Shown here: positions 1 to 64,000 of the stretch, piece after piece | How the letters are laid out: each line of letters opens with the position of its first letter | Numbering within the stretch: position 1 is the first letter of the stretch | DNA from: an uncultured Thermococci archaeon | GTDB lineage: Archaea > Methanobacteriota_B > Thermococci > Methanofastidiosales > B48-G16 | Assembly: GCA_964595645.1 (NCBI GenBank) | Contig: CAZQQT010000005.1 | Span: 32,001-96,000, forward strand | Direction: 5' to 3' | Length of the DNA stretch: 64,000 bases | Program-made: the position numbers and the translations under genes | Notes under the pieces: model-generated | Databases searched by the model: none | The model's input: the letters and a program-made list of their open reading frames with translations, nothing else | What the model was told of the DNA's origin: nothing

Positions 1-735
1 AAGTGTGAGTGTGCATTCTGAACAGATGGGCAACTGTTTCCAAGAATCTACAACATTCAAACTCTGAGCAAAACCTTTTGGATTAACCGTATAAAATGAA
101 AAAGGCTCTCTAGGCCTTGAAACTTCTTTTTCTTCACCACAAAGGTAACATACCCCCTCTTCTAAAGGCACATCGGGTACCCAGAATTCACTCATGCCTT
201 CTTCCTTTAAGATACTATTAAATATTTCAAGATCTCCAATATGTTTTTGACCCCCATCCGTTTGAAAGGTAATAGTCAGTAAAGAATTTTTCTTAGAATC
301 CGATTCAAAAGATTTGAATTTCTGTTTCACATCCGATAATATGTTCTCTTCAATTTCTTTTTCTTCCGTTAGTTTCTCTTTAAGATTTTTAATAAAGTCG
401 TTAGAAAGATATTTATCAAATTTTCTGAACCAGTATGCTACCCTCCATGAGGTTTTTTCCAAAGTACTAATTTTGTCTGTCGGGGTAATTCTAAATCTAT
501 GGGAGGGATGATCACGATAAAGATACTTAGTTAATTTTGAAGTATCATAATCCTCGATATGCACACCAGCGTAATCTAACTTACCATTTTCTAAATTAAA
601 ATCTATGCATATTACTTTTGCATTTCCCTCCTCAATTACTCTTTTGTTAAGTGGCTGATCCACTATTATATTCAACGGTTCAAGGTTCTTATGATCAATT
701 GCAAATTCTCCTATCTCTTTTACTTCCTTTAACAT
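1..735 (-). CDS. cas8b: Type I-B Cascade large subunit Cas8b (TM1802/Csh1-like), runs off the window edge
   Basis: Hand translation from the ATG at 735 (SD GGGGATGA): MLKEVKEIGEF...GVCYLCGEEKEV...PFSFYTVNPKGFA...SWKQLPICSEC, open to position 1. The CxxC...FxFYT...GF...PICxxC pattern is typical of Cas8b1. Near cas6 and an ATTGAAAT-ended array. Confidence 0.85.
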   Translation of the reverse strand, partial: MLKEVKEIGEFAIDHKNLEPLNIIVDQPLNKRVIEEGNAKVICIDFNLENGKLDYAGVHIEDYDTSKLTKYLYRDHPSHRFRITPTDKISTLEKTSWRVAYWFRKFDKYLSNDFIKNLKEKLTEEKEIEENILSDVKQKFKSFESDSKKNSLLTITFQTDGGQKHIGDLEIFNSILKEEGMSEFWVPDVPLEEGVCYLCGEEKEVSRPREPFSFYTVNPKGFAQSLNVVDSWKQLPICSECTLTL

Positions 736-874
736 TTTACTTTTCATCCCCATTGGTCAAAGTGAAAGAATTTCTCATAACATTTTTTTCCTTCAGCCAC
801 TGTTCTAACACAAATACCCTCCTTTTCAACGGTAAAAAAGGAGTACTTTCATACTCCTATTTTAAGTAGAAACA

Positions 875-895
875 CTGCTATTTAAATCTTTCGGA
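875..895 (-). promoter_or_regulatory. BRE/TATA promoter of the cas8b operon
   Basis: Minus strand CCGAAAGATTTAAATAG; TATA at 879-886, predicted start about 852-856. Confidence 0.55.
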
Positions 896-1239
896 AAAAA
901 CTTAATTTCTACATTTTCTAGTAGAGCCTATTAAATAGTTACATTTCATTTCTATCTATTTCACTGATAAGAGAGAGTGACTTTTTCCATACGTCTTCTT
1001 TTTCTTCTTTTCTTCTTCAAGCTTTTCCAAAGTATAACAGACAGTTGCATTTAACATCTCGCAACGTAGTGGTAGAACCGTGTGATACGCATCTGTTCAA
1101 CTATATTCTGTCGGCGTCTACTCCCTAGTAGGTTCATAGAGACATAGTTGGCGGCTTCACTATTACAGAGTATAAACTACTTCTGCTTGATATGGGATTT
1201 ATTCGTATAGATTTCTATTAAAATACTCCAGATCAATTT

Positions 1240-1791
1240 TCAATCTGATGGTGGAATAAAATCTCTTATTTTATCTATGTTAGGATTTATCTTACCATAC
1301 CTAGTCAAAGAAAACATGATATCGATGAGTTCAGGTTTTTCTCTGAGAAATTCCTTATACTCTCTTCGTATCGTATCGTAGTATTTCCTTGCTGTGGCCC
1401 AATCCTTTGCTGCAAACACTATTATCCAATCGTATGTGCCGTTCATGTAAAAGCTATCCACCACTCTCGCACTGCATTTCTCTGCTTTATGACTCACTAC
1501 CCGCTCCATGAGGAGATCAACCTGCTCTTTAGAGATAGGTTCCATCTTCATTAAAATAATGAAAGACTTCCACCCCATTTTTTCCTCATCTATGACTGCA
1601 GTATATCCCCATATCGTCCGATTTTTCTCCAATTCCTTTACTTTTCGCCATATTTTTTGTCTGTACGTATCAAACTTTTCTGCTATCTCAGAAAAGGTCT
1701 GTTTAGGGTTTTTTAACAATTCATTGATGAGATCCTCGTTCTTGTAGAGAGTTGTGTCACAACCGTTAAATTTTTCGCTCATATCTATCAC
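1240..1791 (-). CDS. Lrp/AsnC family transcriptional regulator
   Basis: N-terminal HTH (FSEIAEKFDTYRQKIWRKVKELEK, GYTAVID) plus RAM-like domain (GTYDWII); divergent from the amino-acid operon. Confidence 0.85.
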   Translation of the reverse strand: MIDMSEKFNGCDTTLYKNEDLINELLKNPKQTFSEIAEKFDTYRQKIWRKVKELEKNRTIWGYTAVIDEEKMGWKSFIILMKMEPISKEQVDLLMERVVSHKAEKCSARVVDSFYMNGTYDWIIVFAAKDWATARKYYDTIRREYKEFLREKPELIDIMFSLTRYGKINPNIDKIRDFIPPSD

Positions 1792-1933
1792 TTTGTCACA
1801 TATAATCCTTACAAAAGTTTAAAAAGTTTACTCTTATACCCTGAACGATGGACAGATGTAACCAACGACGATAGTAAAGTTATGAGTTGCTCAAAGGTTG
1901 CGTCTGTACCAAAGAAACTATAGGAGGTGAAAA

Positions 1934-3169
1934 ATGAAAAAGAAAAGAAAGCTGATCAAAGCAGGAAAAATAATAGATGGGACAGGCCGTGACCCTATCG
2001 AAAACAAAGTGATTGCCATTGAAGAGAATGTCATCAGCTTCATCGGTGATGAAAGTGATCTTAATGAGGAATATGACACCGTTATCGACCTTTCCGAATA
2101 TACAGTGCTACCAGGACTAATAGATTGTCATCTGCACACCAGTTTCAATGGAGAGTCCGATTACTACAATATAGTGTTGGAACAGTCTGCTCCGTATCGA
2201 ACGTTGACATCTCTCCGCAATGTACAGAGCGATCTCAATGCAGGATTTACTACAATACGAGTGATGGGAGAAAAGTCGCATCTGGATATTGCCCTAAAAA
2301 ATGCTATAGAACGAGGCATTGTTGAGGGACCTCGAATAGTAGCAGCAGGACAAAATATCACCGTTACAGGAGGACATGCCGATCTTTGGCTTGCTCCAGA
2401 CATCGAGTACAAACAAGGGCTCGGTGGGATAATCGTTGATGGACCAGAAGAATTTAGAAAGGCCGCAAGAATACAACTCAAACGTGGAGCTGATGTCGTC
2501 AAACTTGTTGTGACGGGAGGAATTATGTCAGCCGGCGGCGATCCCGGAATGCCGTATCATAGCCCCGAAGAGATCAGAGCCGCTGTAGAAGAAGCTCATC
2601 GCCTAGGGAAAAAGGTAGCAGCCCACTGTCACGGCGCAAAAGGAGCAAAAATATCGGTGGAACAGGGAGTTGACACAATAGAACATGGAACATATCTCAT
2701 AGATGAACCTGCTGTAATTGATCTCATGGCCAAAAACAAAGCATTTTTGGTACCAACGTTAAAGGCTACAATACTCCATGAGGACGAAATTGACAATCTT
2801 CCCGATTTCTATGTGAGGAAAACAAAAGAAGCTCAAGGCAAGGCAATTGAAAGCGTGAAATACGCATTAAAAGCCGGCGTACGTATTGCAGCGGGTACAG
2901 ATGCAGGTTCACCCGGTAATAAGCACGGAAAAAATGCCCAAGAACTTGAGATGATGGTTAAAGCAGGGATGTCAGAGATGGAAGCGATTGTAGCCGCTAC
3001 AAAGACCTCAAGTGAGTGTGTCGGGTTGGAGAAAAAAATAGGAACTCTTGAAGAAAAAAAATATGCAGATATTATTGCAGTAAGGAGAGATCCGCTCTCG
3101 GATATCTCAGTTCTGCAGGATGTAGATTTTGTAATGAAAAATGGAGATGTATATAAGGAGGTAAAATAA
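1934..3169 (+). CDS. Amidohydrolase family protein (Xaa-Pro dipeptidase/carboxypeptidase-like)
   Basis: PGLIDCHLH, GADVVK, AHCHG, IEHG and GTDAG motifs; SD AGGAGGTGA. Confidence 0.9.
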   Translation: MKKKRKLIKAGKIIDGTGRDPIENKVIAIEENVISFIGDESDLNEEYDTVIDLSEYTVLPGLIDCHLHTSFNGESDYYNIVLEQSAPYRTLTSLRNVQSDLNAGFTTIRVMGEKSHLDIALKNAIERGIVEGPRIVAAGQNITVTGGHADLWLAPDIEYKQGLGGIIVDGPEEFRKAARIQLKRGADVVKLVVTGGIMSAGGDPGMPYHSPEEIRAAVEEAHRLGKKVAAHCHGAKGAKISVEQGVDTIEHGTYLIDEPAVIDLMAKNKAFLVPTLKATILHEDEIDNLPDFYVRKTKEAQGKAIESVKYALKAGVRIAAGTDAGSPGNKHGKNAQELEMMVKAGMSEMEAIVAATKTSSECVGLEKKIGTLEEKKYADIIAVRRDPLSDISVLQDVDFVMKNGDVYKEVK

Positions 3170-4513
3170 ATGGAATTAGAGACAGTACTGTTAGATGTAT
3201 CTATAGTAGCAGCTCTTCTATTGGTAGGAGCAATAATACGTGCTAAGGTAAAAATACTACAACGATATGTAATACCTGCAGCAGTGATTGGGGGTCTCAT
3301 TGGCCTTCTATTGGGACACAACGGACTGGGTGTGCTTCCAACAACACAGGAATACTCACAGTATGCCGCTGTCTTGATTAACCTGGTGTTTGCAGGGATA
3401 TTTATTGGTAGAACGATACCACCATTAAAAAAATTAGGAGAAACTGCAGGAGCACAGACATTTTATGCCGTGTTCAGTAACTTTGGTCAAATAGCTGTAG
3501 GAATGCTAGTAGTCATCGTATTTTCAGCTCTAGGCTATGCGATACACTCTACGTTCGGGATGCAACTCATCCTCGGCTTTCAGGGAGGAGTGGGTGTTCC
3601 TTCGGCCTTCGCCCCCATGTACGAAAACCTGGGATGGACATCCGAGGCTGCTAGAGCTGTAGGAGAAACCTGTGCAGTGACCGGCCTTGTACTATCGATA
3701 GCTATTGGATTCCTTGCAATAAACCTTGGAGTCGTTCGCGGATTTACCAAGAAAAATTTCTTTAAGGAAGGTAAAAGGGTAGAATCTCGTACTTTTGTTC
3801 CCAAAAAAGAGCGTAAGTCGATTGGAAACGGAATAACGAATCCCGAAGCATTGAGTACACTGGCCTATAACTTCGGTTTTATGGCCTTGGCGATATTAGG
3901 CGGGAAGATAGTACAGTGGGCACTCGTCTCGAACTTCTCCCAGCTACGGTTCATACCGCTGTTTCCCTTCGTCCTCGTTGGAGGAATACTAGTACAGATT
4001 ATACTGCAAAAGACCGGTCTAGATGCGTACGTGGATAGAGGAACGGTTGGATCGATTTCATCGATCGCCCTCGACGTGCTGATTGTGACTGCGTTGATAA
4101 GTATACGACCCGATATGGTAGTGATGTACGTCCTCCCACTGACGGTAGTGATTGTACTGGGTATTGTGTTTAACCTATGGCAGATGACTTGGCTTGCTCC
4201 CCGGGTGCTTCCAGGTGCCTGGTTCGAGAAAGCTCTCTCTGAGTGGGGGCAGGGAACAGGATCAACGCCCTCAGCGATGCTTCTTCTCAGATCTGTAGAC
4301 CCGGAACTGGAGACAGGAGCGGCAGAAGCCTTTGGCCTGAAAATGTTCTTCACAAGCCCCACAATGGTGCCGATGCTAATGTTAATCTCGCCAGTTGTTG
4401 TTTCGAGAGGGCCGTTGTTCGTTTTGGGCATTTACCTCGCGGGAATGATCGCCATTATCGTGGGTCTTCGAGCATTCGCGTGGATAAAACGTCCTGATGT
4501 CAAATGGATATAA
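3170..4513 (+). CDS. Sodium:glutamate symporter family (GltS-like) transporter
   Basis: About 11 TM segments; LQRYVIPAAVIGG, GFQGGVG and GQGTGSTPSAMLLLRSVDP re-entrant motifs. Confidence 0.8.
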   Translation: MELETVLLDVSIVAALLLVGAIIRAKVKILQRYVIPAAVIGGLIGLLLGHNGLGVLPTTQEYSQYAAVLINLVFAGIFIGRTIPPLKKLGETAGAQTFYAVFSNFGQIAVGMLVVIVFSALGYAIHSTFGMQLILGFQGGVGVPSAFAPMYENLGWTSEAARAVGETCAVTGLVLSIAIGFLAINLGVVRGFTKKNFFKEGKRVESRTFVPKKERKSIGNGITNPEALSTLAYNFGFMALAILGGKIVQWALVSNFSQLRFIPLFPFVLVGGILVQIILQKTGLDAYVDRGTVGSISSIALDVLIVTALISIRPDMVVMYVLPLTVVIVLGIVFNLWQMTWLAPRVLPGAWFEKALSEWGQGTGSTPSAMLLLRSVDPELETGAAEAFGLKMFFTSPTMVPMLMLISPVVVSRGPLFVLGIYLAGMIAIIVGLRAFAWIKRPDVKWI

Positions 4514-4603
4514 GAGGCTAACGCAAGAAAATGAACGCAGGGAAGTGAGAACATCGGAAAAAAACTTTCGCTTTTCGATGGATGGGTAATCGGTACTGGA
4601 TCA

Positions 4604-5881
4604 ATGATAGGTGCCGCGATATTTGTCGTGAGCGGTGCAATCATTGGAACAGCCGGACCATCCTCTTTTTTATCATTTTTGATTGCCGGAGTTGCTACAT
4701 TAACTGTTGCCCTTTCTTTCTCTAAGCTTGTAACAACATTTCCAGAGAGTAGTGGGGGAATATATGCCTATCCTAAAAAAGTAGTAAAAAAATACGGAAA
4801 ACAGCTTTCCTTCCTCGCAGGATGGTGTTTGTGGGGAGGACAGGGGTTGGGACCTGCTATCGTAGGACTGAGTTTCGCATACTATCTCACGTGGCTGTTG
4901 GATATCCTCGGCCTTTCTTTTACGATAGAAAGAAGGATCATCGCTATTCTTATTATTTTTGTACTTGGAGCTTTTAATAGCAAAGGAACAAACCTCAGCA
5001 AACGAATACAGGCGGTAACGACGTTTTCTATTGTTGTTTGTTTATTAATTTTCTGTTTAACAGGAGTTTTTCATATCGACACTTCTAATTTCACCCCATT
5101 TTTACCGTACGGAACGCAAGGACTGTTAAAAGCTTCTGCCATGGCATCCCTCACCTATGGAGCCTGGTCCACGATCCCCAATGCCTCTCAGGAGTTTTCA
5201 AATCCGAAAAGGGATGTACCACGGAGCATGATATTTTCTTTGGTCACATGTTCAGTTCTGTTTATGTTTGTTATACTGATACAATCCGGTCTCTGCCACT
5301 ATACCTCTCTTTTAAACGCTTCTGCTCCTCTAGCCACAGCCGCATACAAAATAACAAAAAATGCAGGCATTCTTATCGCTTTTGCAGGGCTCTTTGCTAC
5401 AGCTAGCACGTTAAATGGCCTGATCTTCACAGGTTCTCGACTCTTGGCTTCTATGGGTAAAAGTTCACTTCCACAATTCTTGAAAAAAAAACACAAAACA
5501 TTCCACACACCGTATATGGCAATATTATGTACAGTGGCTGGCCAGATTATTTTAGTCATCACCGGCCTCTTCTTGCTAATTGTAGAGATGGTTGTGTTCG
5601 TCACAACAGTTTCTTGGATTATCGGCTGTGTTTCTACACTCGTGCTTAACTATAAGACTGAAGGAAAGATAACGAGCTGCATTTTACCCTTCGTTGCCTT
5701 GATATTCTGTGTAATTTTATGTACTACCCTTGATACGAGGGCGATCCAATTTGGAGTCCTCTGGATTGTATTGGGCCTTGGGGTGCAACAGGTATACGAG
5801 CAAGTTGATAAAGAAAAAATAAAATCGAAGGTTATTTTTCAGGAAAAAGAAGCCTTGGAAGCAATTGATCGGGATCATTAA
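4604..5881 (+). CDS. APC-family amino acid permease (N-terminus apparently frameshifted)
   Basis: GSMIGAAIF TM1, SGGIYAY, EFSNPKRDVPRS and TPYMAI motifs; similarity extends upstream of 4604 with no in-frame ATG. Confidence 0.85.
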   Translation: MIGAAIFVVSGAIIGTAGPSSFLSFLIAGVATLTVALSFSKLVTTFPESSGGIYAYPKKVVKKYGKQLSFLAGWCLWGGQGLGPAIVGLSFAYYLTWLLDILGLSFTIERRIIAILIIFVLGAFNSKGTNLSKRIQAVTTFSIVVCLLIFCLTGVFHIDTSNFTPFLPYGTQGLLKASAMASLTYGAWSTIPNASQEFSNPKRDVPRSMIFSLVTCSVLFMFVILIQSGLCHYTSLLNASAPLATAAYKITKNAGILIAFAGLFATASTLNGLIFTGSRLLASMGKSSLPQFLKKKHKTFHTPYMAILCTVAGQIILVITGLFLLIVEMVVFVTTVSWIIGCVSTLVLNYKTEGKITSCILPFVALIFCVILCTTLDTRAIQFGVLWIVLGLGVQQVYEQVDKEKIKSKVIFQEKEALEAIDRDH

Positions 5882-5980
5882 TACCAAAATCCAGAGGGTG
5901 GTGGATATAGAATTGTCTACACGATCGAGAAGGACGTGGTGAAAGTCATTGACGTGTTCAAACGGGACAAGGGATACTGA
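5828..5980 (+). pseudogene. RelE/ParE-type toxin remnant
   Basis: In frame after the permease stop: YQNPEGGGYRIVYTIEKDVVKVIDVFKRDKGY*, matching the RelE C-terminal GxYRIVYxI...V.V...R...Y pattern. Confidence 0.55.
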
Positions 5981-6034
5981 CAGCTCGTGAGGTTAGTACC
6001 CTACGTGCGTGCCACTCACCCTTCAACGAACACT

Positions 6035-6256
6035 TCATTCCCTACTACCACATACAAAAAGCGATGATTCCCCACTCGTAACCGATGGAACTCTTTTTGA
6101 CGCCTCACCAATGATCTCAAGGTTCCTTATGACTGCATCTACAACCATGTCATTTTTTACAAATTCTTCGTAACTCCGATCTTTGATATAGCGCTCGATT
6201 TTATTCATCGCCTCCACTATGTCCTCAATGAATACCTTATATGTCCTTTCCTTCAT
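6035..6256 (-). pseudogene. Truncated HepT/DUF86 HEPN ribonuclease toxin
   Basis: DAVIRNLEIIGEASKRVP is typical of DUF86, but the ORF diverges and stops at 73 aa with no RxxxxH catalytic motif. Confidence 0.8.
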
Positions 6257-6537
6257 GCGTATGTAACCTCTTCTAGAATTTTATCCTTTAGTTGTGATTT
6301 TAATGCTTTTACTGTAACTAAGTCAACCTCCCTATCTAGTTCCTTTTCAAGGAATTCTTTGAGATCAATAAATTCCCAACCTATCGGTTCAGAAAACTCC
6401 ACAAGAATATCCACATCGCTTCTTTCAGATTCCTCACCTCTCGCAACAGAACCAAAAACTCCTATCCTCTTTACTTTAAACTTCTTTCTCAGGAAGGGCT
6501 TGTGTTTTTTCAAGGTTTTTTCTATTTCTTTTTGCAT
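6253..6537 (-). CDS. MNT minimal nucleotidyltransferase antitoxin
   Basis: FGSVARGE...SDVDILV...VDLV; overlaps the HEPN start by 4 nt. Confidence 0.92.
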   Translation of the reverse strand: MQKEIEKTLKKHKPFLRKKFKVKRIGVFGSVARGEESERSDVDILVEFSEPIGWEFIDLKEFLEKELDREVDLVTVKALKSQLKDKILEEVTYA

Positions 6538-6637
6538 ATTCTTATTGTTGTAGTTTTCTTTTTAAATTTTTTTAACAACATTAATATGTTGCACAATTCA
6601 CAGAGCTAGAGCTCATGTTATATTTGGTTAGCAGTGC

Positions 6638-9600
6638 TTCATGTTCCTATTCTAGTTAAATGAAGACATACCAGATCAGCGCAGATAATTCAACATGGGT
6701 CGAATTTCAATACTATTCTAGTTAAATGAAGACTAAGCGGCATGATCCTTATTGTCGCCCTCACCCCTGATTTCAATACTATTCTAGTTAAATGAAGACT
6801 CGCGGGTACCCACCCAGATGCCCAGTTGTGGATATATTTCAATACTATTCTAGTTAAATGAAGACCGAACTTTGCCCTTAGTTACGCCCTCCACTCTTAT
6901 CAATTTCAATACTATTCTAGTTAAATGAAGACAGAATATGCAGGCACTCTCGAAGTTTGCGCTTGGATTTCAATACTATTCTAGTTAAATGAAGACGTGT
7001 AAAAGCCTTGGTGTTTCTCCTAATTTTTCTTCATTTCAATACTATTCTAGTTAAATGAAGACCTATACAATTTAATATATAGGTTCTTCTGGTTACTTGA
7101 TTTCAATACTATTCTAGTTAAATGAAGACTCGGATCCTGGAAGACCTTGCCACGCTTCCTTAATGTTATTTCAATACTATTCTAGTTAAATGAAGACATG
7201 GGCCACGATGGCTGGCTCATCACATTAGGGATCTATTTCAATACTATTCTAGTTAAATGAAGACTCAGGGCGAGCAGTTTGTAATCACAGAAACGGATAC
7301 ATTTCAATACTATTCTAGTTAAATGAAGACTTATGGAGAGTATTACTCCATACCCTGCACTGTTAAATTTCAATACTATTCTAGTTAAATGAAGACTGGA
7401 GATCGGCACGCCGGAGATCCGCATCCCGGAGATATTTCAATACTATTCTAGTTAAATGAAGACAAGAAAAAATCCACAAAAAAGACTGCTCACGTCGGTA
7501 TTTCAATACTATTCTAGTTAAATGAAGACTTGAGTCGTTTTCACTTGGTACTTGCCACGTCGTTCCATTTCAATACTATTCTAGTTAAATGAAGACCATC
7601 GACAACGACGTCGATGTGATCTCTATGTCCTTATTTCAATACTATTCTAGTTAAATGAAGACTTGTCGTATTCCTTCGGCGATCGGTACAGAGGATGGCC
7701 ATTTCAATACTATTCTAGTTAAATGAAGACCAAATGACATTACGGGAACGGTGACATTTACAGAAGGCATTTCAATACTATTCTAGTTAAATGAAGACGT
7801 TACAAGTTTGGTCAGGTATCTCATGAGGTTGATATTTCAATACTATTCTAGTTAAATGAAGACTGGTACTGTACGGTTTTCTCTTTATTCTTCTCCTTGA
7901 TTTCAATACTATTCTAGTTAAATGAAGACCAACATTCAGAACTTGTAATTGAGTCCACAGTTCTATATTTCAATACTATTCTAGTTAAATGAAGACATAT
8001 ATGTGTCTGTCGTGGTCATCCTCACTTCAAAGATTTCAATACTATTCTAGTTAAATGAAGACCTAAAAAAAGGAGAAGTAGAGGGCTATACTGAGCCGCA
8101 TTTCAATACTATTCTAGTTAAATGAAGACTATATTCTTCCCATTCACCTTCTTCATTTAAAGCATATTTCAATACTATTCTAGTTAAATGAAGACTGTAG
8201 CACAAGAAAAATAGGCTCTAGTTTTGTCGCCAATTTCAATACTATTCTAGTTAAATGAAGACTCGATCTCTCCAATATTGATATGGTACACCATCCACAT
8301 TTCAATACTATTCTAGTTAAATGAAGACCTAAAATAGCATCGGATTCTTCAATACTACACACATCTTTATTTCAATACTATTCTAGTTAAATGAAGACTT
8401 TTAATTCATCCAATCTCTCTTTTATTTCCTTTATTATTTCAATACTATTCTAGTTAAATGAAGACATGTTACATGAGGGTGCTCCCTCGATCTGGAACAT
8501 CATTTCAATACTATTCTAGTTAAATGAAGACCCAGGTCCGCATGGCCATGGGGGTGGTCTGCGATTTCAATACTATTCTAGTTAAATGAAGACAGAGAGT
8601 TAAGAATCTAGTAGAAAAGGATATTATTACATTTCAATACTATTCTAGTTAAATGAAGACATGATTTGGGTGAGACAGAACCAACATGGACTAGTAAATT
8701 TCAATACTATTCTAGTTAAATGAAGACGAAACTATACCTGTTATAATAAATATAATGATTGATATATTTCAATACTATTCTAGTTAAATGAAGACCGTTC
8801 CGATAAGACTACAATCCAGTCCATAGACCTCATTTCAATACTATTCTAGTTAAATGAAGACGCGGGTCTTATAAACTCCAATATGCAATGACTCCGACAT
8901 TTCAATACTATTCTAGTTAAATGAAGACTTTTTGTTGTAATGGTGACTATTGGCGGAACGATACTATTTCAATACTATTCTAGTTAAATGAAGACTATTT
9001 CTTTGTTTGCTCGTTTTGCACCACGCACCCAATTTCAATACTATTCTAGTTAAATGAAGACCAGTACTATGATGAAACTGAACAGGTCGATGTATATTTC
9101 AATACTATTCTAGTTAAATGAAGACCTAACACTAGAACTCTTCTGAGTGTATTCACTCCATATTTCAATACTATTCTAGTTAAATGAAGACGGACAGGAA
9201 CAAGAAAAGAAAAAGAAGAGTATCAACATTTCAATACTATTCTAGTTAAATGAAGACCAGCACAGGCTATGGAGATTTTTAGAACAAAATTTAAATTTCA
9301 ATACTATTCTAGTTAAATGAAGACAAGAATATTGAATACTTTGCATAAATTCATTGATTTATTTCAATACTATTCTAGTTAAATGAAGACATGATATGTC
9401 CAACATAAATACAGACATCGGTCTCGGATTTCAATACTATTCTAGTTAAATGAAGACGCACATCGGAAGCAAATGGTGAAACTATAAAAGAAGATTTCAA
9501 TACTATTCTAGTTAAATGAAGACATATATGTGTCTGTCGTGGTCATCCTCACTTCAAAGATTTCAATACTATTCTAGTTAAATGAAGACAACAATTAACC

Positions 9601-10850
9601 CACTCGATGAAGAGATATTAGAAGAATTTCAATACTATTCTAGTTAAATGAAGACTTATGGCGATGCTGTATATCTTAGCGATTCTGTAGAATTTCAATA
9701 CTATTCTAGTTAAATGAAGACATAAACTATCACACAGTGAATTTGATGATAATCTTAAATTTCAATACTATTCTAGTTAAATGAAGACTTTCCCTTCCCC
9801 TTTTTGCAAGACCCCCAATTGTTCATTTCAATACTATTCTAGTTAAATGAAGACGAGCACATCATGAACCAAATATGGGATCCCAAACATCCAATTTCAA
9901 TACTATTCTAGTTAAATGAAGACATGTAGAACCAGAAATATTGGAGATAGTTGCTATTGAATTTCAATACTATTCTAGTTAAATGAAGACTCCTTTTTCC
10001 CATCACGTTACTATGTTCCTTTCCTAATTTCAATACTATTCTAGTTAAATGAAGACCTTCGAAAAATACAGCCTTTGACAATATGCCAACATATTTCAAT
10101 ACTATTCTAGTTAAATGAAGACTTTTTGTTCTTTTTCTGATTTCTTTCTTATATATACATTTCAATACTATTCTAGTTAAATGAAGACATAGTGGGGTTG
10201 ATTCTGACGATGATTCAGATTATTGATTTCAATACTATTCTAGTTAAATGAAGACAAACTCATTTATTCACCTCTTTCACTTCAACATCATCATTTCAAT
10301 ACTATTCTAGTTAAATGAAGACTACTGACCATTCCCGCATCCACCTTTACCGTTGCGGATTTCAATACTATTCTAGTTAAATGAAGACGTATTAAGGTCT
10401 TTTTAGGTTAAGGTCTTTTTAGTTATTTCAATACTATTCTAGTTAAATGAAGACTTTCGTAAACTACATAATCAAAAATTCCCGTGTATCTAATTTCAAT
10501 ACTATTCTAGTTAAATGAAGACTCAATCATCTCGGAAGCAATGAACATTCTATCTTTTATTTCAATACTATTCTAGTTAAATGAAGACCAAAAATTCTCG
10601 TAGACAAAGTATTTGTTGAAGACATTTCAATACTATTCTAGTTAAATGAAGACCATGGTGCATTATAGTAATCTACAAAACATCCATGGATTTCAATACT
10701 ATTCTAGTTAAATGAAGACACAAGAAGAAAAACTATATCAAAAAATAGGGATTTATTTCAATACTATTCTAGTTAAATGAAGACTGCTCTATCAGACAGT
10801 GAATTTGATGATAATCTTAAATTTCAATACTATTCTAGTTAAATGAAGAC
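6638..10850 (-). CRISPR. CRISPR array: 64 repeats (63 identical plus 1 degenerate terminal copy) and 63 spacers of 32-40 nt; repeat GTCTTCATTTAACTAGAATAGTATTGAAAT
   Basis: 30-nt repeat with a period of about 66 nt, counted by hand. The ATTGAAAT 3' handle, degenerate copy at 6638-6667 and TATA-containing leader at 10851+ give minus-strand transcription. Confidence 0.98.
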
Positions 10851-10951
10851 CTGCCTCACAGGTACCATTCTATTGGATTCAAGGTATATAAGGTTTCCGA
10901 TCGTGTTTTGCCCAACCTCCGAAATCACGGTCATTTATAAAGACTGGGACA
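10851..10951 (-). promoter_or_regulatory. CRISPR leader with BRE/TATA
   Basis: Minus strand GGAAACCTTATATACC (TATA 10885-10891), about 35 nt before the first repeat; lies between the cas6 stop and the array. Confidence 0.75.
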
Positions 10952-11680
10952 TCAGTAGGGATCGACCATTCCAAATCCCATGGAGTTCTTCTCGCCGACA
11001 CCACACTCATACGCTGTTTCCAGCAGTTTCGGCGTGGCAGCAATTTTTAGCGGAATCTTGAACCCTATCACATGCCCCTCCTTGATTTTAATGGATTTTT
11101 GAGGGCTATGAGGACATTTTGTCCAGATGAGATCGATCGTGATATCTTTTTTGTACTGGGTGCCGTGGACCATGAGGTACTTTTTTCGAAGGTTCTCTGC
11201 GAGATTCTCGTAGAACTGATCCTTGTGAGGAGGAATGTAGTAAATTGTTCCATCGTTGTACGTGGACGTCACGATGGGACTCAGTGCTTTGAACTCGGCG
11301 GTATCGGTGAACTCTGGAGACTTAAGCGTCTCAATTGATTTGATTCTCAGCGTGACATCTCTGAGCGTGAGGGGATTCTCATTCACGCTGTTCAGCAGCC
11401 CTTTCACCGTGTTCCCGATGAACTCGGATCTGGGTGAGGAAAGCAATAAAGAAACGTCGTCACTCTTCGTGCGGAGACCCTTCCCTCTCACCACACGATA
11501 GTTGGGGATGAAGAGGTCCGAGAAGACAAAGAGCTTGATATCTCGGTCGAAGTGGAGTTTCTCCGAGTACTCTTCGTTGAAGGATCGGATCACATGGTAA
11601 AGCCATGAAGAAATAGCGTATTTCCTGTTGAATGGAATGAGGTTCTTCCCATTGTAGTGGAAGACCAGCTTCACTCTCAT
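10952..11680 (-). CDS. cas6: CRISPR-associated endoribonuclease Cas6
   Basis: LH...KLFVFS, SSP, LSPIV and the C-terminal G-rich loop GVGEKNSMGFG. Confidence 0.95.
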   Translation of the reverse strand: MRVKLVFHYNGKNLIPFNRKYAISSWLYHVIRSFNEEYSEKLHFDRDIKLFVFSDLFIPNYRVVRGKGLRTKSDDVSLLLSSPRSEFIGNTVKGLLNSVNENPLTLRDVTLRIKSIETLKSPEFTDTAEFKALSPIVTSTYNDGTIYYIPPHKDQFYENLAENLRKKYLMVHGTQYKKDITIDLIWTKCPHSPQKSIKIKEGHVIGFKIPLKIAATPKLLETAYECGVGEKNSMGFGMVDPY

Positions 11681-11834
11681 ACTACTGGTAAGTTATTGAA
11701 ATTAATAAAGTTTCTCTTTCTTCTGGAATTGTTCATCATGCTTGTTAGAACGGGGAATATACACTGTATTTTTTGCGCGGTCCCCAACTTTTTAATGTCT
11801 ACAAAAGAATGGCGTAGTAGAAGGAGGTAGTACA

Positions 11835-12401
11835 ATGAGAGTACGATGGTTAGGTAATGCGTGTCTCGAGATTTTTGGAGATGACCATATTCTGATAGAT
11901 CCACACTTCACAGTCACACCGGAGAACGAGGCAGATCTCGTGCTGGTAACCCATGAGCATGACGATCACTTCGATCCAGCGAAGTACAGGGGATACGGTG
12001 AGGACGCAGGGCTATACGCGCCGGCTACAACACTAGAGAAATTTGGTGTAGATGGTCACGCTGTGACACCGGGAGATCGTATCGGTGATGTACGTGTACT
12101 GGACTGTGACTGCTGGGGATCTGATGAGAGCGTGAGCTACTATTACCATGGACTTCTCCACGCCGGTGATTCCAACGTGTTCCCCGATGCAGAGGATGTT
12201 GCCGTGATCTTTACTGCGTGTTTCCCCGATTACTACGAGGATTACGTCTCAGCATTTACCCGGTTGAACCCAACGCGTGTTGTGCCATTCCATTACGATC
12301 CGGAAGACAACGAATCCGATGCGACGGGACTCAAAGAGAGACTCGACAGTGAAGGAATACCAAACGAAATTCTCGCACCCGGAGAGAGCATTGACGTGTA
12401 G
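11835..12401 (+). CDS. MBL-fold metallo-hydrolase
   Basis: ILIDP, THEHDDH, HAGD and PFHY motifs. Confidence 0.9.
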   Translation: MRVRWLGNACLEIFGDDHILIDPHFTVTPENEADLVLVTHEHDDHFDPAKYRGYGEDAGLYAPATTLEKFGVDGHAVTPGDRIGDVRVLDCDCWGSDESVSYYYHGLLHAGDSNVFPDAEDVAVIFTACFPDYYEDYVSAFTRLNPTRVVPFHYDPEDNESDATGLKERLDSEGIPNEILAPGESIDV

Positions 12402-12426
12402 ATTTCATTTTCTCTTTTCTTTTTTT

Positions 12427-13737
12427 TTACCGACGTACCATTCCTATAACTATCAACACGATAATGGCAACGGCGGCGCCGACAATATAATATGTATTGT
12501 TACTTGTCTTTTCAGGTTCCGATGACTGTTCCACAGCAGATTCTTCTGGTGCCTTTGGTGCCTTCGTCTCTAGTTCTTCCTCTCCAAGACAGTAGAGCGT
12601 TGACTCTACAGGCACGAACACATAGCCGTTGGAAATCGCAGGCGATCCAACAACTTTTCCAAGTTTGAAATCACCAAGAAGGTTCCCTTTGTACGCATCG
12701 AGACAGTAGAAATGGCCATCCATACATCCCACACATACAAGACCGTCAGCAATCACAGGCGAGGAGAGTATCCTGTCACCAGTGAGAAATGTCCATTTTT
12801 CTTTCCCTGTCTCCGCATCCAGCGCATAGATTGTGTTGTTCCACGATCCAAAATAGACATTCTCGTATGCCGCTCCGAGAGTTGAGATGATTCTGTCCTC
12901 TCCTGTTCGGTACTGTTCCATTACCACGCTTCCCTTTGTTTCGAAGGTCCAGCTTGGTTCACCCGTGTCACTATCGATGCAGTGAACTTTTTTCTTCCCG
13001 GAACCAAAATAAATCTTGCCATTATATACGGTAGGAGATGAGGTGACGCCCTGTGTGCTCCTTACACTTATCGGAGGGATACATGCGCCCTCGGGGACCT
13101 TGACTGTTTTGTACTTCCAGACGAGTTCTCCCTCAGGGGTGAAACAGCAGAGTTCATCTGCGTAGATGTCATTCTGGAATATCACGTAGATATGGTCGTT
13201 CCATACTGAGGCAGTCGTTTTTACAGGAGAGACTGTTTCATACTCCCACTTGATTTCTCCTGTGTCAGCGTCAAGACAATAAAATTTTGGGGTTAAAGCG
13301 CCTTTTCCTATAAATACGTTTCCTTTATATACCAATGGAGCATTTCGTATCTCTTTTCCGATTTCTTGTTTCCAAATAGTCTTTCCGTCAGTATTCAGTG
13401 CGTAGACATATCCATTCCAGGTACCAACGTATACAGTATCGTTCACCACGGTGGGAGTGGACCAGAGCGTATTCATCTCTTTTTTCCACACCACGTTCCC
13501 GTTGAGATCTAACTTATAAAAATATCCTTCAGAGCCGATATAGACATTATTTTCCACGATCACGGGAGAACCACAGATTCTCCCCTCTAAATCGGTTTTC
13601 CAGATCACACTGTTGATTGTTCCTACATCTATCTCATTCAACCCTGTATTTTTTTCATCGTGCATAAACGTATTCCAGTCTGCGCATACCATCGGTAGCA
13701 GAATCAACCCAATAAGAACGAATACATATTTCTTCAT
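12427..13737 (-). CDS. Secreted PQQ/BamB-like beta-propeller protein with C-terminal membrane anchor
   Basis: Signal peptide, repeated SSP...VYxG...YxLDAxTGxxKW blades, C-terminal TM followed by RR. Confidence 0.88.
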   Translation of the reverse strand: MKKYVFVLIGLILLPMVCADWNTFMHDEKNTGLNEIDVGTINSVIWKTDLEGRICGSPVIVENNVYIGSEGYFYKLDLNGNVVWKKEMNTLWSTPTVVNDTVYVGTWNGYVYALNTDGKTIWKQEIGKEIRNAPLVYKGNVFIGKGALTPKFYCLDADTGEIKWEYETVSPVKTTASVWNDHIYVIFQNDIYADELCCFTPEGELVWKYKTVKVPEGACIPPISVRSTQGVTSSPTVYNGKIYFGSGKKKVHCIDSDTGEPSWTFETKGSVVMEQYRTGEDRIISTLGAAYENVYFGSWNNTIYALDAETGKEKWTFLTGDRILSSPVIADGLVCVGCMDGHFYCLDAYKGNLLGDFKLGKVVGSPAISNGYVFVPVESTLYCLGEEELETKAPKAPEESAVEQSSEPEKTSNNTYYIVGAAVAIIVLIVIGMVRR

Positions 13738-13866
13738 TCAGTCACCTTTTATCTCTTTACTTCATCTCATTTTTTAAATCTTGTTGTAGATATGAGAAAG
13801 GAGTACTCAGTAGGACTACTGTGTTTCGCAGTAGTGTATTTAAACATCCAAAGCGAACTACACGCA

Positions 13867-14835
13867 ATGATCTCCCTTGGGATAGAGAGCACGGCACACA
13901 CCTTCGGTGTTGGTATTGTCACAGAAAAGGAGGTACTGGCAAATGAAACTTCCGTCTATTCAGGGAAGGGGATACATCCACGGAAGGCGGCGGATCACCA
14001 CGCCGACACCGCAAAGGATGTGCTCGACAGTGCGCTGAACACAGCGAACCACTCACTGGACGACATCGATCTCGTCAGTTTTTCCCAGGGACCGGGAATC
14101 GGGCCGTGCCTGAGGATCGGTGCTACAGTGGCAAGAACGCTTTCCCTCAGGCTCGATATACCGATTATAGGGGTAAACCACTGCGTGAGCCATATCGAGA
14201 TAGGGAAGTTTACCACCGGCGCAACGGATCCAGTAACACTTTACGTCTCCGGAGGAAATACACAGATCATCGCCTACGCCTCTCAACGGTATCGAATTTT
14301 TGGAGAAACACTCGATATCGGACTGGGAAATATGCAGGACAGCTTCGGGAGAGCGATGGGCTTGAAATTCCCCTGTGGGAAAACGATCGACGAGTTACTT
14401 GCGAAAGGACGCATGTATCTACAGCTTCCCTATACTATTAAGGGGATGGATTTCTCCTTCAGCGGCATGCTCACAGACGCACTACGGTACAAAGAAACAG
14501 AAACAATCGAGGATATCACCTTCTCCCTAATGGAAACAGCCTTTTCTACGGTGGTAGAGGCCTCCGAGAGGGCGCTGGCACATACGGAAAAGCACGAGCT
14601 GCTGTTGACAGGCGGCATGGCCGCGTCCCCACGACTGCGTGAGATGTGTACAATCATGTGCGAGGAACGGGGAGATGAATGCTATGTGCCATCCTTCGAT
14701 CTCTGCAGGGACAATGGGGCCATGATCGCGCACCATGGACTTCTCAAGCACAACAGCGGCGCGCGGATGCACCTTAAAGATACGGTAGTACGACAGAAAT
14801 GGCGCACAGATGAGGAGGAGATCACATGGCTGTGA
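13867..14835 (+). CDS. kae1: tRNA N6-threonylcarbamoyltransferase Kae1 (KEOPS)
   Basis: LGIESTAHT, GIHPR, GPGIGPCL, NHCVSHIE, SGGNTQ and DNGAMIA; start moved to the ATG at 13867. Confidence 0.96.
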   Translation: MISLGIESTAHTFGVGIVTEKEVLANETSVYSGKGIHPRKAADHHADTAKDVLDSALNTANHSLDDIDLVSFSQGPGIGPCLRIGATVARTLSLRLDIPIIGVNHCVSHIEIGKFTTGATDPVTLYVSGGNTQIIAYASQRYRIFGETLDIGLGNMQDSFGRAMGLKFPCGKTIDELLAKGRMYLQLPYTIKGMDFSFSGMLTDALRYKETETIEDITFSLMETAFSTVVEASERALAHTEKHELLLTGGMAASPRLREMCTIMCEERGDECYVPSFDLCRDNGAMIAHHGLLKHNSGARMHLKDTVVRQKWRTDEEEITWL

Positions 14836-15500
14836 TCGGGAGGGGTGCAGAGGCGGTTCTTACCGTGGAAGATTTCAGTGATCGATACTTTCCCAGCGAC
14901 GATCTCGATATACGGGTAGTGATCAAGAAACGGATCAAGAAAGGCTACCGCAATGAGCAGATAGATCTCCATTTACGGCGATCGAGGACTGTACTGGAGG
15001 CACGGTTGATGCACGAAGCAAAAAAGTACGTGAAAACGCCAACAATCTTTGAAGTGGACACAGACGAGTGTTACATTGTGATGGAGTATATAGAAGGAGA
15101 ACGAGTCAAGGAGCTCCTTGAAAAAATTAGTCCTGAAAAGAGGAGATCAGTGTGTCATCGTATTGGAGAAATTGTGGGCAATCTGCATAGAAATGATATC
15201 ATCCATGGCGATTTGACCACCTCCAACATGATCCGTTCTTCCAGTGGGATATATCTCATTGATTTCGGACTGGGAGAGTTCTCCATAGAAATAGAAGATA
15301 AAGGTGTGGATATGCACCTTCTGAGAGAAGCACTCCAGTCCACACATTACCATCATTTTGAGGGAGACTTCAATGCAGTGATGGAGGGGTATGAAGCTAC
15401 TGTCGGTGAAAAAAGAAAAGACGAGATTATAAGAAAAATAGAAGAGATAGAGAGGAGAGGACGGTATGTCAAGAGAGATAGTATTCATCACGGGCAATAG
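14826..15500 (+). CDS. bud32: KEOPS kinase/ATPase Bud32
   Basis: GAEA, IIHGDLTTSN, IDFGL and C-terminal RGRY; follows kae1. Confidence 0.95.
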   Translation: MAVIGRGAEAVLTVEDFSDRYFPSDDLDIRVVIKKRIKKGYRNEQIDLHLRRSRTVLEARLMHEAKKYVKTPTIFEVDTDECYIVMEYIEGERVKELLEKISPEKRRSVCHRIGEIVGNLHRNDIIHGDLTTSNMIRSSSGIYLIDFGLGEFSIEIEDKGVDMHLLREALQSTHYHHFEGDFNAVMEGYEATVGEKRKDEIIRKIEEIERRGRYVKRDSIHHGQ

Positions 15501-16017
15501 GAATAAGGTTAACGAGATACAAAAGGCTATCGATCCGTTGGACTATACGGTCATACAGAACGATCTGGACTATCCGGAAATCCAGAGTACGTCGTTAGAA
15601 GATGTAGTCCGGTACGGTATCGAGTGGATCAAAGACAGTGTCGATATCTTTTTTCTGGAGGATTCTGGGCTTTTCGTTGAGCGTTTGAACGGATTTCCCG
15701 GTGTTTACTCCAAGTTTGTGTTTGAGAGCATCGGGAACCAAGGGATTCTGAAGCTCATGGAATACGTTGAGGATAGAAACGCGGTATTTAAGACAGTAAT
15801 TGGCTTCTATGATGGCGAAGCAAAAATTTTTAAAGGGCAGTGCAAAGGAAGGATAGCCAAGAGGCCAAAGGGAGGCCATGGATTTGGCTATGATCCAATT
15901 TTTATCCCGGACGGTACCACAAATACTTTTGGCGAAATGGAAACATACCAGAAGAATGAATACTCTCATAGGGCAAAAGCCTTAAAAAGTTTCATTCATT
16001 ATTTAAAAAAGAGGTGA
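15466..16017 (+). CDS. rdgB: Non-canonical purine NTP pyrophosphatase (Ham1/RdgB)
   Basis: TGNxNK, EDSGL, FPGVYS, FGYDPIF and SHR. Confidence 0.95.
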
Positions 16018-16022
16018 ATCAG

Positions 16023-16478
16023 ATGGCAAGAATGCACTCGAGAAAGAAAGGAAAATCAGGATCAACTCGTCCTCATCGGACAAAATCTCCTGGATGGACA
16101 GAATATGATGCAGAAGAAGGAGAGGCATTAGTTGTCAAATTACGGAAAAAAGGACTTTCTCCAAGTCTCATCGGCTTGAAACTGCGGGATCAGTATGGAA
16201 TCCCCGATGTCAAGCTCCTCACAGGAAAAAAGATCACGGAGATCCTGGAAGCTCACGATATGGCACCTGAGTTCCCTGAGGACATGCTAAACCTCATACG
16301 GAAAGCGGTGAAGATCCGGAAGCATATGGAGGACAACAAGAAGGACTACCACACCAAACGTGGATTGCAGCTTACAGAATCGAAAATAAAGCGGCTTGCA
16401 AAGTATTATAAGAAGAAAGGAGAAATTCCTGAAGATTGGAGATACGATCCGGAAAAAGCCGAGCTCCTTATAAGGTGA
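16023..16478 (+). CDS. rps15: 30S ribosomal protein S15 (uS15)
   Basis: [33 protein letters not shown]. Confidence 0.97.
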
Positions 16479-16479
16479 T

Positions 16480-17814
16480 TTGTTGGAAAGGATTTATAAA
16501 AGGGCAGAGAAGATTGCTTCGTTTTTTTTAGAACATTCTTCTGAGTTCGAGAAGGTGTATATTGTTTCTCACAAAGATACAGATGGCATTGCAGCAGCTG
16601 CCCTTTTGCAAATTACATTCTCCCAGTTTAAAAAGGTAGAAACAAAGATAGTATCCCAGATATACATTGATACATTGGAAGAGCTGAAGGAGGAGGTAGG
16701 CGATAACCTTGTGGTGTTTTCCGATCTCGGCAGCTCCTTTTGTACCGCGATCAACGAAAAGTTCCCTTACGCGATTATTTTGGATCACCATCCTCCCGAA
16801 GACTGTGAGGACAGCTATGTGCTGAACCCCCATCTTTTTGGGTACAATGGTGCCCATGATCTTTCGGGGGCAGGAGCCGCATATTTTTTTTGCAGAGATC
16901 TTTACCCAGAGATAAAGGAGTACAGCTACCTTGCAATTGTTGGTGCAATTGGTGATAAACAGAACAATCCGTTCCAGGGTTTGAATCGTGAGATTATCAA
17001 GGAAGGAAAGGGCATATTCCATGAAAAAGATGGAAACATCATCATCGATGTGTTGGAGGGCCATCTCAGGGATGGGGAGTACTTTTCTTCCTTACTCAAT
17101 GCCTGTGGCACCTTGAATAAAACGGATTTAGGACTTCAAGCCTGTCGTGGAGACGAAGTGGCAATAAAAAAGGCCAAAAAAGTACTCAAACAATATTATA
17201 AAGAGATAAATAGTGCCCTCAGACGGATCGTGAAGAATAAGAAGAAAATAATAGAAGAAAATAAGAATAGATCTGCGTATTTTATTGTTTCCCCAGCACA
17301 GGTAGGATTGACGGGTACCCTTTCTACTCGGCTGATCGATATTTTCAACGACAAACCGGTGATTTTCATCTCAAAGAAAGATGCCTTGAAAGTATCTGTA
17401 CGGGGAACGAAACAGCTTGTATCCCAGGGTCTGCATCTTGGTGAGGCACTGAAAAATGCTGTGGGAATAAAAGGAGAGGGTGGAGGTCATGATATCGCGG
17501 CAGGGGCGAAGTACCATGGTGATATAGAGGAGTTCATTGAGAGAGTAGATTTTGAAATAAAGAAACAGATAGGAGACAGCTTCCTGATAGAGGGAGACCT
17601 CACCATTGTATATGAAGATGGGAAAAAGGCTGCGTCCATCGCGGGTGCCATCGATGTGGACAATGAAAAACCTTTAAAAGCCACCATGATAGAAAGTTAC
17701 AGTAACGAGAACGAGTTTATCACTCGTGTACAATCAGAGAGTATAGGCACCTTTAAGAATGTGTTTGATGATATACTTGTCTGTGTGAAATCATCTGAAA
17801 CGATAGAGGAATGA
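16480..17814 (+). CDS. DHH nuclease (GAN/RecJ-Cdc45-like) fused to a C-terminal Pcc1-like KEOPS domain
   Basis: HxDTDG, DLG, DHH, GAIGD and GGGHDIAAG motifs. The last 77 aa or so have a Pcc1 pattern. Sits in the conserved S15-DHH-Pcc1-S3Ae order. Confidence 0.8.
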   Translation: MLERIYKRAEKIASFFLEHSSEFEKVYIVSHKDTDGIAAAALLQITFSQFKKVETKIVSQIYIDTLEELKEEVGDNLVVFSDLGSSFCTAINEKFPYAIILDHHPPEDCEDSYVLNPHLFGYNGAHDLSGAGAAYFFCRDLYPEIKEYSYLAIVGAIGDKQNNPFQGLNREIIKEGKGIFHEKDGNIIIDVLEGHLRDGEYFSSLLNACGTLNKTDLGLQACRGDEVAIKKAKKVLKQYYKEINSALRRIVKNKKKIIEENKNRSAYFIVSPAQVGLTGTLSTRLIDIFNDKPVIFISKKDALKVSVRGTKQLVSQGLHLGEALKNAVGIKGEGGGHDIAAGAKYHGDIEEFIERVDFEIKKQIGDSFLIEGDLTIVYEDGKKAASIAGAIDVDNEKPLKATMIESYSNENEFITRVQSESIGTFKNVFDDILVCVKSSETIEE

Positions 17815-17818
17815 GAAT

Positions 17819-18394
17819 ATGGCAAGAAGGAGTACAAGAAAAAAAGATCCATGGAAAATGAAAGATTGGTATACTGTTTACGCTCCAAAAATATTTGGAA
17901 ATCAAGAGATAGGCGAGGTACCTGCTAAAGAACCAGAGCAGATGGTCGGCAGGGTAATAGAAACGACACTTCGAGATCTCACCGGAGACTTCAAGAAAAA
18001 CCACGTAAAGTTGTTTTTCGAAGTGACAGATGTAAAAGGAACGAACGCGTATACGGAACTGAAACAGCAGGAGTTACTACGATCGTATATGCGATCCCAG
18101 GTGAGAAGGAATACCACGAAGGTAGAAGATGTTGTGGAAGTGGAGACAAAGGACGGCAGAAAGGCACGTATTCAAGTTGCCGCGATCACGCTGAAGAAGA
18201 TACAGCAGTCACAGGAGAGTAAGATCCGAGAGATTTTGGAAGATACGATCAAGAGTAATGCTTCGTCCAAAGATTTCGACGCATTCAGTCTTGAACTCGT
18301 CCTTGGGAAAACAGCTGCCGCGGCGTATCGAAAGGCAAAGAAGATTTACCCTCTCAAGCGGGTAGAAATTACAAAAACCAAGGTATTAGCGTAG
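17819..18394 (+). CDS. rps3ae: 30S ribosomal protein S3Ae (eS1)
   Basis: DPWKMKDWYTVYAP, GRVIETTL, IYPLKRVEI. Confidence 0.97.
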   Translation: MARRSTRKKDPWKMKDWYTVYAPKIFGNQEIGEVPAKEPEQMVGRVIETTLRDLTGDFKKNHVKLFFEVTDVKGTNAYTELKQQELLRSYMRSQVRRNTTKVEDVVEVETKDGRKARIQVAAITLKKIQQSQESKIREILEDTIKSNASSKDFDAFSLELVLGKTAAAAYRKAKKIYPLKRVEITKTKVLA

Positions 18395-18467
18395 GGCCCG
18401 TGGCCTAGCTGGATATGGCGTCGGCCTTCTAAGCCGAAAGTCGCGGGTTCGAATCCCGCCGGGTCCG
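18394..18467 (+). tRNA. tRNA-Arg(UCU)
   Basis: Acceptor GGGCCCG/CGGGTCC, anticodon arm TCGGC-CTTCTAA-GCCGA, T-loop GGTTCGAATCC. Confidence 0.95.
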
Positions 18468-18526
18468 CTTCTGACAGTTTAAAGGAAGAGAGACTTTAAT
18501 CGAAAACAGCTCCAATTTTCTCAATG

Positions 18527-18742
18527 TCACGCCCGGGTTGTCCTCTGCAGCGTGAGGAGAAACAGTAACAGCCCTGCAACTGTGACGAGAGCGCCCATTA
18601 TTATATACAGCGGATACGTTTCTGTTGAACAGACAGAAGGGCAGAATCCTACTCCTTTCCCAAGAATACGAACTCCTATAAGGAGAATAACAATTCCTAG
18701 GAGTTCCATCCATGGAGATTTATTGTTTTCCTTTTCAGTCAT
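18527..18742 (-). CDS. Small two-TM membrane protein
   Basis: Two hydrophobic helices flanking CPSVC; upstream TATA. Confidence 0.55.
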   Translation of the reverse strand: MTEKENNKSPWMELLGIVILLIGVRILGKGVGFCPSVCSTETYPLYIIMGALVTVAGLLLFLLTLQRTTRA

Positions 18743-18960
18743 GCGTGTAGCACTCTCTCCCAGTTTAAATATTTTACTGCGCAATTATCTCTCGATTTAA
18801 CTAGAAAAAACAATGAGATGTGAAAAATAGTCTCACATCCTTGAGTAACCTTTAAAAATAGAGCATACAGTATTGAGTAACAACTGTGGTGATGACATGG
18901 AACACTGTGCTCGCTGTCAAAATCTAATAGAGAAAGGAAAAGAGATGTATATCGATAGGA

Positions 18961-19155
18961 ATGTGTACTGTCCACAATGCTGGAAGTCTCTCATCGTTAA
19001 TGGGGACAGGCCTATTGGAAGGATTAGACATGGATGGGGTTGATAGTATGGATGAAGAATTTACGTGCCCGATATGTGTTCTCGCTAAAAAAATCAAAAA
19101 TGTCATCAAAAAAGATGAGGCGAAAGATACACAACCTTCCTGTCCTTGTTCATGA
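18961..19155 (+). CDS. Small Cys-rich hypothetical protein
   Basis: CPIC and C-terminal CPC; start uncertain. Confidence 0.35.
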   Translation: MCTVHNAGSLSSLMGTGLLEGLDMDGVDSMDEEFTCPICVLAKKIKNVIKKDEAKDTQPSCPCS

Positions 19156-19234
19156 GCATCAGAGACTGACATTGCGCTGTGAACAGTCTTTTGATGTACC
19201 GAATATTTTAAAATGAGTATGGCATACTCTTTTC

Positions 19235-19597
19235 ATGAATCAGTTCACACCCGCTCCGGTTGCTCCGACGATCTCTTTTGAGATGTTTGAGAAGATCGAT
19301 GTTCGTGTGGGAACGATTGAACGTGTCGAAGATATCCCTCGTTCAACGAACCTTGTACGGTTGATTGTGGACTTCGGCGATCACACGAGGAAAATACTAG
19401 CAGGTATAAAACAGGAACGTGAGAATCCGAAGGAGATCGAGGGAAAACAGGCACTATTTGTCGTGAACATGGAGCCGAAAAAAATGATGGGAGAGGTATC
19501 AGAGGGGATGCTGTTCGATATTGGATACCCTGATGGAATTCTTCCTGTGCTCGCTGTTCCAGAAAAACCTGTTCCCAATGGAGCGCGGTTGGGGTAA
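19235..19597 (+). CDS. tRNA-binding protein (CsaA/Trbp111 OB fold)
   Basis: IDVRVGTI, VVNMEPKKMMGEVSEGML, VPNGARL. Confidence 0.9.
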   Translation: MNQFTPAPVAPTISFEMFEKIDVRVGTIERVEDIPRSTNLVRLIVDFGDHTRKILAGIKQERENPKEIEGKQALFVVNMEPKKMMGEVSEGMLFDIGYPDGILPVLAVPEKPVPNGARLG

Positions 19598-19638
19598 CAA
19601 CAGTAAACCTTTAAAGTTATCTCTCTGTTATACCACAT

Positions 19639-19890
19639 ATGAGGAAAAGTAAGCTCCTCCAGAGTATCCGGAGGGCACGGGTGAAAGGAGAAATCCCGTA
19701 TAAGTTCACACCGTTGGAACTGCGTGAATACTGTCCCGGGTTTGCCACCTCTACATATTACTCTTATTTATCACGACATACAGGAAACACGGAGTATAAA
19801 GAACATTTTGTACGACATTCACGAGGAATATATAGCTTAAAGGACGATCCCATTGTGAATGAGAGAAGTTTAGTGGAGTTTGGAATATGA
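19639..19890 (+). CDS. Small basic hypothetical protein, possibly winged-HTH
   Basis: 83 aa with a FVRHSRGIYSL wing-like end; overlaps the next gene. Confidence 0.55.
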   Translation: MRKSKLLQSIRRARVKGEIPYKFTPLELREYCPGFATSTYYSYLSRHTGNTEYKEHFVRHSRGIYSLKDDPIVNERSLVEFGI

Positions 19891-20711
19891 ACCTCGAAGA
19901 ATACCTCGGAACGGATACCATACAGTTTGCACCATCAGGGACCATGGCTATCTTTTCCACACTTTACCCCTCCAGGGAGAAAATGCTTGGAATACCGGAT
20001 CAGGGGGGTTTCAAAGGGATTTTAACGATCGCCAATCTTCTCGCAATGCCGTATACGTTGATAGAGACAGAGAAGGGATTAATTATTCCGGAACATATTA
20101 GGGACGTTGATCTTTTCGTCTTTTCCTCATTTTCAGGGTATATTGTAGAAAATGATGTTGATACGATAGTGTCACACTGTCACGATCACGAAATATGGAC
20201 CATTGAAGATATTTCCTCTGGATTCTCATATCCATCGTTTGGAAAAGGTGATATCGTGGTGTGCTCCACAGGACGTCCCAAAATCCTGGAGTGTGGATGG
20301 GGCGGGTTCGCCGCGTACAGAGAGGGAGAGCACTCCCCGCTTTTTAACTATATGGAGCCGCCAGAAGGATATATAGAAGGGCTCCAGCACCAGGTAGACC
20401 ATGCCGGGGCAAAACTCCAGAAACTATTGAGGTACAGCAGTCTCTTAAAGGATTTTGCATTCGATGTGCTTTTCGAGGATGATGAGGGGCCCTCAGTCTT
20501 TGTGAGAACAGAGAATCCAAAGAAGATTTTAAAAAGGTTGAATAAGAAGATACGACCGGATACAGGGTACTCCCTTTTTTCCCAGTGTCCACGGTTCGAT
20601 AGAGTACAGGAGGAGGGATTTGTGATTGAAACAATCAAGGTATGGGAAAGAGATGAAGATGAGATCCTCGAGATAGGAAGAACGATAGAGAAGGTGGTGA
20701 CCGATGTTTAA
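19887..20711 (+). CDS. Fold-type I PLP-dependent enzyme-like protein (DegT-like, archaeal)
   Basis: SGTMAI, IPDQGGF, EDIS, STGRPK (putative PLP Lys), GGF. Confidence 0.6.
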   Translation: MNLEEYLGTDTIQFAPSGTMAIFSTLYPSREKMLGIPDQGGFKGILTIANLLAMPYTLIETEKGLIIPEHIRDVDLFVFSSFSGYIVENDVDTIVSHCHDHEIWTIEDISSGFSYPSFGKGDIVVCSTGRPKILECGWGGFAAYREGEHSPLFNYMEPPEGYIEGLQHQVDHAGAKLQKLLRYSSLLKDFAFDVLFEDDEGPSVFVRTENPKKILKRLNKKIRPDTGYSLFSQCPRFDRVQEEGFVIETIKVWERDEDEILEIGRTIEKVVTDV

Positions 20712-21339
20712 ACATTTAAAAACCTACCTGCTCACTGGACTCGTTATTGTGATTCCTGTAGCTGCCACTGTGTACATATTTTATTACGTGTTCAGGTGGA
20801 TCAACGCTTTTATTCAGGATCTCGCTCCAGGTTTTTTTGCCAAGTATGTTCCACATATCCCCTTTCTTAATGTAATCATTTCGGTACTGATCGTGCTCGG
20901 GATAGGCTTTTTCGCCAGCGTTTCCGTTGGAAAAACAGCGATAAACTACATGGATAAATGGATGAAAAGGATCCCCATTGTGAGCGAACTGTATTTCACA
21001 ATTAAACAGGCCTCAGAAACACTTTTAATACAACAAAAAGGATTTAAAAGGGCAGTAACTTTGGAATATCCTCGAAAAGGAGTGTATGCCATAGGATTTG
21101 TGACAGGAGATACCTATAACGAAATAAAGGAAGCCATAGGTGATAAAACCATGGTAAATGTCTTTATCCCCACATCTCCCAATCCCACGTCCGGATACCT
21201 CGTCTTCGTTCCCAAGTCTGATCTGAGGGATGTGGACCTCACCATTCAACAAGCAATAAAAATCGTGATCTCAGGTGGGTTCCTGAAAAAAGAAGAGTTA
21301 AGAAAAGGGAAAAAATTATCCGATGAACTACCTATTTAA
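20704..21339 (+). CDS. DUF502 membrane protein
   Basis: EYPRKG...GFVT, VFIPTSPNPTSG, ISGG. Confidence 0.9.
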   Translation: MFKHLKTYLLTGLVIVIPVAATVYIFYYVFRWINAFIQDLAPGFFAKYVPHIPFLNVIISVLIVLGIGFFASVSVGKTAINYMDKWMKRIPIVSELYFTIKQASETLLIQQKGFKRAVTLEYPRKGVYAIGFVTGDTYNEIKEAIGDKTMVNVFIPTSPNPTSGYLVFVPKSDLRDVDLTIQQAIKIVISGGFLKKEELRKGKKLSDELPI

Positions 21340-21579
21340 ACTCTCGTTTATAAGCTGCTCTCTCTGTATTTTTTTCTCTTTTTTGATTTTAAAGCCGTGA
21401 CCTATCTTACTTGCGAGCTCTTCCTTTGATTTTTTCTTGTCAACCACAATGAACCCTCTCTTGTGGTAGGCATCGATAAACGCTCTATAAACTACTGGAT
21501 CTGTACTGAGAGCGTACTGTATCTTTCTCGCGTCCTCAGGGGTGATGTCTTCAAGTTTAAACTCGATTCTTCTCAGCAT
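21328..21579 (-). CDS. DUF3213-like small protein
   Basis: EDARKIQYALS..VYRAFIDAY pattern; directly downstream of tes. Confidence 0.6.
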   Translation of the reverse strand: MLRRIEFKLEDITPEDARKIQYALSTDPVVYRAFIDAYHKRGFIVVDKKKSKEELASKIGHGFKIKKEKKIQREQLINESLNR

Positions 21580-21588
21580 CGCATCACC

Positions 21589-23343
21589 TTAAAAGAACTC
21601 CTCTATATCTGTATAGGTCTTTTTATACTGTTCGCTTTCTTTCGTTTCAGCGATGAAATCCTTCGTTCGCCGGTACTTGTCCTTTTTGTACTCCCATCCA
21701 GGATTTTTCTCTTTCCACTCCTCTGGAGTGTAGCTGAACTGTGTCTGAACTTTGTCTCTGTAGAGTTCAGGAATGACGTTGAACGCACAGAAAGGAACGA
21801 TTCTTCCATCAGGCATGGCGTAGTGAATCACGCACCGCTCAACTCGCTCGATATCGTAGTTGTAGTCATCCATGAAATGCATCATACCGAGGAACAGGGT
21901 TTTCGTATGGAACTCTCCCAGTGCTCTGTAGCTCCCCTTGATAAATGCATTCCTCATGAGATTCAGTACATTGAGACTCTCTGGTGCGTACTCCTCATCG
22001 TAAAATCTCCTGAAGTTTAAGAGTATCTCCGCCCCCACTCTTGTTTTCGAAAGTTTTTTAAGCCGTTTTATATCTTTTAGTCTTTCCGCTTTTTCATTGA
22101 GATACTCGACAAATCCCTCTACATCGATAAATCGCGGTATGGGGATTATCTCATCTTCATCCCGGAACACGTAGGTGGCAGCACCGCAGGAAAAGTGGGA
22201 TGTCATATAGTATCTCTTCCCGGTGAACACCTCAAAAAATCGTGCGATATGGCCGGCAATAGGAATAGAATACCAGTCCTCCATGGCTATCGCACCGTTG
22301 GTCTGTTCTTCTATTTTCTGTATCGCTCCTGGGACGGTGATCCTGAGCTTCCGTCTCTCCTCCTTCGGCGTTCGGCCCACCAACGAAACGGGCTGCATAT
22401 TGACACTTCGGATCACATCCATATGGTTGAATGCGAAATTAATGATATCGCCCATTCCATGATCATTCATATTTCTTATGATTGTTGGAACAAGTACAAT
22501 TCCAGGTCCTCCCGCCTTTCGTACGTTCTCCAGGATCCACGGTATCTCCCAATGATTTTTCCAGTTTGTTGTGGGGGTCATCCCATCGTAACTGAGATAG
22601 AGCGTGTTCACTCCCGCCGCCTTTAGATTTTTTGCAAGATCTGGATTATGCGCGAGATCGATGCCGTCGGTGTTTACCTGTATATGTGAGTATCCCTCCT
22701 CCTTACAGACATTCACCACATCAACCAGATCATCTCTGAGCGTGGGTTCTCCCCCGGTGAGTTGTATGGCATCTGCACCGATATCTTTCTCCTTTTTCGC
22801 GTTTCTCAGCATCATTCGTATTCGTTCAAGAGACGGTTCGTAGATAGGCTGATTTTCCTTTGCGTAGAAAAAGCAGTACCAGCAGTTGAGGTTGCACCTG
22901 TTCGTCAGTGCAATGTTTAGAAGTGCAGTGTGGCTTTTGTGTCGCGGACAGAGCCCACAGTCAAGTGGACAGTTCACCCCAGTATTCTCTACATTTGTAC
23001 TTTGCAGGTTCCAATCGTATTTTAACTTTTCAAATTGGCGATATGTGTCAGCATTCTCGTAATACAGAGCCGTCAATACATTATCAGAACATTCTTTTGA
23101 TATCCATACCATGTTATCCTTTTCCCACACCACAGCGGGGACAATTTCACGTGTTTCTGGACAGATAGAACGTGTTTCATGAGGGAGTTCACTTCCATAT
23201 TTCTTTCCAGATTCTTTAATGAGTGCTATGAATTTTTCTTTATTAATTTCAGGTATATCTATAAGATCTTTCTGTCCCCTTGTAGATTCTGCAGATTCTT
23301 TTTTTCCATCAGGGACTTCACCGTTGTCATTCACCAATATCAC
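21589..23343 (-). CDS. tes: Tetraether lipid synthase Tes (GDGT-forming radical SAM enzyme)
   Basis: SICPE, CPLDCGLC..H, CNLNCWYC, TGGEPT, HFSCG, CVIHYA...VPFC. Confidence 0.9.
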   Translation of the reverse strand: MILVNDNGEVPDGKKESAESTRGQKDLIDIPEINKEKFIALIKESGKKYGSELPHETRSICPETREIVPAVVWEKDNMVWISKECSDNVLTALYYENADTYRQFEKLKYDWNLQSTNVENTGVNCPLDCGLCPRHKSHTALLNIALTNRCNLNCWYCFFYAKENQPIYEPSLERIRMMLRNAKKEKDIGADAIQLTGGEPTLRDDLVDVVNVCKEEGYSHIQVNTDGIDLAHNPDLAKNLKAAGVNTLYLSYDGMTPTTNWKNHWEIPWILENVRKAGGPGIVLVPTIIRNMNDHGMGDIINFAFNHMDVIRSVNMQPVSLVGRTPKEERRKLRITVPGAIQKIEEQTNGAIAMEDWYSIPIAGHIARFFEVFTGKRYYMTSHFSCGAATYVFRDEDEIIPIPRFIDVEGFVEYLNEKAERLKDIKRLKKLSKTRVGAEILLNFRRFYDEEYAPESLNVLNLMRNAFIKGSYRALGEFHTKTLFLGMMHFMDDYNYDIERVERCVIHYAMPDGRIVPFCAFNVIPELYRDKVQTQFSYTPEEWKEKNPGWEYKKDKYRRTKDFIAETKESEQYKKTYTDIEEFF

Positions 23344-23420
23344 CTTTATACATGATTACTCCATCCATTATATAAAAGTTTTTCTTAACGGAAATACGTC
23401 TATCTCTTTTAGGATACCGA

Positions 23421-23783
23421 TTATGTCACCTCATATTCTAAAATTTCGCCGGAATGTGAATAGAACACAAGTGTTTCTTCTGTGTAGGGATACGCGAGTA
23501 TGCCGTGATACCGTCCATATTTTGAAAAAAAGACGAGATCGGATTCGGACGGTTTCGTATTAGGGGCGGGATGGGTATGTACTGTTCCGCGTATGTCTCG
23601 ATCCAGCGGCAGTGAGTTTCGATCGATGATGCTTCCTGTCCTGCCAAAAAAAGAGATAGGAGAGAGTATTACTTCTGAGATCACACCGTTCTTTTCTTTT
23701 AAAAATGACGCGAACTCATCTGGATGCGTATTTTTTGCGGTGTTGCACAGAAACTCAATGAGCTCTTTTTCTATTTTTAACAT
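23421..23783 (-). CDS. JAB/MPN+ (Mov34) metalloprotease
   Basis: PxE and HTHP...PSxxD JAMM motif. Confidence 0.9.
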   Translation of the reverse strand: MLKIEKELIEFLCNTAKNTHPDEFASFLKEKNGVISEVILSPISFFGRTGSIIDRNSLPLDRDIRGTVHTHPAPNTKPSESDLVFFSKYGRYHGILAYPYTEETLVFYSHSGEILEYEVT

Positions 23784-24811
23784 TCGATCAACGTATACTC
23801 GCTCGATCCGAGGCCGATTTCCTCTCCGTGCCTGACAAAGAGTTCATAGTCCACCGAGGTAAAATCCAGATTTTCCTTTCCCACGAGGTCGATACTCGCC
23901 CTTTCCAGTGCGATTGGATCATTTGAGGCGGCGATTCCTATATCATTGGTCACGAATCGATCTGTCCATGGTGCACAGTCGCAGTGCGATGTGATATCCA
24001 TGAGAAAGTTGAAAAATGTTGCTTTTTTGTTTTTTAGTACACCGTAGCTGTACTCGTTGACCTTCCGAATAAGCTCCTCATTGGTCTGGTTGCTCTCCGT
24101 CCTCATGGCGTGCTGAGGGCAGACAGTGATACATTCCCCACATCCAATACAAAGGCTGTAATCCACTTCCGCCTTTTCTCCAACAGTGATGGCATCCTGG
24201 GGACAGTTTTCTGCGCATATGCCACACGCAATACAGTCCTCACTTGCATAGGGCTCTATATTTGCGTGCATCTGCTGTTTTCCTGCTCTGTCTGCGCATC
24301 CCATTCCGATATTTTTCAATGTGCCCCCTATTCCTGCCATAGGGTGCCCCTTGAAATGGCTCAGTGCAACGATCACATCACTTTCTGCTATCGCCGCTGC
24401 AACGCGCACCGTATCAAAGTACTCTAGATTCACCTCGACTTCGCGATACTCGTGCCCTCGCAGTCCATCGGCAATAATCATCGGTGCACCGACAACTTCA
24501 GGGACAAACCCGTTGCGTGTCGCACAGTTCATATGATCCACGGCATTTGCCCGCATTCCTCGATACAGTGTGTTCGCGTCCACAAGAAATGGCTTTCCAC
24601 CGTACTCCTTGATTTTATCGACCACTGCCCGGACGTAAACAGGCCGGAGGAATGACGTATTTCCAAGTTCCCCGACATGGAGTTTTACTGCCACAAGATC
24701 ATTATTATCTATTTTTTCCTCTAAGTTCAGGCGATCACAGAGTGAAGAGAGTTTATTGGGCATATTTTCATCTTTTGAACTTGCCTCAAATCGTGCTAGA
24801 TAGACGTTCAT
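23777..24811 (-). CDS. DUF362 domain Fe-S protein with a 2x[4Fe-4S] ferredoxin insert
   Basis: VKLHVGE, HFKGH, KNIGMG, two CxxCxxCxxxCP motifs, CDC. Confidence 0.9.
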   Translation of the reverse strand: MNVYLARFEASSKDENMPNKLSSLCDRLNLEEKIDNNDLVAVKLHVGELGNTSFLRPVYVRAVVDKIKEYGGKPFLVDANTLYRGMRANAVDHMNCATRNGFVPEVVGAPMIIADGLRGHEYREVEVNLEYFDTVRVAAAIAESDVIVALSHFKGHPMAGIGGTLKNIGMGCADRAGKQQMHANIEPYASEDCIACGICAENCPQDAITVGEKAEVDYSLCIGCGECITVCPQHAMRTESNQTNEELIRKVNEYSYGVLKNKKATFFNFLMDITSHCDCAPWTDRFVTNDIGIAASNDPIALERASIDLVGKENLDFTSVDYELFVRHGEEIGLGSSEYTLIEC

Positions 24812-24857
24812 AGTTCCATACTATTGGCGAAGAATAAAAAAATTGTGGTGATGGGCA

Positions 24858-25190
24858 TTACGTGTACGGAATCAGACACAAGAATTTCAGTATGTCTCCT
24901 GTGCACCGCAGCTGGTGCTTTTCATTTGCAGGAATGAAGATCACGTCACCCTCCAATAGCTCCTTCTCGGAGTTTTCTCCCCGAACAACACCCTCCCCTT
25001 CAAGGACAAACACCTCGTGTTCCCACGGGTGTGAATGAAACGGGCTGTATCCGTTCTTTTTTATTTCAAATAGTCGCATTGCAAAGTTCTCTGCACCTAT
25101 CTCCTCGGTGATGAGCCATCGAACAGAGGTATTCACGGTACCTTCCTCAGCTTCCTCTTTTTGAACTTTCGAGTAGTGAAATTTCTTCAT
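24858..25190 (-). CDS. Cupin domain protein
   Basis: HSHPWEHE...H cupin motifs; start moved to 25190. Confidence 0.88.
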   Translation of the reverse strand: MKKFHYSKVQKEEAEEGTVNTSVRWLITEEIGAENFAMRLFEIKKNGYSPFHSHPWEHEVFVLEGEGVVRGENSEKELLEGDVIFIPANEKHQLRCTGDILKFLCLIPYT

Positions 25191-25262
25191 ATGTATAAGG
25201 AGGAGACGCAATTGAAAAATCTTGGGGCGAAAATTTATGTAGTTGTCTTCTGAAAGAGCAGT

Positions 25263-26702
25263 ATGGCACGAAAAAAATTCACTATTCTGCAGATGAATGA
25301 TAGCCATGGGTATCTCGAGCCACACCCTGAGCTCTACTGGAGGGGAGGACGAGAGCTATATAAAGAGGCAGGGGGATATGCACGAATTGCTACACTGTTC
25401 AAGGGTATACGAGAGGAAGCTGGAGCTGTTATCGCACTCGACAACGGAGATACCATACACGGGACCTTTCCCGCGGTCCAGAGTGAAGGAGAGGCACTCA
25501 TCCCGTTGCTCAATGGACTGGGATTTGATGGAATGACAGCACACTGGGAGTTCGCCTATGGGCCGGATCAGTTTAGACGCATTGTCGATGATCTGAACTT
25601 TCCCATGCTCGCTATCAACTGCTATAACAAAACGACAGATACATTGGTCTTTCCACCGTATACTATTGTAGAACGTGAGAATCTGCGTATCGGTGTAATT
25701 GGAATTGCTGCGACGATCGTGGATAAAACTATGCCCCCCCTTTTCAGCGAAGGGATTTATTTTACCCTAGGGAATGAAGAGCTTCCACATTATATCCAGG
25801 AACTTCGTGAAGAGGGCGTCGATCTCATTGTTGTAGTCTCTCATCTGGGATATCCCCAGGAGCTGAAACTCGCTGAAGAGATCGATGGTATCGACGTACT
25901 TCTCAGCGGCCACACCCACAACCGCCTTTATAATGCAGTAACGGTTAATGGAACAATCATCATACAGTCGGGCTGCCACGGATCGTTTATCGGCCGACTC
26001 GATCTTACTATCAACGAGAAGAAAGTACAACAGTTCCACCACCGACTTCTCAACGTGGATGATTCTATTTCTCCCGATCCTGAGATTGGTACCTTAGTGG
26101 AGGAGGCAATGGCCCCTCATCGAGAGCTACTGAATACTGTAGTGGGACATACACAGACGCCTCTAAGTAGGTACTTTCCCATGGAATCAACAATGGACAC
26201 GTTACTTCTCCAATCATTGCGTGAGACAACACACGCCGAAATGGCGTTCTCCAATGGCTGGCGCTACGGTGCTCCGGTCCTAGAAGGTCCTCTTACCGTG
26301 AACGATTTGTGGAACATCATCCCCACGAACCCACCTGTATCCACATGCGAAATCACGGGAAAAGAGCTGTGGGCAATGATGGAGGAAAACCTTGAGCGGA
26401 CATTTTCTCGGAATCCTTACCATCAGATGGGGGGCTACGTGAAACGCTGCCTCGGTATCCATATGTATTTTAAGATTGAGAATCCTGAAGGAAACCGTAT
26501 TCATGAGTTCTTCATGAACGGGACACGGCTCGATCCTTCAAAGACCTATACCGCTTGTTTTGTTACCACTCAAGGAGTACCAGCGAAATATGGGAGCAAC
26601 AGGCAGAATCTTGATATCCATGCCATCGATGCTCTACGACAGTATGTGGAGAGACACGACCCTGTTTCTGCAGAGCCGAAAAGAACGATCGTCCCTATCT
26701 AA
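25263..26702 (+). CDS. Bifunctional metallophosphatase/5'-nucleotidase (SoxB-like)
   Basis: NDSHG, DNGD, HWEF, SHLG, GHTH, NGWRYG. Confidence 0.9.
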   Translation: MARKKFTILQMNDSHGYLEPHPELYWRGGRELYKEAGGYARIATLFKGIREEAGAVIALDNGDTIHGTFPAVQSEGEALIPLLNGLGFDGMTAHWEFAYGPDQFRRIVDDLNFPMLAINCYNKTTDTLVFPPYTIVERENLRIGVIGIAATIVDKTMPPLFSEGIYFTLGNEELPHYIQELREEGVDLIVVVSHLGYPQELKLAEEIDGIDVLLSGHTHNRLYNAVTVNGTIIIQSGCHGSFIGRLDLTINEKKVQQFHHRLLNVDDSISPDPEIGTLVEEAMAPHRELLNTVVGHTQTPLSRYFPMESTMDTLLLQSLRETTHAEMAFSNGWRYGAPVLEGPLTVNDLWNIIPTNPPVSTCEITGKELWAMMEENLERTFSRNPYHQMGGYVKRCLGIHMYFKIENPEGNRIHEFFMNGTRLDPSKTYTACFVTTQGVPAKYGSNRQNLDIHAIDALRQYVERHDPVSAEPKRTIVPI

Positions 26703-26733
26703 CACAAGGAACTTTTCTCTTCATAATAGGATA

Positions 26734-26813
26734 AGAGGAGAAAGCAAGAAGTTGCCAACTTCCAAGGAGGTCTGATGGAGTGGGCGGAAATATATGGACG
26801 AGCTTTCTCCTCT
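26734..26813. ncRNA. Candidate structured small RNA (12-bp perfect stem)
   Basis: AGAGGAGAAAGC/GCTTTCTCCTCT inverted repeat with an internal hairpin. Confidence 0.35.
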
Positions 26814-27040
26814 CCAAAGGGGTATATGTTCTCCATTTATTTATTATTTTTTGCTATTATAACAGGGTATTCTACCAAGATATCTAAGAAAAATATGTTA
26901 CGTTATTTTAAAAAATACAAATTATAAATTTTATATTCCAATAGAGGACATAGAGAACACAAAAAGTATATAAAAATCGCATTATCCAATGTAGAAGGCG
27001 GATCAAAAAACTTTATAAAGTTTTTAGGGTAATACAATGT

Positions 27041-27652
27041 ATGAAAAAACATTACCTCCCTTCCTCCTTTGTCTATATGATATTCGATAGTATAAAAGAA
27101 CAGTTGGGGGACCGAGGACTAACACTTTTATTGAAAAGAGCAGGTCTGGAACGATACATAAAAAATCCTCCAAAAAATGATGATACACCTTCTCTTTCCA
27201 GTAAAGAACTTGCGGAAATAGCTGCTTCCACCTACACCGTCTTTGGAGAAAAGGCAGCGAAGCCGCTCCTGCTCCGTTGGGGGAGAATGACCTTTGAGCA
27301 GTCGTTAAACGAAAATCCTACACTTTTTGGCGTTGCAGGTGCACTCACTACGTTGATGGGGCAGGAACGAAAAGAACGATTTTTTATCAAACGAATTCTC
27401 AATGAACTCGAAAAGATCTACGATACACCGCGGGTCCTGACTGAGGACGACACGTATTTCTATATAGAGATAACGGACTGTCCGTATACTGGTGGAATCC
27501 ACACCGATCATCCGATATGTTATCCCGCCGTGGGATTCTGGCGTGCAGTGATGAAATGGATCACAGGAAATAATCATGAAGTGATGGAGACAGCTTGTGT
27601 AGCCATGGGAGACGAGTCATGCATGCTTAGAATAGCGAAACACAGCCTTTAG
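27041..27652 (+). CDS. V4R domain protein
   Basis: CPY...PIC...ETACVAMGDESC. Confidence 0.85.
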   Translation: MKKHYLPSSFVYMIFDSIKEQLGDRGLTLLLKRAGLERYIKNPPKNDDTPSLSSKELAEIAASTYTVFGEKAAKPLLLRWGRMTFEQSLNENPTLFGVAGALTTLMGQERKERFFIKRILNELEKIYDTPRVLTEDDTYFYIEITDCPYTGGIHTDHPICYPAVGFWRAVMKWITGNNHEVMETACVAMGDESCMLRIAKHSL

Positions 27653-27843
27653 AAAGAACATCGAGTTATCTTCATAGAAACTGCCATAGTATATGATCAC
27701 AAAAGTTTTTTCAGTGGTAGATGCGAGTTAACAAAGAGGAAAAAGAAGAATAACAAAAGACTCAATACTGAAAAGAGTATATAGTTTGAATTTGAGAGAG
27801 GAGTGATGTTCTCGAAATTAAAGTACTAGAGAGTGAAAAAAAG

Positions 27844-28671
27844 ATGAAGCGAATAAAGGATCGTCCTCTGACTGAGGACAATGTAAATGACATTATTTGT
27901 TGTCCGGGCGGACGTGAGATAAAAGGAAAGAACCTTGAGGGGAGGATTGAGAGGACAATTGCTTGGCGAATGAAAATGATAAAACTAGGAATGAGTGGTT
28001 TTGTTTCCTATCAAGATGGTTTAGCGAGGGGTTCCATTGAATATATGCCTGCAGAAACTGCTCCATTTCCTATCCAGGCACCTGGAGCTTGTACTCATGT
28101 GTTATCACTGGAAAACGGAGAAAGAGAATAACGAAGAGGAACATCTTGCTCAAGAAAAACGCCTCATTGATTTAGTTGTCGAGGAAACCAAAGATGAATT
28201 CGCCGGGATCGCGACGTTAGGATGGGACAATCCCACACACTTTCCTATATCGTTTTTAGAGGAGATCGGTTTCCAAGAACTGGAGAGAACTGACTACCTG
28301 GCCTTGATGTGGCTCCCCTTCGAAGAAGAAGCTACTCCCCCTGAAATTCCTCCTTCTCAATTTGAACCGCAGGATTTCTCTTCACAGGAATTACTGACAG
28401 TAGAATCTGCATCTAGTAACCGTTGTCCTTACAGCATCCATGAAACTACCCGCCTTACACGGGTGATACATAATTTGCCACAGGAGTACCGCACGCAAAT
28501 ACGTCACTTTTCACATCTTATCGATACCCACCAGGACGCTCTCACATACTCACTCTCTCCTTGGGATTGGGCTGGACGTTTTTTAACGGAAAGGAAATTA
28601 CACTCTTTAAATTAAAATCAGATCAGTTAAATCAGCTGTTACGAGACGAGATAAATAACCTGAAAGCATAA
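27844..28671 (+). pseudogene. Frameshifted GNAT/YoaP-domain protein
   Basis: Three consecutive frames join up (IEYMPAE..P / MCYHW...RCPY / WTFFNGKEI...KA*), with shifts near 28085 and 28570. Confidence 0.65.
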
Positions 28672-28989
28672 AAAATGTAACGCTGCTTTGCCGAATAGTA
28701 TTGGAACTACACCTCAGGTAGGCGTACTGTTAGTACGCTAGGAGGGTTATAAAGTGACCGGCGAAACAAAGGAGAGAACAAGAAATGCGCAGATGAGCGG
28801 ACGAGGATAGCTGGCAAAGAAAGAAATTGTAGTTGTGTACGTGAGAGAACTTGGATCATCTTATCTGGGAAATATATGTTTTATCCCTACCATCTCTAAA
28901 ATATATCGCATTGTTTTTTCGACTTTTCAGTTACATGAGCATTTAAGAGCCACGAAAAGGTATTTAAATATAGAAAGGAATATTCTATC

Positions 28990-31386
28990 ATGAATATTTC
29001 TGAATCTACGATTCAGAGAGTAAAGAGGTCATGCAAAAATCTAGCCATATCTCTGATCTTACTGTTTTTTCTTATATCCTTCCTTGGTATCGCAAATGGT
29101 TCAAGAGTTCTCAGAGTTGGACTGTATGAGAATGAACCCAAAATATTTACACAAAACGGAAAGGCTGTAGGATTCTGGCCTGATATCATCCAATATATCG
29201 CTTCCAAAGAGGGGTGGAAAATAGAGTGGGTCCCTGGGACATGGAGGGAATGCCAAGAAAGACTGGAGGCCGGTGAAATAGATATAATGCCAGATGTCGG
29301 ATACACAGAAGAACGAAGTAGAAAATACGCCTTTCAAAATGAGACTGTGTTTATCAGTTGGTCACGAGTCTATGTACCGACAGGATCAAAAATCCAGTCA
29401 TTACCCGATTTAAAAGGTAAAAAGATAGCAGTTCTCAAGAAAAGCGTCAACTATGTAGGAAAAGACGGAATAAAAGAATTAACTGAGAAATTTGGAATTG
29501 AATGTGTATTTGTCGAGTTAGATAATTACATCAGCGTTTTTGAAGTGGTAGAAGCAGAAAAGGTAGGTGCAGGGGTTGTCAACAAAGAGTTTGGTAATAG
29601 ACATGAGCGAAACTATCAAGTTGAAAGAACAGGGATTGTGTTCCAACCCAGTGACCTCAAATTTGCCTTTCCGAAGGATGCCCCCCTGACACCTCACTTA
29701 ATCGAACGCATCGATTACCATATAATCGAGTTAAAGGAGGACAAGGATTCGATCTACTACCAGTCAATGGAACGATATTTTGAGATGGCCATCCCGAGAG
29801 AGCCAGTTGCTCCAGGATGGACGAAGTGGGTGCTGATAGGTATTGTCGCGGTCGTTGCCCTGCTCGCCGGAGGAAATTTTATTTTGAGTCGTCGAGTTGA
29901 ATCCAGAACGAAGGAGCTTCGTGAAAGCGAGGAAAAGTATCGTCGGCTGGCGGAAAATGTTGCCGACGTACTTCTTCAAATAGATCTTGACGGGAATTTT
30001 ACGTACATGAGTAAGAATTTAGAAGAAATCACAGGATACACTCGTGATGAAGTTGAGGGAATGAATATTAAAAATTTTCTTTCCACTAAATCATACGAGA
30101 GAGCTGTCGAGCGAATAAAAAAGTGGAAAGAAGGAGCGGAGAGGTTACCCCCCTACGAAGTAGAGGTAATGACGAAGGACGGTGGAAAGGTGCCCTTCGA
30201 ATTAAACACTTCACCTGTGTTTGAAGACGGCAACCTCACCACCATACAAATAGTGGCAAGAAATATCACCGAACGAAAAAAGGCCGAGTACGAGTTGAAA
30301 AAGAGTGAAGAGAACTACCGCCAGCTCGTCGAGGCGTTGAATGAGGGCATCTGGAGGATAGACGCCGAAGGGTACACCACCTTCGTCAACCCTAAAATGG
30401 CGGAGATGCTCGGGTATACCGTGAAGGAAATGGAGGGAAAGCATCTTTTTGCGTTCATAGACGACGAATGGGTGGAAAAAGCGAAGAAAAATTTGAAAAA
30501 ACGCCGACAGGGAGTAGCGGAGCAGCACGAGTTCATGTTCAGAAAGAAAGATGGAGAGCCAGCATACATGCTGGTGAATACCTCTCCCGTTTTTGATGAC
30601 GGGGGAAGGTATGTCGGAGCCTTGGCGGGTATCACCGATATCACTGAACGCCAAAAAGCAGAAGAACAGCGGGAGGAAGCACGAGAGGAAGCGGAGTTCT
30701 ATGCAGATGTCCTCGCCCACGACATGGGCAACCTCAACCAGATCATGCTCGGATACCTCTATCTTCTCAGAGAGGCAGAAGAGAGAGAAACCATAGAGAA
30801 GAATATAGAATGTGTAAAAAAAACGATTATGGAGGCAAAACGACTGGCAGAGAATATCCAGATGCTAAAAAGAATCAAAGAAACATCTGTAGAGAGGACA
30901 AGCCTTGGCGATGCACTAGAGCGATCCATCGAACGACTGTATAAGTATTTCGATCGAGAAATCGAGATCAATATTACGTTAGATGAGCATTACGTGAATG
31001 CTAACGTCTTCCTCGATGAGGCACTCTTCAGTGTTCTTGAGAATGCGGTGGAGTACACGTTCCACGAACCAGTCACAATCGATATTTTTATCGAGGAGAG
31101 GGACGGTATATGTGACGTGCACATCCGTGACTACGGCATCGGCATCTCGGAACAAAAACGAAAAGACATCCTTGAAAATCTTGAGACACTCTCAAAACGG
31201 ACGGGGATGGGACTCTACCTGACAAAAAGAATTATCGAGAGTTACGGTGGCTCACTGGATATTGAGAAAAAAGAAACCGGCACTGAGGTCGTGCTCAGTA
31301 TCCCTGAGGCGGATACGGAAGATTCGGAAAAGGATGCCCCCCCTCAGCGTGCTGATAAACACCGTAGACAAGGGGGCGATGAGTAA
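28990..31386 (+). CDS. Sensor histidine kinase (extracellular SBP family 3 domain, TM, 2 PAS, HATPase)
   Basis: H-box LAHDMGN, N-box LENA, DYGIG, GMGL; two PAS/PAC repeats. Confidence 0.93.
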   Translation: MNISESTIQRVKRSCKNLAISLILLFFLISFLGIANGSRVLRVGLYENEPKIFTQNGKAVGFWPDIIQYIASKEGWKIEWVPGTWRECQERLEAGEIDIMPDVGYTEERSRKYAFQNETVFISWSRVYVPTGSKIQSLPDLKGKKIAVLKKSVNYVGKDGIKELTEKFGIECVFVELDNYISVFEVVEAEKVGAGVVNKEFGNRHERNYQVERTGIVFQPSDLKFAFPKDAPLTPHLIERIDYHIIELKEDKDSIYYQSMERYFEMAIPREPVAPGWTKWVLIGIVAVVALLAGGNFILSRRVESRTKELRESEEKYRRLAENVADVLLQIDLDGNFTYMSKNLEEITGYTRDEVEGMNIKNFLSTKSYERAVERIKKWKEGAERLPPYEVEVMTKDGGKVPFELNTSPVFEDGNLTTIQIVARNITERKKAEYELKKSEENYRQLVEALNEGIWRIDAEGYTTFVNPKMAEMLGYTVKEMEGKHLFAFIDDEWVEKAKKNLKKRRQGVAEQHEFMFRKKDGEPAYMLVNTSPVFDDGGRYVGALAGITDITERQKAEEQREEAREEAEFYADVLAHDMGNLNQIMLGYLYLLREAEERETIEKNIECVKKTIMEAKRLAENIQMLKRIKETSVERTSLGDALERSIERLYKYFDREIEINITLDEHYVNANVFLDEALFSVLENAVEYTFHEPVTIDIFIEERDGICDVHIRDYGIGISEQKRKDILENLETLSKRTGMGLYLTKRIIESYGGSLDIEKKETGTEVVLSIPEADTEDSEKDAPPQRADKHRRQGGDE

Positions 31387-31751
31387 TGAAGATCCTCGTT
31401 ATCGACGATGAAAAGGTGGTCCTCACTCTTTTCAAGGATATTCTCGAATCTGTGGGTCATGAGGTGCAGATCGCCATTGACGGAGAGATTGGAATCGCGC
31501 TAGTGAAGGAGGCACTAGAAAACGGAGACGCATTCGATCTTGTGGTTATGGACTACCGGATGCATGGGATGGATGGAATGGAAGTCTCCGAGGAGATCTG
31601 GGTCATGGATGATGATACCCCCATCATGTTCGCCAGTGCCGATCCCACCATCAAAAAAGAGGCACTGCATAAAGGGGCCGTGAGCTTCCTCCACAAATCT
31701 TTCAATCTCGACAAGCTTGTGGATGAAGTAGAAAGAATAATGAGGAAATAA
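31386..31751 (+). CDS. Single-domain response regulator
   Basis: IDDE, MDYRMHGMDG, conserved Lys (HKSF). Confidence 0.93.
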   Translation: MKILVIDDEKVVLTLFKDILESVGHEVQIAIDGEIGIALVKEALENGDAFDLVVMDYRMHGMDGMEVSEEIWVMDDDTPIMFASADPTIKKEALHKGAVSFLHKSFNLDKLVDEVERIMRK

Positions 31752-32166
31752 TAAACAAAAGAAAGTCTTCTCCTTCCATATCTTCTGATCATGCTGCTGC
31801 ACTCGTGGATACACCTATAAATCCTAATATCTCTATACTCCACGATTGCTGGTACATAGGATCATATACAAAAAGATTTATGGAGGTAATTAAGACACAA
31901 ATGTCTTGACAATGGTTAGATGCACTCTGAGAACGCCGATCCTGTTTCTATCAAAGTAAAGGTAACGTATGGAGATACATATGATTCGCTTGAAGCGGAA
32001 GTAATAGAAAATGAACCGAAGGTATTGTAATGGGGAAAAGGGATGTTGACATGCATAAAAATACCTTATAAGACAGGATTCTGTCCATTGATGGATCCAT
32101 ACTCGTAAAAACACCATTTTTTTCAAGCCCAAATATCGGTCCGTTGGAGAATTGAAGGGATTTAAA

Positions 32167-32251
32167 TGCGGAGGAAGGGATTTGAACCCTCGAACTCCTA
32201 CGAGACAGGACCCTGAATCCTGCACCTTTGGCCATGCTCGGTAACCTCCGC
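32167..32251 (-). tRNA. tRNA-Leu(CAG)
   Basis: GCGGAGG acceptor, CAGGA-TTCAGGG-TCCTG anticodon arm, long variable arm, GGTTCAAATCC. Confidence 0.95.
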
Positions 32252-32432
32252 CTGTGTATTTTTCATTTTATAGGTAGTATTTAAATGGTTTTGGCTGCGA
32301 AGAAATAGTGTGGTTGTTCCAATTTTCTGTCAGGTCAGTATGGCAAATAAGAATAAAATACGTCAATGAACTAAAAAAGGAAGAAGGTTTTTAAGCATTG
32401 TTCACTGACTTATATATTGAAAAGTAATATAT

Positions 32433-32748
32433 ATGGATAGAATAAAGAAGTTAATGATGGAAACAGTGTTTTTAGTCTCTTTGTTAGGGATGAGTTCAGT
32501 AGGTGCGGTAGTGTGTGTAACTACATCATCGTCTGTAGTTGCAATAAGCCCTGCCAATAACGTTCAACCCTCAGGTGCAGGAGCTCCTCGATGATGTGAA
32601 TGTGCTTCTCGATCAGGCATTAGAGCAAGAGCTCGATGTTGCGGAGTACGAAGAGAGGATAGAAAAAGCTGAAAATACGGGCAACGCTCTGTACGCTAAA
32701 AACCTCCTTGAATCGGCGATATCTGGACTGAAAGCACTCTTAAGTTAA
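32433..32748 (+). pseudogene. Collapsed secreted-protein gene (signal peptide plus C-terminal helical domain in different frames)
   Basis: MDRIKKLMMETVFLVSLLGMSSVGA... then, frameshifted, QVQELLDDVNVLLDQALEQELDV...AISGLKALLS*. Confidence 0.45.
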
Positions 32749-32790
32749 TTGTTTCTTCTCTTTTTCTTTTTTTTAAAAGAAATCTTTAAA

Positions 32791-32862
32791 TGCGGCTGCC
32801 GGGATTCGAACCCGGGTCGTGGGCTTGGAAGGCCCAAGTGCTAGCCGCTACACTACAGCCGC
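32791..32862 (-). tRNA. tRNA-Gly(UCC)
   Basis: GCGGCTG acceptor, TGGGC-CTTCCAA-GCCCA anticodon arm, GGTTCGAATCC. Confidence 0.95.
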
Positions 32863-32970
32863 TCTACCGTTTTTCCCCATGCCACTATTTAAATTTTACG
32901 ATTTTGTCCAAAAGAATAAAAAAGATTAAGTTTATATAGTAGTTTATCAGTGAAGTAGTAGGTGAGTCCG

Positions 32971-33312
32971 ATGATAGACAGACTGGTAGCAGATTTAAAG
33001 AAAATTGATGGAATAAAACATGTAGGAGTCATTGAAGGAGACAATCCTGTTGTGTCCGATATGCCCGAAGAAGAAGGTGAACTCCTGGCTAACACGATAA
33101 CAGAGATCTATGATGTGTCTGAGGAGACAGCTGACTCGACAGATATGGGTCAACTGGAGCAGATCCTTATCAGCGGATTTGAGGGAAAAATGGTCATTGC
33201 GAAAAGCGAAGAGTATCTTATCGGTGCAATTACCGAGACAAAAGTTAATTTGGGACTGGTACGGCTTAAACTTAGAAGCATACTTCGAGAATTAAAAGGT
33301 GAGAAAGAATGA
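32971..33312 (+). CDS. Roadblock/LC7 domain protein
   Basis: About 113 aa; GQLEQILISGFEGKM, KVNLGLVRL. Confidence 0.85.
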   Translation: MIDRLVADLKKIDGIKHVGVIEGDNPVVSDMPEEEGELLANTITEIYDVSEETADSTDMGQLEQILISGFEGKMVIAKSEEYLIGAITETKVNLGLVRLKLRSILRELKGEKE

Positions 33313-33659
33313 TAATAGAAAAAGTGCTCGGAAAGTTAAAGGAGGAAAATGATGGAGTACTTGGCAGCAGTGTGATAGAGAAGGGTGGCTTTTTAGTGGC
33401 CATGGACGCACCTGCCGATCTAGGCATAGAAAAAAGTAGTGCAATGGCTGCTTCTGTGTTCAACAGACTCATGAGAAACGTAGAATCTTCAAAAGTTGGT
33501 GCAATCGATTATATTTTAATGGAAGGAAAAGAAGGGGATATGCTCGTTGTGGATGTGGGAAATGTCTACCTTTTTGTCAGGACGAAAAAGAACGCCACAA
33601 TTGCAAAAATAATGGAAGATGCAAAGGACGTTGGAAAGAAAATTGAAGCACTTATTTGA
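33309..33659 (+). CDS. Roadblock/LC7 domain protein
   Basis: [32 protein letters not shown]. Confidence 0.85.
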
Positions 33660-33673
33660 GGAGGATAGTGTAT

Positions 33674-34447
33674 ATGGGACAATCTATTGTTGTATCATCG
33701 GGAAAAGGTGGAACAGGAAAAACAACGATATGTGCGAATTTAGGGATAGCACTGGCTCAAAGAGGAAAGTCGGTGACGATCCTGGATGCTGATATTGATA
33801 TGGCCAATTTGGAACTTATGCTCGGTCTGGAGGGCATGCCTGTCACACTCCATGAGGTACTCTCCGGTGAGGCAGAGCCGGAAGAGGCAATATATGATGG
33901 TCCAGAGGGCGTGAGGATACTCCCTGCGGGGCTCTCACTGAGTGGTGTGCAGAAAGCAGATCCACGAAAACTTGAGAATGTGCTCAAGAAGCTTATAGGG
34001 GTCTCTGATTATCTCCTGATAGATGGAGCTCCTGGACTGGAAGTGGATGCGGTGACTGCCATTGCAGCAGCCCAGAATTTACTCCTCGTAGTAAATCCTG
34101 AGATAACATCCATGAGTGATGCACTAAAAACGAAAATCGTTGCTGAGAAGTTGGGGACACACATTATTGGTGTGGTACTCAATAGGGTAGGTTTTGATAT
34201 GACAGAGCTTTCAAAAGAAGAAGTAGAAACTATACTGGAAACAGAGGTAGTGGCTGTGGTTCCAGAGGACCCGGAGGTGAAAAGAGCAGCAGCCTTTGGA
34301 GAGCCACTTGTGACACGAAATCCAAACTCTTCGGCAACGATAGCGGTGAAAAAACTTGCAGCCGATCTTCTTGGTGAGAAGTATATTCCACCGTCCCCTG
34401 AAAATCCTCTTAAACGAATCTTCAAAGCACTCTTTGGAAGTGATTAG
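33674..34447 (+). CDS. minD: MinD-family ATPase with C-terminal amphipathic membrane-targeting helix
   Basis: [44 protein letters not shown]. Confidence 0.93.
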
Positions 34448-34449
34448 TA

Positions 34450-34653
34450 ATGCCTTTGATGGACATACTGGCAGCAAATGTCGAAATTTTATTTGTAGCA
34501 ACAGTGTTAAGTGTAATACTTAATATTATTTTAGCGTTGAAAGTCTCCTCATTACGATCGGAAGTGTCAAGATTGAAGGGAGGATCACTTACAAGAGAAG
34601 AACTCGAACTTCTCAAATCGCGGTTAACACGACTCAAAAAGCTTACGAGATGA
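34450..34653 (+). CDS. Small single-pass membrane protein with basic coiled-coil tail
   Basis: N-terminal TM, LTREELELLKSRLTRLKK; translationally coupled on both sides. Confidence 0.7.
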   Translation: MPLMDILAANVEILFVATVLSVILNIILALKVSSLRSEVSRLKGGSLTREELELLKSRLTRLKKLTR

Positions 34654-37600
34654 TGGGATTGACACGGTTGACAAGAAAAATCTATGTATTGTTGTTAGTC
34701 TTGATTATAGTATTTCCATACTCTGTGGAAGCGGTGGTGCAGGAAGATGGAAAAATAGAAGGGACAGTATCTGATGAGTTCGGTGATCCGATAGAGGGTG
34801 CTACTGTGGTCGCCTGTTGCTACATGAAACGGTACACTACAACGACGAATGCCGATGGAGAGTATACCTTTGAGGATGTGGCGTACGATACTGCAGGAAC
34901 GAAATACAGAGTAGAGGCGTATAGGGAAGCTACAGACGAAGAAAAGGGATACGAGAAAAATACAAAATCTACAGAATTAAAGAGCCCGCCAGATAATCAA
35001 AAAACGATTGATATTTCTTTAACAGAGCTCACAGAATCGAGAGCCAAGTATAAAGAACTTTATACATTATGGATGGAAGTAGGTGATCTTCGTGCGGTAG
35101 GTGAGTACACTATTGTTCTTTTTGATATTAGCAAACGAAGTTGGGAACATGCAGAAACAAGAATGTTCCCCGAAAAGGTTTATTTCCGTGTTTTTCGAGA
35201 GGGAAATTTTATTGATGAGTATATTCTCGATCTCTGCGATAACACGGTGATTATTCAGGAGGTCCTCAAGGTTGAGATGCTGAGCATTGAGGACAGAAAC
35301 TCTGATGGCGAGTATGAGGTGGAGCTTCGAATCTCCTCGAGAGAGCGTCCTTCCATCTCTTTGAGCATATTCAAACTCTACGAGAATGTGGCAATCAAGG
35401 AGAAAACGGTGAGTGTCAATGCCACAACAACAAGCGTTGAAATCGATGGAGAAGAGTTTAAAGCAGAAGTGACAGGAAATAGTTTCACAATAGATGTGAA
35501 CAAAAATGAGATCCTCGATCCTTACGAGACGTTTACTCCTGGTGACTCATTCTCAACAATTTCAGGCCCGTGCATCTCCACACGCTCGTACCGAATTGTC
35601 ACCATTTCTGGAAACACAGTAACTTTAAAACCGGAGATTCGAGAGTTAATGAATCCCGATGATTTCGATTTGAATGAGATGCAGACAACGACTCCCATTT
35701 CTGGGGAGGAATTTTACATGTACGCGGTGGTTGAAAATGTAGGGAACTACGATGCTACGGATGTGGTGGTGAGTGTCGATCATACCAATTATACACTTCT
35801 CAATTACTGTGATATCGCCAGTGATCATATTCCTATAGGGGGCATGGGTACAAAGGAAGGAGAAAATAAAAGCAAGGTCGTCCTCCTCCGATTAAGAGCT
35901 CCTACTGTTCCCTACGAAGAGTATCATCCAATTACCATCGGTGCGAACTACAAAATGGTGTATACGAGTGAGGAAGGAGATGTGGTAGAAGAGAAGTTCC
36001 AGAAGGAGTTCAAACAGGATGTCAATGTCTATCCAAAAACGGTCCAGCTCAAAATTGATCAGTTTGTCGCATTTAAGAAGCTTCTTCTCGGTGAGGAGAG
36101 CGATATCTCCATTACTGTAGAGAACGTTGGGGATATCACAGCATACGATCTTGAGATCACGTCATACCTCCCCGCTGGTCTCGAGTTGATCGAAGGAGAC
36201 GCCACACAAACAATCGAGGAGCTTTCGCCGGGAGACAGTACGCAGTTTTCGTACAGGGTAAAGGCGAAGGAGCTGGGAGATTACGATCTGATCACCAAGG
36301 TGCGGTACAAGGATGCGCGGGGAGAACAGTATGAAAAACAGTCGTTTCCAGTGCCATTTACCGTATATAAGGAATTTCCTCGGTTAGAGTTGAAGAAAAA
36401 TATCGATAAAACAAAGATTTTGGTGAATGAACATATTATTGTCGTGCTCGTGATCACGAACACAGGGAATAAACCGGCCAAGGATATTGTCCTAGTCGAT
36501 TCTATTCCCAAGAGCTTTTCGCTTGTGAGCAGCAAAGAAGAAGAAATTACAGGAAATGTGAACGTCTTTAAAATCGACCGGATGGAACCGAACGAGAAAA
36601 GAGTGTTTAGCTACGTGATCAAAGCGGACGAACCGGGTAAGTACACATTAAAAGGCTGTAAGGTGAAGTACGCTGATTACGAGGACAACCATTTCGAGTA
36701 CGAGGCGCCGGATGTGAATATCGATGTCAGTGGTATCCCAACCCTCGACCTGAGCTACGCTCTCTCCAGAGAGAGTGTACAGGATGGTGAGTTGCTGACT
36801 GTGATAAGCACGGTGAGGAATAAGGGGAACGGCCTCGCAGAAAATATCACGATCGACAATGTGTTTAACAAGGGAGAACTCGTCAATGGAGATCTCACGA
36901 AGGAGATAGCCGCCCTCAAACCGGGGGAATACCAAAGATATAAATTCACTGTGCGCGTGCCGGTCTCAAGTACGAAATACGATTTTGTGATCGACGCAAC
37001 CTACAGCTACGAGGACATTCTCGGCAATACGTATCCCAAAGACAAGAAATCAGTTCAGTTTGTTCAGACAATCGCTGCAGAAAAACCAAAAATCGATATA
37101 GCGCGGAGTGTCGAGAAAATGATCATCAAGAGCAATAAGTACTACGTGGACGCGGGATACTCCTTTATCGTTCGTATTTCAGCGGTGAACACCGGTTCGG
37201 CCGATGCGGTGGATCTCGTGCTCGAAGAATCACTTCCTTCTGGATTTGAGGTCATCGATGGGACAAACAGCTGGGAGGGTGATCTGAAGGTAGGGGAGTC
37301 AAAGACCCTCACCTATACAGCCATTGGACATGTGGGCGGCGCCTATACACTGACACCTCGGGCATCGTATAAGGACAAATGGGACGTATCGTACGCTGCT
37401 ACGGGGAAATCACTGCAGTTTACGCTTCGAGGATTGGACATCACAAAAAATGTGAGTAAAGAAGAGGTGGCAGAAGGAGACACGCTGAGCGTGACAATCA
37501 CGGTGCGAAATTACGGTAATGCTGAGATGAGTGACATTGTGATCGAGGACGCGGTACCCGAGGGATTTGAGATTGTAGAAGGAGAGACAACAGTACAAAA

Positions 37601-38348
37601 GGACCTTTTGGAAGGCGGAGCTTCAATGAGGCTCACATACACACTCAAGGCCGTATCTTCGGGAGAGTACACGATGGAGAAGGCACGAGTGCGATGGAAA
37701 AATCCCTATGGGGAATCACGACAGCTCGAGTCGACGACGTATGCGGTCACAGTTCAGAAACCCACACCGCCCCCAACTACCACGCCCGCACCGACGACGA
37801 CAGCCCCACCCAGTGTTGTGGAGCGATTTGGATCGACACTTCTCTGGATTCTTGTGGCTGTGCTGTTACTTCTCATAGGAATTATTGGAGGGCGTGCATA
37901 CCTCCGACGACGATCTGAGATGGAGGAAGAGGAGGTGTTTGGAGAGCTCGAAATCTCTGAAGAGGAACTATCTGAAGAGGAACTTCCAGAAGAAGAAACA
38001 CCCGGAGGGGAGCTCCCAGAGGGAGTATTTTTTGGAGAGGAAGAATCAGAGGAAGAAAAAACCCCACAGGAGCTTTTTGAAGAACTTTCTGTACCTGAAG
38101 AAGAGATGTACGAAGAAGAGGAAGAACAAGAGAGTGCAAGTGACGTTGCACCGGATTCCATCAAGAAAATTCTTGACTGGCAGGACCGAGAGGAGAAGAA
38201 ACGGAGAAAAAAGAAGGAACCGAAAGAGAAGGATGAAAAAAAGGAAAAGCAGTGGTTCGATCGCGATTACGAAGTGACCGATGATATGTCCCCGAGGGAA
38301 GTCTTAAAAGGAAAAAAGAAGGAAAAGGACAACGATGAAGATACTTAA
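34650..38348 (+). CDS. Large cell-surface protein (carboxypeptidase-regulatory-like domain, multiple DUF11/BatD-type Ig domains, P/T linker, TM, acidic tail)
   Basis: Signal peptide; repeated V.N.G...A.D....D.LP.GF units; PTPPPTTTPAPTTT; TM followed by RRR; about 140-aa Glu-rich then Lys-rich tail. Confidence 0.85.
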   Translation: MMGLTRLTRKIYVLLLVLIIVFPYSVEAVVQEDGKIEGTVSDEFGDPIEGATVVACCYMKRYTTTTNADGEYTFEDVAYDTAGTKYRVEAYREATDEEKGYEKNTKSTELKSPPDNQKTIDISLTELTESRAKYKELYTLWMEVGDLRAVGEYTIVLFDISKRSWEHAETRMFPEKVYFRVFREGNFIDEYILDLCDNTVIIQEVLKVEMLSIEDRNSDGEYEVELRISSRERPSISLSIFKLYENVAIKEKTVSVNATTTSVEIDGEEFKAEVTGNSFTIDVNKNEILDPYETFTPGDSFSTISGPCISTRSYRIVTISGNTVTLKPEIRELMNPDDFDLNEMQTTTPISGEEFYMYAVVENVGNYDATDVVVSVDHTNYTLLNYCDIASDHIPIGGMGTKEGENKSKVVLLRLRAPTVPYEEYHPITIGANYKMVYTSEEGDVVEEKFQKEFKQDVNVYPKTVQLKIDQFVAFKKLLLGEESDISITVENVGDITAYDLEITSYLPAGLELIEGDATQTIEELSPGDSTQFSYRVKAKELGDYDLITKVRYKDARGEQYEKQSFPVPFTVYKEFPRLELKKNIDKTKILVNEHIIVVLVITNTGNKPAKDIVLVDSIPKSFSLVSSKEEEITGNVNVFKIDRMEPNEKRVFSYVIKADEPGKYTLKGCKVKYADYEDNHFEYEAPDVNIDVSGIPTLDLSYALSRESVQDGELLTVISTVRNKGNGLAENITIDNVFNKGELVNGDLTKEIAALKPGEYQRYKFTVRVPVSSTKYDFVIDATYSYEDILGNTYPKDKKSVQFVQTIAAEKPKIDIARSVEKMIIKSNKYYVDAGYSFIVRISAVNTGSADAVDLVLEESLPSGFEVIDGTNSWEGDLKVGESKTLTYTAIGHVGGAYTLTPRASYKDKWDVSYAATGKSLQFTLRGLDITKNVSKEEVAEGDTLSVTITVRNYGNAEMSDIVIEDAVPEGFEIVEGETTVQKDLLEGGASMRLTYTLKAVSSGEYTMEKARVRWKNPYGESRQLESTTYAVTVQKPTPPPTTTPAPTTTAPPSVVERFGSTLLWILVAVLLLLIGIIGGRAYLRRRSEMEEEEVFGELEISEEELSEEELPEEETPGGELPEGVFFGEEESEEEKTPQELFEELSVPEEEMYEEEEEQESASDVAPDSIKKILDWQDREEKKRRKKKEPKEKDEKKEKQWFDRDYEVTDDMSPREVLKGKKKEKDNDEDT

Positions 38349-39378
38349 GAAGGATATGAACAAGGGATTCATAAAGATTCGCGTGGACTCGTTGGACGAT
38401 CTCTGGCATCTCACCCACGTGATTGAGGAGGGCGACGATCTCGAAGGAAAGACGTTCAGGCGGGAGGAACAGCAAACAGACAAAATTAGAGATGAACGTC
38501 TTGAAAAAAAATCGGTTTATCTTAAAGTCCGTGCAGAAAAGATAGAGTTCCATAAAAACACGAATAGACTTCGGGTAACCGGTGTGATAGAGGAGGGGGA
38601 GGATGTGGGACGGTACCATACATTCAATATTGAGGAAGGAACTGTTATTGGGATCACGAAACAGTGGAAGGATCACCATCTTGAGCGGATGCACGAGGCT
38701 GTGGAAAGTGCACATGCACCTCGGATCCTCATTCTCGCGATGGACTCCGGCGATGCTACCTTCGGGCTTGTGAGAGGCTATGGTATCGATTTTCTAGGAG
38801 ATGTGAGTGAGAACGTTCCTGGTAAGTACTACTCGGTGACACGAGAAAAGGAACAGCAGCAGTTTTTTAAGGAGACCGCCGAGAAAATCGTCAGACTTCT
38901 CGATACGCACGACGTGGAGAAAGTGGTCATTGCTGGTCCTGGATTTACCAAACAGGAGTTCACCACCTACCTTCGGGAGGAGTATCCGCAGCTTGACGGA
39001 ACATATGTACTGCGGAAAGCGTCGACAGCTGGAAGAACAGGAGTGTATGAAGTAGTGAGACGAGGCGATCTGGAGGATGTGTACAAAGAGTCACGGGTAT
39101 CACGAGAGCTCGTCCTCGTGGAACAGATGTGCCAGAAGATACTGACGGACGAGGCGGTGTATGGTACGGAGACGGTGGAGAAGGCATTAACCTATGGGGC
39201 CGTTGACACACTGCTTATTCTCGACAAGCTCATGCGAGACGAACGGTACGAGGAATTGATGAAACAAGCTCGAAGTCAGAACGCAGAAGTCTACGTAATC
39301 AGCAGTGAGCATGAAGGCGGCGAGAAACTGGAGGGACTTGGAGGAATCGCTGGTCTTCTCCGGTTTAAAATCGGGTAA
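38335..39378 (+). CDS. pelA: mRNA surveillance protein Pelota
   Basis: DDLWHL, LRVTG, YHT, AGPGFTK, GGIAGLLRF. Confidence 0.96.
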   Translation: MKILKKDMNKGFIKIRVDSLDDLWHLTHVIEEGDDLEGKTFRREEQQTDKIRDERLEKKSVYLKVRAEKIEFHKNTNRLRVTGVIEEGEDVGRYHTFNIEEGTVIGITKQWKDHHLERMHEAVESAHAPRILILAMDSGDATFGLVRGYGIDFLGDVSENVPGKYYSVTREKEQQQFFKETAEKIVRLLDTHDVEKVVIAGPGFTKQEFTTYLREEYPQLDGTYVLRKASTAGRTGVYEVVRRGDLEDVYKESRVSRELVLVEQMCQKILTDEAVYGTETVEKALTYGAVDTLLILDKLMRDERYEELMKQARSQNAEVYVISSEHEGGEKLEGLGGIAGLLRFKIG

Positions 39379-41145
39379 TCACAGTTTTCGAAGGAACTGG
39401 ATCAAACTTCTCTCAGTGGTGAGATAGTACTTCTGTTCTCTGATGAGGATGGATGGAAGAGAACGAATTTTCGATGGCAGCATCGCGCGTGTTTTCTCAT
39501 AGTCTCGGGGTTTGAAGTTTATCGTCCCGTTGGACACATAACTCAGAAGCGCAAATATGGTCAGTGCCTTGTTGCAGTACTTTGAGTCTTTCTCCACTAC
39601 TATTTCGACCTCGAGAGGAGACATAGACAGTTTCTGATCCAGGATGTACCGTCTATCGTAGTACTCTATTTTTGGATCTCCATACGCAATAAATACCGCA
39701 CTTTTTGTACAGGAGGCGATGATTTCCGAGAAATCAGGATAATCTATGAGTTTTTCTATCCTGAATCCTGTTTCTCCTGTGAATTCCATGCCACAGTTCT
39801 TTATTTTGCAGTATCTGCACTTTTCGAGGTCAAATACGAGATCGAGTGTATTTCCCATCGCTATCTCTTCTCGAAGACCTTCGAGGATTCCTTCTTCTGT
39901 GAGTTCTCCAGTGAAAATTCTATTGTTGATTATGAGTGTGGGTTCCAGGAACTCTGAGTCTTCGAGAGGGATGAATGTAATATTAAGGAATTTTTGAAGT
40001 TCAGTGAGTATGGGTGGAATCTCATCTTCAAGATGGTAGAACCGGATGATCAGTTTTCTCGCCTCTGGAGAGAGATCGTAATACCCGATTTCATCTCCGC
40101 TCCTGTACACGCCTGACGGTGTGTACGGTCTCAATGGCGTTTCGTCAACAACCGTCTCTTTTTTTTCCGCTCCAGGTTCTTCAACACACCTTTCTTCGAA
40201 TGATTTTGTCGGGTACACAAACTCAATGGCGTTGTTGCGACACACTTCCACGCACTCCCCACAGAGTGTACAGTCCGTGCTCCGTTCACTTTGCACTGGA
40301 TCGATTCCCATAGGGCACGCGTCGGCGCACATACCGCAGCCATCACACTTCTCCATATCGACATGAAGTTTGAGGAGGCTTACCTTGTTGAAGATTCCTA
40401 CCCAGGCACCAAGAGGGCAGAGGGATCGGCACCAGAATCGGGAGATTACGAGGATAATGCCCATCAGAAAGATGAAAAATACGATTCTTCCGATAAAAAG
40501 TGTGTCGACAACCATTCCATGCTGGATTCTGTACGGTACGGCGGCTTCGATGAATCCTGCTGGACATATTTTACAGAAGAGCGTGTCCGCAAAATACCAC
40601 GCGGCGACAACTGTTGCTGCAAGCACGACAAATTTCGTGAACCGTAATCTGTGGGGTGTAGTGATCTTTCGATTGAAGATCTTGTCCATGCCGTCCTGAA
40701 GGAGTCCAAAGGGACATGCCCAGCTGCAGAAGGCGCGTCCTATCGCCACAAAAAAGACCGTGGTGTAGCCGATGAGGTAGTACGGTACCTTCCCGAGGAT
40801 GACGAAGTTTTGGATAGTACCGATAGGACAGGCTGTGGATGCGAGGGGGCATGCGTAACAGTGGAGAAATGGAGCGCAGAGCATCTTGAATACAATACCC
40901 AGCCCGCCGAGGCTCACTATTACGACGGAGATGAGCTGTGCGATTCTCCTCTTCTTCAGTGTGTTCTCACGCATAAAGAAGATACCCATACCAATGAGCA
41001 CAAAACCAATCAACAGCACAAAAAAGTCTATCTCTGTGACTGCAGGATCTCCAACGTATCCCACTTGCATATTCACAATTGAAAAAAGCGTGATCACACT
41101 ACCAACGGCAAGTAGCATCTTTTCCGTTATCTCCCCTTCACGCAT
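39379..41145 (-). CDS. Membrane polyferredoxin (NapH/MauN-like) with extended C-terminus
   Basis: CYACP, FCSWACPFG, FCKICP, WCRSLCPLG, two ferredoxin motifs, plus about 270 extra C-terminal residues. Confidence 0.85.
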   Translation of the reverse strand: MREGEITEKMLLAVGSVITLFSIVNMQVGYVGDPAVTEIDFFVLLIGFVLIGMGIFFMRENTLKKRRIAQLISVVIVSLGGLGIVFKMLCAPFLHCYACPLASTACPIGTIQNFVILGKVPYYLIGYTTVFFVAIGRAFCSWACPFGLLQDGMDKIFNRKITTPHRLRFTKFVVLAATVVAAWYFADTLFCKICPAGFIEAAVPYRIQHGMVVDTLFIGRIVFFIFLMGIILVISRFWCRSLCPLGAWVGIFNKVSLLKLHVDMEKCDGCGMCADACPMGIDPVQSERSTDCTLCGECVEVCRNNAIEFVYPTKSFEERCVEEPGAEKKETVVDETPLRPYTPSGVYRSGDEIGYYDLSPEARKLIIRFYHLEDEIPPILTELQKFLNITFIPLEDSEFLEPTLIINNRIFTGELTEEGILEGLREEIAMGNTLDLVFDLEKCRYCKIKNCGMEFTGETGFRIEKLIDYPDFSEIIASCTKSAVFIAYGDPKIEYYDRRYILDQKLSMSPLEVEIVVEKDSKYCNKALTIFALLSYVSNGTINFKPRDYEKTRAMLPSKIRSLPSILIREQKYYLTTERSLIQFLRKL

Positions 41146-41590
41146 TTTCTATAGCCTCCAGAATCCTGCTATCAAGTTTAAAGGCGCCAGAAAGTCTCGT
41201 TGCTTCCTCGCCATTGATCAGGATGATGGTGACGGGTAGGCCGTTGCGATCGATACCGTACTCCTCAAATGTCTCGGGGTGCTCCTCGTACTCGATCACG
41301 GTGTACTCTATCGATGCTGAAGCACCGGCTATCTCTTTCACGGTTTTGATGGCATCTGGACAGGATTTGCACCACTCTGCGGAAAATACGATAAGTTTCA
41401 CGGCACGATCGATTTTCTCTATACCCCCTGTATCTTCAATGCTAGTCTGATATGAGGAAGAGGTGAGTCCAAGGCAGGAAAGACAGATATACGTGGCGAT
41501 ATTTTCGGTGTCCACATGTTGTTTGAGACTTACACCGTAGCTTAGTACCACGATCCCGATTATCAGTACAGCTATCCCTTCCTTCTGCAT
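41138..41590 (-). CDS. Membrane-anchored thioredoxin-family protein with an extra N-terminal CxxC
   Basis: TM, ICLSCLGL, WCKSC, GLP cis-Pro loop. Confidence 0.85.
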   Translation of the reverse strand: MQKEGIAVLIIGIVVLSYGVSLKQHVDTENIATYICLSCLGLTSSSYQTSIEDTGGIEKIDRAVKLIVFSAEWCKSCPDAIKTVKEIAGASASIEYTVIEYEEHPETFEEYGIDRNGLPVTIILINGEEATRLSGAFKLDSRILEAIENA

Positions 41591-41675
41591 GGGTATGCTA
41601 TACGGAGTAGTTATTTATACCTTTCGTTTGTTCCAGAAACAGAATCTTTAAATAGCAGATCAGCCCTGTAGAGGT

Positions 41676-42206
41676 ATGCATCGGGACGATACACTGGCCC
41701 TTATGATCGACATCCAGGAGAAGTTCAGACCGGCGATTGCCGAGATAGATAGGGTAATTGATAGCGCAACAACACTTCTCAAAGCATGGAGCATTCTCGA
41801 TGTCCCTGTGGTTGTAACCGAACAGTATCCACGGGGTCTTGGATCTACGGTGGAAGAACTTGCGGATCTGATACCGACACCGATGGAGAAGGTACACTTC
41901 AGCTGTTTTGGAGATAACAATATCGCAAAGAAGATTGGGGAGTACGACAGGGAAAACCTTGTGCTTATAGGAATAGAAGCACACGTCTGCGTCCTGAATA
42001 CAGCGCTTAATGCTCTTGAAGAAGGATATACACCGCACGTCGTTGTGGATGCTGTTGCATCGAGACACGATGTAGACTATGAGACTGCGCTGACCAGAAT
42101 GACACAAGAAGGCGTACATCTTGCTACTGTCGAAATACTACTCTTTCAACTCTTAGAAAAAGCAGGAACACCGGAGTTTAAAGCGATCAGTAAGCTTATT
42201 AAATGA
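41676..42206 (+). CDS. Isochorismatase family hydrolase
   Basis: IDIQEK, TEQYPRGLG, GIEAHVCV. Confidence 0.93.
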   Translation: MHRDDTLALMIDIQEKFRPAIAEIDRVIDSATTLLKAWSILDVPVVVTEQYPRGLGSTVEELADLIPTPMEKVHFSCFGDNNIAKKIGEYDRENLVLIGIEAHVCVLNTALNALEEGYTPHVVVDAVASRHDVDYETALTRMTQEGVHLATVEILLFQLLEKAGTPEFKAISKLIK

Positions 42207-42226
42207 GTTCGTCGACATAACGGTAA

Positions 42227-42299
42227 AGCCGGGTAGGGTAGAGGCCAATCCTGTGAGGCTCTGGACCTCACGACTGCGGTTCGAATCCGCGCCCGGCTA
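42227..42299 (+). tRNA. tRNA-Gln(CUG)
   Basis: A1-U72 acceptor AGCCGGG/CCCGGCT, TGAGG-CTCTGGA-CCTCA anticodon arm. Confidence 0.93.
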
Positions 42300-42350
42300 C
42301 TTTTCGCATACGTAATAGTGTACTTCTCAGCGTGGTCGTGGAAAAAGAGC

Positions 42351-43595
42351 TTATATCTCGTCGATATCTTCTTTTTCCTGTTCTCCAGTTTTCATGTTTT
42401 TTATCGTTACCTTTTTCTCTTCCAACTCCCGTTCTCCAATGATTATCACATGTTCAGCATTTATTCTATCCGCATATTTCAGCTGGTTACTGAGATTTCT
42501 GTCGACCATGTCATAGGAAACGGAGTGTCCCTTCGCACGCAGTTTTTTTGCAATGTCGAGCACGTATTTATCCACGTCGCCAATACTTGCAATATAATAG
42601 TCTACTCTTGTTCTTTCCTCAGGCCAGACACCTTCCTCCCGCATCATGAGCTCCAATACGACATCCCCCATACCGAACCCAACGGCAGGTGTAGGTTCAC
42701 CTCCGAAGCTCTCCACGAGATCATCGTATCGTCCCCCTCCAAACACGCTTCGCATCTCCTTTCCTTCATCGTACACCTCAAACACCATATCTGTGTAGTA
42801 CGCCAATCCCCGGACAATGCTCAAATCCAGGGTACAGTGCTCTTTAAATCCATAGAGATCCAAATATCTAAAGATATCAAGAAGATTATCGATGGCGTTA
42901 TCCATTTTTGCCGTTCTCCCCTTGAATTCTTCTATATTTTCGATGGTCACAGAGTCGAGAATTTCGAGAATCTCATCGTAGTTTGTGATCCCACACGCAG
43001 TGAGTTCTTCGATAAACTCGTTTTCCGGGATTTTCTCTCGTTTGTCGATCACTCTGAAGGCTTTCTGTACATCAGGTATGTTGTACTCCTCTAAAAGCCC
43101 CTGTAAAAATCCTCGGTGCGAGATATGGAATAAGAATTGTTTCAACCCGAGGTTTACCATAATACTAATACCGACAGACAGCACCTCCGCATCTGCTTTC
43201 GGCGACTCGGATCCAAAAATATCCACGTTAAGCTGGTAGAACTCACGCAGTCTGCCGGACTGCGGTCGTTCATACCGCCAGTGTCGAGGAATTGAGTACC
43301 ATTTTAATGGTTTTCCCAGTTCCTTCTGCTTGTTGGCGATCATCCGTGAGACAGAAGGGGTGAACTCTGGAATCAAACAGATTGTTCTCCCTCCCTTGTC
43401 TTCAAAGGCGTAGATCTCTTCCTTAATTTCTTCTCCGGATTTTTTCGCAATGAGATCGAAGGATTCGATAGCAGGAGAGACGATCTCATGAAATCCATAT
43501 CGTTCCGCTGTATCTCTGATAATGCGAAATACTTCGTTTCTCGCCGCCATCTCTTCGGGGTAGAAATCTCTTGTCCCTCGTAATCGCTGAAACAT
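42351..43595 (-). CDS. hisS: Histidine--tRNA ligase
   Basis: RGTRDF, YERPQSGRLREFYQ, RGLAYYT, GGGRYD; start moved to 43595 because the ORF-track extension overlaps tRNA-Phe. Confidence 0.97.
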   Translation of the reverse strand: MFQRLRGTRDFYPEEMAARNEVFRIIRDTAERYGFHEIVSPAIESFDLIAKKSGEEIKEEIYAFEDKGGRTICLIPEFTPSVSRMIANKQKELGKPLKWYSIPRHWRYERPQSGRLREFYQLNVDIFGSESPKADAEVLSVGISIMVNLGLKQFLFHISHRGFLQGLLEEYNIPDVQKAFRVIDKREKIPENEFIEELTACGITNYDEILEILDSVTIENIEEFKGRTAKMDNAIDNLLDIFRYLDLYGFKEHCTLDLSIVRGLAYYTDMVFEVYDEGKEMRSVFGGGRYDDLVESFGGEPTPAVGFGMGDVVLELMMREEGVWPEERTRVDYYIASIGDVDKYVLDIAKKLRAKGHSVSYDMVDRNLSNQLKYADRINAEHVIIIGERELEEKKVTIKNMKTGEQEKEDIDEI

Positions 43596-43678
43596 ACATT
43601 CCCCACTGATTTCTGACTTAAAAACCTTTCTACACCTTGACGAAAAGCTTTTAAATAGCGTTACCAACATCGTACTGT

Positions 43679-43753
43679 GCCGCGGTCGCCTAGCCAGGGA
43701 GGGCGCCAGACTGAAGATCTGGTTCTCCGCCGGTTCAAATCCGGCCCGCGGCA
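43679..43753 (+). tRNA. tRNA-Phe(GAA)
   Basis: GCCGCGG acceptor, CCAGA-CTGAAGA-TCTGG anticodon arm, GGTTCAAATCC. Confidence 0.95.
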
Positions 43754-43953
43754 TTCTAAAGATTTCTTTTTTAACTTTCTTAGATATATTATAGTTCCAT
43801 TGAAATTTTAGTTCTTTCATATCCTTTATAAAAAAGTATTCACAATAACTTTTATGGGGAGACATTGTCTACATACCCTCCCAAATACATATTTGTGGTG
43901 AGAACCTCACTTTCCAAGAGAAAGATTTATTAACCTTTGTGTCTATACAGTGT

Positions 43954-44013
43954 TGGAGAGTTTGGAGATTCACTTTTTTACCACCTCCCACACCCCCCTC
44001 TCCAAGCTCTCCA
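43954..44013 (+). ncRNA. Candidate hairpin small RNA with anti-SD loop
   Basis: 15-bp stem (one U-G pair, valid only on the + strand), loop containing CCACCTCC, BRE/TATA GAAAGATTTATTAA about 25 nt upstream. Confidence 0.5.
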
Positions 44014-44270
44014 TTTCAATCTTTTATTGTTATTTACCATCCACAATGAAAGTAAAAGCTATCAGTGAAGAATAGAGTAACATATTCAGAAAAACATAAG
44101 ATCAAAGATTCTTTATGTACAATCTCTTCTCTTATCGTTATTTTTCTTGAAGCTACGTGATAAAATAGCGAATAATTAAACCTAACTCACTGTACTGTAC
44201 GGCTTTTTTGGAGCTACTATCCTTGCTCAGAAGTTAAATACTTCTTCTCGTTTCGTGCCGCTTCGTTCTC

Positions 44271-44522
44271 CTAGTCCTTTTCCTTGGTAAGTGTGATCTC
44301 ACAGGTACTGACGTTTCTATCTTCAATAACCTCTGTTCCTATCTCAATGTTTTCGAGTTTCGCTTCTTGATAGAACCGATTTCGCGTGATCTCCGCAACA
44401 TCCACCGCTTTCGAAATATTTCTTCCTCTCGCTTTAAGCACAACTTCGTCGTCGTTATTAAATCCTGTTACTGCAGCCAGTACGTATGCCATAGCACCTT
44501 TTTTACCTATCAATACGTCCAT
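44271..44522 (-). CDS. albA: Chromatin protein Alba
   Basis: LIGKKG..YVLA, KARGRNISKAVDVAE, VSTCEITL. Confidence 0.95.
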   Translation of the reverse strand: MDVLIGKKGAMAYVLAAVTGFNNDDEVVLKARGRNISKAVDVAEITRNRFYQEAKLENIEIGTEVIEDRNVSTCEITLTKEKD

Positions 44523-44815
44523 TTTGTCCACCTCATTGTTCAACTTTTGTGTCCACTAAGAGTTTATCGACAGAGTATATAAAGTTTTGGGACTATACAG
44601 GATTGAATATCTCTTTTTAAACATTCTCCATATCATCTACTTTCTTTCGCCTTTTTCGTTATGCTAGCCAGAGATCTGTGAGATGATAGAGTTCACCGAT
44701 CTATAAAGGCTAATTCTTCTCTTCTCCTCGTTGTCTCTTTGAAACCCTTTTACTATATCATACGCTTTAAAAAGATACAAGATAAATACTTCATGGAATC
44801 ACGGAGAGATCACTG

Positions 44816-46009
44816 ATGAATGAAAAGCGATTGTTCTGGATACTCACCTCCTTTGCTACAGTCTCCTCAATTGGATCAAGCATGATCCTGCCGTACATTC
44901 CCCTTTACGGAAAGGAAATCGGGATGTCGGTCAGCCTCGTTGGATATCTCATCTTCGTCTACTATGGGATAGAGGTCTTTACGAGGATACCAATTGGGTC
45001 ATTGTCAGATTCCCTTGGACATGCTACTGTGACGTTTGCTGGGGCAGTGGCATTGATAGGCGCTGCTGTTTCGTACTTACTATCTGTAGAGGCAACGAAA
45101 CTGCTTTTTCTCGCACAACTCCTTTTTGGCATTGGCATGTCAATTACATGGGTGACGATTCCATCCTTCATTACAAAAACAGAGAAATCTGTGTTCACCT
45201 ACAGTTTTTCCGTTGGGCTAGGATGGCTCATAGGACCCCCGATTGGAGGGCATATCAAGGATCTTTGGGGCATGTACTCGCTGTTCGAGCTGTTTTTGGT
45301 GAACATGGTAGTCTTGTTGGGATTGGCTCTTTTATTCTATATCAACGATCCGGAGCGATCTGAGAAATCTGATGTAACACTTTCCAGGGCACTTTCACGT
45401 GTCTCCAAATCGTATAAAAGAGCATTTCATCTTTTAAACAAACAGAGAATTGTAATCGCCGGTGCTGTCTCCTTTCTCATGTTCATGATCTTCGCCATGG
45501 GTGCATCATTGATACCGCTCTACTTTTCAAGTATAGGATTTATTAGTTTTTATATCGGTATTCTTCAGTCCGTGAGGACAGGTTCCTCAACAATCATTCG
45601 GTTGGTGGCGAAGAAAATTCTCACTGTGGCAAATGATGTGACGGTACTTGTTCTGGGCATGGGACTCACCGGACTGTCTGTTATCTTGATCACCATGACC
45701 GAATCTCTCCTTCCCATTGCAATCCTCTGTGCGGTGTGGGGGATAGGCGGAGGGTTCTACCTCCCCATCGTCTTTGATCTCATTGGGAAGTGCACCGATC
45801 AGGATGAGCGCGGGCTTGCCATGGGGCTACGAGGGACAATGGGGACAATGGGATCTGCGATAGGAGTTCTCGCATTTTCCAATATCGCTGAGTTTTTTAG
45901 TGTCCAGATCTCACTTCAATTGCTCGGTATTTTCGGTGTAGCATCTACTATCGTTCTTTTAGGGTACTGGAAATTTCGTGTAAACACAGATGAGGAAGAG
46001 GAGTGTTGA
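44816..46009 (+). CDS. MFS transporter
   Basis: 12 TM segments, GSLSDSLG motif A-like, ERGLAMG. Confidence 0.9.
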   Translation: MNEKRLFWILTSFATVSSIGSSMILPYIPLYGKEIGMSVSLVGYLIFVYYGIEVFTRIPIGSLSDSLGHATVTFAGAVALIGAAVSYLLSVEATKLLFLAQLLFGIGMSITWVTIPSFITKTEKSVFTYSFSVGLGWLIGPPIGGHIKDLWGMYSLFELFLVNMVVLLGLALLFYINDPERSEKSDVTLSRALSRVSKSYKRAFHLLNKQRIVIAGAVSFLMFMIFAMGASLIPLYFSSIGFISFYIGILQSVRTGSSTIIRLVAKKILTVANDVTVLVLGMGLTGLSVILITMTESLLPIAILCAVWGIGGGFYLPIVFDLIGKCTDQDERGLAMGLRGTMGTMGSAIGVLAFSNIAEFFSVQISLQLLGIFGVASTIVLLGYWKFRVNTDEEEEC

Positions 46010-46026
46010 TACGCACCACGTTGTTT

Positions 46027-46977
46027 CTACATTTCCTCTATAAACCACTTCACCGTTTCTCTGATACCTTCTTTCAACGAGATTGAAGGTGTGTATCCGA
46101 GTACCTGCTTCGCTTTGGAGATATTCGCGTAGTTTCTGTAGATCTCTCCTGCACGTTCTTCTTCATATTGTGGGGAGGGGACATTGTACCCATGCATTTT
46201 CAGTTCTTGTTGTATCATTCGGTATAATGCGTTGACAGTCGTTTCTTTGCCTGTGGCAATCTGAAAAAGTTCATAGGAGGTAGGGAGATCAGTGGTTAAG
46301 GCGAGATGGATCGCATTTGCGATATCCTTGGAATGAATGAAGTCGCGGGTTTGGTTCCCGTCGCTATAGATCACCGGCTGTTTGTTGCGAAGCAACTGTT
46401 TGATCCACAATGCCACAACACTTCCCTTGTGGTACGAGTGAGGACCATAGACATTGGAGAAACGTAATGCAACAGTGTTGAGGTCGAAAGACCCTGCGTA
46501 GGCACTGCAATAGCCCTCACACGCGAGTTTGCTCGCACCATAGGGTGAAAGTGGCTGCGGCACCTGCGTTTCATGTGCAGGCGGCTCCTGCTCACCAAGC
46601 GGCGCTGCTGAGGAGGCATGTACTACTTTGGCACACTGTTCTTCCACCGCAGCGTTTAATACAGTGAGAGTGCCGAAAATATTGATTTCTGCGTCATTCA
46701 TCGGGTCGTCGATGGAGTGTATTACATCTGTGTGGGCTGCTAAATTTACTACGTACTTACAGCCACGAATCGCATCCATCACATCCTCTTCATCTCTGAT
46801 ATCACCTTTAAACAGTGTAACTCTCTCCGAAGAGTATCTATTGATGTTTTCGAGGTGCTCCCTTTTTCCCGTACTCAGGTTGTCGAGCACGTTGATGTTC
46901 CAATCCGTTTCTCTCAGTAGGTATTCGATCAGATTTACACCAACAAATCCACATCCTCCTGTGACCAAAATTTTCAT
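46027..46977 (-). CDS. NAD-dependent epimerase/dehydratase (GalE-like)
   Basis: TGGCGFVG, YGASK, RFSNVYGP, QTRDF. Confidence 0.93.
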   Translation of the reverse strand: MKILVTGGCGFVGVNLIEYLLRETDWNINVLDNLSTGKREHLENINRYSSERVTLFKGDIRDEEDVMDAIRGCKYVVNLAAHTDVIHSIDDPMNDAEINIFGTLTVLNAAVEEQCAKVVHASSAAPLGEQEPPAHETQVPQPLSPYGASKLACEGYCSAYAGSFDLNTVALRFSNVYGPHSYHKGSVVALWIKQLLRNKQPVIYSDGNQTRDFIHSKDIANAIHLALTTDLPTSYELFQIATGKETTVNALYRMIQQELKMHGYNVPSPQYEEERAGEIYRNYANISKAKQVLGYTPSISLKEGIRETVKWFIEEM

Positions 46978-47165
46978 TGTTCCACCATCATATATTCTCG
47001 AGTAGATGTATTAATGATAATACCTATAACTACTGCAAACGTGATGCTGAGAAGTGTACCAATAAGATAGTAGTCAGATAAGCTTTTATCCTTTTTACCT
47101 TCTATTTCATATGATCGTATAGATTTTGCAACAAATATTATACAATAGTTCCAAAAAAAATCCAT
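46974..47165 (-). pseudogene. C-terminal remnant of a DUF3307/SatE-like membrane protein
   Basis: AKSIR...DYYLIGTLLS motif, 63 aa only, directly after satD. Confidence 0.55.
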
Positions 47166-47840
47166 TTAATCACCTTTTCTTAGATCTTTCACCCATTTGC
47201 GGCTAACAAATTCTACAAAACTTCTCTCTGCACCCTCTATCATCCCATACTTCGCACGTTTCAGTATCTTTGACACATTCTGCTTTGTAATATTCTTCCT
47301 TTCTGCAACGTCAGTCAGTGTGAGATCTTCTTTTTTCTTTTTCATTTTTCTGCAATATCCTACAATTTCTTTCTGCCGTTCTGTCCATCCCCACATTGTA
47401 TCTGCAATGAAATTTAGGAGAGAAGAAATAATGTCATTTGTATCCCACTCACTTTTAATTTCAATCCATTTTTTTTGTTTTTTTATTTCTTCAAGCGCTT
47501 CACGTGCCCTATAAAATGCTCCACCATCTATTTCACTGACACGTTCACTTATCCTCGTGGATATTCCACCAATACCTATGCCTAGGTAAAATTCATGATT
47601 GAGAATATCAAAAAACATTTGATAGATGTCAAATAGGCTTTTAGGAGAAGAAATCATCCCTTGAAAGCTATCACCACCTATAAGCATGAATTTTGCGGTG
47701 ATAGTCCTTTCAAATCCCTTGTTAATCCTATTAATGGCTTTTTTTAAATTCTCTTGTGCTCCTGCCCCATTTTTTAAATCTCGGGGTGACCGGAGATTGC
47801 CTGTGAGAACGATATAGTCTTTTTGCAATGCATCACGCAT
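47166..47840 (-). CDS. SatD family protein
   Basis: GDSFQG, GIGIG, DGGAFYRAR, C-terminal HTH (WTERQ...ITKQNVSK). Confidence 0.85.
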   Translation of the reverse strand: MRDALQKDYIVLTGNLRSPRDLKNGAGAQENLKKAINRINKGFERTITAKFMLIGGDSFQGMISSPKSLFDIYQMFFDILNHEFYLGIGIGGISTRISERVSEIDGGAFYRAREALEEIKKQKKWIEIKSEWDTNDIISSLLNFIADTMWGWTERQKEIVGYCRKMKKKKEDLTLTDVAERKNITKQNVSKILKRAKYGMIEGAERSFVEFVSRKWVKDLRKGD

Positions 47841-47912
47841 TATATCTTCTCTCCTCCATTGTTTGTATCTTTTCTTTTTTTATAAATTTTTCTTTTCATT
47901 ACATTTTTTTAC

Positions 47913-49445
47913 TCACGCATTTCCGTACACCCATTTCTCGAACAGAGGTGTTAAATTACAGTTACAATGGGTCTCAGCAAGTGTTTTGAACTCTTCTTCT
48001 GTACCAATTTCCCATTTGTTAGATTCATAGTACTCCCTGAGGAACTCATTGAATGTATCCTGTCCCATCTCCTCTTCCAACGTGGTAAGAAAGAATGGGC
48101 CTCGGCCATACACAATTGGTGAGTACTCTTCCCTCGAATAGCTGTGTGATGACATGCCTATTGGTATCTCTGCCTTATCTACGTGGCTCCATATTGACTC
48201 CCATGAGTGCCGACGATACTGTTGTGCAGCTGCTTCTCCATAGACCTCACGGTAGTACACCCCGGTGAGATACTGGACGACAGCTTCATCGAGCCATGGA
48301 TCATCCACCTGATCGTTTCCCACAACATTGTAAAACCACTGGTGTGCCACCTCATGGACCGTTACAATTTCAAGCATCATGTTCTCATCCACCCCTTCCG
48401 TATCCTGCGTCTCGGTGTAGAGTCTATCGGAGATCGTGATAATTCCCGGATATTCCATTCCATAGGCTAACATAGGTGTACCCACAATATCGAACTCAGT
48501 ATAAGGGTATGTACCGAATCGTTCTGCGTAGATTTTCAATGCTTCTACTGCGTATTGTAGTGCCATTTTCGCTCTTCCTTCTCCTTCCGGAAGAGTATAA
48601 GAGTTGACCGAGGTCTCTCCTATCGTCGTAGTTCTCGAGTTGTAAAACTCGCTGGCGACGAGATAGAAATCACGAGCAGGACCAACCGCGAAGGTGCAGG
48701 TCTGCACACCATTTTCAGTCGTTGATCGTATCTTATTTCCTGAGGTAATGAGGTTCAATTGCGCAGGTGCGGTCACGCGTACTAGATAGAGGCTAGCGTC
48801 GAGATAGGTAAGATCACCGTGAGAGGGGGGCATGTCGAGGTTCCATCCCTCATCATCGTACACCGGGATGAGAGGATAAAACTCCTCGAGAGCCAGCACG
48901 TTTTCGAAGTACCCGAAAAGCCCATAGTGCCCCTTTTTATCTTGAGGAATCTCTACCTCAAACTCCAGAGTCATGGTGACTGTATCTCCCGGTTCCAGCG
49001 AGGAGGAAAGTGGTACACTGAGTGCACTTTTTTGGTTTTCGTAAGAGGGGATCACCTCTTCTTCGTTCACTAGCATAGTGGAGACAGTCATCGTTCCACC
49101 AATGATGTTCGGATACAACAAAAAGTAAATCTTATTGAGAGGCACATTTTCTCTGTTGGTATATCGAACCTTCTCATATCCGGTGAGTCTGAGACGGTTA
49201 TCGGATATTGCGATATTAATGCGGTACACAGTAGCACCAGAGAGGTCATCCATCCCCTTCTTCTCTGCACTCACAAGCCCCTGACGGAACACTGTGTAAT
49301 CGCTCCAGTCAGTCTCGAATGGATCAGGTGATATTATATCGTTCTCTTTAGGGGGAACGGTAGAGGGCTGCTGTTTGTTTGATGCGCATCCCATCACGAG
49401 GATAATTATTGATATGCATGCAATAATTTTTAATGATGAGTCCAT
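47913..49445 (-). CDS. M1-family metallo-aminopeptidase, lipoprotein
   Basis: Lipobox (VMGC), GMEYP, HEVAHQWF...WLDE, VYGRG. Confidence 0.92.
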   Translation of the reverse strand: MDSSLKIIACISIIILVMGCASNKQQPSTVPPKENDIISPDPFETDWSDYTVFRQGLVSAEKKGMDDLSGATVYRINIAISDNRLRLTGYEKVRYTNRENVPLNKIYFLLYPNIIGGTMTVSTMLVNEEEVIPSYENQKSALSVPLSSSLEPGDTVTMTLEFEVEIPQDKKGHYGLFGYFENVLALEEFYPLIPVYDDEGWNLDMPPSHGDLTYLDASLYLVRVTAPAQLNLITSGNKIRSTTENGVQTCTFAVGPARDFYLVASEFYNSRTTTIGETSVNSYTLPEGEGRAKMALQYAVEALKIYAERFGTYPYTEFDIVGTPMLAYGMEYPGIITISDRLYTETQDTEGVDENMMLEIVTVHEVAHQWFYNVVGNDQVDDPWLDEAVVQYLTGVYYREVYGEAAAQQYRRHSWESIWSHVDKAEIPIGMSSHSYSREEYSPIVYGRGPFFLTTLEEEMGQDTFNEFLREYYESNKWEIGTEEEFKTLAETHCNCNLTPLFEKWVYGNA

Positions 49446-49597
49446 TGTGTTTTTTTCTCCCCCCTGTTTTATAACGGTTTCGTTTGCGGACTGTAGTAAT
49501 TATTTGAACAATCACATTTGTCACTAGTTTTCAACCGAAAAGCTTAAATGTTAGAACGAGGGACATAGAAATGTATCTCAATCCTGGAGGTGACCAA

Positions 49598-49849
49598 ATG
49601 AAAAAGATAATTTTAAGCGCTGGAGTACTCGGCGTGGCAATCACGCTCATTACAGGAATGATCAACACAACACCCAAAAATCTGGTAGGGGCAACTCATT
49701 ATGGATTCCCATGGGCGTGGAGATACGTTCCTGTTGTTCCTAATCCGGTTGCTACCTATGATCTCACGCATTTTCTCGGGGATATTGTCGCGTGGTGTGT
49801 CGTTGTGAGCATTCCGCTACTACTCTGGTGGAAAATGAAAAAGAAGTGA
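49598..49849 (+). CDS. Small membrane protein
   Basis: SD GGAGGTGA, two TM segments, YGFPWAW motif. Confidence 0.7.
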   Translation: MKKIILSAGVLGVAITLITGMINTTPKNLVGATHYGFPWAWRYVPVVPNPVATYDLTHFLGDIVAWCVVVSIPLLLWWKMKKK

Positions 49850-49881
49850 GTTTCACCGACTCTCTTTTTTTCACATCCTTT

Positions 49882-50529
49882 TTAATATAGATCGGTGAGG
49901 ATCGGAATGGTGAGAATTATTGCCATAAGGCAGTATATGAGCACTATTGTTATCATTTTTTCCTTTTCATGACGACTTCTTATCAAGAAAATTACGGTTG
50001 AGACGATTAGCAGTGTTTTTGTGAGCAGCACGAGAAACATTCTTGATGAGTATTCCTCTGTAAACGGGAAATACCATACAAATGCGGGGGCGAAGAGACT
50101 GGTGACGGGAGATTGGTACAATGTTTTCATCCCAGTGGTCTGATCCGGCCAGAAGATTCCTTCTTTCACTTGTCGCACATATACCTGTGGATACCCAAAG
50201 AAGAGATACTGATCACCATAATAGGTTTCTCTATCCATCATCTCGCCACGTACCCATATAGTGGTGCCTTTTTCTATACTTGTGTCTGTTATTCCCCGGG
50301 TATATGCAGTGTCAATAGTGAGCACCACTTCGGATCCAGAAGCGGTACCTTCTCCAGAAATAGTAAGGAAATACTGGAGTTTCCCACCGAGTGTTTCATC
50401 GAGTTTTTCCTGGACTGTTGCTTGAAATGTGTACGGTGGGGACGAGTCTGTGGTCACCACATATACCACAGACAGCGGAACGAGGAGGATGAGGATACAG
50501 ATAATCAAGGAGAGATATTTGAGGTTCAT
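49882..50529 (-). CDS. Hypothetical membrane protein
   Basis: N-terminal TM, soluble domain, C-terminal TMs; coupled to the GyrI-like gene. Confidence 0.7.
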   Translation of the reverse strand: MNLKYLSLIICILILLVPLSVVYVVTTDSSPPYTFQATVQEKLDETLGGKLQYFLTISGEGTASGSEVVLTIDTAYTRGITDTSIEKGTTIWVRGEMMDRETYYGDQYLFFGYPQVYVRQVKEGIFWPDQTTGMKTLYQSPVTSLFAPAFVWYFPFTEEYSSRMFLVLLTKTLLIVSTVIFLIRSRHEKEKMITIVLIYCLMAIILTIPILTDLY

Positions 50530-51140
50530 ACATTTTTTACCGGCTGCCTAATAATCGTCTTTAGTTTCTTTGGTGCTGTTCTCCGCGGATCGCTCAAATA
50601 GATCTCATGATGTTTTTTGGTGGGAATGTATCCGTTTTCCTCGATGAAGGCGTGGAGTTTCGCGATGGTGGGAACCTCAGATGAGTACGACCCGATGTGG
50701 AGTATCTGTGCTGCCTTTCCCTCACGTAGAGTTTCAAACCGTACTTTAGAAAGTGCAGGAGGATTCTTCTTTTTTTCAACTTGTGTACGTGCCGTCTCAA
50801 GTCGTTGGTCTGTCACATATTTTGGTTGCATAACCATTGCAGTCCACTTCCATTCATCTTTATTGTCTACCGAGAACCCTTCCATATCTTCGGTCCACCA
50901 AAGACCCTCGAGCGGCATTACTACGTAGTTCACGTTCTCTTCCTTTTTTACCATGAACTTCAGCGTGTAGGATACAGCGTACAGTGCCTCTATTGCCTCC
51001 TGATATCCCTGCGAGGTGTTTGGATCTCCTTTTCCATCGACCATCAGGTAATTTAACGGAGGAATGTTAACAATCGTTGCTTTTTTTGCAGATTGTTTAT
51101 AGAGCTTCGCATACTTCTTTTTAAGATCTATTTTTTCCAT
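50526..51140 (-). CDS. GyrI-like small-molecule-binding domain protein
   Basis: GKGDPN, PLEGLWW, HHEIYLSDPRR. Confidence 0.9.
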   Translation of the reverse strand: MEKIDLKKKYAKLYKQSAKKATIVNIPPLNYLMVDGKGDPNTSQGYQEAIEALYAVSYTLKFMVKKEENVNYVVMPLEGLWWTEDMEGFSVDNKDEWKWTAMVMQPKYVTDQRLETARTQVEKKKNPPALSKVRFETLREGKAAQILHIGSYSSEVPTIAKLHAFIEENGYIPTKKHHEIYLSDPRRTAPKKLKTIIRQPVKNV

Positions 51141-51275
51141 AGATATGGATATACAAATAAACGTTTTTATTATTTTCGCTATTTTACCCAGATAAAACGT
51201 CTATTATTATGAAATGTCCCCATTCAAAAGAAGAGGTTTATAAACTTTAGTATCCGAATAACAGTGGTGTCACAC

Positions 51276-52277
51276 ATGAAGCCCGCTGTGTTTATCACGC
51301 GCGAAATACCCAAAAATGGAATTGCATTGCTTAAGGAATACTATGACATTGAACTCTGGGAAGAGAAGAAACGTCCATCTCGAGAGATTTTGTACGAAAG
51401 GGCACGGAACTGCGATGCTCTCGTCACACTTCTCAGTGATCCCGTTGATGACACACTCTTGAAGGAGGCGTCCAACCTTCGAATCATTGCACAGTACGCC
51501 GTGGGATACGATAATATCGCTATAGAGGCAGCAACGAACCGAGGAGTGTACGTCACTAACACGCCTGAGGTACTCACGGATACAACAGCTGATCTCGCAT
51601 TTTCATTTCTGCTTGCAACTGCACGAAACCTTATAGATGCAGACGCGCTTGTGAGAAGCGGGCAGTGGAAGAACGAGGGTGTTGCCTGGCATCCTCTGAT
51701 GTATCTGGGGCACGATATCTATGAAAAAACGTTAGGCATTATCGGATTTGGGAGAATTGGACAGGCTGTCGCGAAGAGAGCGCAGGGCTTTGGAATGCGT
51801 GTACTGTACTGGAGCAGGACACAAAAAAAGGAAAAAGAAAAGGAACTTCACGCAGAGTTTGTTGATTTAAAGACACTTTTGAAGGAAAGCGACTTTGTTA
51901 GTCTCCACGTTCCCCTGACAGACGAAACAGAGGATCTCATCGGTGAGAACGAACTACACATGATGAAAGATACGTCTATCCTGATAAATACAGCACGAGG
52001 GAACGTCGTAAACACTGATGCGTTGATAAAAGCTCTCAAAAATGAGTGGATTGCCGGAGCGGGATTGGATGTGTTTGAGGAAGAGCCATATTTCAATGAG
52101 CAACTTTTCAACTGTGACCATCTGGTGGTCACACCACATATCGGAAGTGCTACACACGGTGCGCGGGAAGCAATGGCAGAACTGGTGGCCGAAAACCTCA
52201 TCGCTTTTGCCAAAGGAAATATTCCTCCTACACTCATCAATCGCGAAGTAACAGAGGTCAGAAGACCCGGATTTTAA
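51276..52277 (+). CDS. gyaR: Glyoxylate reductase (D-2-hydroxyacid dehydrogenase)
   Basis: AVGYDN, GFGRIG, NTARG, DVFEEEP, PHIGSAT. Confidence 0.88.
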
Positions 52278-52315
52278 TTTTCTTGTGCAAGAAAAAATAT
52301 TTATACAGAGAGATT

Positions 52316-53299
52316 ATGGATAAAACTATGCAAAATGAATGTAACACAAAGGGTACGCTTCCATCGGCGGCGGATGCCATTGGAAATACTCCTCTTGTCG
52401 AGTTGAGTCGTCTTACTAAAGACATTGATGGAAGAATCTTGGCAAAAATGGACTATCTTAATCCAGGTTATTCAAAAAAAGATAGAATCGCTCTCCAGAT
52501 AATTGAAGATGCTGAATCCAAAGGGCTCCTGAAACCTGGACAGACGGTTGTTGAACTTACCAGTGGTAACACAGGAACAGGACTGGCGATTGTGTGCGGT
52601 ATCAAAGGGCACCATTTTGTGGCTGTTATGTCAAAAGGGAACTCGATGGAGAGAGCCAGGATGATGTCAGCACTTGGTGCTGAGGTTGTGCTTGTTGATC
52701 AGCTTCCCGACTCTACACCTGGACAGGTATCCGGAGGAGATCTTGAGCTTGTAGAACGTGAGACACAGCGAATCGTTGAAGAGAGAGATGCGTTTAGAGC
52801 TGATCAGTTTCGGCTCGAAGGCAACTTTCGAGCCCACTACCTCCACACAGGTCCTGAAATTATCAGACAGGCCGGAACCTTTGATGCCTTCTGTGATTTT
52901 GTAGGCACGGGAGGGACCTTTGCAGGGTGTGCCGCAGCCTTTAAAGAGCATGATCCTACCATCTCATGTTTTATTGTTGAACCGGAAGGAACGCCTATCC
53001 TCGCGGGCAAACCGGTAACGAACCCAAACCACAAAATTCAGGGTGGAGGGTACTCTATGGAGGATCTTCCTCTCCTCAGGGAGGAACATATTGATGGATA
53101 TCTCACAGCGTCGAATGAAGAGGCTATTGAGATGGCACGAGCACTGGCAAAAAAAGAAGGAGTCTTTGCAGGATTCTCCTCTGGTGCTAACATTGCAGCC
53201 GCGGTAAAACTGCTCGAAACGGATTTTGTGGACAAAACTATTGTTGTCATAATGAATGATTCAGGGTTAAAGTATTTGAGCACAGATCTATGGGAATAA
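52316..53299 (+). CDS. Cysteine synthase family PLP enzyme
   Basis: NPGYSKKDR, TSGNTG, GTGGT, DSGLKYLS. Confidence 0.9.
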   Translation: MDKTMQNECNTKGTLPSAADAIGNTPLVELSRLTKDIDGRILAKMDYLNPGYSKKDRIALQIIEDAESKGLLKPGQTVVELTSGNTGTGLAIVCGIKGHHFVAVMSKGNSMERARMMSALGAEVVLVDQLPDSTPGQVSGGDLELVERETQRIVEERDAFRADQFRLEGNFRAHYLHTGPEIIRQAGTFDAFCDFVGTGGTFAGCAAAFKEHDPTISCFIVEPEGTPILAGKPVTNPNHKIQGGGYSMEDLPLLREEHIDGYLTASNEEAIEMARALAKKEGVFAGFSSGANIAAAVKLLETDFVDKTIVVIMNDSGLKYLSTDLWE

Positions 53300-53526
53300 A
53301 CGAGAGATACGAACAACATTCTCGAGTTATATGAAGAAGGCACGTATATATCTCCCTGGATTTAATTCCTTTTAAAATAGATTTATTAGATTTTTAGTTT
53401 TTATCTGTACCTTAATATGAACATAGTCTACGGGAGTACTATAGACCATTGTTGACATATCTTTATTGAAGAAAAAATTTCAATCTGCCCTTATACACAC
53501 GGTGCAAAGTGAAACGAAATGTGAGC

Positions 53527-54087
53527 TCATAGGGGAACTCCTGATCTCGGATTGATTGCCGACATTCTTCTAGTCTTGTGCACTCTTATTCTCTCCTCCC
53601 CGTTCATGAAGGGTTTGGTCTCTTTGAACAAAATGAACGCATCGAACGCATCAAAAAGCGGCACTTCTGGATTATAACATCCTAAATCTGCTAGAGATTC
53701 AGCTACACATACTACCTCTGTCTCAACGTGAAGGTTGATATACACCATACTCCACTCAGTGTTTGTATCAACAAGATCACGTGCTGTCGTCCCATTGGCG
53801 AATTCAATGAGATCAGGATTTATCGTGGAGGCCATGATTGTATAGAGTGGTACGCCTACTGCAGTCAACCGCTGTGTCCATGGTGCAGATTCCAGCACCA
53901 TACGCGTGGTTTTTCGTGTATGATAACACCCGTACAACGCTACCACCGAACCGTATTCCTGCGTCACGTACTGAATATTAGCTACAATCTGTTCCTCCCG
54001 TATGGACGCAGCCCGGTATTTTCTTGCAACCCATTCTAGTGAAGTATCAACGGTGCCCTGTTCATTGCGAATCCGTGCAATATCCAT
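53527..54087 (-). CDS. Hypothetical protein, possibly a C-terminal fragment of an erythromycin-esterase-like protein
   Basis: IREEQIVANI...LYGCYHTRK...FDAFILF resembles EreA/ChaN C-terminal motifs; no N-terminal half seen. Confidence 0.4.
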   Translation of the reverse strand: MDIARIRNEQGTVDTSLEWVARKYRAASIREEQIVANIQYVTQEYGSVVALYGCYHTRKTTRMVLESAPWTQRLTAVGVPLYTIMASTINPDLIEFANGTTARDLVDTNTEWSMVYINLHVETEVVCVAESLADLGCYNPEVPLFDAFDAFILFKETKPFMNGEERIRVHKTRRMSAINPRSGVPL

Positions 54088-54170
54088 ATTTACCGCATCC
54101 GTCTTTTAGAAATGAGGCATTCAAACTTATATAGTACCTACAAATCACTTATGATCTCTCACACTTCTTT

Positions 54171-54301
54171 TTTCGCGCTTTTTCGTTTACTCACTACTAT
54201 TTCTATTTCTTTGGGCAGTCAGAGAGCTTCTATTAAGAGTGGAGAAATATAACTGCAGAGCACGAGCTCGAAAACACGGAAAAGCGTGAAAGCGTTTTTT
54301 T
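54171..54301 (+). ncRNA. Candidate structured RNA or MITE remnant
   Basis: 16-bp terminal stem with two G-U pairs, followed by a T7 run. Confidence 0.3.
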
Positions 54302-54378
54302 AAAAAATGGATTTCAACTGATTGTATTTGAGATAGCATATATAAAGTTGATCAACATATCACTAGTAGGTGAGAACA

Positions 54379-54693
54379 ATGGCTGAGATGTACGAGGTAA
54401 AAATTACTGTGTTGAAACGGCTTGATCCATCAGATGTTTTTGAGAAGCTTCCCGTAACACCAAAGGAAGAGTTAGAGACTTGTGAACTTTTTGACGACGG
54501 TGAGGAGTTCATCAGTACGGGAGCTAGAATGCCCGAAGGATTCCCCTGTGCTGCAGCGTGGCAGGTGCTGTATCCTCCTGTCAGAGTACTGGCCTTCGGC
54601 GGTAATATGCCATGGTACGAAGAAGAGGGTGTTGCAGTATATTGTTGCCCCGATGGGTTGCGTCCTGTTGTATTCAAACTGGAACGAATTTAG
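54379..54693 (+). CDS. TIGR04076 family protein
   Basis: PEGFPCAAAW, CCPDGLRPVVFKLERI. Confidence 0.85.
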   Translation: MAEMYEVKITVLKRLDPSDVFEKLPVTPKEELETCELFDDGEEFISTGARMPEGFPCAAAWQVLYPPVRVLAFGGNMPWYEEEGVAVYCCPDGLRPVVFKLERI

Positions 54694-55120
54694 TAGGATC
54701 AATCTTTTGAGAATGGCCACTACGCTTTTTTCAGATCTCTTTTTTGTATACTTCATAGCACATAATCCATCCAGTGATATACTCGCGTGATCGCCCTGTT
54801 ATCATAGAGGAGGGAGTGTCACGTCTTGAGAAGATAGTATCTGTCGTCAAGGCAGAGTAATATATTCGCCGTGTTTATCTCTCCCTGCGGCCTCGTTCAT
54901 ACGCTTTGACTCTTATAGAAGTAATACAAAACTCCTCCCCGCACCACCCCTACAAAGAATGAAGACGAGATGGAGAATTCCGATCATGATACAAAAACAT
55001 GCACTTACGGGAAAGAAATAGGACCATTTCCCATATCTCTTTTCGCGCGTGACGGCATAAGAATCGAGAAATTAATGGATAACTATTTAAGGAATGATAG
55101 GATAAATACATACGAACATA

Positions 55121-56065
55121 ATGGATATCGTACTCTCCGATTTTCATATTGGGAATAAAAATTCGACGCTCAGCTCTTCGGAGGAAGCGAAGCGACTCAG
55201 CACTCAGTTTGCAAAAGAAATTGCCAGTCTGGACACACATACTGAAAAGGTGATTCTCCTTGGAGATATATTCGACTGGTGGGATATGGATATCGCACGC
55301 TCCATGAGAACTGCACGGATATTTTTTGAAACGCTCGATACACTCGCAGATGAGATCCTGTACATCCCTGGAAACCACGATCATCACGCACTGATTATAT
55401 GTGAAGAGATGGAGAGAATCCAGATGATGGAGGAGGATCGGGTGCCCACACTTCCATTTCGGGATATTCTTCGGTACGAGTTTCCACACAGATCGGATAC
55501 ATTTGTAGAGGCACCGTTACTGAAAGGATTGTTCCCCGGATTTTCAGGACATATTCAGCTCGTATATCCTGAATATACGTTGAAATGGAAGGAGAAAGAG
55601 ATTCTTCTGAGGCACGGCCATTATTTGGACACAGGTCTTTTTCAGGTCATGCCGTGGATTTTTCAACGATTTGTACGGAAAATTCAAAGTGAGAAAGATT
55701 TTGAGATTATCAATACCCCTATTTACGAGCATCTGTACAGTGTCGGATCTGTGCCGGAAATCAACGATTTTTATCAACGTATTTTTACTCTTGTGAATAA
55801 GATTACTTCCTTTTTTTATAGAAAACAGACTCGAAAAGACATTGTCAGTAGAAAAGATGATATTACACAGTTTTTCACGAAGTTTAAACACAATACGTAT
55901 CCCGACTTCTTTATTTTTGGTCATACACATTTCGCTGGTACAGCGCACCTAGGAACTATGGAACTTTTTAACACTGGTTGTTGGGTACACGAGCAGAACT
56001 CTAGTCATAATACGTATCTTACCATCGATGATGACATTGTCGTGAGAGCGTTGGGCAAAGTGTAG
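55121..56065 (+). CDS. Calcineurin-like metallophosphoesterase
   Basis: SDFH, LGDIFD, GNHD, HGH, GHTH, NTGCW. Confidence 0.9.
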   Translation: MDIVLSDFHIGNKNSTLSSSEEAKRLSTQFAKEIASLDTHTEKVILLGDIFDWWDMDIARSMRTARIFFETLDTLADEILYIPGNHDHHALIICEEMERIQMMEEDRVPTLPFRDILRYEFPHRSDTFVEAPLLKGLFPGFSGHIQLVYPEYTLKWKEKEILLRHGHYLDTGLFQVMPWIFQRFVRKIQSEKDFEIINTPIYEHLYSVGSVPEINDFYQRIFTLVNKITSFFYRKQTRKDIVSRKDDITQFFTKFKHNTYPDFFIFGHTHFAGTAHLGTMELFNTGCWVHEQNSSHNTYLTIDDDIVVRALGKV

Positions 56066-56206
56066 CAATCAGACGGAATATCTCTTCTTATTGAGCGAAT
56101 GAAGAAGGATTTTTCACGTTACAATAGGTGCTATTACATGAGACAGATGAGAACAAGAACATACGTTTATTAATCTCTTTACTACAGTATAGACGAGGAG
56201 CTACGT

Positions 56207-56761
56207 ATGGATGAAGAAGAAAAACATTTTCATTTTGTGAGCACACGAGAGGAAGCACGTAGGATCATAGACGATCAGGAGCGGTACTGGGTTTCTAACT
56301 GTGGGTGTCGGGAAGGAGGATCGGGATGCGAACGATCTCGGATGGATCTGTGTCTGTTTTTCGACACAGCGATGACCGGCACCGGTACGGACTTTAGAGA
56401 AGTTGATCACGCGTTTGTCGAGGGTATTCTTGAGGAGGCGGAGGAAAAGCACCTCGTCTGTCGGCCGTTCCGGTACATGGATGACAGAACACGTATCCAA
56501 GGTATCTGCTTCTGTTGTGACGATTGTTGCTACTACTTCACAGCAGACTTACCCGATCCCGTGAATGAGGGGACATTCATTGAACGAACAGATATGGAGG
56601 CCTGCACTCAGTGCGGAGTGTGCACGGAGGTTTGTTATTTTGGTGCTCGTGTAATGAACGAGAACACACTCACGATTATCCGAGAGAACTGTTATGGTTG
56701 CGGTCTCTGTGTTGATGTCTGTTCTGTGGATTGTATCGAGATGGAGGAACGGGAGTACTGA
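56207..56761 (+). CDS. 4Fe-4S binding protein
   Basis: CGCR, ICFCCDDCC, two ferredoxin motifs. Confidence 0.88.
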   Translation: MDEEEKHFHFVSTREEARRIIDDQERYWVSNCGCREGGSGCERSRMDLCLFFDTAMTGTGTDFREVDHAFVEGILEEAEEKHLVCRPFRYMDDRTRIQGICFCCDDCCYYFTADLPDPVNEGTFIERTDMEACTQCGVCTEVCYFGARVMNENTLTIIRENCYGCGLCVDVCSVDCIEMEEREY

Positions 56762-56836
56762 TAGATATTCCAAGCCCGCTTACTACACTGGTGTTCAGAA
56801 GAGATCAAAAATAATTGTAAACAGTGAAGCATGCTT

Positions 56837-57586
56837 TTACTTTCTTCTTAAAGAAAACAGCTTCTTCACATGATCACACACTATTTTTTTGCTTCTCTTT
56901 ACATTCTCACCTCCAAATCCAGCTTTCCACTTCTCACCAGAGAGTTCATCAGTAATGACGATCACAGCCGCAAACGCTGTCTCCCGGTACATCGCAATGG
57001 CCATCAACGCGGTACATTCCATTTCTACAGCCACCGCTCCTTTCTCTGCATATGCGTCGATTTTATCTCTCGTCTCGCGGAAGGGTGCATCGGTGGTCCA
57101 GATACCCCCTGTTACGATATCAACATCGTCAAAACATTCTTTGAGCTTTGAGAAAAGAGAGTTAGTGGGTTTCACAGTGGTATCCGGAGGGAGATAGTGG
57201 TACGATGTTCCTTCTTCTCGAATTCCCCAGGAAGGGAGGAAAATATCGCCTATCTTGCAGTGAGAGGCTACCGATCCTGCCTCACCCACCATCAGTACGC
57301 GTTCTATTCCGGAACTAATGAGGGTCTCCAGTAGCATCCCTGCAGCAGGTGCGCCGAAAAACGCTCTACAGATGACAAGGTCGTTATCCATTGTTCCCTC
57401 TAGTAATCCAGGAAGATCGCTTATCTTTTCACCCTCCATGAGCCCACACGTTTCCAGCAACATATGGTATGTCTCCGATTCGAAGCAGATGACCGCATTT
57501 TTTGCAGTCAGTAGTGTGGCCATTGCAAAGGGTGTTATGATTTCTTTTTCGGAGGAGAACCAGTGAAGAGGCGAGTTGTTGTTCAT
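56837..57586 (-). CDS. Nucleoside phosphorylase (PNP/UDP family)
   Basis: GAPAA, REEGTSYHY, WTTDAPFRET, VEME. Confidence 0.92.
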   Translation of the reverse strand: MNNNSPLHWFSSEKEIITPFAMATLLTAKNAVICFESETYHMLLETCGLMEGEKISDLPGLLEGTMDNDLVICRAFFGAPAAGMLLETLISSGIERVLMVGEAGSVASHCKIGDIFLPSWGIREEGTSYHYLPPDTTVKPTNSLFSKLKECFDDVDIVTGGIWTTDAPFRETRDKIDAYAEKGAVAVEMECTALMAIAMYRETAFAAVIVITDELSGEKWKAGFGGENVKRSKKIVCDHVKKLFSLRRK

Positions 57587-57688
57587 GGCAGATACTCCAT
57601 AGTTCATCTAAAATATTTTTCGTTAACTATGGTATGGAAGGCAATACCTCTGTAAATCTCACGAAGACTATGATACTTGGCTATTTCA

Positions 57689-57949
57689 CTACTTCTTAAT
57701 GGCAATCCTGTACAGTGCGACTACAACCAGCAGGTATGCGAGTAGTCTAATCCCAATTAATATGTCCTCCAGCGAGTCCTTATACCCAAAGAGCGTCGCT
57801 AAATGCGAGACGCCGAACAATCCGAAGGCGATGCCAACGTACAATCCCATCTCGTTATTTTTCTTTTTGTAACTCCACAGGCCAAGGAGCAAAATAATGA
57901 TACAGAGCACCAGATTTACTCCATACAGCGGATCCCATTCAAACATCAT
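57689..57949 (-). CDS. Small three-TM membrane protein
   Basis: Three hydrophobic helices, FGLFGVSH. Confidence 0.75.
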   Translation of the reverse strand: MMFEWDPLYGVNLVLCIIILLLGLWSYKKKNNEMGLYVGIAFGLFGVSHLATLFGYKDSLEDILIGIRLLAYLLVVVALYRIAIKK

Positions 57950-58051
57950 CTAATATCACCATCCCACGTATGTCCAGCGAGTATAAATACTTGTTGGAAA
58001 GATGGTATGCTGCTCAACCTTGGATAATTCAAATAAAAAAAGAAAGGAAAA

Positions 58052-59329
58052 TTATTGTGTCGATTTTGTAATGTTTACATCGTTCACGAGAACGTACGGC
58101 GCGATACCCGGAGTGAATACTTCGTACCACCATTTCACCATCTCTCGTTCCGTCGAGAGAGCCTCGATACTCTTGTAGATGTTCAACATGTTGTCGCTCA
58201 CGCGGATATCCTTCCACGCTTCCTTCTGTTTGCCGTTCTCGTAGTAGAGGATAGCGTCTCGTGGGATAGTCGAGAAGTCACCGGTCATCCGATTCTGGAA
58301 TCGGGTATACCACGTGTTCGTGAGATACAGTCCGGTGAAATCTTCGAAGAGCTCTTCTTTGCTGCGATCTCCGGGTGTAACTTCAAAGTTCCACGCTTCC
58401 GGCGTGACAAGTCCCGCGTTGCCCGTTGTCTCTGTATCGAATTTCTCGGCGGTGGACGTATTGTGGAGGTATGTGTTGTACACGCCCTTGTCAATAATCT
58501 TATTCTCTCGGGTGGCAACACCTTCGTCGTCAAACTTTCGAGAGTAAAGTCCCCTTCCCGTATCGATCAGCGTGAAGAACTTCGGTGTCACCGTCTCCCC
58601 AATTTTCTCCGTGAAGAAGGACAGTCCTGCGTCCACATTGAACGCGGAGGCAGAGCCGAGCGTGTAGTTCACCACACTGCCAAAGACCAGGGGGTCGAGT
58701 AGGAGGTCGTACTTTCCGACGTCACCGCTCCGTGGATTTTTATAGCACTGCGCGAGTTCGTAAGCATCCTTTGCCGCCTTTACAGGTTTAAAATTGTGTA
58801 GATCCGTGGCTGTACTCACTCTGTGACCCGATACCTCATTTTCCAAGAAGATACGGATGGAGAACTCGATGTTTGCCGTTTCGTTCCCTGCATGGGTGTA
58901 GGGCGTTGCGATACGTCGTTTCCTATGGTATTTATAGACCGTGCCGGCCGCAGTACCCTTTACCTCATTCAGTGCGTCGTGTACGTACTTTTTACAGTCT
59001 GCATCCACGATTTTTTTGTCAAATGGGATATCGGTGTAGTCAAATCCATCCTGTGCAATGCCGTGGTAGTTCTTATTTTCACTCGTTTTTTTCACAAACT
59101 TCATGAGGGTTTTGAGGGAATTGTCAACGTTGTCAAGATCTTTGAGTGTGGTAGACATAGTCTTTTTTCCGACGGCTACAAAGACATCCGCCTTCCGTTC
59201 AACCCAGTTCTTTGCGATATCTATCTTATTCCTCGAGAACCGCACCTGCTCAATATCTTCCTCAGTGATCTTCACTACCGCATCATCTGCTCCCAACTCA
59301 AGGAGTGTATCCAACATTTCTTTCTCCAT
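58052..59329 (-). CDS. TldE/PmbA family protein
   Basis: FDDEG, TTGNAG, YTRFQN..TGDFST; no HExxxH; start moved to 59329. Confidence 0.9.
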   Translation of the reverse strand: MEKEMLDTLLELGADDAVVKITEEDIEQVRFSRNKIDIAKNWVERKADVFVAVGKKTMSTTLKDLDNVDNSLKTLMKFVKKTSENKNYHGIAQDGFDYTDIPFDKKIVDADCKKYVHDALNEVKGTAAGTVYKYHRKRRIATPYTHAGNETANIEFSIRIFLENEVSGHRVSTATDLHNFKPVKAAKDAYELAQCYKNPRSGDVGKYDLLLDPLVFGSVVNYTLGSASAFNVDAGLSFFTEKIGETVTPKFFTLIDTGRGLYSRKFDDEGVATRENKIIDKGVYNTYLHNTSTAEKFDTETTGNAGLVTPEAWNFEVTPGDRSKEELFEDFTGLYLTNTWYTRFQNRMTGDFSTIPRDAILYYENGKQKEAWKDIRVSDNMLNIYKSIEALSTEREMVKWWYEVFTPGIAPYVLVNDVNITKSTQ

Positions 59330-59334
59330 TATTA

Positions 59335-60717
59335 TCACCTGAACACCACATTTCGCAGGCGGATGGTTGGTCCACCCATCCAAACATCCAATCCCTGCAT
59401 GGGATCGCTCTTTCCGCATGCACCGGCGGTGAACTCGAGATCCTCGCCCACTCCGTCCACAGCCTTGTAGAACCCTGGCGTGGTAATCTCCAGCACCGGT
59501 CGTTTTACGGGGTCGCTGATCTCGCCGTTCTCAATGAGGTACGATTCCCTGCCAATGTACCGCTGGTTGTACCGTTTGTCGTCGATGTTCCACTCGGTGA
59601 AGTTCTTCATATAGATGCCACGATCGATATCCTCGATGAGCTCTTCAAAGGAGTGGTCACCAGTATCAAAGTAGGTATTCGACATCCGGGGGATTGGTTC
59701 CCTGTTGTATGCAGAGGCACGGGCAGCGCCGTTACTCTTAATACCCATCTTGTGCGCCGTCTCCCTACTGTGCAGGAACTCGTTGATCTTTCCTTCTTTG
59801 TAGAGGTACTTTTTCCGCGCCTTCACCCCGTCTTCGTCGTACTTATAGTAGCCGTAGCTGTGTTCGACGGTGGGATCCTCTGCAATATTGACGTATTCGC
59901 TTCCAACGGTCTCACCGATCATGTCCTCCTTGATGAAGGATTCTCCCGCTTGGGAAGATTCTCTCCCCAGGATTCTATCTGCCTCTGAAGGATGACCGCA
60001 GGACTCGTGCACAGCAATGCCGGTCACCTCGGGTCCGCAGAGAAGATCCATTTTTCCAGAGGGTGCCTTTTTCCCCTGGTTCGCTACCTTGTCGAGTCCC
60101 TTTACCTCCTTGACCGTTCTTTTTGTGAGATTCCAGAAATCGAGTGCTTCATACCCTCCAGCGTAGCCGAATTGTTTGTATCCCTGCTCCACCGTTTCTC
60201 CTGCTACGGTGAGGAAGTAAAAGAATCCAACCTTCGGAAGATATGCCGATATTTTCGCCCCGTCCGAGTTGATGTACTCCTGTTCAATCAGAACATCGCT
60301 GAGTTGGAACACACGGGCGGCAACCTTCACTCCCGTATCCATCACTTGGGCGTCCAGATCTTGGAGGTATCCGATCTTCCACTCAAGATCTGTGTCTGCT
60401 ATCTTTTTTTTCTGAGGTACCTTCCACTTGTCACGATGTGCTTCTTCTTTTGATAGTCCAACTTTACTTTTGTTGTTCTTTGCTACTTTCACCGCTCGTT
60501 TTACGAGATCATCAACATTGTCAGCAATATTCGTGCTGGCAAATCCTATGCCCCCATTGTACAGTACACGTAAGCTGATACCTTTCTCTTCTTCAACGTT
60601 CACCGCATCCACATTCCCATTTTTCATTACCAGTGTATTCTCTCTTTTTTTTCCGTACCGTACTTCAGCAAAGTCCGTTTTTTCTTCCGCCTTTTTAAGA
60701 ACATATTCTATATCCAT
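59335..60717 (-). CDS. tldD: TldD family metalloprotease
   Basis: HESCGH, YDEDG, RMSNT, CGK. Confidence 0.92.
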   Translation of the reverse strand: MDIEYVLKKAEEKTDFAEVRYGKKRENTLVMKNGNVDAVNVEEEKGISLRVLYNGGIGFASTNIADNVDDLVKRAVKVAKNNKSKVGLSKEEAHRDKWKVPQKKKIADTDLEWKIGYLQDLDAQVMDTGVKVAARVFQLSDVLIEQEYINSDGAKISAYLPKVGFFYFLTVAGETVEQGYKQFGYAGGYEALDFWNLTKRTVKEVKGLDKVANQGKKAPSGKMDLLCGPEVTGIAVHESCGHPSEADRILGRESSQAGESFIKEDMIGETVGSEYVNIAEDPTVEHSYGYYKYDEDGVKARKKYLYKEGKINEFLHSRETAHKMGIKSNGAARASAYNREPIPRMSNTYFDTGDHSFEELIEDIDRGIYMKNFTEWNIDDKRYNQRYIGRESYLIENGEISDPVKRPVLEITTPGFYKAVDGVGEDLEFTAGACGKSDPMQGLDVWMGGPTIRLRNVVFR

Positions 60718-60725
60718 ACACTCAC

Positions 60726-62045
60726 CTAAAATTCTGTTGTTCCTGTGAATAGGAACTTCCCTAACTTCATCTTTGGAACGCGCATTCCTCCATTCATATA
60801 CGAAAAACTCTCGAGCTTTGTCTTTTCCCCGATAAATTCCACACTCTGTAGGGCTTCAAGTACATTTTGTGTAAATCGAAGGTTCTTCACCGCTTCTGTC
60901 ACTTCACCATCTTCTATGAGGAATGTGCCGTCTCGCGTCATACCGGTGATAATTGTTTTTATGGGGTGCACTGGATTCACATAGTGGAATCGAGTTACCA
61001 ATAATCCTTTCTCAGTCTCGGCAATCATCTCATCTTTGTCTGAGTCTCCCGATTCTAAGAAGAGGTTGATGGGATACGGTTTTTCTGTCTGGAGAAGTGC
61101 GTGTCCCGTTGACTCTTCCCCTGCCTTGCCAGCGGTATATGAGTTGTGTACAACATTTTTCGCGATACCTTCAGCAATGAGAGGTACCTTCTGTTTTGGG
61201 ACACCTTCAAAATCAAAGGGTAGAGCAAAGTTTGTCTGATCGAGTCCGTCATCCCAGATAGTAATGCTCTCTCCGGTGATTTTTTCGCCTAGGTTTCCGC
61301 ACATAAAACTCTTCTCTTCCTGAAAATCCATAGCACTGAACCCCATAAACGCGAGGTACATGAGCATCGTGCTGACGGCATACTCCTCCAATACTACCTC
61401 ATACTCACCGGGTTCGATCGTTTTGGCGTGTTCACTCATAATGCACCCTTCCGCAGCTTCTCTTCCCAGTTCAGCAAAGTTGAACTTGTTTACATCACGA
61501 GACGCGAAATCGGCGTAGCCAAACCCTGTATCACTTATCGCATTGGTGGTCAACACTGCTGTGGTAGATTCAAACTCTTTTTCTACACCCAGGGAATTTG
61601 CAATGGTAAAATTCGTATAGGTGGTACTGAATGCCCCTGAGACAGAACCTATGTCTTTCTCATGCGCGGTATCGATGAGTGTTTTCACATCCTCTGCCCG
61701 TTCGTCCGGTGTGGAGGCATGTGTGCTTTTATAATATGCCTTTACCGGTTTGTGCATCTTCGGTTCTGGGAGTGAGGTGAAATCAGGATTTGGTTTCTGG
61801 AGGTTGACTATTTTCTCCAGGGTCTTTATGCTGTCGTCTACACTGTCGAGGGAAGTAGTCATTACCTCCCCCACTTTCTTGTCAATGACACCTTTAATAT
61901 AGAGCTCTATATGTGTCTCGTTCACATTTTGGTGTATTATGGAGTTCGCAAATCGCGTCAGGTTGTTTTCTGTTTGTAGCACACACACTTGGAGCTGATC
62001 GAACCGATCATCGTGCACTATCTTTTGTAGAATATCTCTTACCAT
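60726..62045 (-). CDS. TldE/PmbA family protein
   Basis: TRFANS, PFDFEG, TGHA, TGMTRDG; no HExxxH. Confidence 0.9.
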   Translation of the reverse strand: MVRDILQKIVHDDRFDQLQVCVLQTENNLTRFANSIIHQNVNETHIELYIKGVIDKKVGEVMTTSLDSVDDSIKTLEKIVNLQKPNPDFTSLPEPKMHKPVKAYYKSTHASTPDERAEDVKTLIDTAHEKDIGSVSGAFSTTYTNFTIANSLGVEKEFESTTAVLTTNAISDTGFGYADFASRDVNKFNFAELGREAAEGCIMSEHAKTIEPGEYEVVLEEYAVSTMLMYLAFMGFSAMDFQEEKSFMCGNLGEKITGESITIWDDGLDQTNFALPFDFEGVPKQKVPLIAEGIAKNVVHNSYTAGKAGEESTGHALLQTEKPYPINLFLESGDSDKDEMIAETEKGLLVTRFHYVNPVHPIKTIITGMTRDGTFLIEDGEVTEAVKNLRFTQNVLEALQSVEFIGEKTKLESFSYMNGGMRVPKMKLGKFLFTGTTEF

Positions 62046-63493
62046 TTTCCCACCCCCACCATGATATCTTCAAATTTTGCTGAGGGGACGCCGTGTCCGA
62101 CGTGCGCCGCCTGTCCCGGCTGGCCTTTTCCACAGTTGGGAACACCCCACATATGCCAGTCGTTGCCGATAGCAACGAGATTTCTCCAGAATTCGTAGGT
62201 GATGCCCGTATACGTAGGATTCTTTACGAGATCCTTGAGCTCTCCATCTTCAATCGTATAGCCCAGCTCTGTGCCAAACTGGAAGTTCAACCGTTTATCA
62301 TCGATACTCCAACTTTTATTCGTCTCCACGTAGAGCCCCTCCTTAGTGTCTTCTATCAATTCTTCTTTTGAATAATCTCCGGGAGCCAGGTTGATATTGG
62401 TCATCCGGATGATAGGGATCTTGCTCCACCCATCTGCTCTCATAGTGCCGTTGCTCGTCTGGTCTATCTCATACGCCGTTTCTCGGGAGGTTAAGTACCC
62501 TGAGAACATACCGTTTTTCACAAGGTACACCTTTTGTGCCTTCACTCCTTCATCATCATAGCCAAAGGTCCCCAACCCTCCTTCTATTGTAGCATCGGCT
62601 GTGATGTTGACCAGATCACTTCCGTACCTAAATGTATTGAGCTTCTCCGTTGTTAAAAAACTCGTACCTGCGTAGTTGGCTTCGGTGCCAAACACTCTAT
62701 CAAGCTCGGTAGGGTGGCCACAGGACTCGTGTATCTGGAGTACCATCTGTGAGGAGTCCACCACCAGATCGGTCTTTTTCGATGGACACTGGTCCGCGTT
62801 CAGTAGCTGAACGGCTTCGTCGGCTACCCGTTCTGCATTTCCAGGGAGATTCAGTCCTTCGATAAACTCGTATCCTTCTGTATGGTAGTCACCGCCAAAT
62901 GAGGTAGGGTAACATCGCTTCTGCATCTCACCGGGTGTCGCAGCTATTGCGGTGATGCCACCTCCTACTTCCGTGATTTCTTGCTCGATGTGGGCGTTTT
63001 CTGTCGAGGCAAACGTCTTTTTTTCCCTCATTGTACGCATCGTTCCTTCTCTTACCGCAATTTTTTCTTTATCCATCCGTTTGACACATTCCATAAGAAG
63101 ATCAACTTTTTCTTCGGTGGCTACCTTAAATGGATCCTTTTTTATCTTCGTCTTATATGTATCCCGATATACTTCTGCGTCAGCGAGTTTCACGTCCTTT
63201 TTCTTTGCTTTGGCAGAAGCTTTGGCTATTTTTATAGCAAGTTTTGCTTTTTTCCTCACTTCATCCTTATTCATTTTCGATGAACTCGCGAATCCCCACG
63301 CACCATTGAGCAGAACACGAATGCCAAACCCCCTATCAACAATATCTTCAAGACGTTCTATTTTGCCATTTTTTACTTCTATGTTCTCCGTATGTCGTTC
63401 AACAGTTCGTATATCTCCATAGGCACCTTCTTTATTTACTGTTTTAAGAGCTTCTTTAATTACCAATAGATCACCTTTTGCACTACTGTACAT
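62039..63493 (-). CDS. tldD: TldD family metalloprotease
   Basis: HESCGHPTELDR, YDDEG, RMTN, NCGKGQP. Confidence 0.92.
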   Translation of the reverse strand: MYSSAKGDLLVIKEALKTVNKEGAYGDIRTVERHTENIEVKNGKIERLEDIVDRGFGIRVLLNGAWGFASSSKMNKDEVRKKAKLAIKIAKASAKAKKKDVKLADAEVYRDTYKTKIKKDPFKVATEEKVDLLMECVKRMDKEKIAVREGTMRTMREKKTFASTENAHIEQEITEVGGGITAIAATPGEMQKRCYPTSFGGDYHTEGYEFIEGLNLPGNAERVADEAVQLLNADQCPSKKTDLVVDSSQMVLQIHESCGHPTELDRVFGTEANYAGTSFLTTEKLNTFRYGSDLVNITADATIEGGLGTFGYDDEGVKAQKVYLVKNGMFSGYLTSRETAYEIDQTSNGTMRADGWSKIPIIRMTNINLAPGDYSKEELIEDTKEGLYVETNKSWSIDDKRLNFQFGTELGYTIEDGELKDLVKNPTYTGITYEFWRNLVAIGNDWHMWGVPNCGKGQPGQAAHVGHGVPSAKFEDIMVGVGKW

Positions 63494-63547
63494 GTATCCT
63501 AACCGTAATATTTAAATTTTATCCCTCGTAGAGGATTTGGTGAGACA

Positions 63548-64000
63548 ATGAATGTGAAAAAGATACGAGAACAAATCCCTGCTCTTACAAAGCGTGTTCA
63601 CCTGAATTCAGCAGCGGTCGCACCCCTCTTTTCAGAAACAATCAGCGAAATTCAACATTTTCTGGACAGCAGGGGAACACGTGCGACGTTTGATTTTTCC
63701 GGCTGGCTAGAGAAAATAGAAGCGTGTAGAGAGAATATTGCTGAGCTTGTTAACGCGTCAAAGGAGGAAATTGCCTTCATGCTCAACACGTCTCAGGGAA
63801 TCAACACGGTGGCGAACATGATTGAGTGGGAAAAGGGAGACACGGTAATCACGTCGGATCTCGAGTTTCCTTCCAATAGTATCCCGTGGTATAACCTCAG
63901 AAAAAAAGGAGTCACGGTAAAAACAGTCAAGAATGTCAATGGTGAGATACGTATCGAGGATGTTGAAAAAATGATGGACGAAAATACTCGGATGGTCGCT
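63548..64000 (+). CDS. Class V aminotransferase/cysteine desulfurase-like protein, runs off the window edge
   Basis: Hand translation MNVKKIREQIPAL..VHLNSAAVAP...EEIAFMLNTSQGIN...EFPSN. Confidence 0.85.
   Translation, partial: MNVKKIREQIPALTKRVHLNSAAVAPLFSETISEIQHFLDSRGTRATFDFSGWLEKIEACRENIAELVNASKEEIAFMLNTSQGINTVANMIEWEKGDTVITSDLEFPSNSIPWYNLRKKGVTVKTVKNVNGEIRIEDVEKMMDENTRMVA

Follow-up and report, generated by a model that had tools for sequence, protein, structure and literature searches.

A gene joining a RecJ/GAN-family nuclease to the KEOPS subunit Pcc2 in a t6A operon of an uncultured Methanofastidiosales archaeon

The operon and its fused gene

The window, by which we mean the whole 64,000-nucleotide stretch of contig CAZQQT010000005.1 analysed here, contains an operon with the gene order kae1-bud32-ham1-rps15-recJ::pcc2-rps3ae, all on the plus strand. 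The first gene, kae1 (13792-14835), encodes the TsaD/Kae1 t6A transferase, as assigned by Pfam (PF00814, 257 bits) and by its orthologs. These orthologs align only from about residue 25 of the listed ORF (window positions 13792-13866 lie upstream), and the true start is probably an internal ATG near 13867 (MISLGIEST...). It is followed, with a 10-nt overlap, by bud32 (14826-15500), the atypical RIO-type kinase of KEOPS (Pfam Pkinase/RIO1/ABC1), by ham1 (15466-16017), an ITPase-type NTP pyrophosphatase (PF01725, 166.8 bits), and by rps15 (16014-16478) for ribosomal protein S15/S13e (PF08069, PF00312). The genes from kae1 through rps15 overlap or lie 1 nt apart, and the Pfam assignments and common strand bear out the sequence-only reading, which had placed kae1 and bud32 in the same operon as the gene of interest. 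Downstream lies rps3ae (18394 being its last base, 17819 its first) for ribosomal protein S3Ae/S1e (PF01015, 220.5 bits). The last base of its stop codon (TAG, 18392-18394) is at the same time the first base of a tRNA-Arg(TCT) gene (18394-18468, plus strand, ARAGORN), and about 0.8 kb beyond the operon and this tRNA a stand-alone 120-aa tRNA-binding-domain protein is encoded (19235-19597; PF01588, Trbp111/CsaA-like).

Between rps15 and rps3ae, a single uninterrupted frame of 444 aa occupies 16480-17814. As had been claimed from the letters alone, the DHH reading frame continues past GGGHDIAAG (aa 334-342) into the C-terminal tail with no stop codon in between, and its own stop (TGA, 17812-17814) is separated by just 4 nt from the rps3ae ATG at 17819. 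The DHH catalytic domain (aa 1-179, 16480-17016) is followed by a short beta-hairpin (aa 180-189, 17017-17046; AlphaFold2 strands 180-183 and 186-189), and then by linker helices and the DHHA1 domain (aa 190-364, 17047-17571; PF02272). The last helix of the RecJ part (aa 349-364) is joined through about five residues (QIGDS, 17572-17586), delimited from the AlphaFold2 secondary structure and the alignment of Thermococcales GAN and Pcc2, to the first strand of a beta-alpha-beta-beta-alpha domain (aa 370-444), which together with the stop codon covers 17587-17814. Reading through the fused ORF, we found no in-frame ATG, GTG or TTG from the DHHA1 motif to halfway through the C-terminal domain, and so a separate Pcc protein cannot start within it.

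This differs from the usual arrangement, in which rps15, recJ, pcc and rps3ae are separate genes, as the sequence-only reading correctly stated (Makarova 2012, PMC3307487; Nagata 2017, PMC5737688). In Thermococcus kodakarensis the order is the same and the two protein families are the same (GAN, TK1252; Pcc2, TK1253; operon rps15-gan-pcc-rps3), whereas there they are two polypeptides and here they are one.

Identity of the two halves

Both domains of the nuclease half exceed their Pfam thresholds (DHH, PF01368, aa 25-139; DHHA1, PF02272, aa 279-361). In an alignment of 35 orthologs, H31-D33-D35, D82, D102-H103-H104, G158-D159 and the DHHA1 GGGH (334-337) are invariant, and by these motifs the RecJ/GAN-family DHH exonuclease is catalytically intact. 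The DHH-DHHA1 exonuclease core is shared with Methanocaldococcus jannaschii RecJ2 and with bacterial RecJ, to both of which the structural model aligns; these, however, belong to another lineage of the RecJ tree and carry no Pcc domain. Two NCBIfam equivalog models are missed (RecJ_archaeal, 270.9 vs. 360 bits; GAN_nuclease, 198.9 vs. 850 bits). The position downstream of rps15 is that of the arCOG00427_II neighbourhood (Makarova 2012, PMC3307487).

Compared with T. kodakarensis GAN (5ghr), the fused protein aligns across DHH, linker and DHHA1 (phmmer, 185 bits; aa 4-179 to GAN 9-188 and aa 184-363 to GAN 277-467), with no counterpart of approximately GAN 189-276. This is the helical bundle of the CID-like domain, defined in GAN as residues 169-288 (Oyama 2016). 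The Pfam DHH_CID model (PF21763) likewise matched none of the fused proteins scanned, whereas Thermococcales GAN and the second RecJ of this genome, a 466-aa protein (L024:3161-4561), both match it. In the AlphaFold2 model of the full chain (pLDDT 89, pTM 0.77) only the beta-hairpin of aa 180-189 stands at the CID site. Absence of a CID is a feature shared with bacterial RecJ, whose OB fold takes the spatial position that the CID has in GAN (Oyama 2016).

Loss of the CID and gain of the C-terminal domain go together in every fused protein among the sampled genomes. The RecJ parts of the fused proteins group as a single clade in the RecJ tree (SH-aLRT 88; subclades 99-100), apart from both the CID-bearing paralogs of the order (100) and Thermococcales GAN (100), and for that reason both changes most likely happened once. 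GAN of T. kodakarensis binds Gins51, and the residues making this contact are only partly kept here (F55-S58 replaced by VETK, and L313/V315/A316/L319 by L/L/Q/R), at positions which vary among families of the order; a GINS gene is encoded in the genome. MjRecJ2 is reported not to bind GINS (PMC11193018). Given that the fused enzyme has lost its CID and that the genome has another RecJ with this domain, it is a less likely candidate for the Cdc45-like component of the replisome.

The C-terminal tail had been called Pcc1-like. It does belong to the Pcc1 family: residues 373-444 match the NCBIfam model NF011470 'KEOPS complex subunit Pcc1' with 44.4 bits (E = 1.9e-11; cut-off 27 bits) over profile positions 3-76 of 76. 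The Pfam Pcc1 model (PF09341), which had been proposed as a check, by itself stays below its gathering score (17.5 vs. 20.9 bits), and the assignment also required the NCBIfam model, a comparison of folds and PDB searches in both directions. An AlphaFold2 model of the isolated domain (pLDDT 87) has the beta1-alpha1-beta2-beta3-alpha2 topology of the Pcc1 fold, and Foldseek places Pcc2 structures 7a66/7a67 at the top, followed by Pcc1 chains of KEOPS structures (TM 0.80-0.84; 0.80 for the top match, 7a66), with KH domains among the weak matches.

However, the domain is not canonical Pcc1. Archaea have two paralogs, Pcc1, which binds Kae1, and Pcc2, a fifth KEOPS subunit which pairs with Pcc1; the two are told apart by box 2 of helix 2, where Pcc1 has N-S/T and Pcc2 has D/E-D/E, and TK1253, the gene adjoining gan, is a Pcc2 (Daugeron 2023, PMC9889334). 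Helix 2 of the fused domain reads FDDIL, with the acidic pair D430-D431. A 75-aa free protein encoded at G000:C3:134868-135080 reads FNSYM at the same place; it is the only other Pcc-family gene in the genome, and its neighbours, identified by eye from their translations, are Brix, L37ae and an exosome Rrp42-like gene. Since an earlier profile had included a Thermococcales Pcc2 and was thus partly circular, the PDB was searched with the single fused sequence, and phmmer matched only Pyrococcus abyssi Pcc2 (7a66/7a67_B, E = 0.007). The same search with the free 75-aa protein matched only Pcc1 chains (E = 4e-18 to 6e-8). The acidic pair, the Pcc2-only PDB matches, the gan-pcc2-rps3ae position and the presence of a canonical Pcc1 elsewhere in the genome establish that the fused domain is the paralog Pcc2. 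The statement that there is no free pcc gene thus holds for the locus and fails for the genome.

The closest characterised relative, P. abyssi Pcc2 (7a66, 7a67; Daugeron 2023), has the same fold, the acidic box 2 pair and the VDN of box 1, and likewise co-occurs with a canonical Pcc1. It is a free protein of 83 aa with ~26-28% identity to what is here the C-terminal domain of a 444-aa nuclease.

Distribution, origin and later history of the fusion

Our collection holds 34 genomes of this order (the Methanofastidiosa/Theionarchaea group), divided into four families, and in three of the four the fusion is kept. All six genomes of the organism's own family (f1) have a fused ortholog of about 442-445 aa with 68-71% identity, one of them split across two contigs. 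It was found in six of the seven genomes of family f4 (448-462 aa, 32-37% identity), the seventh genome being 77% complete, and in 3/3 genomes of genus g6 in family f3 (407-418 aa, about 30% identity). These same three families keep ham1 upstream of rps15. A search for homologs of near-equal length was dominated by ordinary RecJ and missed the fused orthologs of 30-37% identity, which were recovered by searching the genomes and by profile searches of longer proteins.

Among longer proteins of a 5.8-billion-protein set, a profile of the Pcc2 domain found 27, all of them DHH/DHHA1 plus Pcc2 (331-451 aa, one partial); those carrying an organism name trace to MAGs of Methanofastidiosa or Theionarchaea, and two of the 27 are automatically named 'KEOPS complex subunit Pcc1'. 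Searched exhaustively by HMM, 1.84 billion representatives yielded 287 matches, the best 150 of which comprise five RecJ-fused clusters, with free proteins of 61-110 aa making up the remainder. Three long representative matches were rejected as Pcc fusions: Pfam identifies P0149 and P0150 as Ig/YDG repeat proteins, and P0171, with eight matches that are all short and partial, was taken to be spurious. Another, P0168 (603 aa), begins with a Pcc1-family domain (aa 3-69; 23.7 bits in Pfam), which is followed by ~530 residues with no clear family, an architecture different from RecJ::Pcc2.

Across the 35 orthologs, whose identities range from ~30 to 70%, D394-N395 of Pcc2 box 1 and the helix 2 residues G423, T424, N427, D430, D431, C435 and S438 are invariant, and the junction is also conserved. 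With catalytic and Pcc2 residues both invariant, the two halves are under purifying selection.

The likely parent genes can be seen in a Thermococcales relative, where rps15, GAN (479 aa), Pcc2 (83 aa) and rps3ae follow one another, with 17 nt of overlap between the GAN stop and the Pcc2 start. In T. kodakarensis the gan/pcc overlap is 23 nt, and rps15-gan-pcc-rps3 form one transcript (Nagata 2017, PMC5737688). The fusion probably arose when the recJ stop was lost from such an ancestral overlapping gan-pcc2 pair, for which a small indel within the overlap would suffice, and selection has since maintained it in three or more families of the order.

The fourth family, f2 (17 genomes), which we take to be Methanofastidiosum, encodes Pcc2 as a free protein immediately before rps3ae and lacks a RecJ linked to S15. 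The order of genes there is dnaG primase-pcc2-rps3ae (L020:1675-3858, G022:C11). Gene trees disagree on where this family belongs: the Kae1 tree puts it outside the fused families (support 89), and the tree of CID-bearing RecJ puts it with f4 (support 87). A lineage-specific signature, GT[FL]KNTxDD, is common to its free Pcc2 and the fused domains, which argues that the latter do the ordinary job of a Pcc2. One further genome (G007) has the arrangement ham1-rps15-pcc2, with pcc2 overlapping rps15 and the RecJ part cleanly absent (L025:1224-2417, G007:C185). As G007 is nested inside f3 in the Kae1 tree (support 98), the absence of RecJ is to be read as a secondary loss.

The fused protein and KEOPS

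Besides kae1 and bud32 in the window, the genome encodes Cgi121, Sua5 and the free Pcc1, and KEOPS is thus complete. We suggest that the gene at 16480-17814 probably encodes a nuclease-carrying fifth KEOPS subunit, formed by the merging of overlapping gan and pcc2 genes. Tethering of the nuclease to KEOPS, which the sequence-only reading had proposed along with a possible role in tRNA quality control or a link to DNA metabolism, would be a plausible consequence of the fusion and its operon context. The Pcc2 domain has retained the residues that it has in common with the free Pcc2 of family f2, no other Pcc2 is encoded in the genome, and pairing with Pcc1 very likely persists. More broadly, the fusion suggests that the products of two genes which have long been neighbours cooperate physically.

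In 7a66 Pcc2 is a homodimer, and in 7a67 its strand beta1 pairs with Pcc1. The fused domain would pair with the free canonical Pcc1 through beta1-beta1 contact and the C-terminal helices, and this Pcc1 in turn binds Kae1. A Cgi121-Bud32-Kae1-Pcc1-Pcc2 complex would thereby carry an active single-strand exonuclease, in 1:1 stoichiometry, on its distal, Gon7-like side. The linker of 5 aa sets a 365-aa body beside the very strand that pairs with Pcc1, and a steric clash with Pcc1 may occur. The sequence-only reading had stated that Pcc1-family proteins bind Kae1; the paralog described as the Kae1 contact is Pcc1, although in vitro Pcc2 could replace it, in a complex that was inactive.

The nuclease is more likely to assist KEOPS, acting on RNA/tRNA or on DNA ends, than to be the Cdc45-like subunit of the replisome, with RNA/tRNA surveillance and t6A-independent functions at DNA ends as candidate roles. 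Cgi121, which holds the 3' CCA tail of tRNA, sits at the end of KEOPS remote from Pcc1, and a role in trimming of tRNA 3' ends is therefore not favoured. KEOPS functions at DNA ends that are independent of t6A have been described (Wu 2023).

It may instead be that two adjacent, translationally coupled genes fused with little consequence, leaving Pcc2 in KEOPS and RecJ elsewhere, in repair or replication, with no cooperation beyond co-expression. Where parent genes overlap a single indel fuses them, and the retention of Pcc2 without a fused RecJ in family f2 and in G007 indicates that the two functions are separable, with the nuclease dispensable for that of Pcc2. In the same vein, gan can be deleted in T. 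kodakarensis with pcc left intact (Nagata 2017, PMC5737688). Against a near-neutral fusion speak its persistence over three families down to ~30% identity with both halves strongly constrained, the location of the gene within t6A operons, and the retention of the recJ-pcc neighbourhood across Archaea (Makarova 2012, PMC3307487), usually a sign of functional coupling. We regard this explanation as unlikely.

Less probable still is co-option of the Pcc2 fold as an accessory of the nuclease which no longer serves KEOPS, the domain having replaced the CID as a dimerisation or KH-like nucleic-acid-binding module comparable to the OB fold of bacterial RecJ. Such an exchange would fit the coincidence of CID loss with Pcc2 gain, the spatial equivalence of the CID and the OB fold, the homodimers formed by Pcc2 (7a66), the weak structural resemblance to KH domains, and a whole-chain pTM compatible with a docked domain. 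However, free Pcc2 with the same signature residues is kept where RecJ was lost, which implies a RecJ-independent function, the Pcc2-specific residues of boxes 1 and 2 are invariant, and no second Pcc2 that could serve KEOPS was found in the genome. Conservation of the fusion, together with retention of free Pcc2 after RecJ loss, weakens both of these explanations. Finally, a frameshift error merging two separate genes, in favour of which speaks only the prior expectation given by overlapping parent genes in relatives, is practically dismissed by the same unbroken frame, with a conserved junction, in no fewer than 15 genomes assembled independently of one another and in 27 protein clusters that databases hold from several sources; the uninterrupted orthologs of three families, which the sequence-only reading had proposed to look for, speak against an artefact as well.

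Fused KEOPS subunits have precedents in the Kae1-Bud32 proteins (MJ1130, Haloferax volcanii) and the Pcc-GNAT proteins of Methanococci. In Kae1-Bud32 both partners belong to KEOPS, whereas the fusion described here joins one KEOPS subunit to a nuclease not known as a part of KEOPS. Our literature searches found no description of a RecJ-Pcc or RecJ-KEOPS fusion, and the papers returned dealt only with the gene neighbourhood; both components are well known, and the architecture and its implication are new. In Supplementary Dataset 1 of a survey of archaeal KEOPS subunits, Theionarchaea (2 genomes) and Methanofastidiosa (3 genomes) are scored as having Pcc1 and no Pcc2 (pcc2 = 0; Daugeron 2023, PMC9889334). 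These entries can be corrected, as both groups have Pcc2: family f3, which bears the Theionarchaea name, carries it in the RecJ fusion, hidden within a 'DHH phosphoesterase', and family f2 encodes it as a free ORF of small size.

Though recognised in 2012, the recJ-pcc neighbourhood has had no explanation, and KEOPS has t6A-independent functions in DNA repair and at telomeres. As a natural fusion, conserved in both halves and located in t6A operons, RecJ::Pcc2 makes a partnership of nuclease and KEOPS directly testable. If the fusion is taken as a Rosetta stone, RecJ/GAN (Cdc45-family) nucleases would associate physically with KEOPS through Pcc2 in Archaea generally, an extension we put forward tentatively and think rather doubtful. 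Were it true, it would explain the ancient rps15-recJ-pcc2-rps3ae neighbourhood, and the exonuclease would be a direct molecular link for the t6A-independent roles of KEOPS; reported in yeast and proposed for Sulfolobus, these roles concern the resection of DNA ends, recombination, and the maintenance of telomeres or replication.

Further associations between nuclease and t6A genes are visible within the order. Family f4 has a tight minus-strand cluster of kae1, a yrdC/tsaC-like gene (215 aa), bud32, ham1, rps15 and recJ::pcc2 (L026:168-3401, G011:C1), so that genes for both steps of t6A synthesis and the fusion are found in one operon-like unit; kae1 adjoins sua5/tsaC in families f2 and f3 too. 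The CID-bearing RecJ of the present genome overlaps by 4 nt the 3' end of sua5, the gene for threonylcarbamoyl-AMP synthase (G000:C10:25120-27560; L024:2121-4561). This adjacency, seen in all six genomes of family f1 and not in family f3, is a second connection of a RecJ nuclease to the t6A pathway, and together with the placement of the fusion in t6A operons it means that RecJ-family genes are repeatedly linked to t6A genes in this order.

What the first reader, a model, noticed from the sequence alone, without database searches (positions are those of the whole stretch)
32971..39378. Roadblock-Roadblock-MinD-small TM protein-giant surface protein operon: candidate cell-surface positioning/polarity system
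Seen: six tightly coupled genes with overlaps or gaps of 14 nt or less. They are two divergent Roadblock/LC7 paralogs, a MinD with an intact deviant Walker A and amphipathic C-terminal helix ([11 protein letters not shown]), a 67-aa single-pass protein with a basic coiled-coil tail, a 1232-aa Ig-repeat surface protein with a very acidic cytoplasmic tail, and pelota. No MinC, MinE or small GTPase lies in the window. Established: Roadblock dimers regulate P-loop NTPases (MglB is the GAP for MglA; LAMTOR regulates Rag GTPases), and MinD/ParA ATPases position cargo on membranes. Inference: the Roadblock heterodimer replaces MinE as the activator, and the small TM protein and acidic tail link MinD to an adhesin or S-layer-like cargo.
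Basis: partly seen in the sequence, partly recalled or inferred. Interest (0 to 1): 0.75.

Follow-up and report, generated by a model that had tools for sequence, protein, structure and literature searches.

The report
Archaeal MinD operon with uncharacterised partners
An uncultured archaeon encodes a membrane-binding MinD positioning ATPase in one tight operon with two Roadblock-fold proteins, a tiny membrane protein and a giant surface protein, and comparison with relatives shows that the tiny membrane protein and a Roadblock protein are recurrent, unstudied companions of archaeal MinD.

Summary
In detail: six co-directional genes with overlaps or gaps of at most 14 nt encode two Roadblock-like proteins, an archaeal MinD (TIGR01969, 344 bits), a 67-aa single-pass protein, a 1232-aa DUF11/CARDB surface protein and pelota.

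Neighbourhoods split this into layers. A small membrane protein directly follows MinD in 29 of 29 readable loci of four families of the window's class and in 14 of 20 loci of a second phylum, against 7 of 1030 genes as background. It belongs to an unannotated family of about 194 clusters. A Roadblock gene lies within 4.5 kb of MinD in five different gene orders across three phyla, but not in the sister family or the Thermococcus-like family. The giant protein is kept in two families and carries a conserved C-terminal KGKK motif. Pelota is a passenger.

Linkage is shown; who activates MinD, and what it positions, is not. The idea that Roadblock replaces MinE is only partly supported. This scan noted MinD-Roadblock-DUF2226 cassettes before on other DNA. 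My searches of the held papers found no description of it.

The parts
32931..32938 (+). TATA-box-like TTTATATA in the 99-nt gap between tRNA-Gly (- strand, 32791-32862) and RB1; candidate operon promoter
   Evidence: Sequence read; the tRNA boundary comes. Promoter function is inferred and not tested.
32971..33312 (+). RB1, a Roadblock/LC7-fold protein (113 aa from ATG 32971; the ORF opens at GTG 32962)
   Evidence: Pfam Robl_LC7 E 4.7e-5, 23.5 bits, cut-off 23. Family profile A2 hits the solved Roadblock 7yh1_D at 6.6e-13 and MglB at only 0.39-0.64. It groups with MinD-linked Roadblocks of other lineages in a quick tree with weak support.
33309..33659 (+). RB2, a divergent Roadblock-like paralogue (116 aa); its start overlaps the RB1 stop by 4 nt
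   Evidence: Pfam Robl_LC7 20.8 bits, below the cut-off of 23. Profile A3 hits 7f8m_A at 1.3e-3. hhalign to the RB1 family gives 86.8%. The RB1 profile hits RB2 at 5.6e-7. Close matches (78-91% identity) were found only in the 5 genomes of the window's family.
33674..34447 (+). Archaeal-type MinD ATPase (257 aa from ATG 33674; the ORF opens at TTG 33656)
   Evidence: TIGR01969 minD_arch 344.1 bits, cut-off 201.75. The best solved relative is 1hyq_A (MinD-1), 285 bits. There are three minD_arch paralogues in the genome.
33698..33727 (+). Deviant Walker A box [10 protein letters not shown] of MinD
   Evidence: Most of its positions are invariant in alignment A1 of 8 archaeal MinDs.
34406..34438 (+). 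C-terminal amphipathic helix [11 protein letters not shown] of MinD, a candidate membrane-targeting sequence
   Evidence: Hydrophobic moment up to 0.77. Similar C-terminal ends occur in most of the archaeal MinD ORFs listed.
34450..34653 (+). TM67, a 67-aa bitopic protein, member of an unannotated small-protein family encoded directly after archaeal minD
   Evidence: No Pfam or NCBIfam family above cut-off. Alignment A4 of 19 members. The profile finds 194 cluster representatives at E<=1e-3 and 63 at <=1e-10, nearly all 40-90 aa.
34480..34536 (+). Transmembrane helix of TM67 (aa 11-29); predicted N-terminus outside, tail inside
   Evidence: Hydropathy and flank charges were computed. The N-flank net charge is <=0 in 19 of 19 family members. 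The 15 residues after the helix are net positive in 14 of 19.
34585..34650 (+). Conserved cytoplasmic helix of TM67 (aa 46-67) with the family motif T-x-EEL-x-x-L
   Evidence: It is the best-conserved block of alignment A4 across three phyla.
34650..38348 (+). GIANT, a 1232-aa C-terminally anchored surface protein
   Evidence: Pfam DUF11, CARDB, BatD and CarboxypepD_reg. One hydrophobic stretch at aa 1060-1081. Homologues follow MinD-TM in the window, in 3 of 3 f1 contigs that reach that far, and in 14 of 16 f2 loci; the other two f2 loci end at a contig edge.
36048..37754 (+). Beta-sandwich repeat region of GIANT (aa 467-1035)
   Evidence: The best stretches of CARDB (467-553) and of DUF11, TRAP_beta and BatD (929-1035) bound this region. 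Pfam reports 4 DUF11 and 3 CARDB stretches. These families overlap, so the counts are not additive.
37827..37892 (+). C-terminal membrane anchor of GIANT (aa 1060-1081), preceded by a Pro/Thr-rich linker (aa ~1040-1058)
   Evidence: Translation; hydrophobic-stretch scan.
37893..38345 (+). Cytoplasmic tail of GIANT (151 aa; 58 D/E, 27 K/R)
   Evidence: The acidic character is not kept in f2, where the tail is 460 aa with 98 K/R and 77 D/E.
38148..38171 (+). Tail motif 1, APDSIKKI
   Evidence: Kept in the congener. A similar IP[AS]SI[KR]ELL lies at the matching place in f2 tails. It is unique among 4715 ORFs of at least 80 aa in the genome.
38289..38321 (+). Tail motif 2, SPREVLKGKKK, close to the C-terminus
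   Evidence: The pattern [KR]E[VIL][IL]KGKK occurs once in 2 of 2 complete f1 proteins and twice in 14 of 14 complete f2 proteins, although the rest of the tail is unalignable. It is unique in the genome.
38335..39378 (+). Pelota (mRNA surveillance factor); probably a passenger gene of the transcription unit
   Evidence: TIGR00111, 301.9 bits. It overlaps GIANT by 14 nt in the window and in G001. No pelota match was found in 16 f2 loci.

Best explanation
This is a lineage-specific build of a widespread but unstudied euryarchaeal MinD module.

Shown:
- MinD here has all the sequence features of an ATP-dependent, membrane-binding ParA/MinD switch.
- A 60-80-aa bitopic protein with a conserved cytoplasmic helix is its most constant genomic companion.
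- A Roadblock-fold protein is a second, recurrent companion.
- In this family and its sister family, a giant C-terminally anchored surface protein with two conserved short motifs in its cytoplasmic tail is encoded right behind them.

Inferred mechanism:
- ATP-bound MinD dimers sit on the membrane through their own amphipathic helix.
- The cytoplasmic helix of the small TM protein binds MinD at the membrane. It acts either as the ATPase-stimulating partner (the job MinE or ParB does elsewhere) or as an anchor.
- RB1 and RB2 form a Roadblock heterodimer that tunes or recruits MinD.
- The giant protein is the cargo or landmark. Its C-terminal basic KGKK peptide is the likeliest handle, so that the placement or clustering of this surface protein is set from inside the cell.
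- Pelota merely shares the transcript.
For: Gene order and coupling.

MinD identity and motifs.

A small TM protein follows MinD directly in these loci:
- f1: the window plus 4 of 4 relatives whose contig continues.
- f2: 16 of 16.
- f3: 3 of 3.
- f5: 5 of 5.
- A Halobacteriota-phylum sample: 14 of 20.
- Background in this genome: 7 of 1030 genes.
These proteins align as one family of about 194 representative clusters.

A Roadblock gene lies within 4.5 kb of MinD in these loci:
- f1: 6 of 6.
- f3: 3 of 3.
- Halobacteriota sample: 6 of 20 at E<1e-4, plus one weak hit.
- Methanobacteriota sample: 20 of 20.
Five gene orders were seen: RB-RB-MinD-TM; MinD-TM-RB; RB, DUF2226/RB, DUF2226, X, MinD, TM; a divergent RB pair; and RB divergent from DUF1611-SepF-DUF2226-MinD.

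RB1 sits with the MinD-linked Roadblocks and not with the V4R-linked Roadblock of its own genome.

MinD-TM-GIANT is kept across two families whose MinDs are only 53-55% identical. The KGKK motif is kept in 16 of 16 complete tails and is unique in the genome.

No MinE or MinC in the genome.

In print, archaeal MinD4 positions motility machinery rather than the divisome (abstract and passages of the Nussbaum 2020 preprint). H. volcanii MinD2 has a co-transcribed downstream protein predicted by AlphaFold 3 to bind it (PMC11588486, section 9).
Against: - No interaction, localisation or ATPase datum exists for any of these proteins, and no complex model could be made.
- Kin are not independent. The 20 of 20 in Methanobacteriota is largely one inherited arrangement, and there the Roadblock gene is on the opposite strand, 2.5-3.3 kb away.
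- The TM partner was found in 0 of 20 Methanobacteriota loci and, with the profile, in only 2 of 31 genomes of the haloarchaeal class.
- Roadblock is missing near MinD in f2 and f5.
- GIANT is missing in f3, f5 and the other phyla sampled. In f2 it is separated from the TM gene by about 160 nt, which could hold its own promoter.
- The RB2 Pfam score is below the cut-off.
- Both trees are quick trees with weak deep support.
- In H. volcanii, deleting the gene downstream of minD2 gave no phenotype.
Confidence: 0.55

Rival explanations
1. The RB1/RB2 heterodimer is the MinE replacement: it is the ATPase activator that drives MinD off the membrane. The TM protein and the tail serve only as linkers to the cargo.
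For: - Roadblock dimers regulate P-loop NTPases (established knowledge for MglB and LAMTOR). The RB1 profile reaches LAMTOR2 and MglB only weakly.
- The Roadblock-MinD neighbourhood recurs in five gene orders.
- There is no MinE in the genome.
- None of the Ras/Arf-like genes lies next to a Roadblock gene.
Against: - MinD and its TM partner persist without any nearby Roadblock in f2 (0 of 16) and f5 (0 of 5).
- With RB2 as query, only 1 of 7 f5 genomes gave even a weak match anywhere.
- Known Roadblock regulators act on small GTPases, not on MinD/ParA ATPases (recalled).
- Known MinD/ParA activators are short basic peptides (recalled). That description fits the TM67 tail or the GIANT KGKK peptide better.
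Confidence: 0.2
2. MinD, the TM protein and the Roadblocks form a module that acts on something else, such as type IV pili, cell shape or another envelope machine. The giant surface protein is only a neighbour that entered the operon in the ancestor of f1 and f2.
For: - GIANT is absent from MinD loci of f3, f5 and the two other phyla sampled.
- The genome has two T2SSE-type pilus ATPases and no archaellin above the cut-off.
- Makarova et al. 2016 (passages read) report FleN/MinD (arCOG00589) and Roadblock (arCOG02603) genes in or near archaeal type IV pilus loci.
- MinD2 and MinD4 of H. volcanii affect shape and motility.
Against: - The adjacency survives across two families.
- In f1 the TM67 stop overlaps the GIANT start.
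- The cytoplasmic tail keeps two short motifs while everything around them has diverged, which implies a cytoplasmic binding partner.
- No pilus genes lie in the operon.
Confidence: 0.25
3. It is a cell-division site selector, the archaeal counterpart of bacterial Min, with the small TM protein acting as a divisome component. Some automatic annotations call family members FtsL.
For: - In all four Methanobacteriota loci whose gene maps were printed, minD sits in one gene string with a SepF-like gene, which Pfam confirmed for one locus.
- Two members of the TM family carry the IMG name 'cell division protein FtsL'.
Against: - No FtsL or other Pfam family scores above the cut-off for family members.
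- Deleting all four MinDs of H. volcanii did not disturb division (abstracts and passages).
- A different GTPase-based system, DipABC, positions the divisome in FtsZ-using archaea (PMC13228585, abstract and section 5).
- No SepF was found beside any MinD paralogue here with a single-sequence search.
Confidence: 0.1

Closest known systems
Haloferax volcanii MinD4 and MinD2 (with the co-transcribed HVO_0596)
   Same: - They are archaeal MinD-family ATPases that work without MinC or MinE and act on motility machinery and cell shape, not on division.
- MinD2 has a conserved downstream gene whose product AlphaFold 3 predicts to bind the MinD2 C-terminus. This parallels the MinD-TM67 pair.
   Different: - The TM67-family profile was found in only 2 of 31 genomes of the haloarchaeal class, so HVO_0596 is probably not a member; this was not tested on H. 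volcanii itself.
- No Roadblock or giant surface protein is described with MinD2 or MinD4 in the passages I read.
- The window's MinD lies in a different clade from the two haloarchaeal MinDs included in my tree.
Bacterial MinCDE system
   Same: - Deviant Walker A MinD with a C-terminal amphipathic membrane-targeting helix.
- A small partner that has a membrane-binding N-terminus followed by a helix. MinE has this layout (recalled), and TM67 resembles it in outline.
   Different: - No MinE or MinC homologue in the genome.
- TM67 is an integral membrane protein, not a peripheral one, and shows no sequence relation to MinE.
- The score to bacterial MinD (TIGR01968) is 149 bits against a cut-off of 213.
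- A role in division is unlikely.
MglA/MglB polarity switch and LAMTOR-Rag (Roadblock regulators of small GTPases)
   Same: - Roadblock-fold proteins, probably acting as a dimer of two paralogues, are encoded next to a P-loop NTPase.
- The RB1 profile reaches LAMTOR2 (E 0.03) and MglB (E 0.4) weakly, and archaeal Roadblock structures strongly.
   Different: - The adjacent NTPase is a MinD/ParA-type ATPase, not a Ras-like GTPase.
- None of the Ras/Arf-like genes is beside these Roadblocks.
- No such Roadblock-ATPase pairing turned up in my literature searches.
MinD-Roadblock-DUF2226 (PATAN-like) cassettes noted earlier by this scan in DPANN and other archaea
   Same: - MinD is encoded with a Roadblock-fold protein (earlier notes).
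- I reproduced the association independently in Methanobacteriota and Halobacteriota samples, with Pfam confirmation of Robl_LC7 and DUF2226.
   Different: - The window has no DUF2226 gene in the operon. The genome's three DUF2226 matches lie on other contigs.
- It has a second Roadblock paralogue instead, plus the TM partner and the giant surface protein.
HubP/FimV-type polar landmarks that recruit ParA-like ATPases in Vibrio and Pseudomonas (recalled, not checked in a paper here)
   Same: A single-pass membrane protein with a large external part and a long acidic cytoplasmic region, which could hold a ParA/MinD-type ATPase at a defined place.
   Different: - No sequence relation.
- The external part here is a DUF11/CARDB repeat protein of about 1050 aa.
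- The acidic tract is not conserved in the sister family; only two short motifs are.

Membership tests
Archaeal MinD (NCBIfam TIGR01969 minD_arch) | Whole-protein score above the curated cut-off | tested here: met
   344.1 bits against a cut-off of 201.75.
Archaeal MinD (NCBIfam TIGR01969 minD_arch) | Deviant Walker A with the signature lysine, and conserved switch aspartates | tested here: met
   S15 G16 K17 G18 G19 G21 K22, D44 and D46, and D123 are invariant in A1.
Bacterial MinCDE system | MinD of the bacterial equivalog family | tested here: not met
   TIGR01968: 149.4 bits against a cut-off of 212.9.
Bacterial MinCDE system | MinE partner present | tested here: not met
   PF03776: 0 matches at E<=0.1 in the 99.96%-complete genome.
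Bacterial MinCDE system | MinC effector present | tested here: not met
   PF03775: 0 matches at E<=0.1.
Bacterial MinCDE system | C-terminal amphipathic membrane-targeting helix on MinD | tested here: met
   [11 protein letters not shown], hydrophobic moment up to 0.77. Actual membrane binding was not tested.
Roadblock/LC7 (Pfam PF03259) | Score above the gathering cut-off of 23 bits | tested here: inconclusive
   RB1 scores 23.5 bits, just over. RB2 scores 20.8 bits, under. Support from profiles: A2 to 7yh1_D at 6.6e-13; A3 to 7f8m_A at 1.3e-3; hhalign 86.8%. No structure model could be made.
MglA/MglB-type Roadblock-GTPase module | A Ras-like small GTPase encoded with, or shown to pair with, the Roadblock protein | tested here: not met
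   Ras and Arf profile matches lie on contigs C4, C1, C3 and C10, none on the window's contig C5. Pairing in trans cannot be excluded.
MinD-Roadblock-DUF2226 cassette (earlier notes of this scan; not a published family) | MinD and a Roadblock-fold gene adjacent | tested here: met
   RB1 and RB2 lie directly upstream of MinD.
MinD-Roadblock-DUF2226 cassette (earlier notes of this scan; not a published family) | A DUF2226/PATAN-like gene in the same cluster | tested here: not met
   The PF09987 matches of the genome are on C12, C8 and C6 only.
Archaeal S-layer protein (Methanococcus/Thermococcus type) | S_layer_C domain (PF05124) | tested here: not met
   GIANT shows no such domain. Tandem genes of about 700 aa with S_layer_C lie at C1:267-271 kb.
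FtsL (name given by IMG to some TM67-family members) | Match to an FtsL/DivIC profile | tested here: not met
   No FtsL-type Pfam family was listed even at E<=5 for 5 family members.
Pelota (TIGR00111) | Score above the cut-off, and the three eRF1-like domains | tested here: met
   301.9 bits against a cut-off of 177.65; eRF1_1, eRF1_2 and eRF1_3 all found.

The most novel reading that the evidence does not exclude
Euryarchaeal MinD works with a dedicated, so far unnamed partner set. One partner is a membrane-anchored mini-protein that does MinE's job from within the bilayer. The other is a Roadblock-fold regulator, which would be the first case of a Roadblock platform controlling a MinD/ParA ATPase instead of a small GTPase. 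In this lineage the machine reads a short basic C-terminal peptide on the cytoplasmic tail of a giant adhesin. That would place a cell-surface protein from the inside, an inside-out surface-patterning system.
Probability: 0.2. Interest if true: 0.85.

Novelty: new variant of a known kind. Interest (0 to 1): 0.62.

Why it matters
Archaea have many MinD proteins but no MinC or MinE. For none of them is an ATPase-activating partner known, and only one cargo class, the motility machinery in Haloferax, has been shown.

This locus and its relatives name three concrete candidates that can be expressed and tested:
- a small bitopic protein family, with about 194 cluster representatives and no Pfam or NCBIfam model;
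- a MinD-linked Roadblock subfamily;
- in two families, a giant surface protein with a conserved cytoplasmic KGKK peptide.

Cultivable Thermococcus-like species carry the MinD-TM pair, and methanogens carry the Roadblock/DUF2226 version. Genetics is therefore possible even though the window's own organism is uncultured. If a Roadblock protein regulates a MinD-type ATPase, the known reach of this ancient regulator fold would widen beyond GTPases.

Tried and rejected
- Scan of genome contigs with the MinD alignment. Only L021, L022, L025 and a few other archaeal loci were useful, and no names were obtained for near relatives.
- The L022 140-aa ORF overlapping the MinD start looked Roadblock-like by eye. 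It has no Pfam match and no hit from my Roadblock profiles, so it is not counted.
- The word-indexed homologue search with TM67 found only itself and the congener. The full profile search was needed.
- S-layer idea for GIANT: rejected as the main reading, because S_layer_C genes lie elsewhere.
- Methanogen or ANME identity: no MCR alpha match.
- Motility cargo: no archaellin above the cut-off; there is one weak 22.5-bit match.
- The acidic tail as the conserved feature: rejected, because the f2 tails are basic.
- KGKK as a general sorting signal: rejected, because only GIANT carries it among 4715 ORFs.
- HVO_0596 as a TM67-family member: not supported, since the profile was found in 2 of 31 genomes of that class. 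H. volcanii itself was not examined.
- SepF next to MinD in this genome: not found with a single methanobacterial SepF as query, a search of low sensitivity.
- The careful MinD tree did not finish in 300 s, so the quick tree was used.
- Rows dropped: MinD matches below E 1e-50 in the Halobacteriota sample or below 1e-70 in the Methanobacteriota sample were not listed. Only the 20 highest-scoring places of the first sample and 20 chosen places of the second were fetched.
- Supplementary tables were not seen, because supplements are closed. Those of Makarova et al. 2016 (S1, S4) and of the MinD2 paper (Table 5) may already list these neighbourhoods.
- The names Thermococcus and Pyrococcus for family f5 are my inference from neighbouring genes and come from no tool.

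Full report
**What is in the window**

Six ORFs lie head to tail on the + strand: RB1, RB2, MinD, TM67, GIANT and pelota.

- The junctions are -4, -4, +2, -4 and -14 nt.
- RB1 most likely starts at ATG 32971, behind a GGTGA box. MinD most likely starts at ATG 33674, behind GAGGAGGA.
- Upstream, the unit is bounded by tRNA-Gly on the opposite strand (32791-32862). A TTTATATA box sits in the 99-nt gap.
- Downstream, a convergent gene starts at 39379.

Family assignments are firm for three genes:
- MinD: TIGR01969, 344 bits. The best solved relative is MinD-1, 1hyq, at 285 bits.
- Pelota: TIGR00111, 302 bits.
- GIANT: DUF11/CARDB repeats and an N-terminal CarboxypepD_reg domain.

They are weaker for the two Roadblocks:
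- RB1 scores 23.5 bits and RB2 20.8 bits against a cut-off of 23.
- A profile of the RB1 family hits the solved archaeal Roadblock protein 7yh1_D at 6.6e-13.
- The RB2 profile hits 7f8m_A at 1.3e-3.
- The two profiles align at 86.8% probability.

I accept both as Roadblock-fold proteins.

**The genome**

- The window lies in a 1.97-Mb, 14-contig, 99.96%-complete assembly.
- It has three minD_arch paralogues.
- It has three Roadblock matches, two of them in this operon. The third sits beside a V4R protein on contig C11.
- It has no MinE and no MinC, and no MCR alpha.
- No archaellin scores above the cut-off. There are two T2SSE ATPases.
- Tandem S_layer_C genes lie on C1.
- Three DUF2226 matches lie on other contigs.
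- Ras- and Arf-like matches lie on C4, C1, C3 and C10, none beside a Roadblock gene.

**Neighbourhoods in the window's own class**

| Family | What was found |
|---|---|
| f1 (own family, 5 relatives) | All keep RB1-RB2-MinD. TM67 follows in the 4 whose contig continues. A GIANT homologue follows in the 3 that reach further. Pelota follows only in the congener. |
| f2 (sister family) | MinD-TM in 16 of 16 loci. GIANT in 14 of 16; the other two end at a contig edge. No Roadblock profile hit (0 of 16). No pelota (0 of 16). |
| f2, one complete genome | Its Roadblock genes lie elsewhere. One lies directly next to a 162-aa gene that I did not scan, at the place where the window genome's C11 Roadblock has its V4R neighbour. 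|
| f3 | MinD-TM-Roadblock in 3 of 3 loci. The Roadblock scores Pfam 1.2e-9. |
| f4 | No MinD at the threshold used (0 of 7 genomes). |
| f5 (88 species, many complete 2-Mb genomes) | MinD-TM in 5 of 5 loci looked at. No Roadblock. I take f5 to be Thermococcus and Pyrococcus; that is my inference from neighbouring genes, and no tool named it. |

A quick MinD tree puts the window's MinD with f2, f5 and three loci of another phylum. The f3 MinD groups with the window genome's second paralogue. The TM and Roadblock companions therefore occur in both MinD clades.

**Neighbourhoods in two other phyla**

Halobacteriota-phylum sample:
- 46 genomes were sampled and 23 had a match at E<=1e-50. I fetched the 20 best-scoring places.
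- A 59-72-aa ORF with an N-terminal TM helix follows MinD directly in 14 of 20 loci.
- A Roadblock profile hit lies within 4.5 kb in 6 of 20 at E<1e-4, plus one weak hit.
- The gene orders differ. One is MinD, TM, Roadblock, DUF2226. One is Roadblock, a DUF2226-Roadblock fusion, DUF2226, an unknown gene, MinD, TM. One has a divergent Roadblock pair.

Methanobacteriota-phylum sample:
- 41 genomes were sampled and 29 had a match at E<=1e-70. I fetched 20 places.
- All 20 have a Roadblock gene 2.5-3.3 kb from minD. Pfam gives 8.1e-20 for the one I scanned.
- In the four loci whose gene maps were printed, it lies on the other strand, divergent from a DUF1611, SepF-like, DUF2226, MinD gene string. 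Pfam confirmed these families for one locus.
- None has the small TM gene.

These 20 loci are kin and largely share one inherited arrangement. The weight of the evidence lies in the number of different arrangements, not in the counts.

**The small membrane protein**

- Nineteen of these ORFs align as one family. Each has a short N-terminus, one TM helix, and a cytoplasmic helix with a T-x-EEL-x-x-L core.
- The N-flank is never net positive (19 of 19). The segment after the helix is net positive in 14 of 19. The tail should therefore face the cytoplasm, where MinD is.
- The profile finds 194 cluster representatives at E<=1e-3 among 1.84 billion proteins. Sixty-three are at <=1e-10, and nearly all are 40-90 aa.
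- Sources call them hypothetical, or in two cases 'cell division protein FtsL'.
- No Pfam or NCBIfam model reaches its cut-off. There is a weak sub-threshold hit to DUF5798.
- As background, 7 of 1030 genes of at least 150 aa on six contigs of this genome have such an ORF directly downstream.
- This is the most constant companion of MinD in my data. I rate it the best candidate for a direct partner. That it acts like MinE is inference.

**The giant protein**

- Its layout is: signal-like N-terminus, CarboxypepD_reg domain, an unassigned stretch, DUF11/CARDB repeats, a Pro/Thr linker, one TM helix, and a 151-aa cytoplasmic tail.
- The tail is acidic here. In f2 it is 460 aa and net basic.
- Two short motifs are kept. 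One is a P-x-S-I-K/R block.
- The other lies close to the C-terminus: [KR]E[VIL][IL]KGKK. It occurs once in 2 of 2 complete f1 proteins and twice in 14 of 14 complete f2 proteins.
- Both motifs are unique among 4715 ORFs of the genome.
- Conserved short motifs in an otherwise free-running cytoplasmic tail point to a cytoplasmic binding partner. That the partner is MinD, or its companions, rests only on gene order.
- Basic peptides are the usual activators of ParA/MinD ATPases (recalled knowledge). I therefore propose the KGKK peptide as the handle.

**Literature**

- Makarova et al. 2016 (PMC4858521; passages read) note two things. [quoted passage not shown] Roadblock genes of arCOG02603 occur in type IV pilus loci. 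Their supplementary tables, which I could not open, may list more.
- The MinD2 paper (PMC11588486; section 9 read) describes a co-transcribed downstream protein, HVO_0596. It has an AlphaFold 3 interface to MinD2 (ipTM 0.83) and no deletion phenotype.
- The MinD4 preprint (passages) names no operon partner.
- A 2026 preprint (PMC13228585; abstract and section 5) shows that a GTPase-based DipABC system, not MinD, places the divisome in FtsZ-using archaea.
- None of the following searches turned up a paper describing a MinD-Roadblock or MinD-small-TM module:
  - 'MinD, roadblock, archaea': 82 papers, of which I saw the listing of 20.
  - 'DUF2226': 0 papers.
  - 'SepF, roadblock, archaea': 1 irrelevant paper.
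  - The arCOG numbers: 6 papers.
  - 'HVO_0596': only the MinD2 paper.
- This holds for the held library only.

**Earlier notes of this scan**

- MinD-Roadblock-DUF2226/PATAN cassettes were reported before on other DNA, mostly from DPANN archaea.
- One unchecked note describes a 62-aa membrane coiled-coil protein behind an archaeal MinD. Several notes describe MinD beside giant adhesins.
- I treat these as leads. The Roadblock/DUF2226 link and the small-TM link were re-derived here from my own samples.
- New in this report:
  - the two-Roadblock, DUF2226-free build;
  - the size and reach of the TM family;
  - the conserved tail motifs of the giant protein.

**Verdict**

The genes are functionally linked by the usual genomic criteria.
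- The small TM protein, not the Roadblock pair, is the constant partner. The acidic tail is not the conserved element. Pelota is a passenger. No mechanism is shown.
- I file it as a new variant of the ParA/MinD positioning systems, of good interest to archaeal cell biology.

Noticed in passing
L120-L139 (Methanobacteriota sample), e.g. L120:871-4806: In all four loci whose gene maps were printed, minD lies in one gene string with DUF1611, a SepF-like gene and DUF2226, and a Roadblock gene diverges from that string. A Roadblock profile hit lies within 3.3 kb of minD in all 20 loci. This hints at a link between this MinD module and the FtsZ anchor SepF in methanogens.
   Followed up: partly
G000:C11:40914-41177 (L019:7591-9691): The third Roadblock gene of the genome sits directly after a V4R-domain gene and before three small paralogous membrane proteins of about 100 aa. 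A Roadblock gene next to an unscanned 162-aa gene is seen in an f2 genome (L154:4021-4890).
   Followed up: partly
G000:C2:12789-13541 and G000:C1:55488-56237 (L018, L017): There are two further minD_arch paralogues. The C2 copy groups with the MinD of the f3 loci that carry TM and Roadblock genes, but has neither next to it. A weak DUF2226-like 153-aa ORF and a 351-aa coiled-coil ORF lie nearby. The C1 copy is followed by an unassigned 338-aa ORF.
   Followed up: partly
window 28990-31751: A 798-aa sensor histidine kinase with an N-terminal periplasmic-looking domain and PAS-like repeats is followed, with a 1-nt overlap, by a 121-aa CheY-like receiver. Histidine-kinase-like genes also lie upstream of RB1 in two relatives (L004, L005), in other orientations.
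   Followed up: no
window 32167-32251 and 32791-32862 (- strand): tRNA-Leu(CAG) and tRNA-Gly(UCC) separate the kinase pair from the MinD operon.
   Followed up: yes
window 39379-41145 (- strand): A 588-aa membrane protein with many Cys-x-x-Cys motifs (ferredoxin-like), followed by a 150-aa thioredoxin-like membrane protein (41138-41590), converges on pelota.
   Followed up: no
G000:C1:267146-271603: Two tandem genes of about 700 aa with S_layer_C domains are the likeliest S-layer proteins of this organism.
   Followed up: no
G000:C8:56204-57307 and C8:62768-63103: A weak archaellin-like match (22.5 bits) in a 603-aa ORF lies next to an S_layer_C-like gene, with a DUF2226 gene 5 kb away. This may be a pilus or surface-structure locus.
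   Followed up: no
L025:731-7962: In an uncultured small-genome archaeon, a 1918-aa secreted-looking protein and a 150-aa membrane protein precede MinD, and a 56-aa TM protein follows it. This is another pairing of MinD with a giant surface protein.
   Followed up: no
P0007, P0157 (members of the TM67 family): IMG names these archaeal 63-72-aa proteins 'cell division protein FtsL', although no FtsL-type Pfam model matches them.
   Followed up: yes
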